A DNA stretch of 64,000 nt from Nitrosopumilus sp. (GCA_965203315.1 CBDBCE010000004.1:128001-192000), one strand, 5' to 3'. Shown: positions 1 through 64,000, counted from the stretch's first letter. A program made the numbers and translations. Notes: generated from the sequence alone by a model not told the origin.

Positions 1-675
1 ATATTCGAATCCACTAACTCGCATAAACTCTGCTGCTGCCTTGGGATACACCGTCTTGTATATACGATCAGAGTGGACAGGACCTGGATTTGTTGCAATC
101 GATACAACTCCTCGATCTACCAACTCCCATGACATTGCTTCTGCAAGTCTATTCTTTGCGCCTTGTGCAGCTGTATATGGACTACGAAATCGATACGGTC
201 TCTGTTCTAGTGGTCTCTCTTCAGTAAAAAAGGTCGATATTGTGATTATCTTGTCTCCTCGTTCCATGACTCGTAGCGCTTGAACAGATCCCCAAAATGT
301 TCCAGTCAGATGTATTCCTATCGTACTCTTAAACTCTGAGAGATCTGCATTTGGAAAACACGTAACAGGTCCTGAGACTCCTGCATTATTTATCATATAG
401 TTTACTCGAGTATTGTCTTGTTTGAGTTTATCAAACATTGCACTCATTGCTGACTCGTCACTCACATCGACATTGGCAAATATTTGTACACTGGCATTAC
501 TCTTTACATCTCTTATTATCTGTTCTAGTATCGCTGCAGTATCTTGTAATGGCTCACGACGTCGACCCAAAATTATTATGTTTGCCCCATTTTCGGCAAA
601 CTTTTTTGCAATGGCCTGACCTATTCCAGTTCCACTTCCTGTAATCAGTGCAGTCTTGCCTTGGAATTTTAACAT
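1..675 (-). CDS. SDR-family oxidoreductase (3' part runs off window)
   Basis: Manual translation (absent from ORF track): MLKFQGKTALITGSGTGIGQAIAKKF...NNAGVSGP...PYTAAQGAKNRLAE...NPGPVHSDRI; TGxxxGIG and NNAG motifs. Confidence 0.9.
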   Translation of the reverse strand, partial: MLKFQGKTALITGSGTGIGQAIAKKFAENGANIIILGRRREPLQDTAAILEQIIRDVKSNASVQIFANVDVSDESAMSAMFDKLKQDNTRVNYMINNAGVSGPVTCFPNADLSEFKSTIGIHLTGTFWGSVQALRVMERGDKIITISTFFTEERPLEQRPYRFRSPYTAAQGAKNRLAEAMSWELVDRGVVSIATNPGPVHSDRIYKTVYPKAAAEFMRVSGFEY

Positions 676-749
676 CGATATCTTGTCCTGATCCTTGTGA
701 TATTTATCTTACACTTATCTTTATTTGTGGGGTGATTATAATACCATTG

Positions 750-983
750 ATGCATGATTCTGAATCTGATACTTTTGTATATCAGACATGGCCAGAAAAG
801 TTTGCTACAATGCTTGATGATATTGGAGTGGAGTCTACTCCTATGGAGATCGGCTCTGATATAGAGCGTGGTGAATATTATTCTAGATATTTTGCACAGA
901 CACCTAGAATGGTCACAAACAAGGGCTGTCTTGATATTAAGGGCACCAATATAGACGCGGTTCAGATCATACAAAAGGGGTAA
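750..983 (+). CDS. Conserved hypothetical protein
   Basis: ORF 648..983; probable start ATG 750 (MHDSESDTFVYQTWPEKF); co-oriented with next gene. Confidence 0.6.
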   Translation: MHDSESDTFVYQTWPEKFATMLDDIGVESTPMEIGSDIERGEYYSRYFAQTPRMVTNKGCLDIKGTNIDAVQIIQKG

Positions 984-987
984 TGAT

Positions 988-1365
988 ATGCAGCAGATAG
1001 ATCCACTTCCTTGGGGCGCTCTGGATAGATATCAGGCACACTTTATTGTAAGACGAGATCCAGGTAATGATCACACTACCTTTCTCACAAAGACTGAACT
1101 GACAACGCAAGGTCACTTTGGCTCAAAACAACTGCTCTCAGTTAGATGGAGTGGTGGTGGCAAACTCGCATCGCGTCTCAACGATGACACTCAACTCTGT
1201 GATATGATCCTACAGCAATCTCTAGATGCTGCAAAGATGTACATAGAACCCACTGATAATGTGATACGCATTCATGGCACATGGAGTAACCATCTTGCTT
1301 TTGGTATCTCTCGTGAGCTCTATGAGATTTATGATCGTATAGCCGGTCACATAAAGTCAATCTAG
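988..1365 (+). CDS. Conserved hypothetical protein
   Basis: 125-aa ORF 4 nt downstream of previous gene. Confidence 0.65.
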   Translation: MQQIDPLPWGALDRYQAHFIVRRDPGNDHTTFLTKTELTTQGHFGSKQLLSVRWSGGGKLASRLNDDTQLCDMILQQSLDAAKMYIEPTDNVIRIHGTWSNHLAFGISRELYEIYDRIAGHIKSI

Positions 1366-1895
1366 GCCTTCCACCAGTCTAGTGCCACAAGATCAACATC
1401 ATTTGTTCGAGGTATCGCAAGTATGAACTGCTTTCTTACTGTTGTCGCAAGTCTTCCTGCCAAAACTATCTCCGTAGATGTGATCTGATCTCTTCTACTA
1501 TAAACTTGGACTAGATAAGGCGCGTGATCTATTCCTGGTCCTCTCTCGTATATTGCAAAATCACAACCAAACTTTATTCCTGGATTTACAATATATCCCA
1601 TATCTCTAAATTTTTTATAAACTTGATACTTTCTCTCAAAGTCGTGATACTCTTCCTTACACCTGTCGGTCATCTCTGATATGCTGACCTTTTTTCTTGA
1701 ACTAGTTATGTTCAGTCTATTGTTTTCTAGTAGGTATAGTCCCTCGATTAAATCTAATACTAGAGGAACGTCAATCTCGTCAGGTTTTGGTTTTGGCATG
1801 CCAATCGGTTTACCATAATATCCATTGACGAACAATTCTTTTGCATCTTTTATGTTCCACACAACTATGCGATTCTGTATAATCTCTCCTTTCAC
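1362..1895 (-). CDS. endA: tRNA-intron endonuclease (catalytic subunit)
   Basis: GIKFGCDFAIYERGPGIDHAPY motif with catalytic Y/H and RLATTVRK. Confidence 0.93.
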   Translation of the reverse strand: MKGEIIQNRIVVWNIKDAKELFVNGYYGKPIGMPKPKPDEIDVPLVLDLIEGLYLLENNRLNITSSRKKVSISEMTDRCKEEYHDFERKYQVYKKFRDMGYIVNPGIKFGCDFAIYERGPGIDHAPYLVQVYSRRDQITSTEIVLAGRLATTVRKQFILAIPRTNDVDLVALDWWKA

Positions 1896-1934
1896 AGATC
1901 AATCATATCACAATATGTATATGAACGATCGAGA

Positions 1935-2588
1935 TCAGAGACTTAGTGCTAGTAAGATAAACGAGTCTGACACACGTTGACACTTGTCTGCCATCTCTTC
2001 GATCCCTTCGACCACGTCTTTGATCAACATCAGTTCTTTGGTATTTGTTACTTCGGTTAGGATCTTTAATGTTACGGCGCGATATTTTATATCGATCTCG
2101 CGCTCAATCGTCTGTGTCTCTTGTGCAATCTTTATTGCATTTTCAGTATTTGTATTGAGGCTACGAATGATCTCATTTAGCTTGTATACTTCATCTACGA
2201 CTAGTTCGATGAGCTTTGTTACATCCTGGTCTATTCCCGCATTCTTTAGCGTTGTTGGTTTTATGTTAGATAATTTGAACGATATTCCGGTAATGTAACC
2301 TGCAATCTCATCCATGGTATATGCCGTGTTTAATAGGTTCTCACGATTCATGATCAATCCTCCGACATCGGCCACCTCGCGTGTGATCTTGCGACGCAAT
2401 GTCTCTACTTCATCTTCAATCGTAGATATCTCTTTTAGTACGTTCTTTATGCCAGGTTTGTCGCGTTTCATCATCAGCTCTGGTAGTGTCCCAAGCTCCC
2501 TTGCCGCATTTAGTATTCTGTGAATCTCGTCTTGTAGAACTGCTATCGCCTTTCGTTTTGCTTGAACCTCGAGCTCGCCACTATACAT
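1935..2588 (-). CDS. DUF47/PhoU-like helical protein
   Basis: IEREID...IEEMADKCQRVSD pattern; likely start MYSGELE. Confidence 0.75.
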   Translation of the reverse strand: MYSGELEVQAKRKAIAVLQDEIHRILNAARELGTLPELMMKRDKPGIKNVLKEISTIEDEVETLRRKITREVADVGGLIMNRENLLNTAYTMDEIAGYITGISFKLSNIKPTTLKNAGIDQDVTKLIELVVDEVYKLNEIIRSLNTNTENAIKIAQETQTIEREIDIKYRAVTLKILTEVTNTKELMLIKDVVEGIEEMADKCQRVSDSFILLALSL

Positions 2589-2630
2589 AATATAAGAGTT
2601 CAACAACCCTTTGGTAATTTAAATATATTC

Positions 2631-4403
2631 TCATCTCTGATCTTGGGAATCTTTGTTCTTGATCTTGGTTTGACCACTATACAGTGCAATGACTTCTTGA
2701 TTCGTGGATGCATCTTCTGCTACTTTATCTTGGCGTATCTTTCCGGTAAACTTTGGAAACCGTAGTGCTAGACCAGCACCTCTTCGTATCTTGTCTTTAG
2801 CTGCCTGGTGTATGGGACTAAGTGTTATCTCTGATGCCACTATCTCGATTATAGTCGAAGGCTCGAACCAGACATCGGCTGGCATCTGGCTATCTATGCG
2901 TGGACTACGTTTGATGGTTACTTTTGGTTGCAGTACTTGATATATCTGATCCAAACTCTCGTCTGAGAATCCGGTTCCCACTTTGCATATGCTGGTAAAA
3001 GTATCCGAGTCATCATCGTACGTTGCAAGGAGTAACGTTCCATAAATTCCTGTGCGCCTGCCTTTGCCAAAAAATCCTCCAATTACTACAAGATCTAAAC
3101 TATCGCCCAACTCGTTTCGATACTCTCGTTTTAATTTTAGCCAGTAACTGCCTCGAGAACCAGCCTTGTACGGACTATCTGGTCTCTTGAGCATCAATCC
3201 TTCACTGCCTGCATTGATCCCATTCTCCATAACCTCTTCAATCTCGCTCTTGCTATGTACTGTCGTCATGGACATGTGTCTTGCATATCTGTCTTCTCTT
3301 ACCACTTTTGTCAACTTTGCACGTCTCTGATCATAACTCATATCTAGACAGCTCTTGCCATTGCAATAAAGAATATCAAAAAAGTTGACACTGATTGGAT
3401 ATTGGGTTACAGCTTTCTCTATCTTGTATTTACGTTTTCTATGCATCAACTCTTGAAATGGTAGAAACTCGCCCGTGTCCTCATTTATGGCAACAGCCTC
3501 TGCTTCGAGAATTACATCATCTGCGTTGATCACTTGTGGAATCTTTTCAATAATGTCTGGATAGTATCTTGATATGTTCTCTAGGCTACGTGAAAAGACG
3601 ACTGCCTTGTCTCCCTTTATGTGAATTTGTACTCGTTCACCATCTAGTTTGTATTCTGCAGCAAAAGACTCACCCAATCTCTCGATTGCTTCATGTTCGT
3701 TCTTGACTCTGTCTGCAAGCATTGGTCTTATTGGATTAAACAGTGATATCTCAAAAGACTCGATCTTGGATATTCCGTGTTCTGCAATAATCTGTGCAAC
3801 ATGCCCAAGATCACTCGATACGTTATATGCATGCTCTAGTGCATCTCGATTACTCTTGTCGTCTGAGAATGCGATCGCAAGTGCATCCATGACTGTGTTT
3901 TCAGCAATCCCGAGTCGTAGCGTCCCTAAAAGCAACTTTAGAATGAAACTGGCCTCAAGTGGCGTTGCATCGTTTAGTAGACTAGTGATGTACTTTAACT
4001 TCATATCTTGCGAGCGTGTTCCTTCCAATCTCGCAATCTTGAATAGTGTTTCGTATACTCGCTCTACTGTAATATCTTGTGCTAGAAATGTCGTCTGTGT
4101 CTTTTGTTCCAGGATCATAGCAGCCGCATGACCTAGATCTCCAGTATCTCGATATTTAGATTCGATCTCAGATATTGAGGTGCCTGACGACTTTGCGATT
4201 GCTTTTATTGCAATCTTTTCAGCAACCCCCAACTCTATCCCTTCAAAGTCTGGTCGTATCTTTCCTTGTATCAGATAAACTATCTTTGCAATATTGTTTT
4301 GGGGAGTACTCTTGAAGAGCTGTACCAAATGTTGTGTCAACTCGAGTCTCTTTCTAGTTGACTCCATCTTGCTAAATGAATCTGCTATTATGGAAAACTC
4401 CAT
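2631..4403 (-). CDS. lig: ATP-dependent DNA ligase
   Basis: EYKLDGERVQIH adenylation motif, EGLMLK, WLKLK, LRFPKF. Confidence 0.97.
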   Translation of the reverse strand: MEFSIIADSFSKMESTRKRLELTQHLVQLFKSTPQNNIAKIVYLIQGKIRPDFEGIELGVAEKIAIKAIAKSSGTSISEIESKYRDTGDLGHAAAMILEQKTQTTFLAQDITVERVYETLFKIARLEGTRSQDMKLKYITSLLNDATPLEASFILKLLLGTLRLGIAENTVMDALAIAFSDDKSNRDALEHAYNVSSDLGHVAQIIAEHGISKIESFEISLFNPIRPMLADRVKNEHEAIERLGESFAAEYKLDGERVQIHIKGDKAVVFSRSLENISRYYPDIIEKIPQVINADDVILEAEAVAINEDTGEFLPFQELMHRKRKYKIEKAVTQYPISVNFFDILYCNGKSCLDMSYDQRRAKLTKVVREDRYARHMSMTTVHSKSEIEEVMENGINAGSEGLMLKRPDSPYKAGSRGSYWLKLKREYRNELGDSLDLVVIGGFFGKGRRTGIYGTLLLATYDDDSDTFTSICKVGTGFSDESLDQIYQVLQPKVTIKRSPRIDSQMPADVWFEPSTIIEIVASEITLSPIHQAAKDKIRRGAGLALRFPKFTGKIRQDKVAEDASTNQEVIALYSGQTKIKNKDSQDQR

Positions 4404-4413
4404 CTCTTATCCT

Positions 4414-4821
4414 TTAGATGTATTTGAAGATCGTTGGTTTATCTCTGTTTGACATGTCGGATACTAGGGCAAAATTATACAACGGGTAATCTCTTTTGTA
4501 CTGTTTCATAAAACTCCATGCAACGTCATGTGTCTTGAACTCTGTTCTAATGCCATCTAGTATGGTAAATTTCCCATATGTGTCAAAGACTATTACGTTG
4601 TACTGTTTTGGGCGATTGTGTGGTTTTGCTCTGAGTAGCCACGCTAATGCAAATACAAAGACTGTGGCCAATACGACATACTCTCCTGCAACTCTGAAAA
4701 AGTCTAAAACTATGCTGGGAATGGTTTGACCAAATAACACTGCAACAAAGTTGGAGAAAGAGATCACAGCCAATGCCGTAAATATGTATGTCTTCCAATC
4801 AAAGATCTTTTGAAATTTCAA
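4414..4821 (-). CDS. Hypothetical membrane protein
   Basis: Two N-terminal hydrophobic segments; operonic with lig. Confidence 0.7.
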   Translation of the reverse strand: MKFQKIFDWKTYIFTALAVISFSNFVAVLFGQTIPSIVLDFFRVAGEYVVLATVFVFALAWLLRAKPHNRPKQYNVIVFDTYGKFTILDGIRTEFKTHDVAWSFMKQYKRDYPLYNFALVSDMSNRDKPTIFKYI

Positions 4822-4957
4822 TTCGATTTTTGTATGTGTTGTTTTCTTTTAACTATTTCTCATAGGTGGTTCAGGTTGCACTATAAGGGTATCTAGAATA
4901 TTTACACTAGATATCGTCTAAAATATCACTCGTCTCTAATCGTGACTAGTTGGTTAT

Positions 4958-6091
4958 CTAGTCGGGATCTTCGTACTCTATCCTTCTCTGACCGCTTGTC
5001 GTATCTGACATGGGGCGCATCTTGCCTTCTAGAATCTCCATTCTTGCTCGATATCCTTCGGCATACTCGAGCTCTGAAGGAACAAGTGTGGCTGGATGGA
5101 TAAATCCTTGACTACGAATATTCATGGCCTTTTTTGTTGCATTCATTCTAATCAGATCCCAATCGGGAGTTGAGAATCCATCAAAAGGTCCAGTGAATTT
5201 TCCATTATGCATACTAAATACTAGTGCTTCTACTATGGGAATGCAAAAGTTGATCGTTGCAGCCGAGTTTAATTTGACCGGCATCAATGGCATATTGTGA
5301 CTTCCTCGTGTATTGCCTGCAACTAGATGCGGATTATTAAAGACACTTCCAACTTCTTCTGTCGCTGGAAATCTCTTCTGCGTTCGAACTATGCATATCG
5401 GATCATCTTTTCCTACATACGTTCCAGCGATATTGTGTAATCGATCAGTAGACGCAGCAAGTATCGGCTCTCCGTCCTTTGTCGTCACGGTGTCGACTAC
5501 ATATCTACCAGGATACATGAGCGCAGCTTCAATAGTCGGTTTGTCTTGCCATAACTCTAACTCTGCGATCTGTGCCTTTTCGACATCCATTATGTTGATC
5601 TTTACTCCTTGTGCTAGACTCTTGTTTACTATTAATCCTGTATTGCTCAAAGAATCTACAAACATTCGATATATCGGATAGTTGAATGCGCCAGGTTCTG
5701 TCTTGTCAGCTGCAAAGACAGTAAATGCCTCGTTTGCTCTCTCTTCAAACTCCATCTCTGCAACACCAGGTCCCATGCCTTTTACATTTCCAGAGAAAGA
5801 GTCTCGAAGCAGATCTTGACCTGCACCGTACAGTCCTTCTTCTTTTGCAATTTTTGTCCCTTCCATGAATGCATCCCATGCAAGCTTGTGGATCGACTCG
5901 TTGTTGGTACCATGTACATGAGACATTACGATATGTGTGTCATCTCCACAATATCCGATATAGTGATCCAAGAATAGATCTGAACTATGTGTGATCGTAT
6001 CTCTAATAGCTTGCAGTAAGCCTTTACTTGGTTTGGTATGTCCTCCTATACCTCCCACGTCAGCCTTGATAACCGATAATGTTATCTTCAT
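4958..6091 (-). CDS. fbp: Bifunctional fructose-1,6-bisphosphate aldolase/phosphatase
   Basis: KITLSVIKADVGG, YGAGQDLL, ADKTEPGAFN, YVGKDDP. Confidence 0.96.
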   Translation of the reverse strand: MKITLSVIKADVGGIGGHTKPSKGLLQAIRDTITHSSDLFLDHYIGYCGDDTHIVMSHVHGTNNESIHKLAWDAFMEGTKIAKEEGLYGAGQDLLRDSFSGNVKGMGPGVAEMEFEERANEAFTVFAADKTEPGAFNYPIYRMFVDSLSNTGLIVNKSLAQGVKINIMDVEKAQIAELELWQDKPTIEAALMYPGRYVVDTVTTKDGEPILAASTDRLHNIAGTYVGKDDPICIVRTQKRFPATEEVGSVFNNPHLVAGNTRGSHNMPLMPVKLNSAATINFCIPIVEALVFSMHNGKFTGPFDGFSTPDWDLIRMNATKKAMNIRSQGFIHPATLVPSELEYAEGYRARMEILEGKMRPMSDTTSGQRRIEYEDPD

Positions 6092-6248
6092 ATGGTGGAC
6101 ATGCTATCTACTTTGATTTATGTGTAGTTTTCGTATGGATATTTGGACTTGTTGGTTGGGTCTTAGTGTTTTTCTTACGACCACTCACCACACCGATCAT
6201 CTCGCACAAATCATAACAATAATAAATACCCAGAAATAGTGAGTTCAT

Positions 6249-7547
6249 ATGGCAGAAAAACCCCACCTGAACTTGATCGTTACAGGTCACATTGACAATG
6301 GCAAATCGACAACGATGGGTCACTTTTTGATGGATCTGGGAGTTGTAGATGAGCGAACCATAGCTGCACACGCAACAGAGTCTGAAAAGACTGGCAAAGG
6401 TGATACTTTCAAGTATGCTTGGGTTATGGATAATATCAAAGATGAGCGAGAACGTGGAATCACAATAGACCTCGCATTTCAAAAATTCGAGTCTTCAAAA
6501 TACTTCTTTACTCTAATAGACGCACCAGGTCATCGAGACTTTATCAAAAATATGATCACAGGAGCATCTGAAGCAGATGCTGCAATACTGGTGCTATCTG
6601 CAAAAGAGGGTGAGACCGATACTGCAGTCGCTGCTGGCGGTCAAGCACGTGAGCACGCATTTCTATTAAAGACGCTGGGTGTCAACCAACTGATCGTTGC
6701 AATCAACAAGATGGACGATAGTAACTACTCTGAAGCTGCATTCAAAGCCGCAAAGGAGAAAGGTGAAAAACTCGTAAGATCTGTTGGCTATAAACTAGAC
6801 CAAGTCCCCTTTATTCCTGTATCTGGTTGGAAAGGTGACAATCTGGTTAAAAAATCTGAAAATATGTCGTGGTATACCGGCAAGACTCTATTAGAAGCAT
6901 TTGATGATTTTACTATATCTGAGAAACCGGTAGGTAAACCACTACGTGTTCCGATTCAAGACGTATATACAATTACAGGTGTTGGTACCGTTCCTGTTGG
7001 TCGAGTCGAGACTGGAACTATGAAGCCAGGTGACAAGATCGTTGTGATGCCATCTGGTGCACCAGGCGAGATAAAATCGATAGAGACTCATCATCAGATG
7101 ATGCCTTCTGCTGAAGCTGGTGACAATATTGGATTTAATTTACGTGGTGTAGAAAAGAAAGATATCAAACGTGGTGATGTTTTAGGCACTCCAGACTCAC
7201 CTCCGACCGTTGCTAAAGAGTTCAAGGCACAAATAATCGTCATACACCATCCAACCGCAATTGCTCCTGGTTATACTCCGGTCATGCACGCACATACAGC
7301 TCAGGTGGCTGCAACTGTGACAGAGTTTCTACAAAAGATCAATCCTGCAAGTGGAGCAATCGAGGAGGAGAATCCCAAGTTCCTTAAAGTTGGTGACTCT
7401 GCAATAGTCAAGATCCGACCAGTCAGACCAACATGTATTGAGACATTTCAAGAGTTTCCAGAGATGGGAAGATTTGCACTACGAGATATGGGCGCAACCA
7501 TTGCAGCTGGAATTGTAAAAGAGATTACCGAAGAGTACAAACCATAG
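6249..7547 (+). CDS. tuf: Translation elongation factor EF-1 alpha
   Basis: GHIDNGKST, ERERGITI, DAPGHRDF, NKMD, GRFALRDMG. Confidence 0.99.
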   Translation: MAEKPHLNLIVTGHIDNGKSTTMGHFLMDLGVVDERTIAAHATESEKTGKGDTFKYAWVMDNIKDERERGITIDLAFQKFESSKYFFTLIDAPGHRDFIKNMITGASEADAAILVLSAKEGETDTAVAAGGQAREHAFLLKTLGVNQLIVAINKMDDSNYSEAAFKAAKEKGEKLVRSVGYKLDQVPFIPVSGWKGDNLVKKSENMSWYTGKTLLEAFDDFTISEKPVGKPLRVPIQDVYTITGVGTVPVGRVETGTMKPGDKIVVMPSGAPGEIKSIETHHQMMPSAEAGDNIGFNLRGVEKKDIKRGDVLGTPDSPPTVAKEFKAQIIVIHHPTAIAPGYTPVMHAHTAQVAATVTEFLQKINPASGAIEEENPKFLKVGDSAIVKIRPVRPTCIETFQEFPEMGRFALRDMGATIAAGIVKEITEEYKP

Positions 7548-7560
7548 GTTTGATGTTTGC

Positions 7561-7869
7561 ATGGTACAACCCGCTCGTGTCAAACTCACTTCAACTAGTC
7601 TTCCAAAACTTGTTGGTGTATGTAATGAGATAATGGGGATTGGTAAAAGAACTGGTGTCAAAGTTAAAGGTCCAACACCACTTCCAGTAAAGCGTCTACA
7701 TGTGGCTACACGCAAGTCTCCTTGCGGGAATGGCACCGAGACGTATGAAAAATGGGAGATGAAGATGCACCGACGAATAATCAACATGCGTGCTGACGAT
7801 AGAGCTATACAACAGCTGGTACGTCTAAAGATCCCTGATGACGTATATATCGAACTATCTCTTACATAG
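7561..7869 (+). CDS. rpsJ: 30S ribosomal protein S10
   Basis: GPTPLP...TRKSPCGNGTETYEKWEMKMHRR; follows tuf. Confidence 0.97.
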   Translation: MVQPARVKLTSTSLPKLVGVCNEIMGIGKRTGVKVKGPTPLPVKRLHVATRKSPCGNGTETYEKWEMKMHRRIINMRADDRAIQQLVRLKIPDDVYIELSLT

Positions 7870-7894
7870 TAATCATTAAAATTATGTTAAATGT

Positions 7895-8089
7895 TTGGTG
7901 AGATACATGTCAGACGAAATCATACCCTCAGATACCGATACCTTTGAAGTAAACTATTCGTGTTTGAGATGTGGTACACATGTGTCCAATGAAGAACTGA
8001 ATAGATTACCTGAGATAAAATGCATCTGTGGTTTTCGTGTATTTGTAAAGATTAGACCACCTATGGTCAAGACCATAAAGGCAGTCTAG
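7895..8089 (+). CDS. rpoP: RNA polymerase subunit P (Rpo12)
   Basis: YSCLRCG...IKCICGFRVFVKIRPP zinc ribbon. Confidence 0.88.
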   Translation: MVRYMSDEIIPSDTDTFEVNYSCLRCGTHVSNEELNRLPEIKCICGFRVFVKIRPPMVKTIKAV

Positions 8090-8274
8090 TTTTTGTAGCT
8101 ATGTTCTCGCTGTAGATGAGTCCGCATCTCATCCATACTTGCAAAGTACTGATTGCATTGTTTACAGTCATATTGTTGTTCTCCATGAAAAATCTCTTTA
8201 TGACTCATCAACTCTTCATCACTCGAGAAACGACGTTCACAAATATTGCATATTACTCTCTTGAATAGGTTCAT
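8086..8274 (-). CDS. Small C2H2 zinc-finger protein
   Basis: Two C2H2 fingers (CNIC..H..H; CKQC..H..H); start MNLFKR overlaps upstream stop. Confidence 0.8.
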   Translation of the reverse strand: MNLFKRVICNICERRFSSDEELMSHKEIFHGEQQYDCKQCNQYFASMDEMRTHLQREHSYKN

Positions 8275-8681
8275 CCAAACTCTGCCTTTTTTTGATCCCA
8301 ACACCCTCGACACATCTGACCATCGATCTTCCATTTGCTTTTTGGATTGTATCTGATCAAGCCCATCTTTGTACCGCATACTGAACAAAAATTCTTCTGT
8401 TTTGCATGATTCGATTCTTTCTCATCAAAACATCGTTTACATAATAATCCATCCATATCCCATTGCCACCTAGGCTCCCATAGATCAGTAATCTTGTATG
8501 TGGCCTTGCACACCACGCACGGTTGTCTGACTTTGCCCTCATAGTACTCTTTTGACTTTTCAAAATGACAGTTACCACACAATGGACCCTTGATATTCCA
8601 TTCTCGTTTTGGTTTGTATTTGTGTTTCAACTCTTGGCTGCATATGATACAGTACGATGGTTCTCTATTCCAAAATCTCAT
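8271..8681 (-). CDS. Multi-CxxC zinc-binding hypothetical protein
   Basis: Three repeated CxxC...W..G.lCxxC units. Confidence 0.8.
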   Translation of the reverse strand: MRFWNREPSYCIICSQELKHKYKPKREWNIKGPLCGNCHFEKSKEYYEGKVRQPCVVCKATYKITDLWEPRWQWDMDGLLCKRCFDEKESNHAKQKNFCSVCGTKMGLIRYNPKSKWKIDGQMCRGCWDQKKAEFG

Positions 8682-8804
8682 AATATCATCTTGGATCTTT
8701 ATTCTATAAATTACTTTGAGAGGTCAAGCATTTGTACTATCAAAACTTTACAACTATCACAAAGCGATGCAAAAAGATATTAGGACAGCCCTATACGTTA
8801 TGTC

Positions 8805-8924
8805 ATGGTACGACGCAACATGCCTGTATGTTTTACAAAAAAACAGTACGCAATGATCGAGGAGTATGCAAAACGTAGTGGAATGCTAAATGCAAGCCAA
8901 GCACTTGAGCGCCTTCTCGATTGA
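8805..8924 (+). CDS. Small ribbon-helix-helix-like protein (39 aa)
   Basis: Manual translation MVRRNMPVCFTKKQYAMIEEYAKRSGMLNASQALERLLD; below ORF-track cutoff. Confidence 0.6.
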   Translation: MVRRNMPVCFTKKQYAMIEEYAKRSGMLNASQALERLLD

Positions 8925-8935
8925 TATTTTTTATC

Positions 8936-10072
8936 TTAACTCATTGACACTAGTAGCTGATCTGGGGTGTAAAAGTTACCATACTTTTTTGCAAGCTCTT
9001 CCAACTCTGATACTATCTTGTTCATGCCAATCTCTCTTGCTGTATCAAATAGCGGTTTTTTAAGTCCAAGTCCTAGACTAGCAGCACGTTCAATCTCTTC
9101 GATATCGCTTACCTCATTAGTTATCAACCATCCTGCATTGTTTAGTATATTTGCAACTAGTTGTATTGGATTGTGCCGAGTGGCCATTTCACTGTCGAGT
9201 ACAACTCGTTCATACTTGTCATCAGAATACTTGTAAAACCCTTCTCCAGATTTTTGTCCTAGTTTACCATCTTTGAACATTTGCTCAACTAGCGGATGAG
9301 GTCTGATCACTTTATTATCTCTAGAATACATCTCGACAGTCGCTTTGTGTATTACATCCATTCCAGTAAAGTCAGCAAGCTCGAATATTCCCATTGGGAA
9401 ACCCATATTGAACTTTACAGCAGAATCGATCTCTTCTAGTGTTGCAGATGTTCGATCTTTAACAAAACATGCTTCGTGAACCATGGGAATAAAGAGACGA
9501 TTTATAATAAATCCTGGAACATCTTTTTTGCATATTACCTCTTGTTTATTGATCGATCTCACATACTGTTTTGTAATGTCTACAACTTGTGCAGATGTCT
9601 CTTTACCAGGTATTATCTCTACCAACTTCATCAATTGTGGTGGATTGAAAAAATGAATTCCGATAAACTTGTCTGGACGTGATGTTGTATTTGCAATCTC
9701 TGTTATTGGAAGTGTACTGGTATTTGACGCAAAGATTACATTTGACGATGCGATTGCATCTAGTTCCGCGTATACCTTCTTCTTTAGATCCATATTCTCA
9801 GGCACAACTTCTATTACCATGTCTGCATCTTTTATTGCGTCCTCGAGATCAACTATTGGTTTGATTCTAGATAGGATATCTTTACGCTGTTCATCTGTGA
9901 TCTTTGATTTTGTCACCATCTTGTCTAGACTCCAGCTTATCTTTGAGATAGCTTTGTCTAGATACTCTTGTGCAATGTCTCTTAGAACTATATTGTATTC
10001 TGCCATAGCTGATATCTGTGCAATCCCATGCCCCATGACGCCTGATCCTAAAACCGTGATGTTTTTTATCAT
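8936..10072 (-). CDS. 3-hydroxyacyl-CoA (3-hydroxybutyryl-CoA) dehydrogenase
   Basis: GSGVMGHGIA, ASNTST, HFFNPP, PGFIINR, PMGIFELAD. Confidence 0.92.
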   Translation of the reverse strand: MIKNITVLGSGVMGHGIAQISAMAEYNIVLRDIAQEYLDKAISKISWSLDKMVTKSKITDEQRKDILSRIKPIVDLEDAIKDADMVIEVVPENMDLKKKVYAELDAIASSNVIFASNTSTLPITEIANTTSRPDKFIGIHFFNPPQLMKLVEIIPGKETSAQVVDITKQYVRSINKQEVICKKDVPGFIINRLFIPMVHEACFVKDRTSATLEEIDSAVKFNMGFPMGIFELADFTGMDVIHKATVEMYSRDNKVIRPHPLVEQMFKDGKLGQKSGEGFYKYSDDKYERVVLDSEMATRHNPIQLVANILNNAGWLITNEVSDIEEIERAASLGLGLKKPLFDTAREIGMNKIVSELEELAKKYGNFYTPDQLLVSMS

Positions 10073-10300
10073 TATGCCTAGTGTATCTGTGCTACAATTT
10101 TAATCATCACATCTTGGACATATCTACTAATATTGAGTATCGTAATCAGCCTTCGCAAGTGTGTTAAGACTGGGACAATTTTATGAACTGTATCTATCGT
10201 CATTGCATAACTTGACTGTATTATGTCGATATATCATCTATCCAAAAGCTAGAGTTGTCACGAAAAACCACACACTTGATTTGATGACAAAAACAATATC

Positions 10301-10440
10301 AGACTGTATGCGTATTATTAAGAGTGCCCATGCACAATCATCAAACATGACAACAATGAATCAATTTGCCTCTAGAAATTACACCTGTGTTTTACTGTAC
10401 CTTAAATGTGCGTATGATGTAAGAAATACGCATACAGTCT
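10301..10440. mobile_element. MITE family A, copy 1
   Basis: 16-bp TIR AGACTGTATGCGTATT...AATACGCATACAGTCT, 140 bp, flanked by ATC/ATC. Confidence 0.9.
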
Positions 10441-10664
10441 ATCGTACTATACATTATGTCCACTTTAGGATGATTAGATCATCTGACTCTTATCTCGATC
10501 ATGAATCCTCTTGACATTGGGACACTTGTAAACATCATATTCTTCGGGATTATGTGGGTATTGTCAAGTAATGGGATTACGTGGAAATCGTCCCCCACTA
10601 GCTCTGACGAATTGTTACCCTGTCATTGAATATCTTGTTCTATGTACATCTTTGATCTTTTGTT

Positions 10665-10885
10665 TTAGTTGTCTTTGCATTTTCTGTAGATCGGTTCAAA
10701 GAATGGAGCGGGCAACTTCATGGTGTTAAGATATTTCTTAATTGAAAGTTCTGGATAAGAGTTATGTTTCTCTAGCGTAAATGACCCCATCTCTGGGTGT
10801 TTAAAGTACAAATTACCTTGTTCCATAGTAGGTATCTGCTTGTACCCTAGTATTGACAATACTTTTTTAAAATGATGCCAATTTA
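10665..10885 (-). CDS. HicA-like toxin (start uncertain, possibly frameshifted)
   Basis: INWHHFKKVLSILGYKQ...GNLYFKHPE; HicA-like size and pattern; immediately downstream of HicB-like gene. Confidence 0.5.
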
Positions 10886-11098
10886 TTTTTCAAATTTAAA
10901 CTTCACCATTTGATCGTTTTTTGGAAAGAATTTATGTTTTGTTTCCGGAAATGCTTCTACATAGCCATTTAAGAGTCGTTTTAGATTATCTTTGATCTCA
11001 GACTTTGTCTTGCCTGTAACAAGAATTTCAGGATGGTTGGGGCACTGAGCCAAATACCCTTCGGGAATTTTGAATAAATCAACAGACATTTGTTCCAT
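10883..11098 (-). CDS. HicB-like antitoxin (short, no DNA-binding domain)
   Basis: EGYLAQCPNHPEILVTGKTKSEIKDNLKRLLNGYVE matches the HicB N-terminal pattern. Confidence 0.65.
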   Translation of the reverse strand: MEQMSVDLFKIPEGYLAQCPNHPEILVTGKTKSEIKDNLKRLLNGYVEAFPETKHKFFPKNDQMVKFKFEK

Positions 11099-11266
11099 GT
11101 TTAATTAGTGAAATTGATATTATATAAGCCTACCTTATATAATTGTGATGCTCAATAGATTGATACATTGTTTGGACACACATACTGAACGCTTCTTTAA
11201 AAACCACATTTGATCGCTATGACGACTCATCGTCATCGATTCTAATCCTGCGTGAAACCGTTCAAA

Positions 11267-11406
11267 AGACTGTATGTGTATTTCTTACATCATACGCACA
11301 TTTAAGGTACAATAAAACACAGGTGTAATTTCTAGAGGCAAATTGATTCATTGTTATCGTGTTTGATGATTGGGCATGGGCACTTTCAATAATACGCATA
11401 CAGTCT
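11267..11406. mobile_element. MITE family A, copy 2 (opposite orientation)
   Basis: Same TIRs, 140 bp, flanked by AAA/AAA. Confidence 0.9.
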
Positions 11407-11459
11407 AAAGTAGATTCAGATGATGCCTAGCATATGAGTCGATCTAAATGATCATCCAC

Positions 11460-11755
11460 AAAGCGATCTAAAAGAGGAAATGCAATCACTGTGAAATGTT
11501 TACAAGTTTTCAGATTTCCTGTCTTTGGTATAGTTTACACTAGTAATGTATTCCTCACAATCACAGGATTTCGGATATCTGTCCATCTGCGCTCAAAGCT
11601 CAACACCATCTTATCCTTTGTCAAAATCTGTCCATTTGTCTCACCGAGATTCTCCCTCATCGTTTTTACGGACTATGGGTTTTGACTATAATTGTACAAC
11701 AAACTTTTTCTCCTCTCTGAACACGCAATGTATCTCACGTAAATCGAAAAGATAC
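11460..11755 (-). pseudogene. Degenerate IS end (family B TIR) with possible IS5-type transposase 5' remnant
   Basis: CACGTAAATCGAAAAGATAC at ~11736-11755 matches the family B TIR; inward fragments RKND.., QIL.., RWTDI resemble IS5-family N-termini. Confidence 0.4.
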
Positions 11756-11848
11756 TTACATGTACATGGATGACCGTTTGTCCATCTTGTTTCTACGCCT
11801 CACAATCTAGACGGAATCTAAAAAAAATAGATGAATGGGAGTCGTCGA

Positions 11849-12265
11849 CTATATTCCAGATGCTTCTGATGGATGAAATACGATGACGCCGACCCATTCT
11901 GATACACTTTTGAGTGCTCTATCTGATGTTATGAGAGTTAGGTTCTTTGCTTTGCATAGACTTAGTATCTTGTTGTCTCCATTGTGACATAGATGAAACT
12001 GTTCTGACATCTTTTTCGCATCTACGATGTTGTCTGTATTGACCTTTTGCACCTCTATCTCTCGTCCTAAAAGTTTCTCAACCTTTGAGATTATGTTTTC
12101 AGACATGTATCCACGTACACGTCTTACTTCTTTCAAGACTACATCGCACAAGACGATCTTTATCGATTTGCCTCTTAGTTGGGCTTTCAGCCCCGATGCT
12201 TTCTTTGGTTCGTCCATGATGGCTATCACGACACACGAATCAAGCATGACTTTTCTTATGTTCAT
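11849..12265 (-). CDS. PIN-domain (VapC-like) nuclease
   Basis: VMLDSCVVI, VLKEV, GDNKIL, LITSDRAL: the four acidic PIN positions; likely start MNIRK. Confidence 0.85.
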   Translation of the reverse strand: MNIRKVMLDSCVVIAIMDEPKKASGLKAQLRGKSIKIVLCDVVLKEVRRVRGYMSENIISKVEKLLGREIEVQKVNTDNIVDAKKMSEQFHLCHNGDNKILSLCKAKNLTLITSDRALKSVSEWVGVIVFHPSEASGI

Positions 12266-12328
12266 AGACTTCTTGATACATACAAAATTATTATATACTA
12301 CACACATACTATACATACTAGACATACT
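12266..12328. promoter_or_regulatory. Divergent promoter region with ATACTA direct repeats
   Basis: ATACTA at 12295, 12306, 12315, 12324; TTATATA box at ~12291. Confidence 0.5.
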
Positions 12329-13084
12329 ATGAAAATAATTGAGAATTTACGTGTACATGTAGCACCTGTTGGCTTTGAGATCGATAGAATAGTCCTGCCT
12401 GCAAAGAATATGAAGGCAGATCGAGTATATCTACTCGTACATGACAATCCTAGTCTCGACAAGGCAACAAAGTTCTATGATAGAATTGAAAAAAGCCTGA
12501 AAGAGGCAAATATTGAGACTGTACGGGAGAGTCATGATCGTCTAGATATGTTCAAGATTATAAAGTCAGTAAAAACAATCGCTGAAAAAGAGAAGGGAAA
12601 CACAATCTACATCAATCTGGCATCCGGCTCCAAGATTCAATCTATTGCATCTATGATTGCATCTATGATGTTCAATGATGATGCTAACATACATCCATTT
12701 TATGTAGAAGCAGAAAAGTATGTGGGATTTTCTGACAAAGCAATATCTTCTGAAAAGCCGATATCTTCTGGAATAAAAGAGATCCAATCTGTTCCTACAT
12801 ATGAGATACGAAAGCCGGCTCAGCGACATATAGATGCTCTCCAAATAGTTGTAGAGAGTGAAGGTCGACTATCGAAGAAGGAGATGGCTCGTATTGCAAA
12901 GGAGAGAAGACTCATTACAGTTAATGCCACAAACGAAAGTCAAGCTACCTTTGCCAGTCTCGACAAGAATATAATTCGTCCATTGGAAGATCAGTGGAAA
13001 TTTATCAAGGTAGAAAAGATTGGGCGAAACAGATGGATTCAAGTTACAGAACACGGACAAAATGCTGCAAAATTTCTACTTTAA
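12329..13084 (+). CDS. DUF6293/HFX_2341-like CARF-fold plus winged-HTH regulator
   Basis: RVHVAPVGFEIDRI, IYINLASGSK (CARF-like NxxxGxK), C-terminal wHTH (IIRPLEDQWKFIKVEKIGRNRWIQVTEHG). Confidence 0.78.
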   Translation: MKIIENLRVHVAPVGFEIDRIVLPAKNMKADRVYLLVHDNPSLDKATKFYDRIEKSLKEANIETVRESHDRLDMFKIIKSVKTIAEKEKGNTIYINLASGSKIQSIASMIASMMFNDDANIHPFYVEAEKYVGFSDKAISSEKPISSGIKEIQSVPTYEIRKPAQRHIDALQIVVESEGRLSKKEMARIAKERRLITVNATNESQATFASLDKNIIRPLEDQWKFIKVEKIGRNRWIQVTEHGQNAAKFLL

Positions 13085-13248
13085 CATGAACAAAAATCTT
13101 TAAGCTTGGACAGATGACACGAACACATCTCAATTCTCGCATGTTATTTTGTTATCGTGCTAGATCGACCCTCCGATGAATGTTTTGATCAATTAGTGAT
13201 TCAGACTTTGTCTAGACATCCCGATCAGAATTATGCGGGTACAGTTTG

Positions 13249-13367
13249 GGATCTTTTCGATTTATGTGGGGTAGCATTTTACAAGACAGCCCTTGCTAAA
13301 TTTTCCCCATAGAATCTCATAGTGCTGTCTCCATAACCATTCTATCCCACGTAAATCGAAAAGATCC
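13249..13367. mobile_element. MITE family B
   Basis: GGATCTTTTCGATTTATGTGGGGTAG ... CTATCCCACGTAAATCGAAAAGATCC, ~26-bp imperfect TIR, 119 bp. Confidence 0.85.
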
Positions 13368-13688
13368 GAGAAAGTGTCCTGACTGTGGGTCTAGTCTGAG
13401 GCGGATATTTCACTCCTAGATCCATATCTCCGTTAACTAAAACGAATACAAATCACGGTTGTTTTGTAGAGGGATTACCAGCATATGATCTCTATGGTTT
13501 GTTGTGACAATACGTATTGTGATCAAACATTTAATCGTCTAATGTTTACAAAACTTATTGATAATTGGTAGACATGTCAAGATCAGTCAAGTGGACAGAA
13601 TCGACTCGTCTAGGGCACATATAAAAACATTACGTATCATAGATACGACTCTCATATATAGTAAAAAAGTTATACAACAATTAATAAC

Positions 13689-14636
13689 ATGAATAAGGTA
13701 CAAATCGCCACATCACGCTTGGTTGCTATACTCTTAGTGCCCGGCATAGTATTGGCACAAAACACGGACACAAACCAATCCAAATCTGAGATTGAACCAG
13801 AAGATGATGCAGTTGGATCAACTGGTAATGTTGGCTTGACACAATATGAAAAGTTTATGTTAGAAAATACGCCCAGTTTACAAAATGTTTCTAAAGAGCA
13901 AAAAGACAATTATCTTCAAAAATTTAAAGAATTCAGAACAAGTTTATCTGGTTATGAAGCTAATATAATGGACAAGTTGGAAGATTTAGCTATTGCTGAA
14001 TCTGAACTAAAAGATGCAAAAGAATCAAATAAAGATGAAAAAACAATACAAAAATATGAATCTCTGAAGGCCTTGAGAATTTTTGAGTTGGAGGATCTTG
14101 GTGTTCCTACGACCGATAGACTAAATGCTAATCCTGACTATTGGATGAAAAAAGCTATTGCTGCAAAAAATTTCGTTGAAAATAATGACACGCAAAAAAT
14201 TTCTGGAGAATATAATGACTCTACAATAACCTATGTCCATGCAACTAATTCTGCCCTAACACGAACTTCTATTATCTGGGTTCCTTGCTGGAATAATAAT
14301 TTTCAAGTAAGCTGTCCTAATCTTAATTGGGGGTGGAATACTGGCAGTACTACAACTGCATTTTGGTTCATTCCAACTGATGGCGCTATGAGTTTTGGAA
14401 GTCAGATATGTAATGACAAAAATATTGGACATGATAAAATTCATTACAGCGTGCGAATAGAACGTGATATTACCAGTATCTTTGGAACTTCATTGTATGA
14501 TTATGATCGTACAACCATCGAAAGTCTTGATGCTGATAGTGTCCAATGTGATGATACAACGATACACAAATCTGTCAATGCTGGAAGTCGTGCAGACCTA
14601 ACTACTTCTCTTAGTAACATTTCTGTTACTGGTTAA
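13689..14636 (+). CDS. Secreted hypothetical protein
   Basis: Signal-peptide-like N-terminus, charged helical region, Cys/Trp-containing beta-rich C-terminus; AT-rich. Confidence 0.75.
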   Translation: MNKVQIATSRLVAILLVPGIVLAQNTDTNQSKSEIEPEDDAVGSTGNVGLTQYEKFMLENTPSLQNVSKEQKDNYLQKFKEFRTSLSGYEANIMDKLEDLAIAESELKDAKESNKDEKTIQKYESLKALRIFELEDLGVPTTDRLNANPDYWMKKAIAAKNFVENNDTQKISGEYNDSTITYVHATNSALTRTSIIWVPCWNNNFQVSCPNLNWGWNTGSTTTAFWFIPTDGAMSFGSQICNDKNIGHDKIHYSVRIERDITSIFGTSLYDYDRTTIESLDADSVQCDDTTIHKSVNAGSRADLTTSLSNISVTG

Positions 14637-14653
14637 CCATTCCTTTTTTAATT

Positions 14654-14920
14654 TTGACACCTAAAACTAAAGTCATTATTGGCATTGTATTAGTTTTTAT
14701 ATCTGGATTATTATCAAGTTATTTTATTTCTGTAGTCTTAATAGAATTTGGCGGGGCTAGGTTATATGATGATATAAAAAATTCAAATGACATTACAGAT
14801 GTCCAAAAACCTGATATGTATTTTATTGTTAGTTTACTTGTAACAGGAAGTTATGGATTACCATTTCTTATTATTGGTATTTATTTAATTATGGGTTCCG
14901 TTAACTTATCTAGAGTATAG
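14654..14920 (+). CDS. Small two-TM membrane protein
   Basis: Two hydrophobic helices around a short polar loop. Confidence 0.65.
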   Translation: MTPKTKVIIGIVLVFISGLLSSYFISVVLIEFGGARLYDDIKNSNDITDVQKPDMYFIVSLLVTGSYGLPFLIIGIYLIMGSVNLSRV

Positions 14921-14921
14921 T

Positions 14922-15018
14922 AGACTGTATGCGTATTATTAAGAATGACCATGTCCAATCATCAAACATGATAACATGAACCAATTTGCCTCTAGAAATC
15001 ACACTTGTGTTTTATGTA
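14922..15018. mobile_element. MITE family A, truncated copy 3
   Basis: Left TIR and ~97 bp of internal sequence; broken at IS481 remnant. Confidence 0.8.
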
Positions 15019-15034
15019 CTGTCTTGTACTGAAA

Positions 15035-15745
15035 TTATTTAAATTCAGAGTTTTCGTTTGCCCAGTTGGGATTCTTTCTAATTTTGGCACTGGCACGTTT
15101 ATTTTTAAATGCCTTCAGAGGTGTTTCGCCGTTATCAATATATAGTGAGAAATAAAGTCTGTCTTTGTTATAGTAATTGATGTATACTCTTATGCTCTTG
15201 GAATGTTTAATTTCTGATTCAAATGTTCCAAAGAATCTCTCCAATTTGCCATTAGTCTGAGGATGATTTGCTCTTGCAAGTATTTGTTTTATTTTTCGTT
15301 TGCTTAATTCTGCTTCAAATAATGTAAGTTTTTTACGCCCGTTCTTTGGTTTTTTAGCAGATGTAAATTGCGTTCCACGATCAGATAGTATCTGTGCCGG
15401 TACGCCAAACTTTTTGATAGCTTTTCTCAACACACTGACCACATTTGCTGACGTTGCATGTTTAAAGACCCCAAAACCTGTGATGCATCTAGAAGCATCG
15501 TCTAGGTAGCAAATCAGGTATAGAGTTCCCCCATCTTGGGTCATCTATTGCGTGCCAGTCTACATGCCACATGGCGTTAGAGTATTTCCTCTCAAAACGA
15601 ATCTAGCTCCGACGTTTTCGCTTTGTAGGTGATGGAGTGATTAGACCCTTTTCGTACATTATCTTTCGTACATTATCTTTCGTACATCTCTGTAACTGAT
15701 TTGTATGCGCAAACGTCGTAATTCTTTTGTAATACGAACTACACC
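15035..15745 (-). pseudogene. IS481-family transposase pseudogene
   Basis: FERKYSNAMWHVDW (frameshift at G-run ~15528-15532) LICYLDDASR, ILSDRGTQF, HPQTNGKLERFF. Confidence 0.85.
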
Positions 15746-15781
15746 AAAATGATTATTTTGTAGTTAATTCTAACCTTTCTC

Positions 15782-18700
15782 ATGGTTCATGTGAAAAAGG
15801 TTGAGATCTTTGGGTTCAAATCGTTCGGTTTTAAAAAGACTGAAGTGACGTTTGAGCCTGGTCTCATGTCGATCTCTGGCCCAAACGGATCTGGCAAGAG
15901 CAACATCTTGGACGCAATAATCTTTGCGATGGGTGAGAACAAGCCAAGGATGATGAGGGTTGATCGGCTTCGCGCACTAATCCATGATATTCCAGGCAAT
16001 AAACGTGGTCCGTTGCTAGCTAGATCTAGCGTGCACTTTGACAATCATGATAGAAAGATCCCATTATCTCTCGACACTGTCGTAATAACCCGTGAGATGG
16101 ATGAGGGTGGTGAGAGTACATACTTTCTGAACGGTAAAAAAGAGGCTAGAAATAGAATCTTGAGCCTGCTTGATATGGCAAATGCTGGTATTGGCCAACT
16201 CAATGCTGTACAACAAGGAACTGTAACTAGAATATCCGAGTTTACATCTGATGAACGACGCAAGACCATTGAGGACATGATCGGTCTATCTTATTTTGAC
16301 GAACAAAAGATTGCTGCTGAAAAAAAGTTACATGATGCAGATCAAAAACTACAAATATCTTTTGCAAAGATGGATGAGATCAAGCACAATATTGATCAAC
16401 TCGATGAGGATCGTAATCAAAAACTTCGTTATGATCTACTGGTATGTGAACTAGAACGATACAAAGCTGTTGCTGCGGCTGATAGCATGTACAAGATATC
16501 ATTGCATGTATCAGACAAGAACTCAAAACTGTCTGATATCAAACTTGTCATAAATGATCTTCAATCTAGACAGAATGCGATAGATTATGATATTTTACAG
16601 ATCGAAGATGCTAGATCAAAACTACTTGAAAAGACTAAATCTCATGAACGAGAAAAAGCTGCACTAGAACGTGAGATCAGTTCTGCTGTTTATGGATCTA
16701 GAGAGTATGAGAGCAGGATCGAGTCAATAAAGAAACGCATGTCGTCAATCGATACTAGGCTTCCAGAGATCGATCTAGAGATAAAACAAAGACAATCCGA
16801 TCGTGACATGTTGCAGCAAAGTTTAGATGACACTAGAAAACTAGTTGAAACTCTTAGCGTTGAGATATCTAAAATTGATCAAAGAAAGATTACTACAACA
16901 TTAGATAAAAATAAACTCTATGCTCAAGAAGCAGACATAGCAGCAAAAAGGGACGAGCTAAATGAAAAGATTCGTAGTTTGCAATCACAACGTAATGATA
17001 TCGTTCAAAAGCGTGGAGAATCAGAGACTGCATTAAAACATTACAATGATCTCATAGCAAAAAATACTGCAAAACATCTAGCTCTAACTAATGGAATTGA
17101 ACTGCTTAATATTCAAAGTAAAAGACTCAAGTCCAGCATTGAGAATCACGATAGCACTGTTATTACATTAAATTCTAGGATTGCAAAACATACTGCAAAA
17201 AAGAACAAACTAGAGAGTTCTGTTAAAAAACTGGATACCATCTTAGATACATCTAGTCACGCTGTAACTAAACATGAATCAAAATTAAATATGGTAAAAA
17301 AACTTATGCATGAAGATTATTCCATCGCAAAACTAAAAGAGAATGCAGATACCCTTGGAATTCTCGGTCTAGTCTATGAGGTAATATCGTGGAATCAAGA
17401 GTATGAGCGTGCAATCATCGCAGCTAGTTCTGATTGGATAAAAGCAATAATTGTTAGAGATTTTACAACGATGCTTGGTATCGGTGAAGCAGTACGTCTC
17501 AAAAATCTTCCAAAGATAAAGATCATTCCTCTAGACACTATACCGCCTCTTAAAATATCGATCCCCAAGGGACATGGTATTTTGGGTTCTCTATCTGACT
17601 ATGTACAATGCGATGATACATATGTTGCACTTAAGACATTCCTCTTTGGTGGAATAATCCTTACCGATACTCGCGAGTCAGCACTTGGGTTATCTAAACG
17701 AGGATACAAAACAGTGACTACTAGTGGAGAATTCTTTGAAGCTAGAGGGGGACCAATTATAATTGATATTAACTCAAAGATATCAAAACTGACTAAACTC
17801 ATCTCAGCTGGAAGTAGCATCGACGAACTCACCAAATACATTAGAGCCCTTAAAAGAGCACAACAAAAAAAGATACGTGGTATACAAAAGATCGACAAAC
17901 ACATAAAATCTGACTATGATCGACTAGCTCTTACTAGATCAACTCTAACTAATGCCCAGTTTACATACAATCAACTACAAAACACAATCTCATCAAAAGA
18001 ACAAATTAAAATGAAACTCTCTGCAGAGATCGACAAACAGAGCGCACAAAAGGCTATACATGAATCTGACATACAGAAAAGTATTCCACTCATTGAATCG
18101 ATCGACCAAGATATTGCTCTAGTTAAAAAGAACTATTCTATAGGACAAAATAGTCAAATTGATACAGAACTACGTGAAATAAACACTAGACTCCAAGAGA
18201 TTGATGATGAATACAACAAATTAGAACAGAATTATCGTAATGTATCTAATGACTTGGTCCGACTCGAGTCCAAAGACAATCAGTACCAATCTGATATAAA
18301 CATGCTTCATAAAGAGATACGTGATATAACTTCTGAAAAGACGTCATTATCTGAACAGATTGAAACTGTCACTGCACAACATGCCTCTCAACAAAAAGTT
18401 TTATCTGATTTAAGAGATAGAGAGCAAGAGTTTATTGCAACACAAGGTGTATCTGCTGATATAGAAAGATATGATAGACAGCTCTCCATAAAACGTAATC
18501 ATAAAGATGTACTTTACAAAGATATTCACTCTTTAGATAAAGCAGAGACTTCTATCTCTAGAGATCTGCGAGAACTGCACTCTAAACAGAATGATCTCCA
18601 AAAGATACTCACTGTGTCTGGTTTTAAAGCATCTGTAGCAACATTTGATGTTGCAACAATAATTCAAGAACTGCAATCTGAGATTAATACTATTGGTCAA

Positions 18701-19294
18701 CTCAATGCTAAGGCTCCAGAATCATATCTTGAAATATCATCTGGTTATCGTTCGATGTCTAGCAGAAAGAATATCCTCGAAGGAGAACGAGATCGTATAG
18801 TGAACTTTATTAATGATATTGAAAAAGATAAGCGCCAAAAGTTTTTTAGTGCGTTTGAGCTAGTAGACAAAGAGATTCGTCTTATATTTAATACGATGAC
18901 CGGTGGTGAAGCATGGTTGGAACTACAAGATGAGGTTGATATATTCAACTCTGGTATATCGTATCTGATTCAATTTCCAAATAAACCAAAACGTGAATCT
19001 ACATCAATAAGCGGTGGTGAAAAGACGCTAGCGGCCATAGTATTCGTCCTCGCGCTTCAGAGATTACAACCATCTCCATTTTATCTATTTGATGAAGTGG
19101 ATGCACATCTTGATGGTCCAAACGCTGAACGCTTATCAAATATTCTTGCAGAAAGATCAAAACAGAGCCAATTTCTGATGGTGTCTCTAAAAGACTCTGT
19201 TGTCGAAAAGGCACAAAAGATCTATGGTGTATTTCCAAAGAATGGTGTGTCTAACGTGATCGTATACAAAGACAAAAAGATACCACAGCTGTGA
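15782..19294 (+). CDS. smc: Chromosome segregation protein SMC
   Basis: GPNGSGKSN Walker A, coiled coils and hinge, SGGEK signature, FDEVD Walker B. Confidence 0.96.
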   Translation: MVHVKKVEIFGFKSFGFKKTEVTFEPGLMSISGPNGSGKSNILDAIIFAMGENKPRMMRVDRLRALIHDIPGNKRGPLLARSSVHFDNHDRKIPLSLDTVVITREMDEGGESTYFLNGKKEARNRILSLLDMANAGIGQLNAVQQGTVTRISEFTSDERRKTIEDMIGLSYFDEQKIAAEKKLHDADQKLQISFAKMDEIKHNIDQLDEDRNQKLRYDLLVCELERYKAVAAADSMYKISLHVSDKNSKLSDIKLVINDLQSRQNAIDYDILQIEDARSKLLEKTKSHEREKAALEREISSAVYGSREYESRIESIKKRMSSIDTRLPEIDLEIKQRQSDRDMLQQSLDDTRKLVETLSVEISKIDQRKITTTLDKNKLYAQEADIAAKRDELNEKIRSLQSQRNDIVQKRGESETALKHYNDLIAKNTAKHLALTNGIELLNIQSKRLKSSIENHDSTVITLNSRIAKHTAKKNKLESSVKKLDTILDTSSHAVTKHESKLNMVKKLMHEDYSIAKLKENADTLGILGLVYEVISWNQEYERAIIAASSDWIKAIIVRDFTTMLGIGEAVRLKNLPKIKIIPLDTIPPLKISIPKGHGILGSLSDYVQCDDTYVALKTFLFGGIILTDTRESALGLSKRGYKTVTTSGEFFEARGGPIIIDINSKISKLTKLISAGSSIDELTKYIRALKRAQQKKIRGIQKIDKHIKSDYDRLALTRSTLTNAQFTYNQLQNTISSKEQIKMKLSAEIDKQSAQKAIHESDIQKSIPLIESIDQDIALVKKNYSIGQNSQIDTELREINTRLQEIDDEYNKLEQNYRNVSNDLVRLESKDNQYQSDINMLHKEIRDITSEKTSLSEQIETVTAQHASQQKVLSDLRDREQEFIATQGVSADIERYDRQLSIKRNHKDVLYKDIHSLDKAETSISRDLRELHSKQNDLQKILTVSGFKASVATFDVATIIQELQSEINTIGQLNAKAPESYLEISSGYRSMSSRKNILEGERDRIVNFINDIEKDKRQKFFSAFELVDKEIRLIFNTMTGGEAWLELQDEVDIFNSGISYLIQFPNKPKRESTSISGGEKTLAAIVFVLALQRLQPSPFYLFDEVDAHLDGPNAERLSNILAERSKQSQFLMVSLKDSVVEKAQKIYGVFPKNGVSNVIVYKDKKIPQL

Positions 19295-19331
19295 TCGTCT
19301 AGCGATAATGTCTAAAGACGAATCTATATCT

Positions 19332-20297
19332 CTAATCGAGATCAATATGACACGATATGTGATGCGTATCTGTGATCTGACGTAACTTTGGTTCGACCTC
19401 ACACTCTTTTATTGCATGCGGACATCTTGCTCTAAATTTACATCCCTCTAGTATCTGTGATGACTCTATGATTTTGATCTCTTTGGTCTTTGATAGATTT
19501 TCTGGATCAGGTTCTGATATTGCGCTTATCAAGGCTTGCGTGTATGGATGTTTTGGATTATCTAATACTTTTTGTATCGGTCCTATCTCAACTATGCTTC
19601 CTTGATACATCACTGCAATATTGTCTCCAAAATGTCTGGCAGTTGCAAGATCATGTGTGATGTAGATGAATGTTATGTTGTTTTTGGTTTGCAGATCTTT
19701 CATCAACTCTAAAATCTCTGCTCTTATTGAGACATCTAGCATAGATACTGGTTCATCTGCTATAATTATTCTCGGCTTCAATATCAATGCTCTTGCTAGT
19801 ACAACGCGTTGTCTCTGTCCTCCTGAGAGCATATGTGGATATCTATTGAGGATATCTTTTACTGATTCAAGCTTTACTTCACTCAGAACCTCTAGTAACC
19901 GTCCTCTTCGTTCTTTGGTATTTTTAGTACTGTGAATCTCTAATGGCTCAGATATGATATCTTTTACTTTCATTCTCGGATTGATCGAGTCGTATGGATC
20001 TTGTTGTACCATCTGGCAGTTTGCTCTAATCTCTTCTAGATTTGATTCGTCACTATGTACACCATCAAAGTATATCTTACCCGAATCTGGTTCTATTGCT
20101 CTTAGAATCAATCTTGCTATGGTAGATTTACCAGAACCTGACTCTCCTGCTATTACAAACACTTCATTCTGTTTAATTGAGAAAGATGCATCATCTACTG
20201 CCCGAACTCTAATCTCTGGTCCTAAAAATCCCTTCTTGACAAAATGTTTTGTTAAATGTTCTACTCGAAGTATCTCAGTGGTGTTATTTGATATCAC
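19332..20297 (-). CDS. Oligopeptide/dipeptide ABC transporter ATP-binding subunit
   Basis: GESGSGKST, LSGGQRQR, ADEPVSMLD, HPYTQAL, C-terminal Cys cluster. Confidence 0.92.
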   Translation of the reverse strand: MISNNTTEILRVEHLTKHFVKKGFLGPEIRVRAVDDASFSIKQNEVFVIAGESGSGKSTIARLILRAIEPDSGKIYFDGVHSDESNLEEIRANCQMVQQDPYDSINPRMKVKDIISEPLEIHSTKNTKERRGRLLEVLSEVKLESVKDILNRYPHMLSGGQRQRVVLARALILKPRIIIADEPVSMLDVSIRAEILELMKDLQTKNNITFIYITHDLATARHFGDNIAVMYQGSIVEIGPIQKVLDNPKHPYTQALISAISEPDPENLSKTKEIKIIESSQILEGCKFRARCPHAIKECEVEPKLRQITDTHHISCHIDLD

Positions 20298-20474
20298 TGG
20301 TGTGCATTAGACTCACTAGTATATCATTCATCTCTTTATTAGAGAGTCTGCATTTGATTGGTTCCTTTTAACTCATGGGGAGGAGGGCGGAGTGACTATG
20401 GAGTGTTATGAATGTCGTGTCAAACAATGTGTGTTGATTGGAATGATCTTGCAATGACCTTTGGTTACCGATAT

Positions 20475-20560
20475 GGATCTCTTCGGTTTATGTGGGATGA
20501 TATTGTACAAGACTGTTCTCACTGAATTTTCTCTATAGAATCATGTAGTACTTTTTCTGT
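20475..20560. mobile_element. MITE family B, truncated by family A copy
   Basis: GGATCTCTTCGGTTTATGTGGGATG left end. Confidence 0.7.
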
Positions 20561-20702
20561 AGACTGTATGCATATTTCTTATGTCTCGTATATGTTTTGA
20601 GGTACAATGAAACACACATGTGTGATTTCTAAAGGCAAATTGGTTCATTGTTACCATGTTTGATGATTGGGTATGACACTCTCAATAATACGCATACAGT
20701 CT
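20561..20702. mobile_element. MITE family A, copy 4
   Basis: Both TIRs present; no matching TSD. Confidence 0.85.
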
Positions 20703-20756
20703 ACTGAACAGTTGAACAACGCAATAAAGAAAATTGAAGAACTGGAATACCAATAA

Positions 20757-21083
20757 TCAAGTCACATTTTCATCTTGTAATCTAGTTTTAACTTTCATAG
20801 AGTCGCCTAATTTGAATCCACTTCTATTTGTGTATAAATGAGCAAGGAACTGAAACAATACCTCCAACATACCTTTCTTCTTGAATGTCCTTATAGCTTT
20901 GTAATGGCAGAAACTATGGTTGACAGAATTCTTTGACATAATATCATCTAAAATAGAATTTAACATAGCTCTTTGTTCTGAATCTAAATTGCATATTACG
21001 ACATGAGAAATAGGTGCTTTATCTTGATGATTTGGTTTCGATAAATGCATATTCACTATAATATCATCAGACATGTAGATCAT
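20757..21083 (-). CDS. Hypothetical protein
   Basis: 108-aa ORF with upstream TTATAAAC box; no motif recognised. Confidence 0.45.
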   Translation of the reverse strand: MIYMSDDIIVNMHLSKPNHQDKAPISHVVICNLDSEQRAMLNSILDDIMSKNSVNHSFCHYKAIRTFKKKGMLEVLFQFLAHLYTNRSGFKLGDSMKVKTRLQDENVT

Positions 21084-21111
21084 ATATTGAATCTTGTTTA
21101 TAATAGTTGTT

Positions 21112-21124
21112 GGGGGGGGGGGGG
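21112..21124. repeat. G13 homopolymer
   Basis: 13 consecutive G in an AT-rich genome. Confidence 0.9.
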
Positions 21125-21270
21125 TCTGTTACATCTTCGAGACCTGAGAATTTAGGTATAAAACCAGATCGCAATAATGTGATAATGGTACGATGTTATA
21201 TTCCATTTGATCGTTCTAGATCGATTCTGTAGTTCGGGAGATTGAAATTTGAGGACTAGAGATCGCAAAA
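21122..21270 (+). mobile_element. Two degenerate IS6-type end sequences
   Basis: GGGTCTGTT..GACCTGAGAA..AGATCGCAA (21122) and GATTCTGTAGTTCGGGAG..GATCGCAAA (~21222) resemble the ends at 34287, 35173 and 46960. Confidence 0.45.
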
Positions 21271-21350
21271 TCTGGGATCCAAAGAATCACTAGATTGATT
21301 AAAATCCAATCTTGAGCACTAGTTCGCATACTATATCATACTATCATACT

Positions 21351-21489
21351 AGACTGTCTGCGTATTATTGAGTGCTCATGTCCAATCATCAAACATGGTA
21401 ACAATGAATCAATTTGCCTTTGGAAATTACACATGTGTTTTACTGTACCTTAAAATGTGCATATGATGTAAGAAATACACATACAGTCT
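21351..21489. mobile_element. MITE family A, copy 5
   Basis: Both TIRs with 1 mismatch each. Confidence 0.85.
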
Positions 21490-21622
21490 CATGATAATTT
21501 TACTATGAGTATAATTCCACGAACTCTCCTAAATTCTAAATACCCTCGATGAGTTACAAGAACCTGCATCAAGCAACAGATTATGGTTAGATCTGAACTA
21601 TTCATTTATGTGATGCTATTAT

Positions 21623-22663
21623 GTGCATGCCTATGTGAGCGATGTCTCAAACAGTACATACAAGAGATACGTTGTGGATCCAAGACTACGTTACTTTAAA
21701 CCTCATACTGCTACAATTGACGAAAACTTTGCTGACGAGGTTACTTTTGGCCTGACATCCGTACCTCGTTTCATTCTACCAAAATTTTTCTATGACTCAT
21801 ATGGCTCAAAACTCTTTGATGAGATATGTTCTTTACCGGAATATTACTTGACTCGAGCCGAGATCTCTATACTGCGTGACATACGCACAAAACTTGGTCT
21901 CTTTCTAGATAGTGATACTAGATTGGTAGAACTAGGTAGTGGAACATCTACCAAAACTCGTCTTCTTTTGGACATACTGTTTGATATTACTTTAGATGTA
22001 GAGTACTTTCCAATAGATATCTCTGATATTCTGACAGAGAGCTCGGAGCTTTTGTTACGTGATTATCCACAGCTACGTGTAACTGGCATAATTGATACTT
22101 TTGATGGCGGGCTAGAATTTTTACAGACTTTTGATAAAAAAAGAAATCTCTTGATCTTTCTCGGCTCGAGCTTTGGAAACTTTGCTCCTGAGCAGGGCCG
22201 TGCTTTTTTACAAAAGATCTATGACATCATAAAGCCAGGAGATCTATTTTTGATTGGACTAGATCTAGTAAAAGACGTAAATATTATTGAAGCGGCTTAT
22301 AACGATCTACAAGGCGTCACAGCAAAATTTAATCTAAATGTCCTGTCTAGAATTAATAATGAACTCGATGCTGACTTTGTTCTAGACAACTTTGAACATT
22401 ATGCATTTTATAATCCTGACCTTCAACGAGTTGAGATGTATATACGTTCATTAACAAACCAATCGGTTATAGCGACAAAAACCAATATGAAGTTATTACT
22501 AAAAAATAACGAATTGATTCATACAGAATTTTCATACAAGTATAAACAATCCCAAATTCATACGCTTTTATCTGATGTAGGGTTTGATGTAAAACAGATG
22601 TGGACTGACAAAGATAATCTATTCTCATTGACTCTGGCTTCTAAACCTAATCTGCACATCTAA
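21623..22663 (+). CDS. egtD: L-histidine N-alpha-methyltransferase
   Basis: PKFFYD, LPEYYLTRAE, ELGSG, FLGSSFGNF, AYND..GVTAKFNLN, IHTEFSYK. Confidence 0.93.
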   Translation: MHAYVSDVSNSTYKRYVVDPRLRYFKPHTATIDENFADEVTFGLTSVPRFILPKFFYDSYGSKLFDEICSLPEYYLTRAEISILRDIRTKLGLFLDSDTRLVELGSGTSTKTRLLLDILFDITLDVEYFPIDISDILTESSELLLRDYPQLRVTGIIDTFDGGLEFLQTFDKKRNLLIFLGSSFGNFAPEQGRAFLQKIYDIIKPGDLFLIGLDLVKDVNIIEAAYNDLQGVTAKFNLNVLSRINNELDADFVLDNFEHYAFYNPDLQRVEMYIRSLTNQSVIATKTNMKLLLKNNELIHTEFSYKYKQSQIHTLLSDVGFDVKQMWTDKDNLFSLTLASKPNLHI

Positions 22664-23945
22664 ACCCTGCAAACATCCATCTCTCATCTAATCGGAAAAA
22701 GTTTCTATAACTTGCTCTTATTGACATGGAGGGAGTGGCAAATGATCCACCCCGTAATACTTTTTGATTTGTAAACCACTTGTCATTATATTCATCAAAC
22801 CCTGACTTGAATCCTGGATATCCCATAAACTCTGACGATGTCCATTCCCACACATCGCCTATCATCTGATGGCATCCAGACGGACTGACTCCATCCGGAA
22901 ATGAACCTACTTTGGTACAGCGCCAATTATGCGACTCTAATAAATTACATCTAGACTCGTCTGGTGGGTCATTGCCCCATGGAAATATTGTCTTCTCTTG
23001 CATGATATCGTTCCAACATGCCGCCTTTTCCCATTCTGCTTCGGTCGGAAGTCGTCTTTTTGCCCACTTTGCGTATGCATCTGCTTCATAATAGCTTACA
23101 TGACATACGGGTTCGTCCAGATCGATCTCTCGCGGTCCTGCAAAATCGTTAATGTACCACTTGTCATCCTTCATCTCCCAATACATTGGAGCTTTCCAGT
23201 TGTTTGTTTTGACCTTCTCCCATCCATCAGCCAACCAGTACTTGTAAGTCTCATATCCGCCATCTCTCATAAATTGCATATATGAGCCGTTTGTAACAGG
23301 ATATGCATCTATGGTATAGTCATTTAGAAAGACCTTGTGCTCTGGGAGTTCGATATCATAACAATAGTCTTTACCACTATATCCCATTGTATACATACCA
23401 CCTTTTATTGCAATCTGTTTATGTACGACACTGTCATTATGTGAAGTGTTATTGATCTTTACTGGTCTGTAATTGGATCCTAGCATGTGTTGTAGATCAT
23501 ATATCAAAAGTTCCTGATGCTGACATTCGTGATGACATCCCATCATCAAAAGTCTCATCTGTTCACTCGTAAGAGTATGTTCCTTGATGAACTCTTTGGT
23601 TCGTTGTGTTATTATCTCAAAGTATTCTAGAATCTGTGATGTGGTGGGTCTTGAGACTATGCCACGTCGCCCTTTATCGTGCGGTGTACCAAACTGCTGA
23701 TAATATGAGTTGAGATATGTTACAAACTCTCTTGAATAATACTCATAGTTTGAATCTATCTTGTCCATTATCGCTTCATATATCCAACTTACGTGACCCA
23801 TGTGCCATTTTGGAGGACTAGTAAAATGTTCAGTTTGAATAGTATAATCGTCAGACTCTAGCGTCTTAACTATCTCCAAAGTTTTGTCTCGTGTGTCTAT
23901 AAATGATTGAATTAGCGAAATCTCAACCTCTGAACTTGTAGACAT
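22647..23945 (-). CDS. egtB: Ergothioneine biosynthesis sulfoxide synthase
   Basis: SPPKWHMGH, NSYY, HHECQHQEL, FGE-like domain (LPTEAEWE, EYNDKW, RGGS, YRNFF). Confidence 0.92.
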   Translation of the reverse strand: MSTSSEVEISLIQSFIDTRDKTLEIVKTLESDDYTIQTEHFTSPPKWHMGHVSWIYEAIMDKIDSNYEYYSREFVTYLNSYYQQFGTPHDKGRRGIVSRPTTSQILEYFEIITQRTKEFIKEHTLTSEQMRLLMMGCHHECQHQELLIYDLQHMLGSNYRPVKINNTSHNDSVVHKQIAIKGGMYTMGYSGKDYCYDIELPEHKVFLNDYTIDAYPVTNGSYMQFMRDGGYETYKYWLADGWEKVKTNNWKAPMYWEMKDDKWYINDFAGPREIDLDEPVCHVSYYEADAYAKWAKRRLPTEAEWEKAACWNDIMQEKTIFPWGNDPPDESRCNLLESHNWRCTKVGSFPDGVSPSGCHQMIGDVWEWTSSEFMGYPGFKSGFDEYNDKWFTNQKVLRGGSFATPSMSIRASYRNFFRLDERWMFAGFRCAD

Positions 23946-23983
23946 ATTTTACATCTATTGACATTTATTATATTTGTATATCA

Positions 23984-24095
23984 GGATCTCTTCGGTTTAC
24001 ATGAGATGGAATTTCGCAAGGCGTTTCCATAATTTTTCTATATAGGATATTGGTGTTTTCTGTAACCGTTCATTTCACATAAACCGAGGAGATCC
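23984..24095. mobile_element. MITE family B
   Basis: GGATCTCTTCGGTTTA ... TAAACCGAGGAGATCC. Confidence 0.8.
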
Positions 24096-24415
24096 GATCA
24101 TTATACTGATACTAGAATCTTGAGAACAATCATATGATGATGTTGTACTGTTCATTTCGAGTACACACCGTGTAGCATTTGATTGTGTCGTTAAAACTTG
24201 ATCTAAATCTTTCGTCTAACATTCCATTTTGGCTCTCTGTAGAACGCATTTGGGGGAAAGATGGTGCTTCGATACCTCACATACACGCCAGAGATGTCAT
24301 CCACCACGCCTGAGGTGGCGATTTGATACCGTATGGATGTGCAGGCATATCTGTTATTCCAAAACGCAGAGTAAATTACTAAAGTTTTTATGGTAAAGTC
24401 TTTGTGCTCTAGTAC

Positions 24416-24586
24416 ATGAGTAGTAAAAAGAAGTCAGCTCCACTACCGGCGTCAAGTGGAGGTCTGATGAGATTCTTTGAAGATGAAACAAAGGGCTTTA
24501 AAATAGATCCTAGAATAGTAGTATCGATTCCAATAGGCTTGATTGCGATCTCATGGGCATTAGATCTATTTCTAGTATCTCCGTGA
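24416..24586 (+). CDS. secG: Preprotein translocase subunit Sec61beta
   Basis: Manual translation MSSKKKSAPLPASSGGLMRFFEDETKGFKIDPRIVV + TM. Confidence 0.9.
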   Translation: MSSKKKSAPLPASSGGLMRFFEDETKGFKIDPRIVVSIPIGLIAISWALDLFLVSP

Positions 24587-24587
24587 T

Positions 24588-26342
24588 GTGATAATGGCTA
24601 GCGAGACAGATGGGGTCTCAAACATACATAATAGATTCTCTCTCACCTTGATAAACCCCGCATCACATTACTTTTCTCTAGTTGCATCACTAGGTATTGC
24701 GGCAGTAATAGCGATCACTACATACTTTGCATATATTCCACATGTCGACGAGTCTCAGATATGGTATAGGGTTCCTGCAATTGTCGGAGTACTTGCATTA
24801 GCTCAAATTTTGGATACTAGATATACCAAGAAAAAAGAATACTCCAAGTCTCTACATTCCTCGTTATTTGCAAACATGTTGTGGATCGTAACCATGCTAG
24901 TTGGTCTAGCAGCAAGTACAATCTTGGAAAAAGAGATCACATTGTTTTTTATAACTCTTGGAATGTTTCTCTTTGCAAGTTTTAGAATTGGTATCTATAC
25001 TGCAACGCTAGGAATCAATCTTACAAAGGCATGGGCTACATGCTTTATACAACCGTTAGCAATGTTTCTAGTACTAATTCCAACAGATCTTTGGGTACCT
25101 ATGTTGACAGATCCACTGTCTCTTGTATATGGTGTATCATTCATGGTAATTGCAAGTGTCTGGTCGGTAATGACAGACAGAGCTGGACGACCAGGAATGG
25201 ACAGCACGCACAAGACGATCCAAGCATATCTTGCATCACAGGGTAATGACTTTACAGATGCCGAGAAGATAATGGAGCAGCGCTCAAGCGAGACCCAAGT
25301 ATCTACCTCTCAGATACGATTTGAATCTTCAGACGGTAAGAACGAATTTCGTATGGTCTTGCCAGAGATACATCCTGGACCATATCATCCTGTTGGAGGG
25401 AGTAACATACCATACCTGATATACAAAAACTTGAACTCTTCTGCAATGGTGATGCATAGCATATCTGATCATGCATTAAATCTTCCATCACGAAATGAGG
25501 TCAAGAACTATCTCCAAAGTCTAGCATACAGCAAAGTACGAGAGACAGGTATGTATTGCACAGAGCCGGTAATGGTTCAGATAAACAAAGCACGAGTCAC
25601 TGGTCTGTTGTTTGGAAATAGTCCTCTCTTGTTTTTGTCATTATCGCCGCATGGAATGGAAGATATTCCAAATTACATGAAGATCAATATAGAGGAATAC
25701 GCAAAGACAAAAGACTATGCTAGAACAATGATCGTAGACTGTCACAATGCAATGGGACAAGAGATCTCGAATGAAGATGGAGAAGATATGTTCAAGGCAG
25801 CAAAGTCATGCTTGGATACACTAGGTACAAGAAAGAGTTTTGAGTTAGAGTTTGGATATGCAAACTCTGACAGCATGAATGTCTGGACAGAGGACTTGGG
25901 AATGGGAGGATTAGGCATTGTGTGTCTAAAGATCAATGGTAAGAGATACTTTCTAGGATGGGCCGATGCCAACAACATGGAGAACGGTATCCGTGAAAAG
26001 ATTGTGTCAAACTTTGCTAGTCGTGGTCTCAACCTACTAGAGATGTGCACGTCTGATACTCATTATGCTCCGGTAAAGGCTAGAAACAAGAATGGATATT
26101 ATCAACTAGGATTGATAACCAGCGCAGACAAGATCACTGAATGGCTATTAGATATTGCAAAGCGTGCAGAAAAGTCGACACATGCCGCAAAATTTGAGAT
26201 ACTGGAGAACAAGACAGATGTAAGAGTGATGGGACAAGGAATCTTTAAAGACTATTCCAAAGCTCTTGACAACTCTCTAAAAATCACGAAAGGATTCTTG
26301 ATTGGTGGAATAATCTTCTTTCTAACTAGTCTCTTTCTATGA
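24588..26342 (+). CDS. DUF2070-family membrane protein
   Basis: N-terminal TMs; PEIHPGP..GGSN, DCHN, DANNM, TSDTH. Confidence 0.85.
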   Translation: MIMASETDGVSNIHNRFSLTLINPASHYFSLVASLGIAAVIAITTYFAYIPHVDESQIWYRVPAIVGVLALAQILDTRYTKKKEYSKSLHSSLFANMLWIVTMLVGLAASTILEKEITLFFITLGMFLFASFRIGIYTATLGINLTKAWATCFIQPLAMFLVLIPTDLWVPMLTDPLSLVYGVSFMVIASVWSVMTDRAGRPGMDSTHKTIQAYLASQGNDFTDAEKIMEQRSSETQVSTSQIRFESSDGKNEFRMVLPEIHPGPYHPVGGSNIPYLIYKNLNSSAMVMHSISDHALNLPSRNEVKNYLQSLAYSKVRETGMYCTEPVMVQINKARVTGLLFGNSPLLFLSLSPHGMEDIPNYMKINIEEYAKTKDYARTMIVDCHNAMGQEISNEDGEDMFKAAKSCLDTLGTRKSFELEFGYANSDSMNVWTEDLGMGGLGIVCLKINGKRYFLGWADANNMENGIREKIVSNFASRGLNLLEMCTSDTHYAPVKARNKNGYYQLGLITSADKITEWLLDIAKRAEKSTHAAKFEILENKTDVRVMGQGIFKDYSKALDNSLKITKGFLIGGIIFFLTSLFL

Positions 26343-26973
26343 TGTGCATCATGTCTATGTTACCATAAAACTCATCGAGGAATGACTCGAATTGATGTAT
26401 AGGTACAATTGGAACCTTGTCGACAAAACTGACACAATCTTGGTATAGTGTGACTATGACTGGCACAGCTGATGGTTGGGTTGTCTTTGTGATGTATTGA
26501 CGTGCACGTTCGATCTGTTTTTTAATAATCTGTGTTGGTATGCGGCTGCGACTCCAGTGTTTACAATCGATCAAGATCGATATACCTAAACGAGTACCAA
26601 CTACATCGATCTCCATCTTGGGTTTGGTTAGAAACAGATTTTTAGATACAACAAAGTTATGTGACGCAAGGATCTCAGCTGTAAATCCCTCAAAGTCTCG
26701 CCAGTCAATTGCTTCGGATATGTCGCCTATGTCAAATCCAGAATTCAACATATCTAGCGCAATATCGATCTTTGCTCCTGCTGTAAATTGATATGCACCA
26801 TTTTCATATACAGCAAAACTGGCCGACACCAACGAATCAAGTATCTTTGTTGAGTCGTTCTCACTTATCCCTGTGGTGGTTATAAAATCTTGAACAGATA
26901 CACCTCCTACAGCTATACCTCGTAGACCCTCGATCATCTTTGGATGAAATCTAGTCATATCTGGACTCATCAA
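26326..26973 (-). CDS. PD-(D/E)xK restriction-endonuclease-like protein
   Basis: WRDFE, EIDVV, IDCKHW. Confidence 0.75.
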   Translation of the reverse strand: MMSPDMTRFHPKMIEGLRGIAVGGVSVQDFITTTGISENDSTKILDSLVSASFAVYENGAYQFTAGAKIDIALDMLNSGFDIGDISEAIDWRDFEGFTAEILASHNFVVSKNLFLTKPKMEIDVVGTRLGISILIDCKHWSRSRIPTQIIKKQIERARQYITKTTQPSAVPVIVTLYQDCVSFVDKVPIVPIHQFESFLDEFYGNIDMMHIIERD

Positions 26974-27255
26974 TCTATAGATAAAAACGATTTATTCTGC
27001 GTATTGTTCTCTTCTAGTAACACTACTGTGATATCATTTTTTTAAATTGCTGATGTATGTATTGGTGCATATAATCAGCACGAGTACAAACACCTTGCAC
27101 TTTGAATATTTATCTTGAATATTTACGCAAACTTCAACCATGTTGTACTATTTAAAACATAATGGAAAGATTATCTCTTTGTATCTAAATTGTATGTGAT
27201 AGTGACTCTACAAAATTGATTTTGTTTTCAAGTTATATATAGAATATTGAAATAC

Positions 27256-27831
27256 ATGAATGTGCCCGAACGCGAATTCTCTAATTCCTTATGGCATGTG
27301 GGGTGGAAACGCATCGATGATGGTAGATGGTTAATCTGCTATATGGACAATGCTTCTAGATTTGTAACAGGTTATGATACCTTTGAACACACTACAGTAG
27401 AGAATACACTACTGGTGCTAGACAAGGCCATCAAAGATCACGGACGACCTGCGTCAATACTGACTAGTCATAAAAAACAGTTCTATGCAAGCGAGTCTGA
27501 AGCCGAGAAAAATGTCGCATCCCAATTTGAGATGAGATTGGTAGAGCTGGGCATCAAACAAATCTTCGCGCGAGCAAATCAATCGTATACTAATAACAGA
27601 CTAGCTAGACTATTCAGTGAAGTACAGCGCAAGCTACCAGCGTTTGAGGCAATTATGCAAAGAGTGAGTGATCCTGTCGATCTATTCATGAAATGGTACA
27701 ACTATGACCGACCACACATGTCTCTTGGAAAAGGTGGGTACGAGACGCCACATGAAGCATTTAATCGAAAAATGCCAAAAGAAGGAACAGTTATTGACGA
27801 GTCGTCAGGAGATGAACACCATGTCAAATGA
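27256..27831 (+). CDS. IS481-derived integrase-core protein, catalytically dead
   Basis: Open ORF aligning with IS481 core, but WHVD->WHVG, TD->TS and KLER->RLAR; TATA box at ~27233. Confidence 0.75.
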   Translation: MNVPEREFSNSLWHVGWKRIDDGRWLICYMDNASRFVTGYDTFEHTTVENTLLVLDKAIKDHGRPASILTSHKKQFYASESEAEKNVASQFEMRLVELGIKQIFARANQSYTNNRLARLFSEVQRKLPAFEAIMQRVSDPVDLFMKWYNYDRPHMSLGKGGYETPHEAFNRKMPKEGTVIDESSGDEHHVK

Positions 27832-27957
27832 AGGGGTGAACGACTTTTCATATCCCACAATTTACTTTTGGCTTTCCATGGGATCAAATATCAAAGAACT
27901 TGAACTTGAAATCAATACCTTAATTATTTGAAATTTAAGTGTATTTGGATGTATTAT

Positions 27958-28072
27958 GAATCTTTTCGATTTACGTGGGATGGCATTTTACAAGGCTGTT
28001 TTTACTAATTTTTTCCTATACCTCATAGTGCTGTTTCTATACCATTCTATCCCACATAAATCGAAAAGATCC
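27958..28072. mobile_element. MITE family B
   Basis: GAATCTTTTCGATTTACGTGGG ... CCCACATAAATCGAAAAGATCC. Confidence 0.85.
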
Positions 28073-28400
28073 CAGATAAGAACAAGAAGAAAGGAACAAT
28101 CAAGTTTGAGATGAGATTGGCAAAAGTAGGGATACAACACATTCTTGGACAAGTAAATCGTCCGGAGACCAATGGTAAAGTGGAACAACTATTTGGAGAG
28201 GTAGATCTCGAATTTCCAGTATTTGCAGGATACATGCAACGAACAAGTGATCCAGTAGATATGTTCATGAAATAGTACAACTATGAACGCCTCCACATGT
28301 CTCTCAATATCGACATCAGATACACCATACAAAGCGTTTATCAACAAACAACCTCCAAAATGAGTAGAAATCGATGACCAGTAAGAAAAATACCACATAA
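28073..28400 (+). pseudogene. IS481-family transposase 3' remnant
   Basis: KFEMRLAKVGIQHILGQVNRPETNGKVEQLFGE...SDPVDMFMK*YNYERLHMSL with in-frame stop. Confidence 0.8.
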
Positions 28401-28576
28401 CCCGGGGCAACCACTTTCCGGATCCTACAATCAAATGACGTGATGAACAACTCTTTATATCACTCAGTGTGAAATGATGAGGTCTATTCATATTCCACAA
28501 ATGTGGGGGTGAATAACAAACCATATCTAATATTCGATCAGCCAATTTTTATTACAAGTGATATCTCAAGGCATTT

Positions 28577-31075
28577 GTGTATACTGTATCTATGCTGAAG
28601 ATAGTGTTATTGTGCACAATATCATTATGCGTAATATCGTTGGGAATAGAATTCAAGCTAGTACAGGCTAGTGCATTTGTAGAGTCCATAAAGTTTATTC
28701 AATATCTTGATGAGAACACCGCATTAGAAGAGGTTCGTAGTGGTAATCTAGACATGTATTACTTTAGAATGCCATCAGACAGACTAGAAGATATTTCGTC
28801 AAGAGAGAATCTCAAGATATTCGAGTCTACCGGTGGATCATATAGCATTCTTGCAAATCCTGCAGAGTCTGAAGAGTTTAATCCTTTCTCTATACGCGAG
28901 ATAAGATTTGCTCTAAACTATCTAGTTGATAGACAGTTGATCGTAAATGAGTTGATGGGAGGATATGGCGCGCCTATTGTATCGTATTATGGCCCAACTG
29001 ATCCTGAATTTCTTACTGCGATCGAGACGTTAGAGAGCTTTAATTTTAGATACAATCCAGCATTGGCCAATGAGATCATCTCAGATAATCTAAAGAATGT
29101 TGGAGCAGTGCAACACGATGGTATATGGCATATGGACTCCAAACCCATCAATATTGTGATATTCATTCGAAGTGACGATCCAGTGAGAAAGTCGATAGGA
29201 GAGTTACTGGCAACTGAACTTGAAAAGGTTGGTTTTATAGTAACAAAGAGTTTCGGCGATCTAAACAAAGCATTTGTTGTTGTATATGGATCAAATCCTG
29301 CCGATCTATCGTGGCATCTCTACACTGAAGGATGGAGCAGATCGGCGTTTGTTCGATATGATGCAATAGGTTTGAGTCAGATGTATGCTCCATGGTTCTC
29401 TAACATGCCTGGCTTTAACGATCCATCTTACTGGAACTATGAGAATGAACGAATCGATAACGTTACACAAAAGATCTATGGTGGCGAATTTGAGTCTGAT
29501 ATAGAACGAGCTGATCTGATCAACATCGCAATAGGTATAGGAATAGACGAGTCGGTTCGAGTATTTCTCGCAAGTAAGATAGATCAGTATGTTGTAAACA
29601 GTGATATCAGCGGTGTGATCAACGACTTTGGATCTGGAATAACGAGCAGATTCACTCCAATCAACGCACGCGGAACAGGTGAGACACTTGCCATTGGCGT
29701 AAAACAGATCTATCAAGGAGCATGGAATCCTATTATGGGACTAACAGATCTCTATAGTCGATATATCTGGGAAATTGTATCAGACCCTGCAACATTCAAG
29801 CATCCCTATTCTGGCAAGACTATTCCAATACGAGCCGAATGGAATGTTGAAACAGATGGTCTAAACAGTACAATAAACGTTCCCTCTGACGCAATGCGTT
29901 GGAATCCGGTCGAGGGTGTGTGGGAAAGAGTAGGTGAAAATGTTACATCGATCAGCAAAGTCACATACAACTATGAGTTTGGAGAATGGCATAATGGCAT
30001 AATGATGGATATGAGCGACATTTGGTATTCATTATACTTTACATCAGAATGGGGAGCTCAAACAGATGACGATGACAAGACATTTGATACAGAGTTTACT
30101 CCAAGGGCTACTCAAAGTATCGAGACGATAATCGGCGCTAGACAGATAGATGCGAATACACTAGAAGTCTATGTAGATTATTGGCACTTTGATGAAGGTG
30201 AGATTGCAGAATGGGCAGTGATCTGGAGTTCTACTCCATGGGAGATAACATATGCAATGGAGCAAGCTGTCTTGGATAGCAAAGCCTCATTTTCGAGATC
30301 GGGAGCAACAAGTAAGAATATCAGTTGGTTGTCGCTCCTTATTCCCAATGACGCCAACATGATCAAAAGTTATCTGGATGACTTTATTGTACAAGATTTT
30401 GTACCATATGGATTAGATGGTATAGTCGAATCTACCAACCATAAATCTAGATATGAATCATCAACAAGATGGATCGAAGAGAACAATCATGCAGTAATCA
30501 GCAATGGACCATTTTACATAGAGTCGTACTCTCCAGAGTCTAGAACGATATCTGCTCGATCATTCGAAGGTGTATATCCATTTCAAGTAGGCAAATGGAC
30601 CAAGTTTGAGTCTACTACATTTCCATCAATATTGCGAGTAGAGATAGAGGAGCCTATACTCCAAGAGGTGGGCTCTACGATAAAAGTTGAGACGAGAGCT
30701 GCAGACTCGATCCTATACTTTCTTACAGATAGTAAAGGAGATGTGATCTATTCGGATACAGTAAGCGCAGATGATGTGATCGAGATCGTACTCTCGCCAC
30801 AAAGACTGTCGATGCTGGACAGAGATGCCAACAGCATCAAGATCTTTGCACTATCTGATACAGTATTCAAACCAGATATGTATGAAAAGAGTTTCATCGT
30901 TCTAGAAGAACGACCCGAGTTTGATATAGAGTACAATGAATACAATACTGGTAGTGATCAAGAGTATTGGCCAATCATTATTCTAGTAGTAATTATACTT
31001 GGTACTGTGATATACGTCAAGAGACATAACATGCAAAGATCGAGATCAGTATCCGCGAGCAAAGATCGGATGTGA
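28577..31075 (+). CDS. Peptide ABC transporter substrate-binding protein (family 5) with C-terminal TM anchor
   Basis: NPFSIREIRFALNYLVDR, ISNGPFY, signal peptide, C-terminal TM. Confidence 0.88.
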   Translation: MYTVSMLKIVLLCTISLCVISLGIEFKLVQASAFVESIKFIQYLDENTALEEVRSGNLDMYYFRMPSDRLEDISSRENLKIFESTGGSYSILANPAESEEFNPFSIREIRFALNYLVDRQLIVNELMGGYGAPIVSYYGPTDPEFLTAIETLESFNFRYNPALANEIISDNLKNVGAVQHDGIWHMDSKPINIVIFIRSDDPVRKSIGELLATELEKVGFIVTKSFGDLNKAFVVVYGSNPADLSWHLYTEGWSRSAFVRYDAIGLSQMYAPWFSNMPGFNDPSYWNYENERIDNVTQKIYGGEFESDIERADLINIAIGIGIDESVRVFLASKIDQYVVNSDISGVINDFGSGITSRFTPINARGTGETLAIGVKQIYQGAWNPIMGLTDLYSRYIWEIVSDPATFKHPYSGKTIPIRAEWNVETDGLNSTINVPSDAMRWNPVEGVWERVGENVTSISKVTYNYEFGEWHNGIMMDMSDIWYSLYFTSEWGAQTDDDDKTFDTEFTPRATQSIETIIGARQIDANTLEVYVDYWHFDEGEIAEWAVIWSSTPWEITYAMEQAVLDSKASFSRSGATSKNISWLSLLIPNDANMIKSYLDDFIVQDFVPYGLDGIVESTNHKSRYESSTRWIEENNHAVISNGPFYIESYSPESRTISARSFEGVYPFQVGKWTKFESTTFPSILRVEIEEPILQEVGSTIKVETRAADSILYFLTDSKGDVIYSDTVSADDVIEIVLSPQRLSMLDRDANSIKIFALSDTVFKPDMYEKSFIVLEERPEFDIEYNEYNTGSDQEYWPIIILVVIILGTVIYVKRHNMQRSRSVSASKDRM

Positions 31076-32482
31076 CACACTGAGCTTTGTACAATAGATG
31101 CACGGTCTCTGTGGGTTGTCATCATTAAACGGAATGACTCGGATATCTACTCCAGTCTCTTCCTTGATCTTTTCTTCACAGATATCGTTACCGCACCAAG
31201 GCGCGATGAGAAACCCGCCTTTTTTTACTTTTAATCTAAATTCATCATAATTTGTAACACGACTAGTGTTTTTCTCGGCTTGGTTCTCTGCGTTATGTAA
31301 CATCTGCGTTTGAATCTCAGATAATATGGATGGAATCTTGTCTAGTTTTGTAAACTCGAGTGCAAACTTTTGGTTATTATACCTAGTTGCAACAACAACA
31401 CTGCTCTTTGCTATATCTTTGGGACCAATCTCTAGTCGAATGGGCACACCTTTCATCTCCCAGTCATTAAATTTGAACCCTGGTGATAAACCATCACGTT
31501 CATCTATGTGAACACGTAGTCCCATACTTGCAAGTTTAAGCCTAATCTCCTCTGCCTTTGAGTGTACATCTGCAGAGTCACCACGTGTTATCGGTACAAT
31601 GACCACTTGAATTGGAGCAACTCTGGGCGGAAGAACCAGTCCCTGATCATCGCCATGTACCATTATCATCGCACCTATGAGTCGCCATGACACTCCCCAA
31701 GATGTCTGCCATGCAAAGTGTTCTACATTGTCCTTGTCTGCAAACTTTACATCAAATGGTATAGAAAAGTTCTGACCTAGATGATGCGAAGTACCCATCT
31801 GTAACGCCTTACCATCGGGCAAGATTGCCTCTATCGTTGTTGTATATATTGAACCAACAAACTTTTCTTGTTCACTCTTTTTTCCTGGAATGACAGGTAT
31901 TGCCAACTCTTCTTCAACGATACTCTTATAGATCATCAAGATCTTTAAGACCTCTTCTTCCGCTTCTGCTTGTGTTGCGTGTACGGTGTGACCCTCTTGC
32001 CACAAAAACTCTGATGTACGAAGAAAAGGTTTTGTTGCCTTGATCTCGGCGCGAAGAGCTGTGTTCCAAAAGTTGATCTTGAGTGGTAGATCGCGCCAAC
32101 TTTGAATCCATTTAGAGTACAACGTATACGCAAGAGTCTCAGATGTTGGTCGGAGCGCAAGTCGATCACCCATCTTGTTTGTACCTGAATGAGTCACCCA
32201 AAAGACTTCGGGATTGAACCCGGCAAAGTGTGTCTTCTCTTTGCTGAGAAGTGACTCTGGTATCAATGTTGGTAGAAAACCGTTACGTATACCATTCTTT
32301 GCAAATCTGTAATCAAATGTATTACGTAGAGACTCCCATATCGAGTACCCATCAGGTCTTAAAACTATCAATCCTTTGACTGGAGCATAATCGGCCAACT
32401 CTGCCTTGATTACTAGCTGTGTATACCACTCACTAAAATCGTCCTCTTTTGCAACCGTAATTCCGACTTTCTCTTTATTCAA
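31046..32482 (-). CDS. proS: Prolyl-tRNA synthetase (archaeal type)
   Basis: DFSEWY, LRPTSET, FLRTSEFLWQEGHT, TSWGVSWR, terminal FARGY. Confidence 0.97.
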   Translation of the reverse strand: MNKEKVGITVAKEDDFSEWYTQLVIKAELADYAPVKGLIVLRPDGYSIWESLRNTFDYRFAKNGIRNGFLPTLIPESLLSKEKTHFAGFNPEVFWVTHSGTNKMGDRLALRPTSETLAYTLYSKWIQSWRDLPLKINFWNTALRAEIKATKPFLRTSEFLWQEGHTVHATQAEAEEEVLKILMIYKSIVEEELAIPVIPGKKSEQEKFVGSIYTTTIEAILPDGKALQMGTSHHLGQNFSIPFDVKFADKDNVEHFAWQTSWGVSWRLIGAMIMVHGDDQGLVLPPRVAPIQVVIVPITRGDSADVHSKAEEIRLKLASMGLRVHIDERDGLSPGFKFNDWEMKGVPIRLEIGPKDIAKSSVVVATRYNNQKFALEFTKLDKIPSILSEIQTQMLHNAENQAEKNTSRVTNYDEFRLKVKKGGFLIAPWCGNDICEEKIKEETGVDIRVIPFNDDNPQRPCIYCTKLSVSHPIFARGY

Positions 32483-32558
32483 ACTAACAAACTATTCACT
32501 TTTGTATTGGTTCTATAAACTTGATGCTCTTGATAAAAAAGGGAGTGATGATTTCGTA

Positions 32559-33035
32559 CTAGTCTTCTAATGTAGCACGTAACATCCAAGCTGTCTTTTC
32601 ATGTTTCTCAAGTAGGCCGGTCATAAAGTCTTCTGTACCAACATCGCCATACTCGTCACCTATCTTTGGTATATCTGCTCTGATACTCTTGATGATCGTC
32701 TCGTGATCTGCAAGCAAATTCGCAGTCATCGTCTTTGCATCAGGATACGTACCTGGATGTTCCTTGAGGCGAGTCTTTCTCTGAAACTCATCTAGTGACG
32801 CATCTACTTTTACTCCTAGTGCTCTTATGCGCTCTGCAATGTCATCCATGTCTGTAGCCAATTCATCATATTGTTCTTCAAAGACCTTGTGATAGTCGTT
32901 AAAATGTGGTCCTGTCACGTTCCAATGATACCTACGAGTCTTGGTGTACAGAACAAACTCGTCTGCAAGTAGATCTGTTAGGATTGCAGATATCTTTTCT
33001 CGATTTTGTTCATCGATACTTATGTCTGGTTTCAT
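32559..33035 (-). CDS. dps: Dps DNA-protection ferritin-like protein
   Basis: YHWNVTGPHF..H..FEEQY, DDIAERIRALG, HEKTAWML. Confidence 0.95.
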   Translation of the reverse strand: MKPDISIDEQNREKISAILTDLLADEFVLYTKTRRYHWNVTGPHFNDYHKVFEEQYDELATDMDDIAERIRALGVKVDASLDEFQRKTRLKEHPGTYPDAKTMTANLLADHETIIKSIRADIPKIGDEYGDVGTEDFMTGLLEKHEKTAWMLRATLED

Positions 33036-33130
33036 AATCTAATTAGGATTGATTATTATTTAAATGTTATTATTATTTAGTAATAATTATTTTATGAGTG
33101 TGATTTCTATATGATACTAAATATTAAATA
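33036..33130. promoter_or_regulatory. Putative Per/Fur operator in dps-fur divergent region
   Basis: AT-rich inverted repeats including TAAT-A-ATTA core at ~33081-33089 and TTATTA-N5-TAATAA. Confidence 0.5.
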
Positions 33131-33151
33131 CCCGTGATCTTTACCATATGT

Positions 33152-33574
33152 ATGGGCATGGATAATGCCATATCGGCTCTCAAAAAAGAAGGCTTTAGGA
33201 TAACGCCTCAGAGGATAGCAATTGTAGACTGCATTCTCAAGACCACCGAACATCCAACTGCTGAACGAATTCACAAGATTGTTAGACGTAAACACCCTAT
33301 GGTTAGCCTCTCCACGATATACAAGACACTCGATCTATTGAAGGATAGACATCTAGTAAACGAGCTAGAAGTGGGTGGCGAAACAAGATTTGATGCACAT
33401 ACGGACGAACATATCAATCTGATCTGTATGAACTGTTCCAAGATTGAAGATGTTGACGACGACTCTCTAAAAGAGATTCGGCAAAGAGTGACTGAGAGAT
33501 CACGTTATCATATTGTACGGGGCAACATCGAACTATTTGGATACTGTAACAATTGTAAATCTAAATTCACATGA
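33152..33574 (+). CDS. Fur/PerR-family regulator
   Basis: RITPQR, HPTAE, STIYKTL, HINLICMNC, CNNC. Confidence 0.92.
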   Translation: MGMDNAISALKKEGFRITPQRIAIVDCILKTTEHPTAERIHKIVRRKHPMVSLSTIYKTLDLLKDRHLVNELEVGGETRFDAHTDEHINLICMNCSKIEDVDDDSLKEIRQRVTERSRYHIVRGNIELFGYCNNCKSKFT

Positions 33575-33685
33575 TCTCTGCTTCATACTCTGATATCACA
33601 AACATTACTCAAACTAATGATCTTGTTCATTTGTGATATATTCTATTCAATAACGATGTGACTCTCATCTGGCAATCGTTCATGT

Positions 33686-33827
33686 AGACTGTATACGTAT
33701 TTCTTTTACCTCGTACAAATTGAGGTACAATGAAACACACCTGTGTGATTTCTAAAGGCAAATTGGTTTATTGTTGTCATGTTTTATGATTGGGCATAGA
33801 ACACTCTCAACAATACGCATACAGTCT
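33686..33827. mobile_element. MITE family A, copy 6
   Basis: Both TIRs present. Confidence 0.85.
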
Positions 33828-33912
33828 CTGTGTATCATTCTACAATAACCTAACGCTGTCTTGTGGATCTAGTACTATTTGTACATCTGTAAATAGATCC
33901 ATAACCATTGTC

Positions 33913-34242
33913 TCACGCGTCTTGATTTTCATCCCTACTTGTGTTTTGTAGAGCAAGTAAGATCGAGTTTATCTTTGACATGATATCTTGTTGTCTTTTG
34001 GGGTCTGTCTCCTCTTTAAGATCATTAGAGAGTGCGACAAGTTGCTCTCTCAAAACATCATCCGTCTGTGGTTCAACATTCTCTTGAATCTTACGCTCTT
34101 CAGGCTCTCTACCACAACATATGCACAAAGCATTGCCATCTTTCATGACTCTAACGCCTTGGCAATATGGACAAGGTTGGCTTAGTAGTGTTGCACCATT
34201 TAAGAGCAGCTTTGCAGCACGTTTTATTAGATTATCCGACAT
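33913..34242 (-). CDS. Autoantigen p27-domain (UPF0148) zinc-ribbon protein
   Basis: AAKLLLNGATLLSQPCPYC...CICC. Confidence 0.85.
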   Translation of the reverse strand: MSDNLIKRAAKLLLNGATLLSQPCPYCQGVRVMKDGNALCICCGREPEERKIQENVEPQTDDVLREQLVALSNDLKEETDPKRQQDIMSKINSILLALQNTSRDENQDA

Positions 34243-34388
34243 CTCTTGTTATTGGATATGTCTTGCTAAAAAATCCCGCTGTTGTAGGTTCTGTGAAGTT
34301 ATAGGGACATGAAAATTTAAGCGTGAAATCTCAAGATCATCATCTCATGTAAAATAAATTAAAATACCAGTCTATTTGATACAAAAAA

Positions 34389-34640
34389 TTAGGTTTGGTA
34401 AAAGTTTATAAAATATGGCTTGCCGTTTCTTATTTCAAAAATTATGCACAAATGATTTGTAAATTCGAGTTTATGATGACGCTGTTGTGGACATGTTTCA
34501 CAATCAGTTAAAGACAGTAAGTCATCTCTACCGTACATCCATTCAGCACAATAGAGAATTGTTTCTTTGACATCCTGATTTTGAGCATATTCAAGCTTAC
34601 TCTTAAAACGTCTGGTGCAATAATCATGTATATTCCACAT
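34389..34640 (-). CDS. RelE/ParE-fold-like putative toxin
   Basis: 83 aa; TRRFK N-terminus and hydrophobic IIFEI..FINFY strands; homologue at 46175..46449. Confidence 0.55.
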   Translation of the reverse strand: MWNIHDYCTRRFKSKLEYAQNQDVKETILYCAEWMYGRDDLLSLTDCETCPQQRHHKLEFTNHLCIIFEIRNGKPYFINFYQT

Positions 34641-34660
34641 CTAACATTCACCAAAAAAAA

Positions 34661-34780
34661 TTAATTGGATGTGCTTTTTTCTAAGCCTACTTGTTTATCC
34701 ATTTCAAACTGGACAACTATTTCCGCATCCCTGTCAGTCCAAGTGGTCTTGACTGTTTTGGGCTCTTGTGTTCGATCCAT
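34661..34780 (-). CDS. 39-aa peptide, putative antitoxin
   Basis: MDRTQEPKTVKTTWTDRDAEIVVQFEMDKQVGLEKSTSN; homologue at 46038. Confidence 0.65.
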   Translation of the reverse strand: MDRTQEPKTVKTTWTDRDAEIVVQFEMDKQVGLEKSTSN

Positions 34781-35332
34781 ATATAATATAACATAGTTCT
34801 ATATATTAAAGATTCCTATGATATCGCCGATACAGATAATGGTACCAAACTACATTAGCACCAAAATGGCATATGCTCGAGTCAATTGTTGATGATCTAC
34901 GTCTATTCAAAGATGAGCCCCCTAGATAGACGATCTAGATTGATTCAGAACAGTTGACATTTCATATTGAGGTTTGTAGCGAAATTAATAACTTGTAATA
35001 TTGTACAATCATGTTTTCTAAAGGTAAATTTTAAACAATTTTATACATTTTATTTATTTGCATAATAAACATATCAATATGAATAATGTCAAGTATACAA
35101 GATTATGCATTCAATATTGTAATTTGCGATCTTTCGTGGCTATGTTCTCAGGTCCCTATAACTTCACAGAGCCCTGCTGTATGGATATTTTTCTGTTCTA
35201 GAACATGTACACTTCACAAAATATTTCATCAATGTGTCTAGAGTATGAAAGTTATCACATGATCTATGCTGTGTTGTCTGAGACAACCCTTTATTCTAAA
35301 GACACAAATGAATCATAAAATGGATCAAATTT

Positions 35333-35424
35333 GGACCGGTCGTCTAGTTTGGTTTGGATGACGCACTCACACTGCGTAAGGATGATTCCCGCAAAGGTCG
35401 TGGGTTCAAATCCCATCCGGTCCA
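35333..35424 (+). tRNA. tRNA-Val(CAC) with 17-nt non-canonical intron (position 44/45; 35379..35395)
   Basis: GGACCGG/CCGGTCC acceptor, ACGCA-CTCACAC-TGCGT anticodon arm, GTTCAAATC T-loop; TGCG/CGCA central helix with 3-nt bulges. Confidence 0.88.
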
Positions 35425-35797
35425 TTACATAAAATCGGATCTTGTGGTTATTGCGAGATTGACTTTTGCATTGTGCTATCATAAATTACAACTGTAATTC
35501 AAATGATGGTGAGAGGTTCCACCATAATTGATCTATGAATGAATTATCTGCCTATCGCCTTGTCATTGGCTCTTCGTCAGGTCCATCATTGAACTCACGA
35601 ATTATGCGTGGGAACATCACTCTTTTTGCGTTATTTGTGATTCGCTTCATGTATGAATCAACATCTTTGATTCTATTATAGAACAAGGCAATAGTATGCA
35701 TATCGTGAATACTATAGCTACTTTGTATAATATTGATTGGAAAGCGAAATAGCCCTATATGATCTAATTAAAATGCAACTGAATCTAACCTTGTTAT

Positions 35798-35929
35798 GTG
35801 AAGGCTAGATTTAACGGCAAATGTGTGGAGTGTGGTGAAGCGATCAAAGTTGGAAAAGAGATCGCTAAAAATTCTAAAGAACAATGGGTACACAAAGCTT
35901 GTTCTGATATTGAAGATGAACTACCATGA
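35798..35929 (+). CDS. Small zinc-binding protein (43 aa)
   Basis: MKARFNGKCVECGEAIKVG...WVHKAC (GTG start). Confidence 0.7.
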   Translation: MKARFNGKCVECGEAIKVGKEIAKNSKEQWVHKACSDIEDELP

Positions 35930-36001
35930 TCGCATAAAGTGTACGATTTTCGATCATTTGATCTTGTAAATATTTTTAATGTGACTAGATCGACACTCGA
36001 C

Positions 36002-37336
36002 ATGATGGAAAAGTTTCTGATCGTTGGAAGTGGAGGCCGTGAGAGTGCATTTGCAATACATTTGGTTAGAGACGCACAACTATATGCTGTAATGTCTCAC
36101 AAAAATCCATCGATCATAGATTGTGTGTTGGAGACTGGAGGACAATACATAGTATCTGATCCAAACGATCCCGAGACTGTTTTGACGTTTGCAAAAGAGT
36201 TTGATGTAGATTATGTATTTGTGAATGCAGATCAACCTCTAGCCAACGGTGTAGTAGATCTCTTGTTGGATAATAATTTTAAAACTATTGGAGGAACAAA
36301 GGCTGCAACCAGAATCGAGTGGGACAAGATATACTCTATCGAACTGATGCAACGCATATGCCCAGAGTTTACGCCGTTTTACAAGATCGTATCTAGTCGT
36401 GATGATCTGACTGATGCATTATATGAGTTTGAATCAAGAGGAATACCCGTTGTTGTAAAACCGCAAGGACTTACAGGTGGCAAGGGTGTTAAGGTTATGC
36501 CTGAGCATCTAGAGACATATGATGACTGTAAAGACTATGCTGCAAAACTATTGGCAAGTGATGGTAAAGTCTTGTTAGTTGAAAAGTTGAACGGTATCGA
36601 GTTTACCATTATGGGAATCACTGATGGTCAAAGTCTAGTGTTATCTCCTGCAAGTTATGATTATCCATTTCGATATGATGGTGATCTCGGACCAGGAACT
36701 GGAGGAATGGGCTGTTTCACTAGTCCAAAGATACTGCCGTTTATGACTGATAGAGATCTTGTTGATTGTAAAACAATAATGCAACGAGTGATTGACGAGC
36801 TGAGAGATCAAGGTCTATTATTCAATGGCGTACTCAATGGTGGATTCTTTAAGACAAGACAGGGTATACGATTCATGGAGTTCAACAGTCGCTTTGGTGA
36901 TCCAGAGGTTTTGAACATTCTAAGTGTCTTGAACAGTTCTTTCTCTGATCTACTGATCCATATCTGTAATCAAACACTATCTGATGACATTGTATCATTT
37001 ACAGAAAAGTCTAGCGTTAGCAAGTATCTGGTAGCCACAGAATATCCTTCTTCTAGTGAAGAGCCACTGTCATTTACTGTAAACGAAACTGCAATCAAAG
37101 CGATGGGAATAGAGATACTCTTTGCATCGTGTATAAAGACTGGTGACCATCAATATCAGACTCTCAAGAGCTCTCGTGTTGTTGGGCTTGTTGCCACTGC
37201 CGACAAGATCGAAGAGGCATCTAGACTGATCAACGATGCGATCGACTCTCATATTGTTGGTAAATTGGAGTACCGTAGAGATATTGGTTCATCTGAGAAT
37301 ATTGCAAAACTGCTAGATGTGGCCAGAGATCTCTGA
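36002..37336 (+). CDS. purD: Phosphoribosylamine--glycine ligase
   Basis: GSGGRE, KPQGLTGGKGV, GPGTGGMG, EFNSRFGDPE. Confidence 0.92.
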   Translation: MMEKFLIVGSGGRESAFAIHLVRDAQLYAVMSHKNPSIIDCVLETGGQYIVSDPNDPETVLTFAKEFDVDYVFVNADQPLANGVVDLLLDNNFKTIGGTKAATRIEWDKIYSIELMQRICPEFTPFYKIVSSRDDLTDALYEFESRGIPVVVKPQGLTGGKGVKVMPEHLETYDDCKDYAAKLLASDGKVLLVEKLNGIEFTIMGITDGQSLVLSPASYDYPFRYDGDLGPGTGGMGCFTSPKILPFMTDRDLVDCKTIMQRVIDELRDQGLLFNGVLNGGFFKTRQGIRFMEFNSRFGDPEVLNILSVLNSSFSDLLIHICNQTLSDDIVSFTEKSSVSKYLVATEYPSSSEEPLSFTVNETAIKAMGIEILFASCIKTGDHQYQTLKSSRVVGLVATADKIEEASRLINDAIDSHIVGKLEYRRDIGSSENIAKLLDVARDL

Positions 37337-37547
37337 TCTCATCTGTATCGCATACTGTACGGTACGTGCTTTCTGTACAGTCGATACAGTACAGATACAG
37401 TACAGATTCATATCATATCAAATGTTATAACGATCCAACATCTTGCGTATTGTCAGACAGTATTGTCAGCTAGTTCTGGTGAACCAAAATGAGAGTCTAA
37501 TATGAAACATTCATGCGTAAATTTTTTAAGTTAATCGTATTCATGTA

Positions 37548-37976
37548 ATGTTGTTGAAGACAAAAACTCTCATTATGACTATCGCAGCAGTGATGATGAT
37601 CGCAGCAGTTGTACCTCAAATCGCATCTGCTCAAGACCAATCAAACGCAGTGACAATAACTCCATTAAATGATGAGATCAGCATCAAAGAGATCGAACTG
37701 ACGATGAGTGTCCCTGTCGATAATACATTTCCTTGGGGTACAGTTAAAGGTGGACCATCCGAGTACGTGGAACGTTATCCAATAATCATACAGTTCTATA
37801 AAGATGAAGAGCCTGTACATGTTGCGCAGGTTGGCGTAAAAGGAGACGGTTCTTACGAGTATCGATTTCGAGCTGGGATGCTAGATTCTGAAACAGGCAA
37901 GTTTGTGAACTTTTTTAGTGGTGACTATACAGTAAAGATATTTCGTGTAGTTCCAAATACTACTCAAACTGTCTAA
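37548..37976 (+). CDS. Secreted hypothetical protein
   Basis: Signal peptide; GDGSYEYRF..GDYTVKI Ig-like pattern. Confidence 0.75.
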   Translation: MLLKTKTLIMTIAAVMMIAAVVPQIASAQDQSNAVTITPLNDEISIKEIELTMSVPVDNTFPWGTVKGGPSEYVERYPIIIQFYKDEEPVHVAQVGVKGDGSYEYRFRAGMLDSETGKFVNFFSGDYTVKIFRVVPNTTQTV

Positions 37977-38051
37977 TTTTTTTAACTATTATACAACGTG
38001 ATACAATATCTACTCCGCTGAACTCTTATATCGAATATTCTGCATCGTTGT

Positions 38052-38591
38052 ATGAGTAAGAACTTTTGGCATGACATTGAATCTGGAACAGATGTACCAG
38101 AGATAATCAACGTTATAGTTGAGATACCAAAAGGTTCTATGAACAAATACGAGTACGACAAGACGCACAACATGATAAAACTAGATCGTGTCCTTTTTTC
38201 TCCATTTCATTACCCTGGTGACTATGGAATAGTTCCACAAACACTCTCTGAGGACGGTGATCCTCTAGACGCTCTAGTGCTAGTTACAAATCCAACATAT
38301 CCTGGAATATTGATAGAGGCGAGACCAATAGGTCTGTTGCAGATGCGTGATGACGGTAAATTGGATGATAAGATAGTATGTGTTTCAATAAATGACCCTA
38401 GATATCTACACACAAATGATATCTCTGACATTGAAGATCACTATCGTTCTGAGACTGCCCACTTTTTTCAAGTGTATAAAGATCTGGAGGGGAAGAAAGT
38501 TGATATCTTGGGCTGGAAGTCTGCTAAAGAAGCAAAACTAGTTGTGATCGAGTCGATAAAGCGCTACAAGAACACGTTAAAAAAATTCTAG
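38052..38591 (+). CDS. ppa: Inorganic pyrophosphatase (family I)
   Basis: EIPKGS.NKYE, LDRVL, DGDPLDAL, DDKI. Confidence 0.96.
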   Translation: MSKNFWHDIESGTDVPEIINVIVEIPKGSMNKYEYDKTHNMIKLDRVLFSPFHYPGDYGIVPQTLSEDGDPLDALVLVTNPTYPGILIEARPIGLLQMRDDGKLDDKIVCVSINDPRYLHTNDISDIEDHYRSETAHFFQVYKDLEGKKVDILGWKSAKEAKLVVIESIKRYKNTLKKF

Positions 38592-38795
38592 TATTGCAAC
38601 CATGTATAATCCAGCGTTTGAGTTCTGTAAAAATCAAGTAGCATGATGTATTGATCTATGATTTGGATTAAAGTATGTGTAGATGTAACTTCTACATTTG
38701 AGTATTAGCTGTTTACTGCCTGTTAATTCATCAATAGTTCATCGTCATGGTCAAGTTCCAATTGATTTTTTAATGGTCATATTACACACTATCTT

Positions 38796-40553
38796 ATGTA
38801 TAAATCAGGACCGTGGAGTCTAGATGAGATTACTATTGATCCTAACAGTGATGAATTTCAACAAAAGATTAAAGACATGCAACGAGACGTATCTAAATTT
38901 AAAAAGACTACACTATCATCAAATATCTCATCAAAAAAGTTCGTCAAAATATTAAATGATATAGAAAATATCTCGTCTCAGAGAAGCAAGCTAGTCGGTT
39001 ATGCACATTTGTCACATGCTGCCAATACCCAGTCTGATGAAGCGACAACACTGTTGACTCGAATGTCTGTCTTAAACTCTGAGATTGCAAATCAGACGCT
39101 GTTCTTTGATTTGTGGTGGAAGCGTCTTGATAAACGAAACGCGAATCGTCTCACAAAGAGTGCTGGTAATCTGCAAGAGTATCTTAAACACAAACGAATG
39201 ATCGCAAAGTACACTCTAAGTGAACCAGAAGAAAAGATAATCAACACTTTGGATGTGACTGGAGCATCTGCCCTCGTAAAATTGTATGACAAGATAACCA
39301 ACGTCTTTGAGTACCAAATGAAGATAAAATCCAAGATTCGAAAGATGACTCGAGAAGAACTAACAAACTATGTACGTAGTAATAATGCCAATACACGTCG
39401 TACTGCGTACAAAACAATTCTTACAAAGTATGATCAAAGCCGTGGTGTTTTGGGCGAAATTTATCAAAACCTCGTCTTAAATTGGCGAGATGAAGGACTC
39501 AGGATTCGTGGATATGACTCACCAATATCGATGCGAAACATTGCAAACAATATCGATGATGAGACCATCAAGTCTCTTTTAGAGACCTGTGAACGAAACA
39601 GATCTGTGTTTCAAAGATTCTTTGTCCAAAAAGCCAAGATGCTAAAGATGAAACGTCTACGACGATACGACATATACGCTCCAATATCCAAATCTTATAA
39701 ACATCAATACTCGTATGACGCAGCCGTCAAGCTGGTTTTAGAGTCGTTTGGAAAGTTCAGTGATACGTTAAAAGATTATGCAGAGAGAGTCTTTGAACAG
39801 AATCATGTAGACTCTGAGATAAGACTCGGCAAGCGTGATGGCGCCTTTTGTAGTACGCTTGCACCTGATGTCACACCGTTTGTACTACTGAACTTTACTG
39901 GTCAAACTAGAGATGTCTTTACACTCGCACACGAGATTGGTCATGCTGTACATAGTCAAGCAGCTGAAAAACACTCTATTCTAGTTCAAGATGCACCATT
40001 GCCCATATCAGAGACTGCGTCAACTTTTGGTGAATTGTTACTGTATCATAACATGTCAGAACAAGTATCTAACAAACAAAAGATGATCATGCTAGCTGAA
40101 AAGATCGATGATCTATACGCTACGATAATGCGCCAATCATTCTTTACTATATTTGAGGTAACTGCACACGAGCAGATAGATAAAGGAAGCACAATTGAAC
40201 AGATCTCGAATACATATCTTGAGAATATAAAATCTCAGTTTGGAACTGCTGTTGAGGTATCTGATGATTTTGCAGTAGAGTGGTCGTGTATCCCACACTT
40301 TTTTCATACGCCGTTCTATTGTTATGCCTACTCGTTTGGCAACCTCTTGACTCTATCTCTATTTCAACGATATCTAAAAGAAGGCAAAGACTTTGTACCT
40401 TCGTATATCGAGATCCTCACTGCCGGTGGAACGCAAAAACCAGAAACTCTGCTTGACAAATATGGATTTGATATACGCTCTTCAAAGTTTTGGCAACAGG
40501 GTTTTGACTATATAGATTCACAGATACATGAACTAGAATCATTAAGGGGCTGA
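38796..40553 (+). CDS. pepF: Oligoendopeptidase F (M3B)
   Basis: GKRDGAFC, TLAHEIGHAVH, ETAST, IPHFFHTPFYCYAY. Confidence 0.92.
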   Translation: MYKSGPWSLDEITIDPNSDEFQQKIKDMQRDVSKFKKTTLSSNISSKKFVKILNDIENISSQRSKLVGYAHLSHAANTQSDEATTLLTRMSVLNSEIANQTLFFDLWWKRLDKRNANRLTKSAGNLQEYLKHKRMIAKYTLSEPEEKIINTLDVTGASALVKLYDKITNVFEYQMKIKSKIRKMTREELTNYVRSNNANTRRTAYKTILTKYDQSRGVLGEIYQNLVLNWRDEGLRIRGYDSPISMRNIANNIDDETIKSLLETCERNRSVFQRFFVQKAKMLKMKRLRRYDIYAPISKSYKHQYSYDAAVKLVLESFGKFSDTLKDYAERVFEQNHVDSEIRLGKRDGAFCSTLAPDVTPFVLLNFTGQTRDVFTLAHEIGHAVHSQAAEKHSILVQDAPLPISETASTFGELLLYHNMSEQVSNKQKMIMLAEKIDDLYATIMRQSFFTIFEVTAHEQIDKGSTIEQISNTYLENIKSQFGTAVEVSDDFAVEWSCIPHFFHTPFYCYAYSFGNLLTLSLFQRYLKEGKDFVPSYIEILTAGGTQKPETLLDKYGFDIRSSKFWQQGFDYIDSQIHELESLRG

Positions 40554-40708
40554 CAGCCCAACGCACGGACTGCCAGCTTTGTACCCCAACGGTTTGAATT
40601 CCGATGTCGATATTGCTCTACCGTCCTGTGATTTAAACGTTAGAGCCTAAACTCGTACATGTGCAGTTTAGTATGTGGCATCTGTGAGAACTTTTACTTG
40701 ACATCATC

Positions 40709-41236
40709 TCAGAGTATTGTTGGTTGACTTTTCTTTATTCTTTTAAACATCCAAATTAACTTTGTTCCAGATTTGATCGATTTTGTAAATTTAAGATTCT
40801 CATATAACTTTGTCTTGGTTTGTATGTAGGATGATATACCTACATCCAATTTTATGACTAGTTCTTCTAGCTAGTCCTACAATAAATTTAACTATCATTC
40901 TTCCGAGACCTTTATGTCTAAACGGTTTATCAATACCCATCTACCCCAACAATATGCAAGTGTATGTAGTAATCGATATTTTACTAACTATCTTTCACTC
41001 AAATGCTTTGTTGATATTCCATTCATAAATAATGTGAAACACCCAACCAAATTATTTTCGTATAGTACAACAAAGAGAGAGCACAAGTCACTGTCTAAAA
41101 AATGCTTTACTTTGGTCTTGAAAAAATTATCTACATTTAAGGGATCTGATCCATCATCTTCTGTAAAATCCAATTTAGCGATATCATCGCCATGATTATA
41201 TTCTCTTATGAGTATGGAATTCGTATTTAACGTCAT
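40709..41236 (-). pseudogene. GNAT toxin (AtaT/TacT-like) pseudogene
   Basis: ...VGCFTL.. then CILLG*MGIDKPFRHKGLG...IGCRYIIL with stops and frameshifts; ATGA overlap with upstream gene. Confidence 0.75.
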
Positions 41237-41418
41237 GATGAATTTGTTTTTGCACACATCTCAGCATAAAATTCATCCGCCTCTTCCAACCACTTTATTT
41301 CGCTTTGAGTGAGTGGCCTACGATCATGCTCCAGAAATCGCTTTGCGTCATCACCAGTCAGCACTGGCATTCCAAGTAATGCAAAAGTGTTATCTGCTTT
41401 GACCTCATCCGTGTCCAT
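41233..41418 (-). CDS. Putative antitoxin of GNAT toxin
   Basis: PVLTGDDAKRFLE pattern typical of GNAT-associated antitoxin C-termini; translationally coupled. Confidence 0.65.
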   Translation of the reverse strand: MDTDEVKADNTFALLGMPVLTGDDAKRFLEHDRRPLTQSEIKWLEEADEFYAEMCAKTNSS

Positions 41419-41513
41419 ATTGTACTGTATATTTACGGCAATATAACGATTAGCCACATTACAAATTCATTCGTCTCTAACCCAGTGTCTAGGTCAAGCA
41501 CATAATCCGACAC

Positions 41514-41774
41514 GGATCTTTTTGATTTACATGGGGTGGCATTTTACAAGACTTTTCCCCTAGACTGCATGCGTATTATTAAGAGTGCCCATGCCAATCA
41601 TCAAACACGATAACAATGAATCAATCTGCCTCTAGAAAGTACACCGGTATTTTATTGTACCTTAAAATGTGCGTGTGATATAAGAAATATGCATACAGTC
41701 TCCTAAAGTACCCATACGAAATCTTGTAGTATTTTTTCTATAAAAATTCTACTTTGCGTAAATCGAAAAGATCA
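41514..41774. mobile_element. MITE family B interrupted by family A copy 7
   Basis: GGATCTTTTTGATTTA ... TAAATCGAAAAGATC. Confidence 0.8.
41562..41701. mobile_element. MITE family A, copy 7
   Basis: TIRs present, CCT/CCT target duplication. Confidence 0.9.
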
Positions 41775-41888
41775 GATCAAACCATTGATTGATAGTATTT
41801 TGTACACCACTCACCAAAAACATGAGGCGACACATATTATTCAAAGCGAGTCAATACAATATGACCGGTAAGAGAAAATAAAAAAGAG

Positions 41889-42512
41889 TTATTTGAGATC
41901 TTTTAACTCTTTTTCTATGGCTTCTTTAAATATAGGATCAAGAGATCTGCCTTGATCATACTTTTCATTGTATGCTTTATCTCCAACAATTTTGTACTTG
42001 CCATATTTGCCTAGTTTGACAAAGTAGTTATTACCATTCTCTCCATCAGGGCCTTGATCAGACTTTCCTATGTGAACTATGACATGTTCACCCAACTCAA
42101 ATTGAGGCTCAAAACCAAATATGAAGTGTTCGCCATGCTCATAGAGACCTGCTAGATAGAATGTGAATGAATCGCCATTATGTACAAGTTCGGTTTCTTT
42201 ATCCTTTGTTTTCTTACTAACGTCTATGGTTACCGGTACAGCACCATGCGTATCGCCTTCATATTTCCAAACTATAGGATCACCAACTGATGTCACAGTT
42301 CCAGATAATGTCAAAACAACTTCCTCTTTTATTTTAGAAATATCTTCTGTCATCACAGAAAATTCAGTAGGAATTACCTTGAGATTTGGATTTGCTTTGG
42401 TAATGTTTGACTGTACATACACGTACTCACTAGGAGACATCGACGTAGCAATAGAAACTACCGAAATAGCCACTATGATCAAAACACTAGTTGCTAATAG
42501 TTTTTTGTTCAT
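41889..42512 (-). CDS. Membrane-anchored/secreted hypothetical protein
   Basis: N-terminal signal/TM then beta-rich domain; 8 nt downstream of peptidase gene. Confidence 0.75.
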   Translation of the reverse strand: MNKKLLATSVLIIVAISVVSIATSMSPSEYVYVQSNITKANPNLKVIPTEFSVMTEDISKIKEEVVLTLSGTVTSVGDPIVWKYEGDTHGAVPVTIDVSKKTKDKETELVHNGDSFTFYLAGLYEHGEHFIFGFEPQFELGEHVIVHIGKSDQGPDGENGNNYFVKLGKYGKYKIVGDKAYNEKYDQGRSLDPIFKEAIEKELKDLK

Positions 42513-42520
42513 CTCTTCTC

Positions 42521-43145
42521 CTATGAATAGTAGTCATTGATGTCATTGATGTCTTCGGCTCTCAGTTGCGCCATTCCTGAATCACAGCCAGGCTTCATTG
42601 CGGTATGGTCAGAGGTCCACGTAAAATAGTGATGGTGATTCAAACCTGCAAGATGTCCAAACTCATGATTGAGGATGTACTGTGCTGGTACATCACTAGC
42701 AAATATATTGCAACCACCACGTGTGTTGTAGTTCAGATGTTCATGGGTATTTAGCCAAATTACTTTGTAGAAATATGGGTTACCCTCAAAAGTACCTTTA
42801 TGGATTGTGGTCACACCATATATGCGTGTATCACTAAACTTTGTTGCGTCAACTTTGCTGGCATGTGGCCATGAATATGTACTAGTTTCAACTAGATCAA
42901 AATCAGTATTATGAATTACATTTCGTGATACTTCGGCAGTTAGTCGAATCCCAACACCATTGACTTCGTTATCTAGAGATACTTTATTGAGACTATTGAT
43001 ATCATACCAAATTGTCTCTGACTCGTTTACACCATATGGATTAAATGTCATGATATGAGTTGCAGTCATGCCCAAACGCGATAGGCAATGCAAATATGAT
43101 AGTGATTGCAAGCATTATTGTTGAGGTTATTTTTACGTCAGTCAT
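42521..43145 (-). pseudogene. Secreted metzincin (matrixin-like) peptidase, frameshifted after signal peptide
   Basis: HEFGHLAGLNH plus Met-turn HTAM; signal peptide MTDVKITSTIMLAITIIFALPIAFG from ATG 43145 is out of frame by 1 nt. Confidence 0.7.
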
Positions 43146-43399
43146 GTTCTTACAACTTGAGATCCATAATATCTTTTAACTATCACGCATCTATGGTCCA
43201 TTTTTGTATTCAAAAGTGACTCATCTTTATCAATATGGCTGATAGATTATTCTTTGTGACTCTCATCTTGTGAGTGTAGAATGACCATCAGAAAGATTGT
43301 ACTCAAGATTGGCGTGTTATTGGCGGTATGTTTGACACTACAACACAACTCATTCCGTGCTGTCTCTAAATTCATATTCGAAGCGCCAAGATGAGATTA

Positions 43400-45754
43400 C
43401 TAGTTCCACAATATACTTTGATTGGCTGATATGTACTTGCCCATATCTGACCACTGATCATCTCTTATTCCCCATATCGTATAATCTGCTATTGCTAGAT
43501 CACCTGCATCGTTTAATCTAATAGATCCTAATGCACCTATGTGATCTCTAGACACAGATACTATAGAATCTCTGACATCCATTGCGTTACTGCTATCGGA
43601 CTCGATCATTGCAAGTCCAGCCAACCATACTGCATCATATGCTGTATACGCGTATATGGAAGGAGTGTGACCTAGTATGTCGTCTATGTGATCTGTAACC
43701 CGTTGAGCGATCAAATTCTGTTCTATTGAAAACTGAACTGTTGTAAACTCTGTATGTACTGCAAACTCTCTACTCGTCACATCGTCGAGAATCTCTTGTT
43801 CCTTTGCGCTTGCACTAGTACCAAACCATTGTACATCCAGTAGTGTGTTGTATTTGGTTGACTCTTGCATGAATTCAACACCTTCACCAAATCCTATAAA
43901 CAACACTCCTACTCTGTCTGTACCATACTTGTCAACCAATACCTGGATCTGTTTTGATAACTGTTTTGTAGTCTCTTCGATATCATGCATGTCAGCTGGA
44001 TAAACAACTGGTTCGTCAACGATACCACCCATGGACACAAACGACTCTGCAGCAGTCTTGTATAGTCCTTGACCCCACGTATCGTCACGATACAGTGGAA
44101 CATATGCTTGAATGCCTTGATCGATCATTATACTTGAGATTGCTGGACCTTGTTTGCTGTCATCGGGAATGATTCTGTAGACACTGTCGTTGGGAATGGC
44201 CAGTACCGGCGCTGTACTGCAACAACTGATCAAGATCATATCGTTTGTATTTGCATACTCTTTGATGTGTGATACACTTCCACTAGTTCCAGGACCGATT
44301 ATTGTGTGGATTCCTATTGAGTGTAGGTACTCTAGGCGTTCAAGAGCTACTGCTGGTTTGGTCTCTGTATCTTCGATTACTAGATCTATCTTCCAGTCTT
44401 GATTCTGTTCTTTTAGATATCGGTTGAGATCATCAACTGCAAATAACGCTCCTTGATTTGCTTCTCTACCTATTGATGCTAGATCACCATCAAGTGGCAA
44501 GAGTATGCCGATGGTTACCAAACCAGACAAAGAATCGTCTAGATTCCACAATATCGAATCATTCTCTAAAGTATATTTGCCTATTGGACTCCATTGAGAA
44601 TCTATTATCTGAAATATCTCATAATTACTTGCAATCAAATCTCCCTCTGCGTTCAATGCTGCTGAACCTATGGCACCTTGATAGTCTTGTGATACTTTGA
44701 TTATATTTTGTCTTACTGCATTAGCGTCATACTCTTTAGACTCGAGCATTGCAAGTCCTGCCAACCATACTGCATCATATGTGGTATACTCATAAATTGA
44801 TGGCTCCTGACCAACTGCATCTAAGACATGTGTACTCAATCTCTCTGATATGGGGTTGTTGTCTATTGCAAACTGAATTGTAGTATATTGAGTCTCCTCA
44901 GCAAATTCTAAACCAATATCATCATCAATCAAGTCGAGATTGATATCTGATCCAAACCACCTGACATTCTTTAGTGTCTCATAGTTTGTAGCAGCCTTCA
45001 AGAATTCCATCTTTTCTGAAAATCCTATCAACAAGATACCGACGCTGTCTATTCCATACTCTTGAGACAGTGATTCTATTTGAGCTGATATTGTTTCGAT
45101 GTTGGTTGAAAACTCTTGTGTACCTGGTTCATATCGTACTCCTTTGCCTACGGTGCCACCAAGTGAGATAAATGAATCTCTAGTACTAGAATAAAGTTCA
45201 TCGCCCCACAGATCTCCTCGATATAACGAAACTAGTGCCTTGACTCCTTTGTCATACATGATATTTGCAATAACACGTCCTTCAGTACTATCACTAGGAT
45301 ACACGCGATATACGGAATCATCTCTGATTGCAAGTGAAGGTGCACTACTACAACAGCTTATCAGAACGATATCGTTTGATTCGATATATGGTTTGATCTT
45401 TTGAATCCCAGCACTTGTATCGGGACCTATGACGATGTCGATTCCCTGCTCATCTAGTGTGGTTATCTTGTCTATTATGTTGTCTGAGTTTGTATCTGTA
45501 GTCTCTATGACCACATCTAGTTGCCAATCTTGCTCCAGCTCCTTTAGGTGCTCATTAAAGTCATCTATGCCTAACTGTACACTCTCTATGGATTTGTTAG
45601 TGGACTCTTCTGGCACAAGTGCACCAATAGTTACTATATTCTTGTTAGATACTCTGTCACGCATATCTATATCTGATGAAGTTCCAATCCAAATGCCGAT
45701 GACGATTAGAATGACAGCTATGCCCCCGCCAATCATTATTGCTTTTAATGCCAA
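43400..45754 (-). CDS. Branched-chain amino acid ABC-type substrate-binding protein with tandem duplicated PBP1 domains
   Basis: Two homologous halves (LISCCS.AP.LAI..DSVYR..P.D; YDAVWLAGLAM), N-terminal TM. Confidence 0.88.
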   Translation of the reverse strand: MALKAIMIGGGIAVILIVIGIWIGTSSDIDMRDRVSNKNIVTIGALVPEESTNKSIESVQLGIDDFNEHLKELEQDWQLDVVIETTDTNSDNIIDKITTLDEQGIDIVIGPDTSAGIQKIKPYIESNDIVLISCCSSAPSLAIRDDSVYRVYPSDSTEGRVIANIMYDKGVKALVSLYRGDLWGDELYSSTRDSFISLGGTVGKGVRYEPGTQEFSTNIETISAQIESLSQEYGIDSVGILLIGFSEKMEFLKAATNYETLKNVRWFGSDINLDLIDDDIGLEFAEETQYTTIQFAIDNNPISERLSTHVLDAVGQEPSIYEYTTYDAVWLAGLAMLESKEYDANAVRQNIIKVSQDYQGAIGSAALNAEGDLIASNYEIFQIIDSQWSPIGKYTLENDSILWNLDDSLSGLVTIGILLPLDGDLASIGREANQGALFAVDDLNRYLKEQNQDWKIDLVIEDTETKPAVALERLEYLHSIGIHTIIGPGTSGSVSHIKEYANTNDMILISCCSTAPVLAIPNDSVYRIIPDDSKQGPAISSIMIDQGIQAYVPLYRDDTWGQGLYKTAAESFVSMGGIVDEPVVYPADMHDIEETTKQLSKQIQVLVDKYGTDRVGVLFIGFGEGVEFMQESTKYNTLLDVQWFGTSASAKEQEILDDVTSREFAVHTEFTTVQFSIEQNLIAQRVTDHIDDILGHTPSIYAYTAYDAVWLAGLAMIESDSSNAMDVRDSIVSVSRDHIGALGSIRLNDAGDLAIADYTIWGIRDDQWSDMGKYISANQSILWN

Positions 45755-46037
45755 TGATCTGCTCTGTTGTTGTATGTTAATACGTTTTACCTTTATTTTT
45801 GATTGACGATCTGCTATGGTGGCAACTTAGAGTGAGACTAGAACCTAATTCGAATATCGTGCTTTGGGCTGAGTAGTGTGGTCTATCTTTTTCTATCATG
45901 CAAATTTCTTCAGAATTAAAAGTCAGGAACTCGTATCAACCTAAAAGAATCAATACCAAGAATGAGTACATGAATATCAATCTGCTCACAAAACAAATTA
46001 AATAACCTTTATTATGGTACTTTGGACATACATTAGT

Positions 46038-46172
46038 ATGGCAAGCCAAGAAGATAGTCTTGAGGACTTGACTGTGGATACAGTATGGGAGGACAGAGAT
46101 TCTGACATAGTGGTCCAATATCAGATAGACAAGAAACTGAACCTGGAATCTGTGGATGAACTCTCTCAATAG
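46038..46172 (+). CDS. 44-aa acidic peptide, putative antitoxin
   Basis: MASQEDSLEDLTVDTVWEDRDSDIVVQYQIDKKLNLESVDELSQ; 15/26 identical to 34661..34780 core. Confidence 0.65.
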   Translation: MASQEDSLEDLTVDTVWEDRDSDIVVQYQIDKKLNLESVDELSQ

Positions 46173-46174
46173 GA

Positions 46175-46449
46175 ATGTCTTATCCCGACCCTAAAACCAG
46201 TTCACAAGAAAGTATTCTGCAAGGTTTTATGCAAAACATATTCTCCTAAAGTCAAAAATCGACAAGGACATCATATTTAATTACACAGTAAAGATCGCAA
46301 ACAATCCATCATCTGACAAAATTGGTGGTGTTGTAACGTGCCCTGGTGTCAAGTTTAAAAAACTAAAGTTTACTACCGGTTGGGTCATTATTTATGAACT
46401 GTTGGATGACAAAATAGAGTTTGTCAATTTTTACAAGTGTGGATCATAG
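46175..46449 (+). pseudogene. RelE-fold-like putative toxin, frameshifted near 5' end
   Basis: MSYPDPK|NQFTRKY...TCPGVKFKKLKFTTGWVIIYELLDDKIEFVNFYKCGS; 275 nt. Confidence 0.6.
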
Positions 46450-46596
46450 GTGTGTAATAACTAAAAGATACTGTGGATATCAATATGTAAGAACATGACT
46501 GGCGTAAAAATAACCTAAACAATGGTCTTGTAATCACCATCACGTTTACGTTGCTTATCGCATTTGGACGCGACAGCAACTCATATTATGACATTT
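46432..46596 (+). repeat. Diverged inverted copy of 43043..43208 (peptidase promoter and signal-peptide region)
   Basis: Shared TAAAAGATA, GTAAGAACATGACTG.CGTAAAAATAACCT, GCAACTCATAT.ATGACATTT. Confidence 0.85.
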
Positions 46597-46960
46597 CATC
46601 TAACTGGTAAGAGATCAAGGGACAACAATAACAAGGTGGAATGCTTGAATGGTATGATTAGAGATCGTGTAGTATATCGTGGTCTCAAGAAAGATGATCC
46701 AAGTCTCATCTGTGGCTTCCGTACATTCTACAATTGTACAAAGAAACATGAAGCGTTGGGAGGCAAGACATCAGCTGAAGAAGCCTTGATCTTGATCGAT
46801 GGACCCAACAAGTGGAAAACAATCATCCAGAATGCGCGAGTCTGTACAAGAGATCGCTGTAACTTTCCTCTTTTTTGTTTATCGTATTACGCCTCGTGAT
46901 TGAACGATCTTTGTGATCTTTCGTGTTTAGATTTCCAGCTCCCGATAACTTCGCAGAACC
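46597..46960 (+). pseudogene. IS6-family transposase 3' remnant with right TIR
   Basis: NNKVECLNGMIRDR..RGLKK..YN..KHEALGGKTSAE; ATAACTTCGCAGAACC terminus. Confidence 0.82.
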
Positions 46961-47009
46961 TTTTAAAATAAGGCTTAATAGTGTGAATGGTTGAAACATA
47001 TTTGAACGT

Positions 47010-47318
47010 ATGGCAGTAATTTGTAATACTTGCGGTCTTCCAGAAGACTTGTGCGCTTGTGGCGAACTTGCCAAAGATAGTACTAAAATAATCATAAGAT
47101 TGGAGACGAGACGTTTTAAGAAAAAGGGAACTATGATAGAGGGTTTGGATCCAAAACTAAACGATATGGAGAGTGTTGCAAAGGAACTCAAGAACAAGTA
47201 TGCATGTGGCGGAACTGCCAAAGATGGATACATCTTCCTACAAGGCGATCATCGTGATACTATTCGAGATACGCTCATCGGTCTTGGGTTTCCTGAAGAG
47301 AGCATTGAACTACACTAG
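47010..47318 (+). CDS. Translation initiation factor SUI1/aIF1
   Basis: CNTCGLPEDLC, LKNKYACGGT, LQGDH. Confidence 0.93.
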   Translation: MAVICNTCGLPEDLCACGELAKDSTKIIIRLETRRFKKKGTMIEGLDPKLNDMESVAKELKNKYACGGTAKDGYIFLQGDHRDTIRDTLIGLGFPEESIELH

Positions 47319-47324
47319 TGTAAA

Positions 47325-48305
47325 TTGAAATTACGACATAAACTCCAACTGGTCGCTATCCCATTTGTTGCTGTAATCTCTGTCCTGTTTGGGCTTTTTT
47401 TGATATCGTTGCCACTTGGACTCTATGTTGTATATGATACTGATATTGGTGATTCGATAAATGATGAATTCCCTATATCTCATCTTGAGATATTTGCTGA
47501 TACTAGCTTTTACCAAACGTGGTCAGATCCTAGTATCGGTGACGCTTTTGCCGTATTGTGGGTTATCTATCTGGTGGTATTTGTCGTTGCTATATTGGGT
47601 CCTAGATCTGATCTTATGCGATCAATATCGCATATCATCTCCTTTGGTTACTCACGTGACACCAACTATATGCTTGAGATCATAAAGTGGTTCTCTATTC
47701 TAGTCTTAATATCATCGATCTCATTCCTCATCCAAAACGAATTTGGTATAACTATTGAATCGCCAACAGTTGAGAATGATCTAATTCAGTTCTTTTTTGT
47801 TAGTCTTGCTCCGTTGATAGAAGAGATCGGCTTTCGCATGATTTTGATCGGTATTCCACTTTTCTTGATATACTCTGGACGATCATCGATACGTTTCTTT
47901 CTCAAATGTCTATGGCGTCCGGCATCCCTAGATATTGTACAGTATCGATGGGCAATTGCGTTGATCATATCTGTCGGAGTATTCTTTGGGTTTGCACATA
48001 TTGGTTTTGCTGATTCATGGAGCGACGGCAAATTCCTACAAGCTATGCTAGGTGGAATCATTCTGGGTTGGGTATATCTGAGATATGGTTTTGCGGTCTC
48101 GTTACTTGTTCATTGGGGTACAAACTATTTTGTCTATACGTATCTGCATTTTATCTCTCAATCAAACGATCTCTTGCTCTCAAATGTATATGATCATCCA
48201 TTGTTATCTACATTGGAGACACTACTGTTAGTCTCTGGCTGTCTATCTGTCTTGTTGATCATAACAACTAGACTGTATCGATCTAGAGATCTAGAGCAAC
48301 TTTGA
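47325..48305 (+). CDS. CPBP (CAAX-type) intramembrane metalloprotease
   Basis: APLIEEIGFR, FGFAH, HWGTN. Confidence 0.88.
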   Translation: MKLRHKLQLVAIPFVAVISVLFGLFLISLPLGLYVVYDTDIGDSINDEFPISHLEIFADTSFYQTWSDPSIGDAFAVLWVIYLVVFVVAILGPRSDLMRSISHIISFGYSRDTNYMLEIIKWFSILVLISSISFLIQNEFGITIESPTVENDLIQFFFVSLAPLIEEIGFRMILIGIPLFLIYSGRSSIRFFLKCLWRPASLDIVQYRWAIALIISVGVFFGFAHIGFADSWSDGKFLQAMLGGIILGWVYLRYGFAVSLLVHWGTNYFVYTYLHFISQSNDLLLSNVYDHPLLSTLETLLLVSGCLSVLLIITTRLYRSRDLEQL

Positions 48306-49191
48306 GACCCTTGTATCGATTTCTGATGGTCACTTCTGTTACGCCAGCCGCTTCGGCAACATCGCGCTGTGTCTTGTTTTCGCCATTTGTGACACATGCT
48401 ACATAAAGAGCAGCTGCAGCTAGGCCCATCGGATCCTTACCCGCAGATATTTTGTTCTCTTCTGCTGTCTTTAAGATGTTCGTCGCCTTGCGTTTTGTTT
48501 TTTCAGTTAATCCTGCCTTGCTAGCAATCCTTGAAATACATTTTACAGGATCAACTACGGGCATCTTTAGATTTAATTCTCGGAGTAGCAGTCGATAACA
48601 TCTCGCAATATCTTTTCGTTTGATGTTACTGGCATTACCAATATCTTTTAGTGTTCTCGGAGTCTCGGTATCGCGACATGCTGCATATAGTGCCGATGCT
48701 ATCAGTGCTGATATTGATCTGCCACGCACCAGTCCTTTTTCTAGTGCTTTACGATAAATGTATGCTGCCTTTTCGATCACGGCATCTCCAACAGCAAGTT
48801 TGTCTTTCAATCTATCTAGTTCACTAAACGCCTGTCTAAAGTTTCGATCCACTGGTTCATGAACTTGACTTCTATTATCCCATGTGCGAAGTCGTTCAAT
48901 TGTACTCTTCATGGACGCAGTCAGTGGCTTACCTGTCGCATCTCGATTCTGTGGATTGATTACTGTTGCAAGACCCATGTCGTGCATAGCTAACGAGGTA
49001 GGTACACCTGCTCTACTCTTATTTTCACCTTCATTTGAGAATGAACGCCATTCTGGTCCTGTCTCTTCGACCTTGTCTGTGATCACAAACCCACACTTGT
49101 TACAAAAGTTCTCACCAGAGTTGGCATCTGTAACAAGCATGCCTTGTCCGCATCTTGGACATTTATCCTTTATATTGATAGTCTTTACCAT
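48283..49191 (-). CDS. tfb: Transcription initiation factor IIB
   Basis: CPRC..CNKCG ribbon, GPEWR, GLVRGRS, GVTEVTIRNRY. Confidence 0.97.
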   Translation of the reverse strand: MVKTINIKDKCPRCGQGMLVTDANSGENFCNKCGFVITDKVEETGPEWRSFSNEGENKSRAGVPTSLAMHDMGLATVINPQNRDATGKPLTASMKSTIERLRTWDNRSQVHEPVDRNFRQAFSELDRLKDKLAVGDAVIEKAAYIYRKALEKGLVRGRSISALIASALYAACRDTETPRTLKDIGNASNIKRKDIARCYRLLLRELNLKMPVVDPVKCISRIASKAGLTEKTKRKATNILKTAEENKISAGKDPMGLAAAALYVACVTNGENKTQRDVAEAAGVTEVTIRNRYKGLKVALDL

Positions 49192-49657
49192 ACTTAATTC
49201 CCAAACCCTTTTATCAGTTATATATAAAAATGACTAGTAAAGCGTATTATAAATACTTTCTGTTACAACTGCCACAAGTGGTATGTGATCTAATGTTATT
49301 ACTACCCGTCGTTGTGATATATCTTGTGATGATACACGAATCTGCCATTGTATTTAGTCAATTTTGTAATCTTGGTGTAGGTTGGGGCAATCATAAGAAA
49401 TTCTAAATACAAATTTTCTAGTCAAAACTAGATGATGTTTCAACATTTGATCCATATTCTCCAAAATGAGTGTTAATTATGGATTTTGTTACTCGCTACA
49501 GAAGAGGATTCAAATGTCGTACTGCGCTATTCCCTAGTACTCGTTTTGTAGAGCCAAAAGGATGATCTAGAGATGTGTGTCAAGACTAGTGGAAGATTTG
49601 ATATTCACAAACTTTACTGGGATTCATTTAAAAGAACCCTAATACATGACGAGTTGT

Positions 49658-49816
49658 ATGGCTACACGTAAATCTTCGTCTAGAAAGATTCGCTTATTGA
49701 AAAAAACAAGACAGACATCACCTGTACCGGCATGGATTATTGCAAAGACTAACCGTCGCGTCAGGACGAATCCTAAACGAAGAGCATGGAGATCTACGGA
49801 CGTGGAGGTTGGATAG
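49658..49816 (+). CDS. rpl39e: 50S ribosomal protein L39e
   Basis: Manual translation MATRKSSSRKIRLLKKTRQTSPVPAWIIAKTNRRVRTNPKRRAWR. Confidence 0.93.
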   Translation: MATRKSSSRKIRLLKKTRQTSPVPAWIIAKTNRRVRTNPKRRAWRSTDVEVG

Positions 49817-50668
49817 TTGTCTCTTGAATCTGAGCGGATATATGTTATTAATTTAGGTAAAGTTTTACTCTCCCAATCACAGCACCGATCTGTCAGGGCG
49901 ATCAATATGATTCGCGAGTTTGCTCGTCATCATATGAAAGTCAAAGACATCAAAATTGATGAATCACTTGCACAGCAAATATGGGCGAGAGGTGTACGAC
50001 GGCCTCCAAGAAAGATTAGAGTTAGAATGAGTAAAGTCGATGACCACATCCTTGTTTCGTCTTATGATGGACTAGTGGGATCAGATACCGGTTCTTTGAG
50101 TGAAACCACTAAAGACGATTCTGCTGAGATGGATACAACCAATCTTACATCGCAACCAACCGTCAAAGAACAAGCCTCTTATGCTGCACTAGACGAGTCA
50201 CCAGAAAAGCTATCCAACGATACCCTTGCTATTGAAACAGACGAGTCACCAGAAAAGCTATCCAACGATACCCTTGCTATTGAAACAGACGAGTCACCAG
50301 AAAAGCTATCCAACGATACCCTTGCTATTGGAACAGACGAGTCACCAGAAAAGCTATCCAACGATACCCTTGCTATTGGAACAGACGAGTCACCAGAAAA
50401 GCTATCCAACGATACCCTTGCTATTGAAACAGACGAGTCACCAGAAAAGCTATCCAACGATACCCTTGCTATTGGAACAGACGAGTCACCAGAAAAGCTA
50501 TCCAACGATACCCTTGCTATTGAAACAGACGAGTCACCAGAAAAGCTATCCAACGATACTATGGAATCAAATAAAGATAATTCGCATACTGAATCAGAAT
50601 CCTCTACTTATGAGAGTGATAAATCAAAGTCAGAACCAGACACGTCTGAGACCAAATCTAGTTCTTAG
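49817..50668 (+). CDS. rpl31e: 50S ribosomal protein L31e with long acidic repeat tail
   Basis: ERIYVINL, RAINMIREFARHHMK, IWARG..PPRKIRV; follows L39e. Confidence 0.9.
   Translation: MSLESERIYVINLGKVLLSQSQHRSVRAINMIREFARHHMKVKDIKIDESLAQQIWARGVRRPPRKIRVRMSKVDDHILVSSYDGLVGSDTGSLSETTKDDSAEMDTTNLTSQPTVKEQASYAALDESPEKLSNDTLAIETDESPEKLSNDTLAIETDESPEKLSNDTLAIGTDESPEKLSNDTLAIGTDESPEKLSNDTLAIETDESPEKLSNDTLAIGTDESPEKLSNDTLAIETDESPEKLSNDTMESNKDNSHTESESSTYESDKSKSEPDTSETKSSS
50192..50559 (+). repeat. 48-bp coding tandem repeat, 7 full + 1 partial copies
   Basis: GACGAGTCACCAGAAAAGCTATCCAACGATACCCTTGCTATTG(A/G)AACA = DESPEKLSNDTLAI(E/G)T. Confidence 0.97.
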
Positions 50669-50683
50669 TATTGTGACTCTAAA

Positions 50684-51619
50684 TTATTCCATCTGATATA
50701 GATCTATGTTCAAATTAATACTACATTCTGGCATGGATTCCTCGACGCATTTTTCTTGAGGAATGATATTTAGTGGATCATATCTGTCAAACTTTGTCAT
50801 TTCTGACGTCGTAGACAACATCACTACATTGGATTCATCGCTAGTTACGTCTATCTGCGCTACGGTGTTGCCAACTATTCCTTGTGTCATCTCTGACACC
50901 ATGTCTATCGTGCCTACTGGGATGTTACCTGTCATATACAGTATGGATTGTTTTACTGTTTTTGGTGACGTATTTGCATAAAGCATCTTGAGTGAATCAC
51001 GAAGTGATTCTTCGATCTGTTGTCCACCTTTACTCGTAGTGACAATTCCCATACTCTCATGAATATCTGATAGTGCTAGTGACTTTACAACATGTTTGAT
51101 TGCAGCATTACCGATTTTATAGCACTCGTTTGGAGTTAGACTAGGATTACATTCTAGTAAGGAGTCATTATCTAACAATATTGTAAACATCGAGTTATTA
51201 CGAACGTGTTTTAGTGCAAGACCTGAACTAAATATTCTATTCTTCTCATATCTAAAAGGCATGACTACGAACGAGATTAGAGAAGTACTTGTCTCTTTAC
51301 AGATTGCAGATACAATTGGTGCGATCGCAGCACCTGCTCTACCCGCAAGATTTCCCATCATTATTACTGTGCCATAATGTGAAATCTTGGTACGAATTAC
51401 ATTGCTATTATCATATGCCACACCACGAATCATTGAGATCGAGGGATTTATGACTCCTTTAGTAGATACATGGATAGACGAGTCTGTAACTAGATCTCTG
51501 TCATCATTGCTTATCAGTAGGCAATCTGTATTCAAAACATCTTTTGTCTCGAGTGCCAATCTTGATCCTACGCCACCTAATCCAACTATCAAGACTGGTT
51601 CTTTGATTTGAATACTCAT
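50684..51619 (-). CDS. Divergent FtsZ/tubulin-family protein
   Basis: VGLGGVG, NLAGRAGAAIAP, MPFRYE, LDND. Confidence 0.82.
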   Translation of the reverse strand: MSIQIKEPVLIVGLGGVGSRLALETKDVLNTDCLLISNDDRDLVTDSSIHVSTKGVINPSISMIRGVAYDNSNVIRTKISHYGTVIMMGNLAGRAGAAIAPIVSAICKETSTSLISFVVMPFRYEKNRIFSSGLALKHVRNNSMFTILLDNDSLLECNPSLTPNECYKIGNAAIKHVVKSLALSDIHESMGIVTTSKGGQQIEESLRDSLKMLYANTSPKTVKQSILYMTGNIPVGTIDMVSEMTQGIVGNTVAQIDVTSDESNVVMLSTTSEMTKFDRYDPLNIIPQEKCVEESMPECSINLNIDLYQME

Positions 51620-51691
51620 TTCAATTTCTTATTATGATGTAGATAAAAAACCTTCCTACGTTCATTTAATCCTCCTTTAGATCTAAAAAAT

Positions 51692-52960
51692 TTAACTTGT
51701 TATTTCGCCGATCAGTCCATTGACAGTCGCATCTGTGATCTTAATGTTACGAGATTCACCTATCTCTGTGCCCTCTCTCACGAATATGGGCTTGTACGCA
51801 TAGTTCCGTCCCTTGATTCCCTGTTCTGCATGTTCATCAAAGATGACTTTGCCTGTCCACCCAATCCATCTCTTGTTACTTGCAAGACTGATCTCAGTAA
51901 TCTTGTCATATAGTATCTTACTTCTACGTTTGACCTCTCTCGTATCTAATTGCGACCATGTCGCTGCTTCTGTACCTGGTCTAGCACTGTATCTTGAAAG
52001 GTTGACTACATCCGGTCTAGTCTCATCTAATAGGTGGAGCGTTGCCTCAAAGTCATCAATCGTCTCTGATGGAAATCCAACTATGATATCGGTAGAGATG
52101 GTAAACTGTTCAAATCTAGATCGAATATCTCGTACAACTTTACGATATGTCTCTGCTGTATGTCCACGTTTCATATCGTGCAAGACTCTATCACTACCAC
52201 TCTGAACTGGTATGTGTAGAAACTTGAATACTTTATTATTCGTAAACGAGTCCAATAGTCGTCCCTTGATTCGTGGCATATACATTGGATTCATCATTCC
52301 GATGCGGAGCACAAAATCTCTAGGTATTGATACAACATCATTTATGAGCGATGGTAGATCAGTGCCAATATCAAATCCATAACAACCATTATCTGTAGAT
52401 GAGAGCCAGATCTCTCGACAACCTTGTTTCAACTCTTCTTGTACTTGTCTTACAATATCACCTTGTCGATAGCTGACAAGATCTCCCTTTGCAATCTTTG
52501 TTTGACAGAATGTACACTCGCTCATACACCCACTTGCAATCTCTATTATTCCAATTGCTGGATTGAGTCTGATCTTTGGTAGACCGATTTTAGTTACATC
52601 CGAATCTGCAAGCAATATCTCTCTACGACCATCTAGAGTTGAGTTGATCACTTGGAGCGTCTTTCCAAGAGAGCTTGGACCCAACATGCTTGCGTCTTTA
52701 GTGAACTTTTCCACGGTATCTTGCTCTGCTTTTGGTAGGCATCCTGCAACAACCAGTGGCTTTGATCCGAGAGATTTGATTCGGTGGATCATTTTGTTTG
52801 CTGTCGCATCTTTGACAGAGCACGTCACGATGATATTCAGATCAGACTCTGAATCGTTATCGACTAGAGTGTGTCCACCATTCTGTGCAAGTCCAGATAT
52901 CATCTCCGAGTCTGCAAAACTTGCCGCGCAGCCATATGCTTCGACAAAGATCTTGGCCAT
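51692..52960 (-). CDS. tRNA methylthiotransferase (MiaB/MtaB family, radical SAM)
   Basis: YGCAAS, TCSV, AGCL, CMSECTFC, HIPVQSGSD, DIIVGFP, TRAM tail. Confidence 0.92.
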   Translation of the reverse strand: MAKIFVEAYGCAASFADSEMISGLAQNGGHTLVDNDSESDLNIIVTCSVKDATANKMIHRIKSLGSKPLVVAGCLPKAEQDTVEKFTKDASMLGPSSLGKTLQVINSTLDGRREILLADSDVTKIGLPKIRLNPAIGIIEIASGCMSECTFCQTKIAKGDLVSYRQGDIVRQVQEELKQGCREIWLSSTDNGCYGFDIGTDLPSLINDVVSIPRDFVLRIGMMNPMYMPRIKGRLLDSFTNNKVFKFLHIPVQSGSDRVLHDMKRGHTAETYRKVVRDIRSRFEQFTISTDIIVGFPSETIDDFEATLHLLDETRPDVVNLSRYSARPGTEAATWSQLDTREVKRRSKILYDKITEISLASNKRWIGWTGKVIFDEHAEQGIKGRNYAYKPIFVREGTEIGESRNIKITDATVNGLIGEITS

Positions 52961-52962
52961 AT

Positions 52963-54324
52963 CTATCTGAACAATGAGTCGATCTCTCTGTTGGTCATTA
53001 TGCCACTCGATGTCACGATCTCTCTGATAGTCTTACCTGTCTTTAATGACTCTTTGAAAAGTTCCGCTGATTTTAGATATCCTATCTTGGGTGTCAAGAG
53101 TGTGACTATCACGGGACTATTCTCGATATCTGCTTTTAGTTTGGATTCGTTCGCGTCTAGACCGTCAATAAGATTTTTAGTAAATATGGGCAAAAAGTTT
53201 GTGAGCATGTCTGTGGATTCTAGGACACATTTGAGCATTCCAGGCAACATTACGTTTAGCTCAAATTGACCACTCTGAGCAGCAAAAGATACTGAAGTAT
53301 CGTTACCGATTATGTTGAAACATATCATGTTCATACATTCAGCTAAAGATGGATTTACTTTACCTGGCATTATCGACGACCCTGCATGGACTGCAGGTAT
53401 CTCTAACTCTGCCAATCCTGCAATTGGACCTGATGCCATCAGTCTAATATCATTTGCGATCTTGCCAAGTTCTAGTGCAAGGTTTCGAAGTGCACTTGAT
53501 GTCTTTGTTATTGCATATCTACTTTGTAGTCCATGCTGCATGTCGGACTCTGGACGTAGTGAGAGTTTTGAGATCTTTGCAAGTTCTGTTATGACAATCT
53601 TGCGATATCCTTTTGGTGTGTTGGCTCCTGTGCCTACAGCTGTTCCTCCCAACGATACATAGTTTAACATCTGTTGAGCTGAGGTGATGTCGTCACGTGC
53701 TTTGGTCATAGATGTGGCAAATGCGTGGAATTCACTACCAAGTGTTACTGGAAGTGCATCCATCAAATGAGTACGACCGATCTTTTTGAACTCTGCAAAT
53801 TGTTTTGATTTCTTTACCAGCGATTGTATCAACTCGTTGATGATGGGAATCATCACATTCAAACTCAAGAGAATAGCAACATGCATTGCGGTAGGATAGG
53901 TATCGTTGCTTGACTGGGACATGTTTACATGATCATTTGGATGAAGAAATTGATACTGACCCTTCTTTTTGTGCATTATTTCTAGAGCCAGATTTGCGAC
54001 AACTTCATTGGCATTCATATTAAACGCAGTACCTGCTCCCGAGTTTATCATGTCTACCACAAACTGATCAACATGTTTACCATCTAGAATCATATCGCAT
54101 GCAGCGATGATTGCGCCCCCTTGTTCTGAGTCGATCGTTTTGGTCTTCATGTTGGCAACTGCAGCAGAACGCTTTATCATCACAAAAGACTTTATCAGAT
54201 TTGGATGTGCCATACGACCTGTTACACAATACTGTTTGATCGCTCTACCTGTGAAAGCTCCATAGTATGCATTATGTGGTATCTCTACTACACCAAGCGA
54301 GTCTTCGTCTCTACGAAATCTCAT
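52963..54324 (-). CDS. Class II fumarase/aspartate ammonia-lyase
   Basis: HPNDHVNMSQSSND, GRTHLMDA, GSSIMPGKVNP. Confidence 0.9.
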   Translation of the reverse strand: MRFRRDEDSLGVVEIPHNAYYGAFTGRAIKQYCVTGRMAHPNLIKSFVMIKRSAAVANMKTKTIDSEQGGAIIAACDMILDGKHVDQFVVDMINSGAGTAFNMNANEVVANLALEIMHKKKGQYQFLHPNDHVNMSQSSNDTYPTAMHVAILLSLNVMIPIINELIQSLVKKSKQFAEFKKIGRTHLMDALPVTLGSEFHAFATSMTKARDDITSAQQMLNYVSLGGTAVGTGANTPKGYRKIVITELAKISKLSLRPESDMQHGLQSRYAITKTSSALRNLALELGKIANDIRLMASGPIAGLAELEIPAVHAGSSIMPGKVNPSLAECMNMICFNIIGNDTSVSFAAQSGQFELNVMLPGMLKCVLESTDMLTNFLPIFTKNLIDGLDANESKLKADIENSPVIVTLLTPKIGYLKSAELFKESLKTGKTIREIVTSSGIMTNREIDSLFR

Positions 54325-54499
54325 ATAGCATTGAGAAAACTCTTTCCTTTTATTCATTCTTTTTCAACCCTTTTGTACACTTGTTTCTATATCTTGTTGC
54401 TTTGAGATTCGGAGAAAAGTAATTGATACTGCTCTCTAACTATTCATGTCAAAAATAAATCCTCTATAGATCAATTATTATATATATGAGTCAATACTT

Positions 54500-55930
54500 G
54501 TGTCGTTAATGAATAAGCGTGTTAGTATGCTTCTTACAATTGCAGCTGTAACTGTAATGGGAGCAACCTTATTCGGAAGCACATACACACAAACACAACT
54601 AAGCACTCAGACATTTGACATCAATAAATTGGATGCAGAGATCGCTGATCAGATTCATCAGATGGGTGGTCTAAAACTTGTAATGCCTGAAGCCTTTGCG
54701 GAAACAGATTGTGGAGCACTAGAGTCATCCGGTAGAACCGTACATGACTTTCAGTTAACTGGTGAGACCGTTGAACTTCCAATAATGGGAGGCAAGACGT
54801 ACAATGCTATGACCTTTAGTGGTCAGGTCCCAGGACCAACCATTAGAGTAACACAAGGTGACGTCATAAAGATGACTCTGACAATTCCAGAGACTGAACT
54901 TACGGCACACGGAAATGACATGCATGCATCACAAATGTCATCTGCAAACTTTGGTGCAGTATTTCCAGGTGAATCAGCTATGTACTGTTACATTGCAGAG
55001 TCTGCTGGAACATTCAAGTATCATTGTTCTGGCATTGACCTTGCAGCAATGGACCAACATGTCTTATCTGGGATGCATGGAATGGCTATAGTCGATCCAC
55101 TCGGTGGTTACAAGAAACTGATGGTTGAAAAGACCGCTATGCGTGATGGCAATGTCGTCTTGGATCGAAAGTTTTACGATCCTGATGCACTAGAGTTCCA
55201 ACTCCAGTACAGTCAACTATACCTAGACGATAACGGTAACTATAACGCAGTCAAAATGGCTATGCATCACAACGAACAAACTACTGTCAATGGAATGGCG
55301 TTCAGCTATGTACCAAACATGGCACACAACCTCCTCATCAACGGTGACGCAAACAAGAATATCTTTGTTGCACAACCATGGAATGGACTCGAACTGAAAC
55401 AGTACCAATCACAACTCTTGTTTGTTGAGAACGATCAACATGTGAGACTCTTTATTGAGAATCAAGCCAACGAACCAGTATACTTCCACATTGTAGGTGA
55501 GATACTAGATAGAGTTGTACAAGGCAATAGAATTCAATCTGCCGCAACCGAGACATGGATGCTTGGTGGTTCGCAAGGAATGATAGTCGATCTTGTGTTT
55601 GATGAGCCCGGAACATATGCCGCAGTCAATCACGACTATGCAGCAATATACAGTGGGGCCGCTACCGTATTTGTAGCAGGTGATCCATTCAACCTGAATC
55701 CCACTTTAGTGGATCTAGGAATCATTGAATCTCCAGTAGCATCATATGCATATGTACTAGGAAATCCAAGTGACGCAGTTCCACCTATGGGTATGAACAG
55801 TATCAAACATCCTGCAATCAACATACATGGATTGTATACTGATGAAGTAGTTTCCGAAATGCAAGCAAGTGGAGATTATGTTGCACTATGGGAAGTAATT
55901 CCTGGTGTTGCTGAAATGCTCACTTCTTGA
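54500..55930 (+). CDS. nirK: Archaeal copper-containing nitrite reductase
   Basis: Signal peptide, HGNDMH, KYHC...HVLSGM, YFHIVGE, VNHD. Confidence 0.92.
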   Translation: MSLMNKRVSMLLTIAAVTVMGATLFGSTYTQTQLSTQTFDINKLDAEIADQIHQMGGLKLVMPEAFAETDCGALESSGRTVHDFQLTGETVELPIMGGKTYNAMTFSGQVPGPTIRVTQGDVIKMTLTIPETELTAHGNDMHASQMSSANFGAVFPGESAMYCYIAESAGTFKYHCSGIDLAAMDQHVLSGMHGMAIVDPLGGYKKLMVEKTAMRDGNVVLDRKFYDPDALEFQLQYSQLYLDDNGNYNAVKMAMHHNEQTTVNGMAFSYVPNMAHNLLINGDANKNIFVAQPWNGLELKQYQSQLLFVENDQHVRLFIENQANEPVYFHIVGEILDRVVQGNRIQSAATETWMLGGSQGMIVDLVFDEPGTYAAVNHDYAAIYSGAATVFVAGDPFNLNPTLVDLGIIESPVASYAYVLGNPSDAVPPMGMNSIKHPAINIHGLYTDEVVSEMQASGDYVALWEVIPGVAEMLTS

Positions 55931-55931
55931 G

Positions 55932-55954
55932 TTTCCTCTCTTCTTTTTATTTTT
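55932..55954 (+). terminator. Pyrimidine/T-rich terminator of nirK
   Basis: TTTCCTCTCTTCTTTTTATTTTT right after stop. Confidence 0.55.
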
Positions 55955-55984
55955 GATGCGATCTAGATTGTTATGTGTGTAGAG

Positions 55985-57127
55985 TCAAGCGTGCTCTACT
56001 CTAATGTGAATCTTTTCACCCCTCACCAAGTCTTGGTATATGGTCTTTGTCTTGTAACCGTGTTGATAGAGATATCCATTCAATATCGATATCCACGGCA
56101 TCGAGTGTCTGCTATTGAGCCTTGACTCTGCTGTAATGTTATTCTTTGACTCGAGATGAATATGACCAGAACATGTGATTTGAAGTAATGCATCGACAAT
56201 ATCAAATATCTCGTCTAGCGTTCTAGAACTCAGTGTTATTCCATTTGCTGCAAGTAGATCAATCATATTTGTCTCGCTCTTTGTCGTATCCAACATAAAT
56301 GGCAGACCTGACTCTGTTACAATCTTGATTATCTTGCAGATCTCTTGAACATCACTCTCCGTCATATCGACTAACGCTCTGGTCTCTATCGCACTCTCCC
56401 AGATACTCGTAAACATGTGGGATTGTGTCGTTCCCAAGATATCTGTTGATGGAAATATTGCCCCTTTACCATCATCACTGTTTATTAGTAAAACCTCTGT
56501 CTCATCAAAGATAAAGCAGTTTTGTACAATATCTGAACCACGCACATCGACAGCACTTGGAATCTTCTTAAATGCTTCAGAACCAATCGATGATGAAGGA
56601 ATAATTACTTTTATGTCGAGATCTCTACGTAGGGTTGCTAGTATGGTTGTTCTACACTCTGCGATCAGTCCAAGACCAAACTGATCTACAATTATCTTGA
56701 TCGATCTCTTTGTGCCTTCGATCATTGTTTGGAGTTGAACTAGTATGTTGTTGGCTGATATGTGAAAATACCTCTTCTCCTCGGAGCCTTTAGATCTCCT
56801 ACTCTTTTCACTCGCTTTCTTTAGATCAGAAACAAGAGAGTTCATTGCGTTTACTTTGTTGATCTGCTCATGAATGGTTTTATCAAATGCATTTTCTGGA
56901 GCAACTGCTGTACACATGATCGGTTTACTTTGCGAGATTACGATTAGATTCTTTGCTACTAGCTTTTTTATTGTCGAGTATGCCTTTGGTCTAGGTATAT
57001 TCGAATAGTATGCAAGCTCACTTGCAGAGATTGTGCCATTTGTGACCAACGATACATATGCCTGTGCCTCATATTTGCCAAGCCCAAACTCCTCCAAGCT
57101 GACTGCTAGTGCATTCTCATCTGCCAT
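55985..57127 (-). CDS. TrmB-family transcriptional regulator
   Basis: LEEFGLGKYEAQAYVSL..ASELA..IPRPKAYS. Confidence 0.88.
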   Translation of the reverse strand: MADENALAVSLEEFGLGKYEAQAYVSLVTNGTISASELAYYSNIPRPKAYSTIKKLVAKNLIVISQSKPIMCTAVAPENAFDKTIHEQINKVNAMNSLVSDLKKASEKSRRSKGSEEKRYFHISANNILVQLQTMIEGTKRSIKIIVDQFGLGLIAECRTTILATLRRDLDIKVIIPSSSIGSEAFKKIPSAVDVRGSDIVQNCFIFDETEVLLINSDDGKGAIFPSTDILGTTQSHMFTSIWESAIETRALVDMTESDVQEICKIIKIVTESGLPFMLDTTKSETNMIDLLAANGITLSSRTLDEIFDIVDALLQITCSGHIHLESKNNITAESRLNSRHSMPWISILNGYLYQHGYKTKTIYQDLVRGEKIHIRVEHA

Positions 57128-57256
57128 ATAATGACATTTGACATGGTTCTAAGTAATACGGATAGCCAAATTCCTTTACACATTTGCTTAAAAAAAATTC
57201 AAAAACTACAACACAGTCGTGCTTAAAGTTCTAGTAGCCTTGTTACCAGAGTAGCC

Positions 57257-57490
57257 CTAATCGCCCTTTCTGATCAGTGTGGACGTTGAACGCACGTTCT
57301 TTAGTTTCTGGATATTCCATGAGACGATCTCACGTATCTTTTCAAAGTTTTCAGCTTGAAGTTTGACTAGCATATCATGTGTTCCAATAGTCTCAAAGAC
57401 ATCGACCACATTCTCCATATCTTGAAGTTGGGTGATTATCTCTTCTTCGGCACCTAACTCACAATTCAACATGACATATGCATCAGTCAT
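57257..57490 (-). CDS. Lrp/AsnC ligand-binding-domain protein
   Basis: AYVMLNCELG..GTHDMLVKL..NVRSTSTL. Confidence 0.88.
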   Translation of the reverse strand: MTDAYVMLNCELGAEEEIITQLQDMENVVDVFETIGTHDMLVKLQAENFEKIREIVSWNIQKLKNVRSTSTLIRKGD

Positions 57491-57763
57491 GTTAGAGTTG
57501 TACGTAAATGATTATTTAAATATGGATAAATTTAGGTATAGCTCACTACGATTCAACATGATATGTACTCGCATTCTCATCTCTAGTTTATAGATCTGAT
57601 AACTTTGAGTGAATGGCGAGGAATCTAGTTTGTCAAGACAGCATGACACTCGTTTATGTCATCTCACAAACAGTCTCTCGATCAACGTAATCTGAATTTG
57701 AACGTACTAGAGTTATTGATTGTGTATTGTGAGTTGGTATGAGATATTACCATTCACTGTATG

Positions 57764-58168
57764 TCATCCACGTCCTGTAAGATAATAAACGACAGTCGAT
57801 ACGACTAGTACCCCAAAGATCAGTTGTAAAGCTAGAATGAATACATCTGGAATACCTAACAAAGTTAGAAACGAGAAAAAGTACGTTCCGCTTAACAACG
57901 ATAAGAGTTTCAAGACTGCATCATAGCTTGTCTGTGTAAAACCACTGATTTGTTCTAGTATGTTGCCATCATTATTGTCAAATGTAATGTTGCCTGCATT
58001 ACGAAAGTCGTCTGCATTCTCGGCAATAAACTCGCTTGGGGAAAAAGTCTCTCCTTGCAGTCCTGTAGGAACCATTCCTATTGGAGCCAAAACTAGTACC
58101 TCCGCTAAAAAGAAGCCTAGACTACACAGATACATGAATGAGACAAAAGTGATAGCAACAGGTCTCAT
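57764..58168 (-). CDS. Orphan membrane protein
   Basis: Hydrophobic N-terminus, polar loop, two C-terminal TMs ending GRG; TATA-like box upstream. Confidence 0.6.
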   Translation of the reverse strand: MRPVAITFVSFMYLCSLGFFLAEVLVLAPIGMVPTGLQGETFSPSEFIAENADDFRNAGNITFDNNDGNILEQISGFTQTSYDAVLKLLSLLSGTYFFSFLTLLGIPDVFILALQLIFGVLVVSTVVYYLTGRG

Positions 58169-58404
58169 CTCTGTTATTGTATGTACTATTATATAATATT
58201 CCTTGTATGCATTTAGACAAATCACAAATACTGCAAGTCTGTACTCGTAAAATCATCTCAGACAATCAGGCATGAATAACTCATCATGACACAACCAATA
58301 AAATTTAGAACATAATAAACTAGATGCTAGTTATCTCTACTCGTCATACGTTGAACGGTGAATCCTGTCTGTCTCTACAGTATAATCGTTTAATTGTTTA
58401 TGAC

Positions 58405-59040
58405 TTACCAGACTACATGTACTAGATCCTTTAGGTTACGTCTTGGTTTGGGAAATTTTGTTTGCTCTGGATATCCTATACATAGAACCGATGAAGGAAT
58501 GAGTTCCGTGTTTAACACATCCATGACTTTACGTTCATCAAACATGCCTATCCATATGGAGCTGAGACCTAATGCTTGAGCTGCTAATTGAGAATAGCCG
58601 GCAGCTAGCGTTGCATCCTGAATTGCAAATTTAGCTAGTATGTATTTATCAAAATCAAACTTTACTCGTGAAGGGTTTTTACAAAATACAAACACCACTG
58701 GCGCATTGACGTACGGTTGATTGTTACATGCAGCTACAAGCTGTTTCTTTTTTTCTACATCTTTTACATAAAATATCTCAAAACCTTGAAAATTACCTGC
58801 TGTTGGGGCTGTATCTGCTGCTGCAATTATTTTATCGATCTTTGCTGTTTCTACTGGTTTGGTAGAAAACTTTCTTGTTGATCTGCGCTTTGCCATGACT
58901 GCAAAGAGATCTGTATCGACCGTCTCGGTTGGCGCAGATTTTAATATAAAGTTCAATAACTGATTACGAATATCTGGATCTTCAGACTTTGGTACAGTCG
59001 TTGGTGTATATCCGAGCGGATATATCTTTTCTTCAACCAT
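58405..59040 (-). CDS. Nitroreductase-family protein
   Basis: KRRSTRKF, APTAGNFQ, LGLSSIWIG, IGYP. Confidence 0.9.
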   Translation of the reverse strand: MVEEKIYPLGYTPTTVPKSEDPDIRNQLLNFILKSAPTETVDTDLFAVMAKRRSTRKFSTKPVETAKIDKIIAAADTAPTAGNFQGFEIFYVKDVEKKKQLVAACNNQPYVNAPVVFVFCKNPSRVKFDFDKYILAKFAIQDATLAAGYSQLAAQALGLSSIWIGMFDERKVMDVLNTELIPSSVLCIGYPEQTKFPKPRRNLKDLVHVVW

Positions 59041-59117
59041 GATAGTAATTCACACACATAGTATAATAGATTTGTCCAATTTCACCGTTCATTTTTGATA
59101 TTTCTGCTATGAATGGT

Positions 59118-59303
59118 TTACTCGGCGATAAAAGAGTCACAACCAGACATGCATGGTTTATTCATCACACCCTCACAAACTCCTTTAGCATCATGCATTA
59201 TGCGATGATGTCCACAAGTCTTACATTTTATCCTAAAATGTGCAATGATATCCGATAATGCAATATCTGCAAATCGAAGTTTGGATTCAATATCTTGAGT
59301 CAT
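59118..59303 (-). CDS. Small Cys/His-rich protein
   Basis: CKTCGHHRIMH...C...CMSGC. Confidence 0.65.
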   Translation of the reverse strand: MTQDIESKLRFADIALSDIIAHFRIKCKTCGHHRIMHDAKGVCEGVMNKPCMSGCDSFIAE

Positions 59304-59663
59304 ATGTGATGTAATGACTGACGTATTTTTAAGCGTTAGATGCGATTCTTTTAACTAGGGCTGAGGCTCTACAACACATCTACAAAACACGTATTCGCAA
59401 ACCAAACGATCTAATGATCTACATGAGATTACATTATTTTCAGTTTATGAACAATTCACACGGATAAATTTTTTCAAGGATTTACAATGTTATCGATTCA
59501 CGCCAAGTTAAAAAATCAGTATGCCAATGGAGTGGCATTATGTACGCATAGAGGTTATTCTACACAACGACAAATTATTTGATAGATGAACAGTACGAGT
59601 TACCATAAATGCTAGTAATGTATTCTTGTTGTTCGTGTTAGATATATCTCTTGTATATTGCAA

Positions 59664-59746
59664 CGCCGGGAAAGGGATTCGAACCCCTGCACGCTTTCAC
59701 GTAGCCGTTTTCGAGACGGCCGCCTTAACCACTTGGCTACCCCGGC
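59664..59746 (-). tRNA. tRNA-Ser(CGA)
   Basis: GCCGGGG acceptor, GCCGT-CTCGAAA-ACGGC anticodon arm, long variable arm, GTTCGAATC. Confidence 0.9.
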
Positions 59747-59798
59747 ATCTTTGTCTATACAAATACAATATAATAACACAAAGATCAACTACAGATCA

Positions 59799-60818
59799 AT
59801 GGGATTAAATCTAAAAGATCTAGTGGTACGGGAAAAGACAACCCTAGATGCATTTACCAACAGAGTGGTAGCAATTGATGCATATAATGCGATATATCAG
59901 TTTTTGGCGAGTATCAGAGGTCCTGACGGTCTGTTACTATCTGACGAACAAGGACGGACTACTAGTCATCTGAGCGGTCTGTTGTATAGAAACGTCAACT
60001 TTCTCTCACTTGGAATCAAACCGGTGTATGTATTTGACGGAAAGCCTCCATCACTTAAAGCGGCAGAGATTGAACGCAGACGCAAGATCAAGAACGACGC
60101 TGCTATAAAATACGCAAAAGCCATATCTGAAGGAAACATGACTGACGCATTCAAATATGCACAACAGACTACAAAGATGCAAGATGGAATGATCGAAGAG
60201 TCAAAGACCATACTAAAATATTTTGGAATTCCGTACATCGATGCACCATCAGAAGGTGAAGCAACATCTGCACATTTAACAAAGATGGGGTTAGCGCATG
60301 CATCTGCAAGTCAAGACTTTGATTCTGTACTCTGTGGTGCGGTAAAGCTGGTACGAAACTTTACAAATAGTGGCAGACGCAAGATCCCAAATAGAAATTC
60401 ATACATTGATGTCACACCTGAGATCATTGAGACTCAAAAGGTACTTGACTCTCTACAACTCTCACGTGAAGAGTTGGTAGATGTTGGAATATTGATCGGA
60501 ACTGACTTTAATCCCAACGGATTTGATCGGATAGGCCCCAAAACTGCCCTCAAGCTAATCAGACAACATAAACGGCTAGAAGACATTCCACAAATTCAAG
60601 AACAACTATCAGATATCAAATATGATGAGATACGTAAGATATTCCTCGATCCAGATGTCGCAGATATAGGCGAGATTGTATTTGATGAGATAGATTATGA
60701 CTCTATCATGTCATATCTAATAGAGTATGGTTTCTCCAAAGATCGAGTCGAGATTACGTTAAGTCGGTTACAAAAAGCACAAGCTAGAAAGAGTCAAAAT
60801 CTTGATCAATGGCTCTGA
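59799..60818 (+). CDS. fen: Flap endonuclease 1
   Basis: [40 protein letters not shown]-terminal PIP box QNLDQWL. Confidence 0.96.
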
Positions 60819-61060
60819 TCTGATTCACTAGTCCTGAGATACTCTTCGAATATATTATCCAACTCGTTGTCATCCTTGCATGTCTGTAACTGCGATACTA
60901 GTGACTGCTCTTCTATCTCGTAACAGTTCAGCATAGATTGTGCATCCTTGTATACTAGATATGCCTTGGACTTGAAGATACAATAATAGATCTGCTCTAT
61001 CTTTAAGAGTTCGGGCTGTATATGTACTCCATTATCATCAGCAGATACTGGATATACCAT
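60806..61060 (-). CDS. Conserved hypothetical protein
   Basis: 84-aa ORF between fen and dinB. Confidence 0.6.
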
Positions 61061-61108
61061 GACATCATCAAGTTTGCTTATTATTTAGAGTAAACCATCT
61101 ATAATACA

Positions 61109-62197
61109 ATGAATAGGATCATACTACACATTGACTTTGATTACTTTTACGCTCAGTGCGAAGAGATACGTGGACATGGTCTGAAAACCAAACCTGTATG
61201 CGTATGCGTCTTTTCTGATAGAGGTACAGATACCGGCGCAATTGCTACTGCAAATTATATAGCACGCAAGTTTGGAGTAAAGTCAGGCATATCAATATCT
61301 GCTGCAAAGAAGAGACTTGAAGGTCATGATGCAGTATTTCTTCCAGTTGATTTTGATTATTACGACAACATGTCGCAGAATGCTATGACTCTAATTCAAC
61401 AACACGCTGATATATTTGAGTATGTTGGAAGGGATGAAGCATATCTTGATGTTTCACAGAGTACCGAGTTTAGCTTTAAACGGGCTGCACATCTAGCACA
61501 ACAGATAAAAAATGAACTACGTACAAACATTGGACTATGCAGCTCAATTGGTATATCTCCAAACAAGTTGCTCTCAAAGATAGCATCCGACTATCAAAAA
61601 CCAGATGGTCTCACGATTGTTACACCGGCCATTGTTCGATCCTTTCTTGATCCTTTAACGATACGAAAGATTCCTGGTATCGGCAGAAAGACTGAAAGTC
61701 TGCTTGCTGGCATGAATTTGAAGACCATTAAAGATTTATCCAGAATTAGTGTATTTGAATTGTACAAGCAGCTTGGTCGCAAGACTGGCACGTACATATA
61801 CAATGCAGCAAAGGGTATTGACGATGAACCAGTTAAACCACGCGCCCCACGCATTCAATATAGTAAGATCACAACTCTGAAATCAGATACAGTCGACTAT
61901 GATACACTATGTGATGTTATGAGTGATATCTGCGATAAACTATATCAGATTATACTAGACAATAGCAAGGTCTTCAAAGCAATAGGAATCCATTTTATCC
62001 AATCAGATATGACATCTAGAACAAAATCCAAGACGCTAAAGAATCCTACTTGTAGCAAGAGTGAACTGAAACGAGCAGCTGATGATCTACTTAAAGCTGC
62101 ACTCGTAGATCAAAAGACTCCTATACGTAGGCTAGGAGTAAGGATATCTGATTTGAGTGATGCGGCAGGACAACAAGATATTACTAGATATTTTTAG
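61109..62197 (+). CDS. dinB: Y-family DNA polymerase IV
   Basis: HIDFDYFYAQCE, ANYIARKFGV, DEAYLD, SKIASD..KPDG, PIP-like QQDITRYF. Confidence 0.95.
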   Translation: MNRIILHIDFDYFYAQCEEIRGHGLKTKPVCVCVFSDRGTDTGAIATANYIARKFGVKSGISISAAKKRLEGHDAVFLPVDFDYYDNMSQNAMTLIQQHADIFEYVGRDEAYLDVSQSTEFSFKRAAHLAQQIKNELRTNIGLCSSIGISPNKLLSKIASDYQKPDGLTIVTPAIVRSFLDPLTIRKIPGIGRKTESLLAGMNLKTIKDLSRISVFELYKQLGRKTGTYIYNAAKGIDDEPVKPRAPRIQYSKITTLKSDTVDYDTLCDVMSDICDKLYQIILDNSKVFKAIGIHFIQSDMTSRTKSKTLKNPTCSKSELKRAADDLLKAALVDQKTPIRRLGVRISDLSDAAGQQDITRYF

Positions 62198-63113
62198 TCT
62201 CATTTTCAAGTCGTTTGAGCCGTCTAGATTCTATAACTATCACAACTAGAATAAACCCAAAGAGCCATGGCAAAAACATTATCTCTCCTGCAATTTTGTG
62301 ATACTCTTCCCACGCAACAGGATCTGTTGTAACTTTGAGTGCATACCATGATAGTGAAAATATTCTGATTAGATTCACAATGACGGTTCCAACAATGCCG
62401 ATCAGAAAGTAAATGATCTTGCGACGTCTCTGTATGTTCATCTTTAGCATAAATGCTCCTATAACTAGTGAGAATATTATGATGCTATGTACTCCTGCTG
62501 ATGGCCAAAATACTTGAAGTGCCATAGAACCATGTTCACCACGTAGGAACATTATGTTATCTCGTGCAATGGCGGTTCCAAGATCTAGTGTTGTAATGAC
62601 CCAGACATTTGTTTGTACAAAGTATGGTACAACGTATTGTAGTGGTCCAAGTGTATCGTATGGAAAGAATGCATCCAGAGATAATATTATTGCAGTTCCT
62701 GACAAGAATATCGGAGCTGCCGGAGCAATCCGTATCCAACGTCTACCAAAGAGTATGGTTAGCGCAGAGACCACAAAGATTGACATTATTACATAGTCCC
62801 ACATCCATGTCCATGAATCAATCAATTGAACATCAAAGTTTACTGCACTAGATACGATATAGTCGCGCAGACCATACTCTAGTGTTGTTAGATATGCGAT
62901 GGTACCAAGCACAAACGGTATAATGTACACTAGACGCTGTTTGGATATTACAAGTCGGAGTCCAACCATCTCTGCTATCAAAAAGACAAGTCCAAAGAGA
63001 TAGCCTCCTCGACCCTCATTCCAACTCCATGCAATGGACTCTGGGAATGCAACAATTGCGTATGTGATTGGAGTAGAAGCTAAAATGATACCTAGTATGA
63101 GACTCGGATGCAT
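62184..63113 (-). CDS. Thaumarchaeosortase
   Basis: Multi-TM; SWNEGRGG, VFWPSAGVHS (Ser in place of Cys), NLIRI, EYH. Confidence 0.85.
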   Translation of the reverse strand: MHPSLILGIILASTPITYAIVAFPESIAWSWNEGRGGYLFGLVFLIAEMVGLRLVISKQRLVYIIPFVLGTIAYLTTLEYGLRDYIVSSAVNFDVQLIDSWTWMWDYVIMSIFVVSALTILFGRRWIRIAPAAPIFLSGTAIILSLDAFFPYDTLGPLQYVVPYFVQTNVWVITTLDLGTAIARDNIMFLRGEHGSMALQVFWPSAGVHSIIIFSLVIGAFMLKMNIQRRRKIIYFLIGIVGTVIVNLIRIFSLSWYALKVTTDPVAWEEYHKIAGEIMFLPWLFGFILVVIVIESRRLKRLENETKNI

Positions 63114-63250
63114 GTGTTTGTCAATATGATGGACAAATAAATAGATCAAGTTTAGTCCAACACTTTTTTGATCTTGGTTGGTGGGATTGGTGTCACATTA
63201 ATGTCCCTATGAATGTCCCTATGAATGAAATGCATTCAATCTGTAACTGT

Positions 63251-63730
63251 TTATTGGTGAATCTGACATTGGCTTTGAATGGAGCGAACTGTGGTAAAGT
63301 ATGATATGATCAAGATTATGATCGACGCTACTCTGATTGGAATCTCATAAAATGTTAAAAGCGCAGTCGCTGTAGCTCCTATAGAACCAAAGGTCGAGAT
63401 TATTGTAAAACCGACAGGTCCGCAACTACACAATCCAGCAACCGCTCCTATAGTTGATCCTAGTATTCCGCCACTCATCTTTTGTTTGGATGTACGCATA
63501 GTCTTGATTCTGTATATGTTCATAGGAATGACTAGACCCGCTAGTACTCCTAGTGTTATTATTAATATGAAACCAATCTCAGAGCCTGGTGGTACATGAC
63601 CTATCAAGAATGGTTCTATGAATATGTACTCTGATAATAAAAGCAACGTTACTGTCATGCTAACAAATATCGTCACAGCTAGAGTTAGATATGTAAAGTT
63701 GGAGAACACTAGATGTATGATCATGGTCAT
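63251..63730 (-). CDS. Membrane protein with CxC motif
   Basis: Four hydrophobic segments, GLCSCGP; coupled to DsbA gene. Confidence 0.7.
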   Translation of the reverse strand: MTMIIHLVFSNFTYLTLAVTIFVSMTVTLLLLSEYIFIEPFLIGHVPPGSEIGFILIITLGVLAGLVIPMNIYRIKTMRTSKQKMSGGILGSTIGAVAGLCSCGPVGFTIISTFGSIGATATALLTFYEIPIRVASIIILIISYFTTVRSIQSQCQIHQ

Positions 63731-64000
63731 TTAGATCATGTCGTCCACTATCTGCTTAAAGACCTGGAATGGTTGTGCACCAGAGATCTGTTCTTGACTA
63801 TTTGGTCCAACAATTATGAATCCTGGTGTACCACTTATGCCGTGTTTCTTTGCTTGCTGACTATTGTATCTGACATCCTTTAGATACTTTTTTGAATCCA
63901 AACAAGAATTAAACATGTCCGTGTCTAGATTCATCGAAAACGCAAATGCCTTTAGTCTCTCAGAACTTGCCCAACCGTTGTCGATCTTTGGTTCCTGAGA
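63731..64000 (-). CDS. DsbA-family thioredoxin-fold protein (5' truncated by window)
   Basis: FNSCLDS..GISGTPGF..ISGAQPF. Confidence 0.85.
   Translation of the reverse strand, partial: SQEPKIDNGWASSERLKAFAFSMNLDTDMFNSCLDSKKYLKDVRYNSQQAKKHGISGTPGFIIVGPNSQEQISGAQPFQVFKQIVDDMI

Follow-up and report, generated by a model that had tools for sequence, protein, structure and literature searches.

The window analysed here, a stretch of 64,000 nucleotides from Nitrosopumilus sp., carries two copies of a two-gene module in which a gene for an acidic peptide precedes a gene for a larger protein, and one of the two copies is intact while the other has a dead larger gene. Our results suggest, with a probability of roughly 0.6, that this pair is a new type II toxin-antitoxin-like operon, small, mobile and restricted to ammonia-oxidising archaea of the Nitrosopumilaceae. 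A new toxin-antitoxin family was already proposed in the preliminary description of this DNA; the predicted fold, the gene linkage and a peptide that falls outside the described families speak for the proposal, while the pseudogene in one of the two copies and the lack of sequence-level membership in RelE/ParE set limits to it.

Two modules in the window

Module 1 lies on the minus strand (34389-34780) and both of its genes are intact. Its first cistron, the candidate antitoxin gene at 34661-34780, encodes a peptide of 39 aa with a pI of 4.8, which the family alignments and a profile search place in the peptide family (hmmsearch E 6e-23). The second cistron, a candidate gene for a RelE/ParE-fold toxin at 34389-34640, is an open frame of 83 codons that starts 20 nt past the stop codon of the peptide gene, and the spacer between the two contains a GGTGA motif; its product, the sole intact large protein in the window, has the family-invariant residues C50, K57 and F80 and is not basic (pI 6.4).

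Module 2 lies on the plus strand. Its peptide gene (46038-46172) is an intact frame for 44 aa with a pI of 4.05, it is recovered by the peptide-family profile with an E of 1.7e-24, and in comparison with its relative in genome G014 it shows a dN/dS of 0.17. The larger gene behind it (46175-46449) is a pseudogene: alignment with an intact relative reveals that 1 nt was deleted between 46200 and 46201, which shifts the frame, so that the ATG at 46175 leads to a stop at 46247-46249 after 24 codons; the open stretch of the homologous frame covers only 46195-46449 and contains no start codon. Logan contigs built from the runs of two studies, of which one is perhaps the sample behind the window itself, show an identical sequence (0 differences, 0 gaps).

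Both peptide frames are thus present where they had been described, and their similarity holds with 16 of 29 residues identical in an ungapped alignment (BLASTP E 1e-11), as does that of the downstream frames of about 84 aa (15 of 34 residues, E 4e-9). The claim that a larger open frame directly follows each peptide is right for module 1 and has to be withdrawn for module 2. Each peptide ATG is indeed preceded, some 22-35 nt upstream, by a TATA-like, A/T-rich box read from the sequence; the boxes at 34800-34812 on the minus strand and at 46006-46016 on the plus strand are each about 22-32 nt from their ATG, and a similar box precedes the peptide at the same distance in most of the 17 loci compared. 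In module 2 its position favours 46038 as the start over the upstream ATG at 46014; in module 1 its spacing to the peptide ATG suggests a leaderless transcript of both cistrons, probably made from a promoter about 25-30 nt upstream.

A third copy is found in the same genome on a virus-like contig, C7, and consists of the peptide gene only. Its product of 37 aa is identical to the module 2 peptide at 27 of 38 positions and to the module 1 peptide at 21 of 31, and downstream of it we found no remnant of the large gene. Other genes of this contig are those for a large terminase in split form, for HNH endonucleases, for an MCM helicase and for two DNA methylases, along with an ORF of 3328 aa.

Predicted structures of the two proteins

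By RelE/ParE fold we mean a compact alpha/beta domain of about 85-100 aa with an N-terminal strand, two helices and a three- to four-stranded antiparallel sheet. AlphaFold models the 83-aa protein (pLDDT 90.7, pTM 0.78) with a helix-helix-four-strand topology (helices 10-18 and 22-36; strands 47-49, 56-59, 64-71 and 74-82), and at the level of fold it is predicted with high confidence to belong to the RelE/ParE superfamily, as had been guessed from gene order, size and strand pattern. Among the best 24 of 48,161 PDB representatives aligned by VIA-align, 23 are toxins of this superfamily, with Z from 9.4 down to 5.9, where the top value is only moderately higher than the best Z of 7-8 that models lacking a true match commonly reach; the argument lies in the uniformity of the hit list and in the full-length coverage, as 72-78 of the 83 residues are aligned. 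All of the 11 best chains (Z 9.4-8.0) are RelE, YoeB, ParE, PrpT or YafQ, while Cami1 stands at rank 20. Foldseek likewise gives only RelE/ParE-type toxins among the matches listed (best E 0.013, probability 1.0).

At the sequence level the family stands apart. The two window frames and 17 further members match no Pfam family above cut-off, neither protein of the pair has a match in NCBIfam or in a PDB sequence profile search, and PADLOC returns nothing for five of six large proteins and a single weak ThsB TIR-like row (E 0.016) for the sixth, from L012. Comparison by hhalign with 31 archaeal PF05016 proteins gives a probability of 5.5%, colinear over 68 columns, so that sequence similarity does not place the protein within a RelE/ParE family such as PF05016. 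The members have a signature of their own, composed of F-x2-K in helix 1, an invariant Cys before beta2, K-x2-F and a terminal F-x2-F-Y; Lys15 on helix 1 and Lys57 on beta2 are invariant in the family alignment and Tyr81 is nearly so. The ribosome-dependent RelE mRNA endonucleases have conserved basic residues on the face of the sheet together with a C-terminal Arg/His and Tyr, in E. coli RelE K52, K54, R61, R81 and Y87. R53, H72, R73 and Y77 of the canonical set find no equivalent here, since the protein terminates at F-Y, right after strand beta4; with the Arg after the Gly-Tyr turn and the C-terminal His-Arg...Tyr of the canonical archaeal set both missing, no RelE-type active site is apparent.

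The peptides of the family measure 34-47 aa with pI 4.05-5.3, and the larger proteins 83-98 aa with pI 7.7-9.8 in most intact ones. For the module 1 peptide AlphaFold predicts, with middling confidence (pLDDT 75), a single helix at residues 16-31 and coil for the remainder. Such a length leaves no room for a DNA-binding domain, and none of the classical type II antitoxin kinds (RHH, HTH, AbrB, Phd/YefM) is seen, which agrees with the minimal antitoxin initially envisaged and makes classical autoregulation impossible. The peptides have no match in Pfam, NCBIfam or PADLOC either.

Distribution, decay and mobility

The pair is found at 22 loci in 18 Nitrosopumilaceae genomes, its prevalence in the sample of this family is about 4% (17 of 401 genomes), and it is absent from every other family in the phylum sample searched. 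Its recurrence in related genomes is beyond chance. In the 401 family genomes the peptide ORF lies directly upstream at 12 of 12 loci outside the host genome G000 where the large gene matches with E ≤ 1.4e-8, and likewise at both G014 loci; counting every locus with a recognisable large gene, the linkage holds at 19 of 19, so that the test proposed for the pair turned out in its favour. The two small genes are adjacent and co-oriented, with spacers of 2-20 nt, as in type II toxin-antitoxin operons.

The two genes decay very differently. An intact large gene is present at 6 loci, one broken by differing lesions at 13 and none at 3, whereas the peptide is intact at 21 of the 22; at no locus does a broken peptide accompany an intact large gene. 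All 13 first lesions fall in the large gene, which has P = 0.006 if lesions were proportional to gene length. Moreover, the peptide dN/dS within subfamilies is 0.17-0.35, including pairs in which both large genes are broken, values that indicate purifying selection on the peptide gene. According to a survey of validated bacterial systems in Photorhabdus, the toxin alone is pseudogenised in 185 cases and the antitoxin alone in 8, and "toxin inactivation precedes antitoxin loss" (PMC13617665); the one-sided decay seen here follows the way in which toxin-antitoxin pairs have been described to erode. With 13 of 19 large genes dead, the family could consist mostly of relics.

The association with IS6-type DNA, noticed at the outset, is borne out by a transposase remnant and by three copies of a 22-nt terminal repeat, at 34287, 35173 and 46960, where 0 are expected by chance; the mismatches are 0 at 34287, 1 at 35173, and 3 for the copy at 46960 relative to the 34287 repeat. 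Module 1 lies within an 887-bp cassette (34287-35173) bounded by inverted repeats at 34287-34308 and 35152-35173, inside which no transposase ORF is present. Its 8-bp flanks, ctgttgta at 34279-34286 and ctgctgta at 35174-35181, match at 7 of 8 positions, and the target duplication of the IS6 family is 8 bp. By its repeats and flanks the carrier of module 1 is a non-autonomous, IS6-family-derived element with a target duplication. Downstream of module 2 the transposase remnant (46564-46899, plus strand, 111 aa) retains only the C-terminal 90 or so residues of an IS6/IS240-family transposase; its Pfam rve_3 match is below cut-off (E 3.4e-4), while BLASTP links it to the 397-aa transposase beside the G103 module, a DDE_Tnp_IS240 protein by Pfam (E 6e-13), and to the one beside the G078 peptide (E 5e-14). 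A solo terminal repeat on the minus strand (46939-46960), recognised by alignment to the 34287 repeat, closes the remnant. According to a 2019 survey, no passenger-gene-carrying transposons had been detected in archaea (PMC6563490).

Proposed action, alternatives and known systems

Under the toxin-antitoxin reading, the second cistron would encode a toxin of 83-98 aa, with the RelE/ParE fold predicted with high confidence, which most likely blocks translation through cleavage of mRNA or another RNA, as RelE, YoeB, HigB and YafQ do; Lys57, Lys15 and the C-terminal aromatic pair may be functional residues. The acidic peptide of the first cistron, modelled with one amphipathic helix, probably binds and masks the toxin in the manner of PaaA2 or of the toxin-binding tail of RelB and ParD. 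The module would spread with insertion sequences and with at least one contig filed as viral by IMG/VR, and after arrival the toxin gene would decay first, the peptide gene being kept under purifying selection. A different target is conceivable, namely a topoisomerase poisoned by a ParE-type toxin and protected by a ParD/PaaA2-like inhibitor peptide. ParE structures score as well as RelE in the alignments (Z 8.8, 8.7, 8.4 and 8.3) and the catalytic residues of RelE are missing from ParE toxins too, but these have a C-terminal extension that this family does not seem to share. Moreover, although the closest precedent for an antitoxin free of a DNA-binding domain, PaaA2, is described as the partner of a ParE (PMC8630535), no GyrA or GyrB homologue (PF00521, PF00204) was found in the host genome, which is 99.98% complete, while the same searches were positive in 12 of the 14 genomes used as controls. 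Gyrase is thus an unlikely target for a ParE-like attack, and we regard this version as very improbable.

The pair could also be harmless, a regulatory or RNA- or ribosome-binding protein with the peptide as its partner or as an unrelated ORF, carried along as IS cargo. The missing canonical catalytic motif, the neutral pI of the window's intact copy, the absence of any Pfam or NCBIfam annotation and the decay of most copies, as expected of dispensable cargo, would all fit; yet toxin-antitoxin toxins of the RelE/ParE superfamily make up 23 of the 24 best structural neighbours, with Cami1 at rank 20, length-proportional loss should have struck both genes where the large gene alone was hit (P = 0.006), and the peptide is under purifying selection, and harmless cargo is accordingly an unlikely account. 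That the genes are accessories of the IS6-type elements, such as regulators of transposition, and not agents of addiction or defence, seems hardly probable: module 1 does lie within IS6-type repeats with a target duplication, and next to module 2, to the module of G103 and to the peptide of G078 there are genes or remnants of IS6/IS240 transposases, but no IS6 repeats enclosing transposase and module were found in G103 or G078, other loci adjoin unrelated elements of the IS4/IS5, IS66 and rve types, and among 15 loci outside the host genome a transposase ORF lies within 1.5 kb at 8 and at none of the other 7, some of which sit between housekeeping genes. A doubtful alternative is a defence module, in which a RelE-fold abortive-infection effector is held in check by the peptide and viral peptide-only copies act as antitoxin mimics. 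The C7 copy, free of large-gene remnants on a contig with terminase and MCM helicase, points this way, as do neighbours of defence type at other loci (Mrr at G074, AbiEi at G014, the PDC-M32A candidate defence gene at G078). Against this, only one clear virus-like peptide-only case is known, it could simply reflect deletion of the toxin gene from a module, the situation at G408 and G078, and the intact full module on contig L102, which IMG/VR files as viral, fits addiction as well as defence. Such a defence role is a special case of the toxin-antitoxin reading with a defined biological function. We would put forward only as a long shot that marine ammonia-oxidising archaea possess here an abortive-infection system whose antitoxin of about 40 residues was captured by viruses as a stand-alone gene, as on C7; if true, it would mean a toxin/anti-toxin arms race in the Nitrosopumilaceae, fought with what would be, to our knowledge, the smallest antitoxin protein, and with the module also spread as cargo of non-autonomous IS6-type cassettes.

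Returning to the toxin-antitoxin reading, one of the closest known systems is archaeal and bacterial RelBE (for example 3bpq of M. jannaschii, 1wmi of P. horikoshii, 9g12 of M. tuberculosis RelE1), which the new pair resembles in predicted fold and size (Z 8.1-9.4, rmsd 1.8-2.9 over 72-75 residues), in the order antitoxin then toxin, in short spacing and in an acidic upstream partner. The differences are that no significant sequence similarity to RelBE is found, that the protein stops right after beta4 whereas canonical archaeal RelE continues into the conserved His-Arg...Tyr C-terminus, and that the partner has about 40 aa and one helix whereas RelB has about 80 aa and a DNA-binding domain. 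The canonical ParE_toxin genes (PF05016) have the superfamily fold in common with the new genes and occur in the same organisms, in 78 of 201 genomes from this order; unlike the new family, broken at 13 of 19 loci, they are recognised by Pfam and mostly open, with internal stops in 7 of the 150 matches listed, and they follow antitoxins longer than the peptides here, of 125 aa for the one copy in the host genome (C1:383307-383522).

PaaA2-ParE2 of E. coli O157:H7 (paaR2-paaA2-parE2) is alike in combining, as described, a RelE/ParE-fold toxin with a small antitoxin free of a DNA-binding domain (PMC8630535), and in its place on mobile DNA, there a prophage. PaaA2 has a greater length, however, and depends on the regulator PaaR2, encoded by a third gene, whereas no third conserved gene is seen at the loci of this family; moreover ParE2 is thought to act on topoisomerases, while the Nitrosopumilus host is without gyrase. 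As for fate, the eroding chromosomal type II systems reported from Photorhabdus (PMC13617665) are bacterial, experimentally validated and of known families, whereas ours is a new archaeal candidate family; in acquisition by mobile elements, in pseudogenisation of the toxin first and in the intact antitoxins left behind, the two are alike.

The gene pair and its recurrence

As a short acidic peptide gene followed by a larger gene, the candidate toxin-antitoxin module occurs twice in the window, which corresponds to G000:C5:128001-192000. In module 1 (34389-34780, minus strand) a peptide ORF of 39 aa (34661-34780) is separated by a 20-nt spacer, with GGTGA inside, from an intact ORF of 83 aa (34389-34640); in module 2 (46038-46449, plus strand) the peptide ORF has 44 aa (46038-46172) and the ATG of the large gene lies at 46175, 2 nt past it. 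The two peptides are identical at 16/29 positions without gaps (E 1e-11) and the two larger frames at 15/34 (E 4e-9). The preliminary description had claimed two copies of one two-gene module, and this stands for both peptide ORFs, for the similarities and for module 1 as a whole, but the larger gene of module 2 is a pseudogene. In fact its ATG frame runs into a stop at 46247-46249, the homologous frame is open from 46195 only and has no start codon, and alignment to an intact relative in genome G014 places a deletion of one base between 46200 and 46201. Since Logan contigs from runs of two studies, one run being possibly the window's own sample, span 44949-46700 with 0 differences and 0 gaps, the lesion is not peculiar to this assembly. 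By tblastn over the whole host genome (G000), a third peptide copy of 37 aa was found on contig C7 (C7:39320-39433), identical to the module 2 peptide at 27/38 positions, while a third large gene was not found by this search.

The pairing of the two genes recurs in other genomes. When 401 genomes of the same family were searched in six frames with the large-protein profile, 12 loci were detected outside the host genome at E <= 1.4e-8, and a peptide-family ORF lies directly upstream of the large gene at 12/12 of them; a peptide search over 61 relatives gave two loci, both in G014, with the same pairing, so that the linkage put forward in the preliminary description holds well beyond this genome. 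The peptide profile matched 20 loci in 17 of the 401 family genomes, and the two loci of G014 bring the tally to 22, spread over 18 genomes. Among 401 genomes sampled across the phylum, the peptide is present in 5/56 genomes of the window's family versus 0/344 in 60 other families; moreover, one peptide match (L060) stems from a Nitrosopumilaceae archaeon MAG, and the sole informative source name among the peptide homologues is 'hypothetical protein [Thaumarchaeota archaeon]'.

Both families are small. The large-protein profile, run in full with HMMER against 1.84 billion representative proteins, returned 17 of them at E <= 0.001, and for the peptide 64 clusters of 34-67 aa came out of 5.8 billion in a word-indexed profile search; the homologues, where named at all, are called 'hypothetical protein'. 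The yield depends on the search used: with the 83-aa protein as query, a word-based search of proteins gave zero candidates though the full scan gave 17, a profile scan of genome contigs with the large-gene alignment gave zero confirmed loci, and the large-gene profile scan of viral contigs gave none, although one such contig (L102) carries an intact large gene, which was recovered via its peptide.

Predicted fold, sequence family and target

The larger protein very probably has a RelE/ParE fold, as judged from its structure model. The AlphaFold2 model of the 83-aa protein, built from a 15-row alignment, has a mean pLDDT of 90.7 and a pTM of 0.78, and its elements follow each other as helix 10-18, helix 22-36 and strands 47-49, 56-59, 64-71 and 74-82. 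Foldseek against the PDB gave zero matches at E <= 0.001, and the matches listed are all RelE, HigB, YoeB, ParE, YafQ or related toxins (best E 0.013, probability 1.0, TM 0.54-0.66). With VIA-align over 48,161 PDB representatives, 23 of the best 24 matches are toxins of the RelE/ParE superfamily, Cami1 at rank 20 being the other one. For example, Z is 9.4 for M. tuberculosis RelE1 (9g12_B; rmsd 1.8 over 72 residues), 9.0 for T. thermophilus RelE (2khe; 1.9 over 74), 8.8 for both YoeB (2a6q_E; 3.0 over 78) and ParE1 (8c24_B; 2.2 over 75), 8.3 for P. horikoshii RelE (1wmi_C; 2.9 over 74) and 8.1 for M. jannaschii RelE (3bpq_D; 2.8 over 75). Because chance often yields a best Z of 7-8, the argument rests on the uniformity of the hit list and on the full-length coverage, and on these grounds the model supports the RelE-like fold that had been expected for the larger protein.

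At the level of sequence, the pair appears to belong to no described family. Pfam gave zero families over the cut-off for the window frames and 17 further family members, NCBIfam zero matches for 19 proteins, and a sequence-profile search of the PDB nothing; PADLOC gave a single weak match for the two genes taken together (ThsB TIR-like, E 0.016, on locus L012), and the best ESM Atlas score of 0.84 fell on unnamed clusters only and offered no lead. A profile-profile link to canonical RelE was tried with hhalign against 31 PF05016 (ParE_toxin) proteins from genomes of the window's order and set aside, the probability being 5.5% and not significant; over its 68 columns the alignment is colinear and keeps the expected register. 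This canonical set conserves R48, Y52, R53, H72, R73 and Y77. The large-protein family stops right after the last strand, without the His-Arg...Tyr tail, and its 19 intact members keep Cys50, Lys57 and Phe80 invariant, Phe12, Lys15 and Phe60 at >=90% and Tyr81 mostly, so that the active site of the candidate toxin would be non-canonical. The intact large proteins are mostly basic (pI 7.7-9.8), with the exception of the window's intact copy (pI 6.4).

The peptides are acidic (pI 4.05-5.3). Modelled alone from 18 rows, the peptide is predicted to form a single helix (residues 16-31) and to be coil on either side of it (pLDDT 75), a putative toxin-binding element without a DNA-binding domain, and we infer that it binds the large protein. 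It matches no curated family in Pfam or NCBIfam and no solved sequence, and PADLOC gave no useful match, in keeping with the earlier view of it as an undescribed family. In genome G078 (contig C58, locus L056) the peptide gene is followed after 2 nt by a 372-aa gene of the candidate defence family PDC-M32A (PADLOC, E 2e-112), and an IS6-type transposase is located just upstream. As a general rule, a role of the peptide as promiscuous antitoxin for other effectors was rejected, for the 2 other full-length PDC-M32A genes in 301 genomes have no peptide.

As for the target of the candidate toxin, two modes known in this superfamily may be weighed. ParE-type toxins poison gyrase. Searches for the GyrA/ParC and GyrB families had zero matches in the 99.98%-complete host genome, while the same searches were positive in 12/14 control genomes, and gyrase poisoning was therefore set aside. 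Accordingly RNA or translation, the target of RelE, YoeB, HigB and YafQ, is favoured by analogy for the candidate toxin. As to expression, most of 17 loci listed have an A/T-rich box resembling a TATA element about 22-35 nt before the peptide ATG, and the spacer between the two genes is 2-20 nt in the loci listed; such a promoter-like box and short spacer would fit one leaderless bicistronic transcript.

One-sided decay of the pair

Across the 22 loci, the two genes show quite different states of preservation. The large gene is intact at 6 (window module 1, G014 L002, G397, G184, G103 and G236), broken or degenerate at 13 (window module 2, G014 L007, G074, G099, G079, G390, G413, G036, G339, two loci of G157, G327 and G354) and absent at 3 (C7 of the host genome, G408 and G078), while the peptide gene is intact at 21, degenerate only in G408 and absent from none. 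At none of the 22 loci is the peptide gene broken while the large gene is intact. If the chance of a lesion scaled with gene length (about 90 codons against 44), a first hit in the large gene at 13/13 loci would have P = 0.006, a value that assumes independent events; this independence is supported because the lesion, be it a frameshift, an in-frame stop or a truncation, differs at each locus. Moreover, the peptide dN/dS is 0.17-0.35 within subfamilies, even for pairs in which both large genes are dead (0.24 for L019/L020 and 0.18 for L021/L019), and its median is 0.32 over 46 usable of 136 pairs, where most distant pairs show saturation at synonymous sites and some few among them reach 0.7-0.9. 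Such one-sided decay can serve as a natural record that assigns the roles of toxin and antitoxin without an experiment.

Mobility and relation to known systems

Module 1 is held in an IS6-type cassette of 887 bp (34287-35173), which ends in inverted repeats of 22 nt (0 and 1 mismatch; chance would give none), has 8-bp flanks agreeing at 7/8 positions and contains no transposase; the same repeat also closes an IS6/IS240 transposase remnant beside module 2. Outside the host genome, 8/15 scanned loci have transposase ORFs, from several families, at a distance of <=1.5 kb, and a G014 module is sandwiched between two IS4/IS5 copies. A view of the pair as regular cargo of full IS6 copies was rejected, for no repeats were found around transposase plus module in G103 or G078, and the host genome has only 9 IS6-type repeat ends, solo or paired.

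The peptide-only copy resides on the virus-like contig C7 (53.6 kb; loci L099-L101 and L006/L058). This contig has genes for a large terminase (split over two ORFs), HNH endonucleases, an MCM helicase, a PD-(D/E)XK nuclease and two methylases (N6/N4 and MT-A70), and also a 3328-aa ORF. By IMG/VR label two further contigs are viral, one of 46.7 kb with an intact module (L102) and another with a C-terminally cut peptide (L103); the adjacent ORFs on both match nothing in Pfam and, except for the module, have no relative in the host genome.

Several other features were observed around the modules. A tRNA-Val(CAC) gene (35332-35425, plus strand) adjoins the cassette, 158 nt from its right end; it was called at 94 nt, long enough for an intron, and is covered at very high depth by contigs of another organism with small insertions at 35381-35385. 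An inverted repeat of about 175 nt (43031-43208 and 46432-46608, 79-83% complementary) flanks a 784-aa binding-protein gene and module 2, and is read as a trace of IS-mediated rearrangement; it duplicates the 5' end of a metalloprotease-like gene (42521-43111), which has a signal-peptide-like start at 43041-43145 in another frame. At 41514-41757 the contig depth rises about 7-fold and loose ends are numerous; three runs have a joint that skips 41534-41757. The stretch resembles a short repeat in multiple copies, perhaps a MITE. Among weak chance matches of the large-protein profile search, a 387-aa open frame recurs at no fewer than 6 places (>=6) on C1, C5 and C6 and is probably a multi-copy insertion sequence; the host genome seems rich in IS elements and frameshifted genes. 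On the minus strand at 40800-41457, a 74-aa ORF (41233-41457) is followed by adjacent ORFs at 40988-41257 and 40800-40940; the first two have no Pfam match, and the latter two resemble the parts of a GNAT acetyltransferase gene split in two, so that a further toxin-antitoxin pair in decay may lie here.

Altogether, we put the probability that the two genes form a true toxin-antitoxin pair at roughly 0.6. This interpretation is upheld as far as computation reaches, by the fold, the linkage and the undescribed peptide, though one of the window's larger genes is dead. No published description of the pair was found in a literature search mainly at abstract level. Ammonia-oxidising archaea belong to the most abundant ocean microbes, and to our knowledge little is charted of their mobile elements, their defence systems and their content of toxin-antitoxin pairs; the peptide gene is smaller than most gene callers keep, and the pair escapes Pfam, NCBIfam and PADLOC. 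Through it the RelE/ParE fold would gain a new sequence family, together with a very small single-helix candidate antitoxin that would be easy to synthesise and test. The IS6-type cassette with its cargo and the peptide-only copy on C7 offer direct ways into studying the movement of such modules and a possible countering of them by archaeal viruses. If the toxin is active without the usual C-terminal catalytic residues, the view of how the RelE/ParE fold cuts RNA would be broadened.

In its organization the candidate pair can be likened to the type II modules RelBE and ParDE, while its large protein lacks the C-terminal residues of canonical RelE. The host genome itself has one canonical ParE_toxin (PF05016) gene (C1:383307-383522, L039), which is intact; the ORF in front of it has 125 aa and matches DUF7557. 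In contrast to the mostly broken large gene, the canonical PF05016 genes of the same order are mostly open, with internal stops in 7/150 among the matches listed. An antitoxin without a DNA-binding domain is likewise found in PaaA2-ParE2, according to PMC8630535. As to decay, PMC13617665 reports for validated bacterial toxin-antitoxin systems, those of Photorhabdus, that 185 copies had only the toxin pseudogenised and 8 only the antitoxin, and that 'toxin inactivation precedes antitoxin loss', a pattern shared by the Nitrosopumilaceae pair with the large gene as the candidate toxin.
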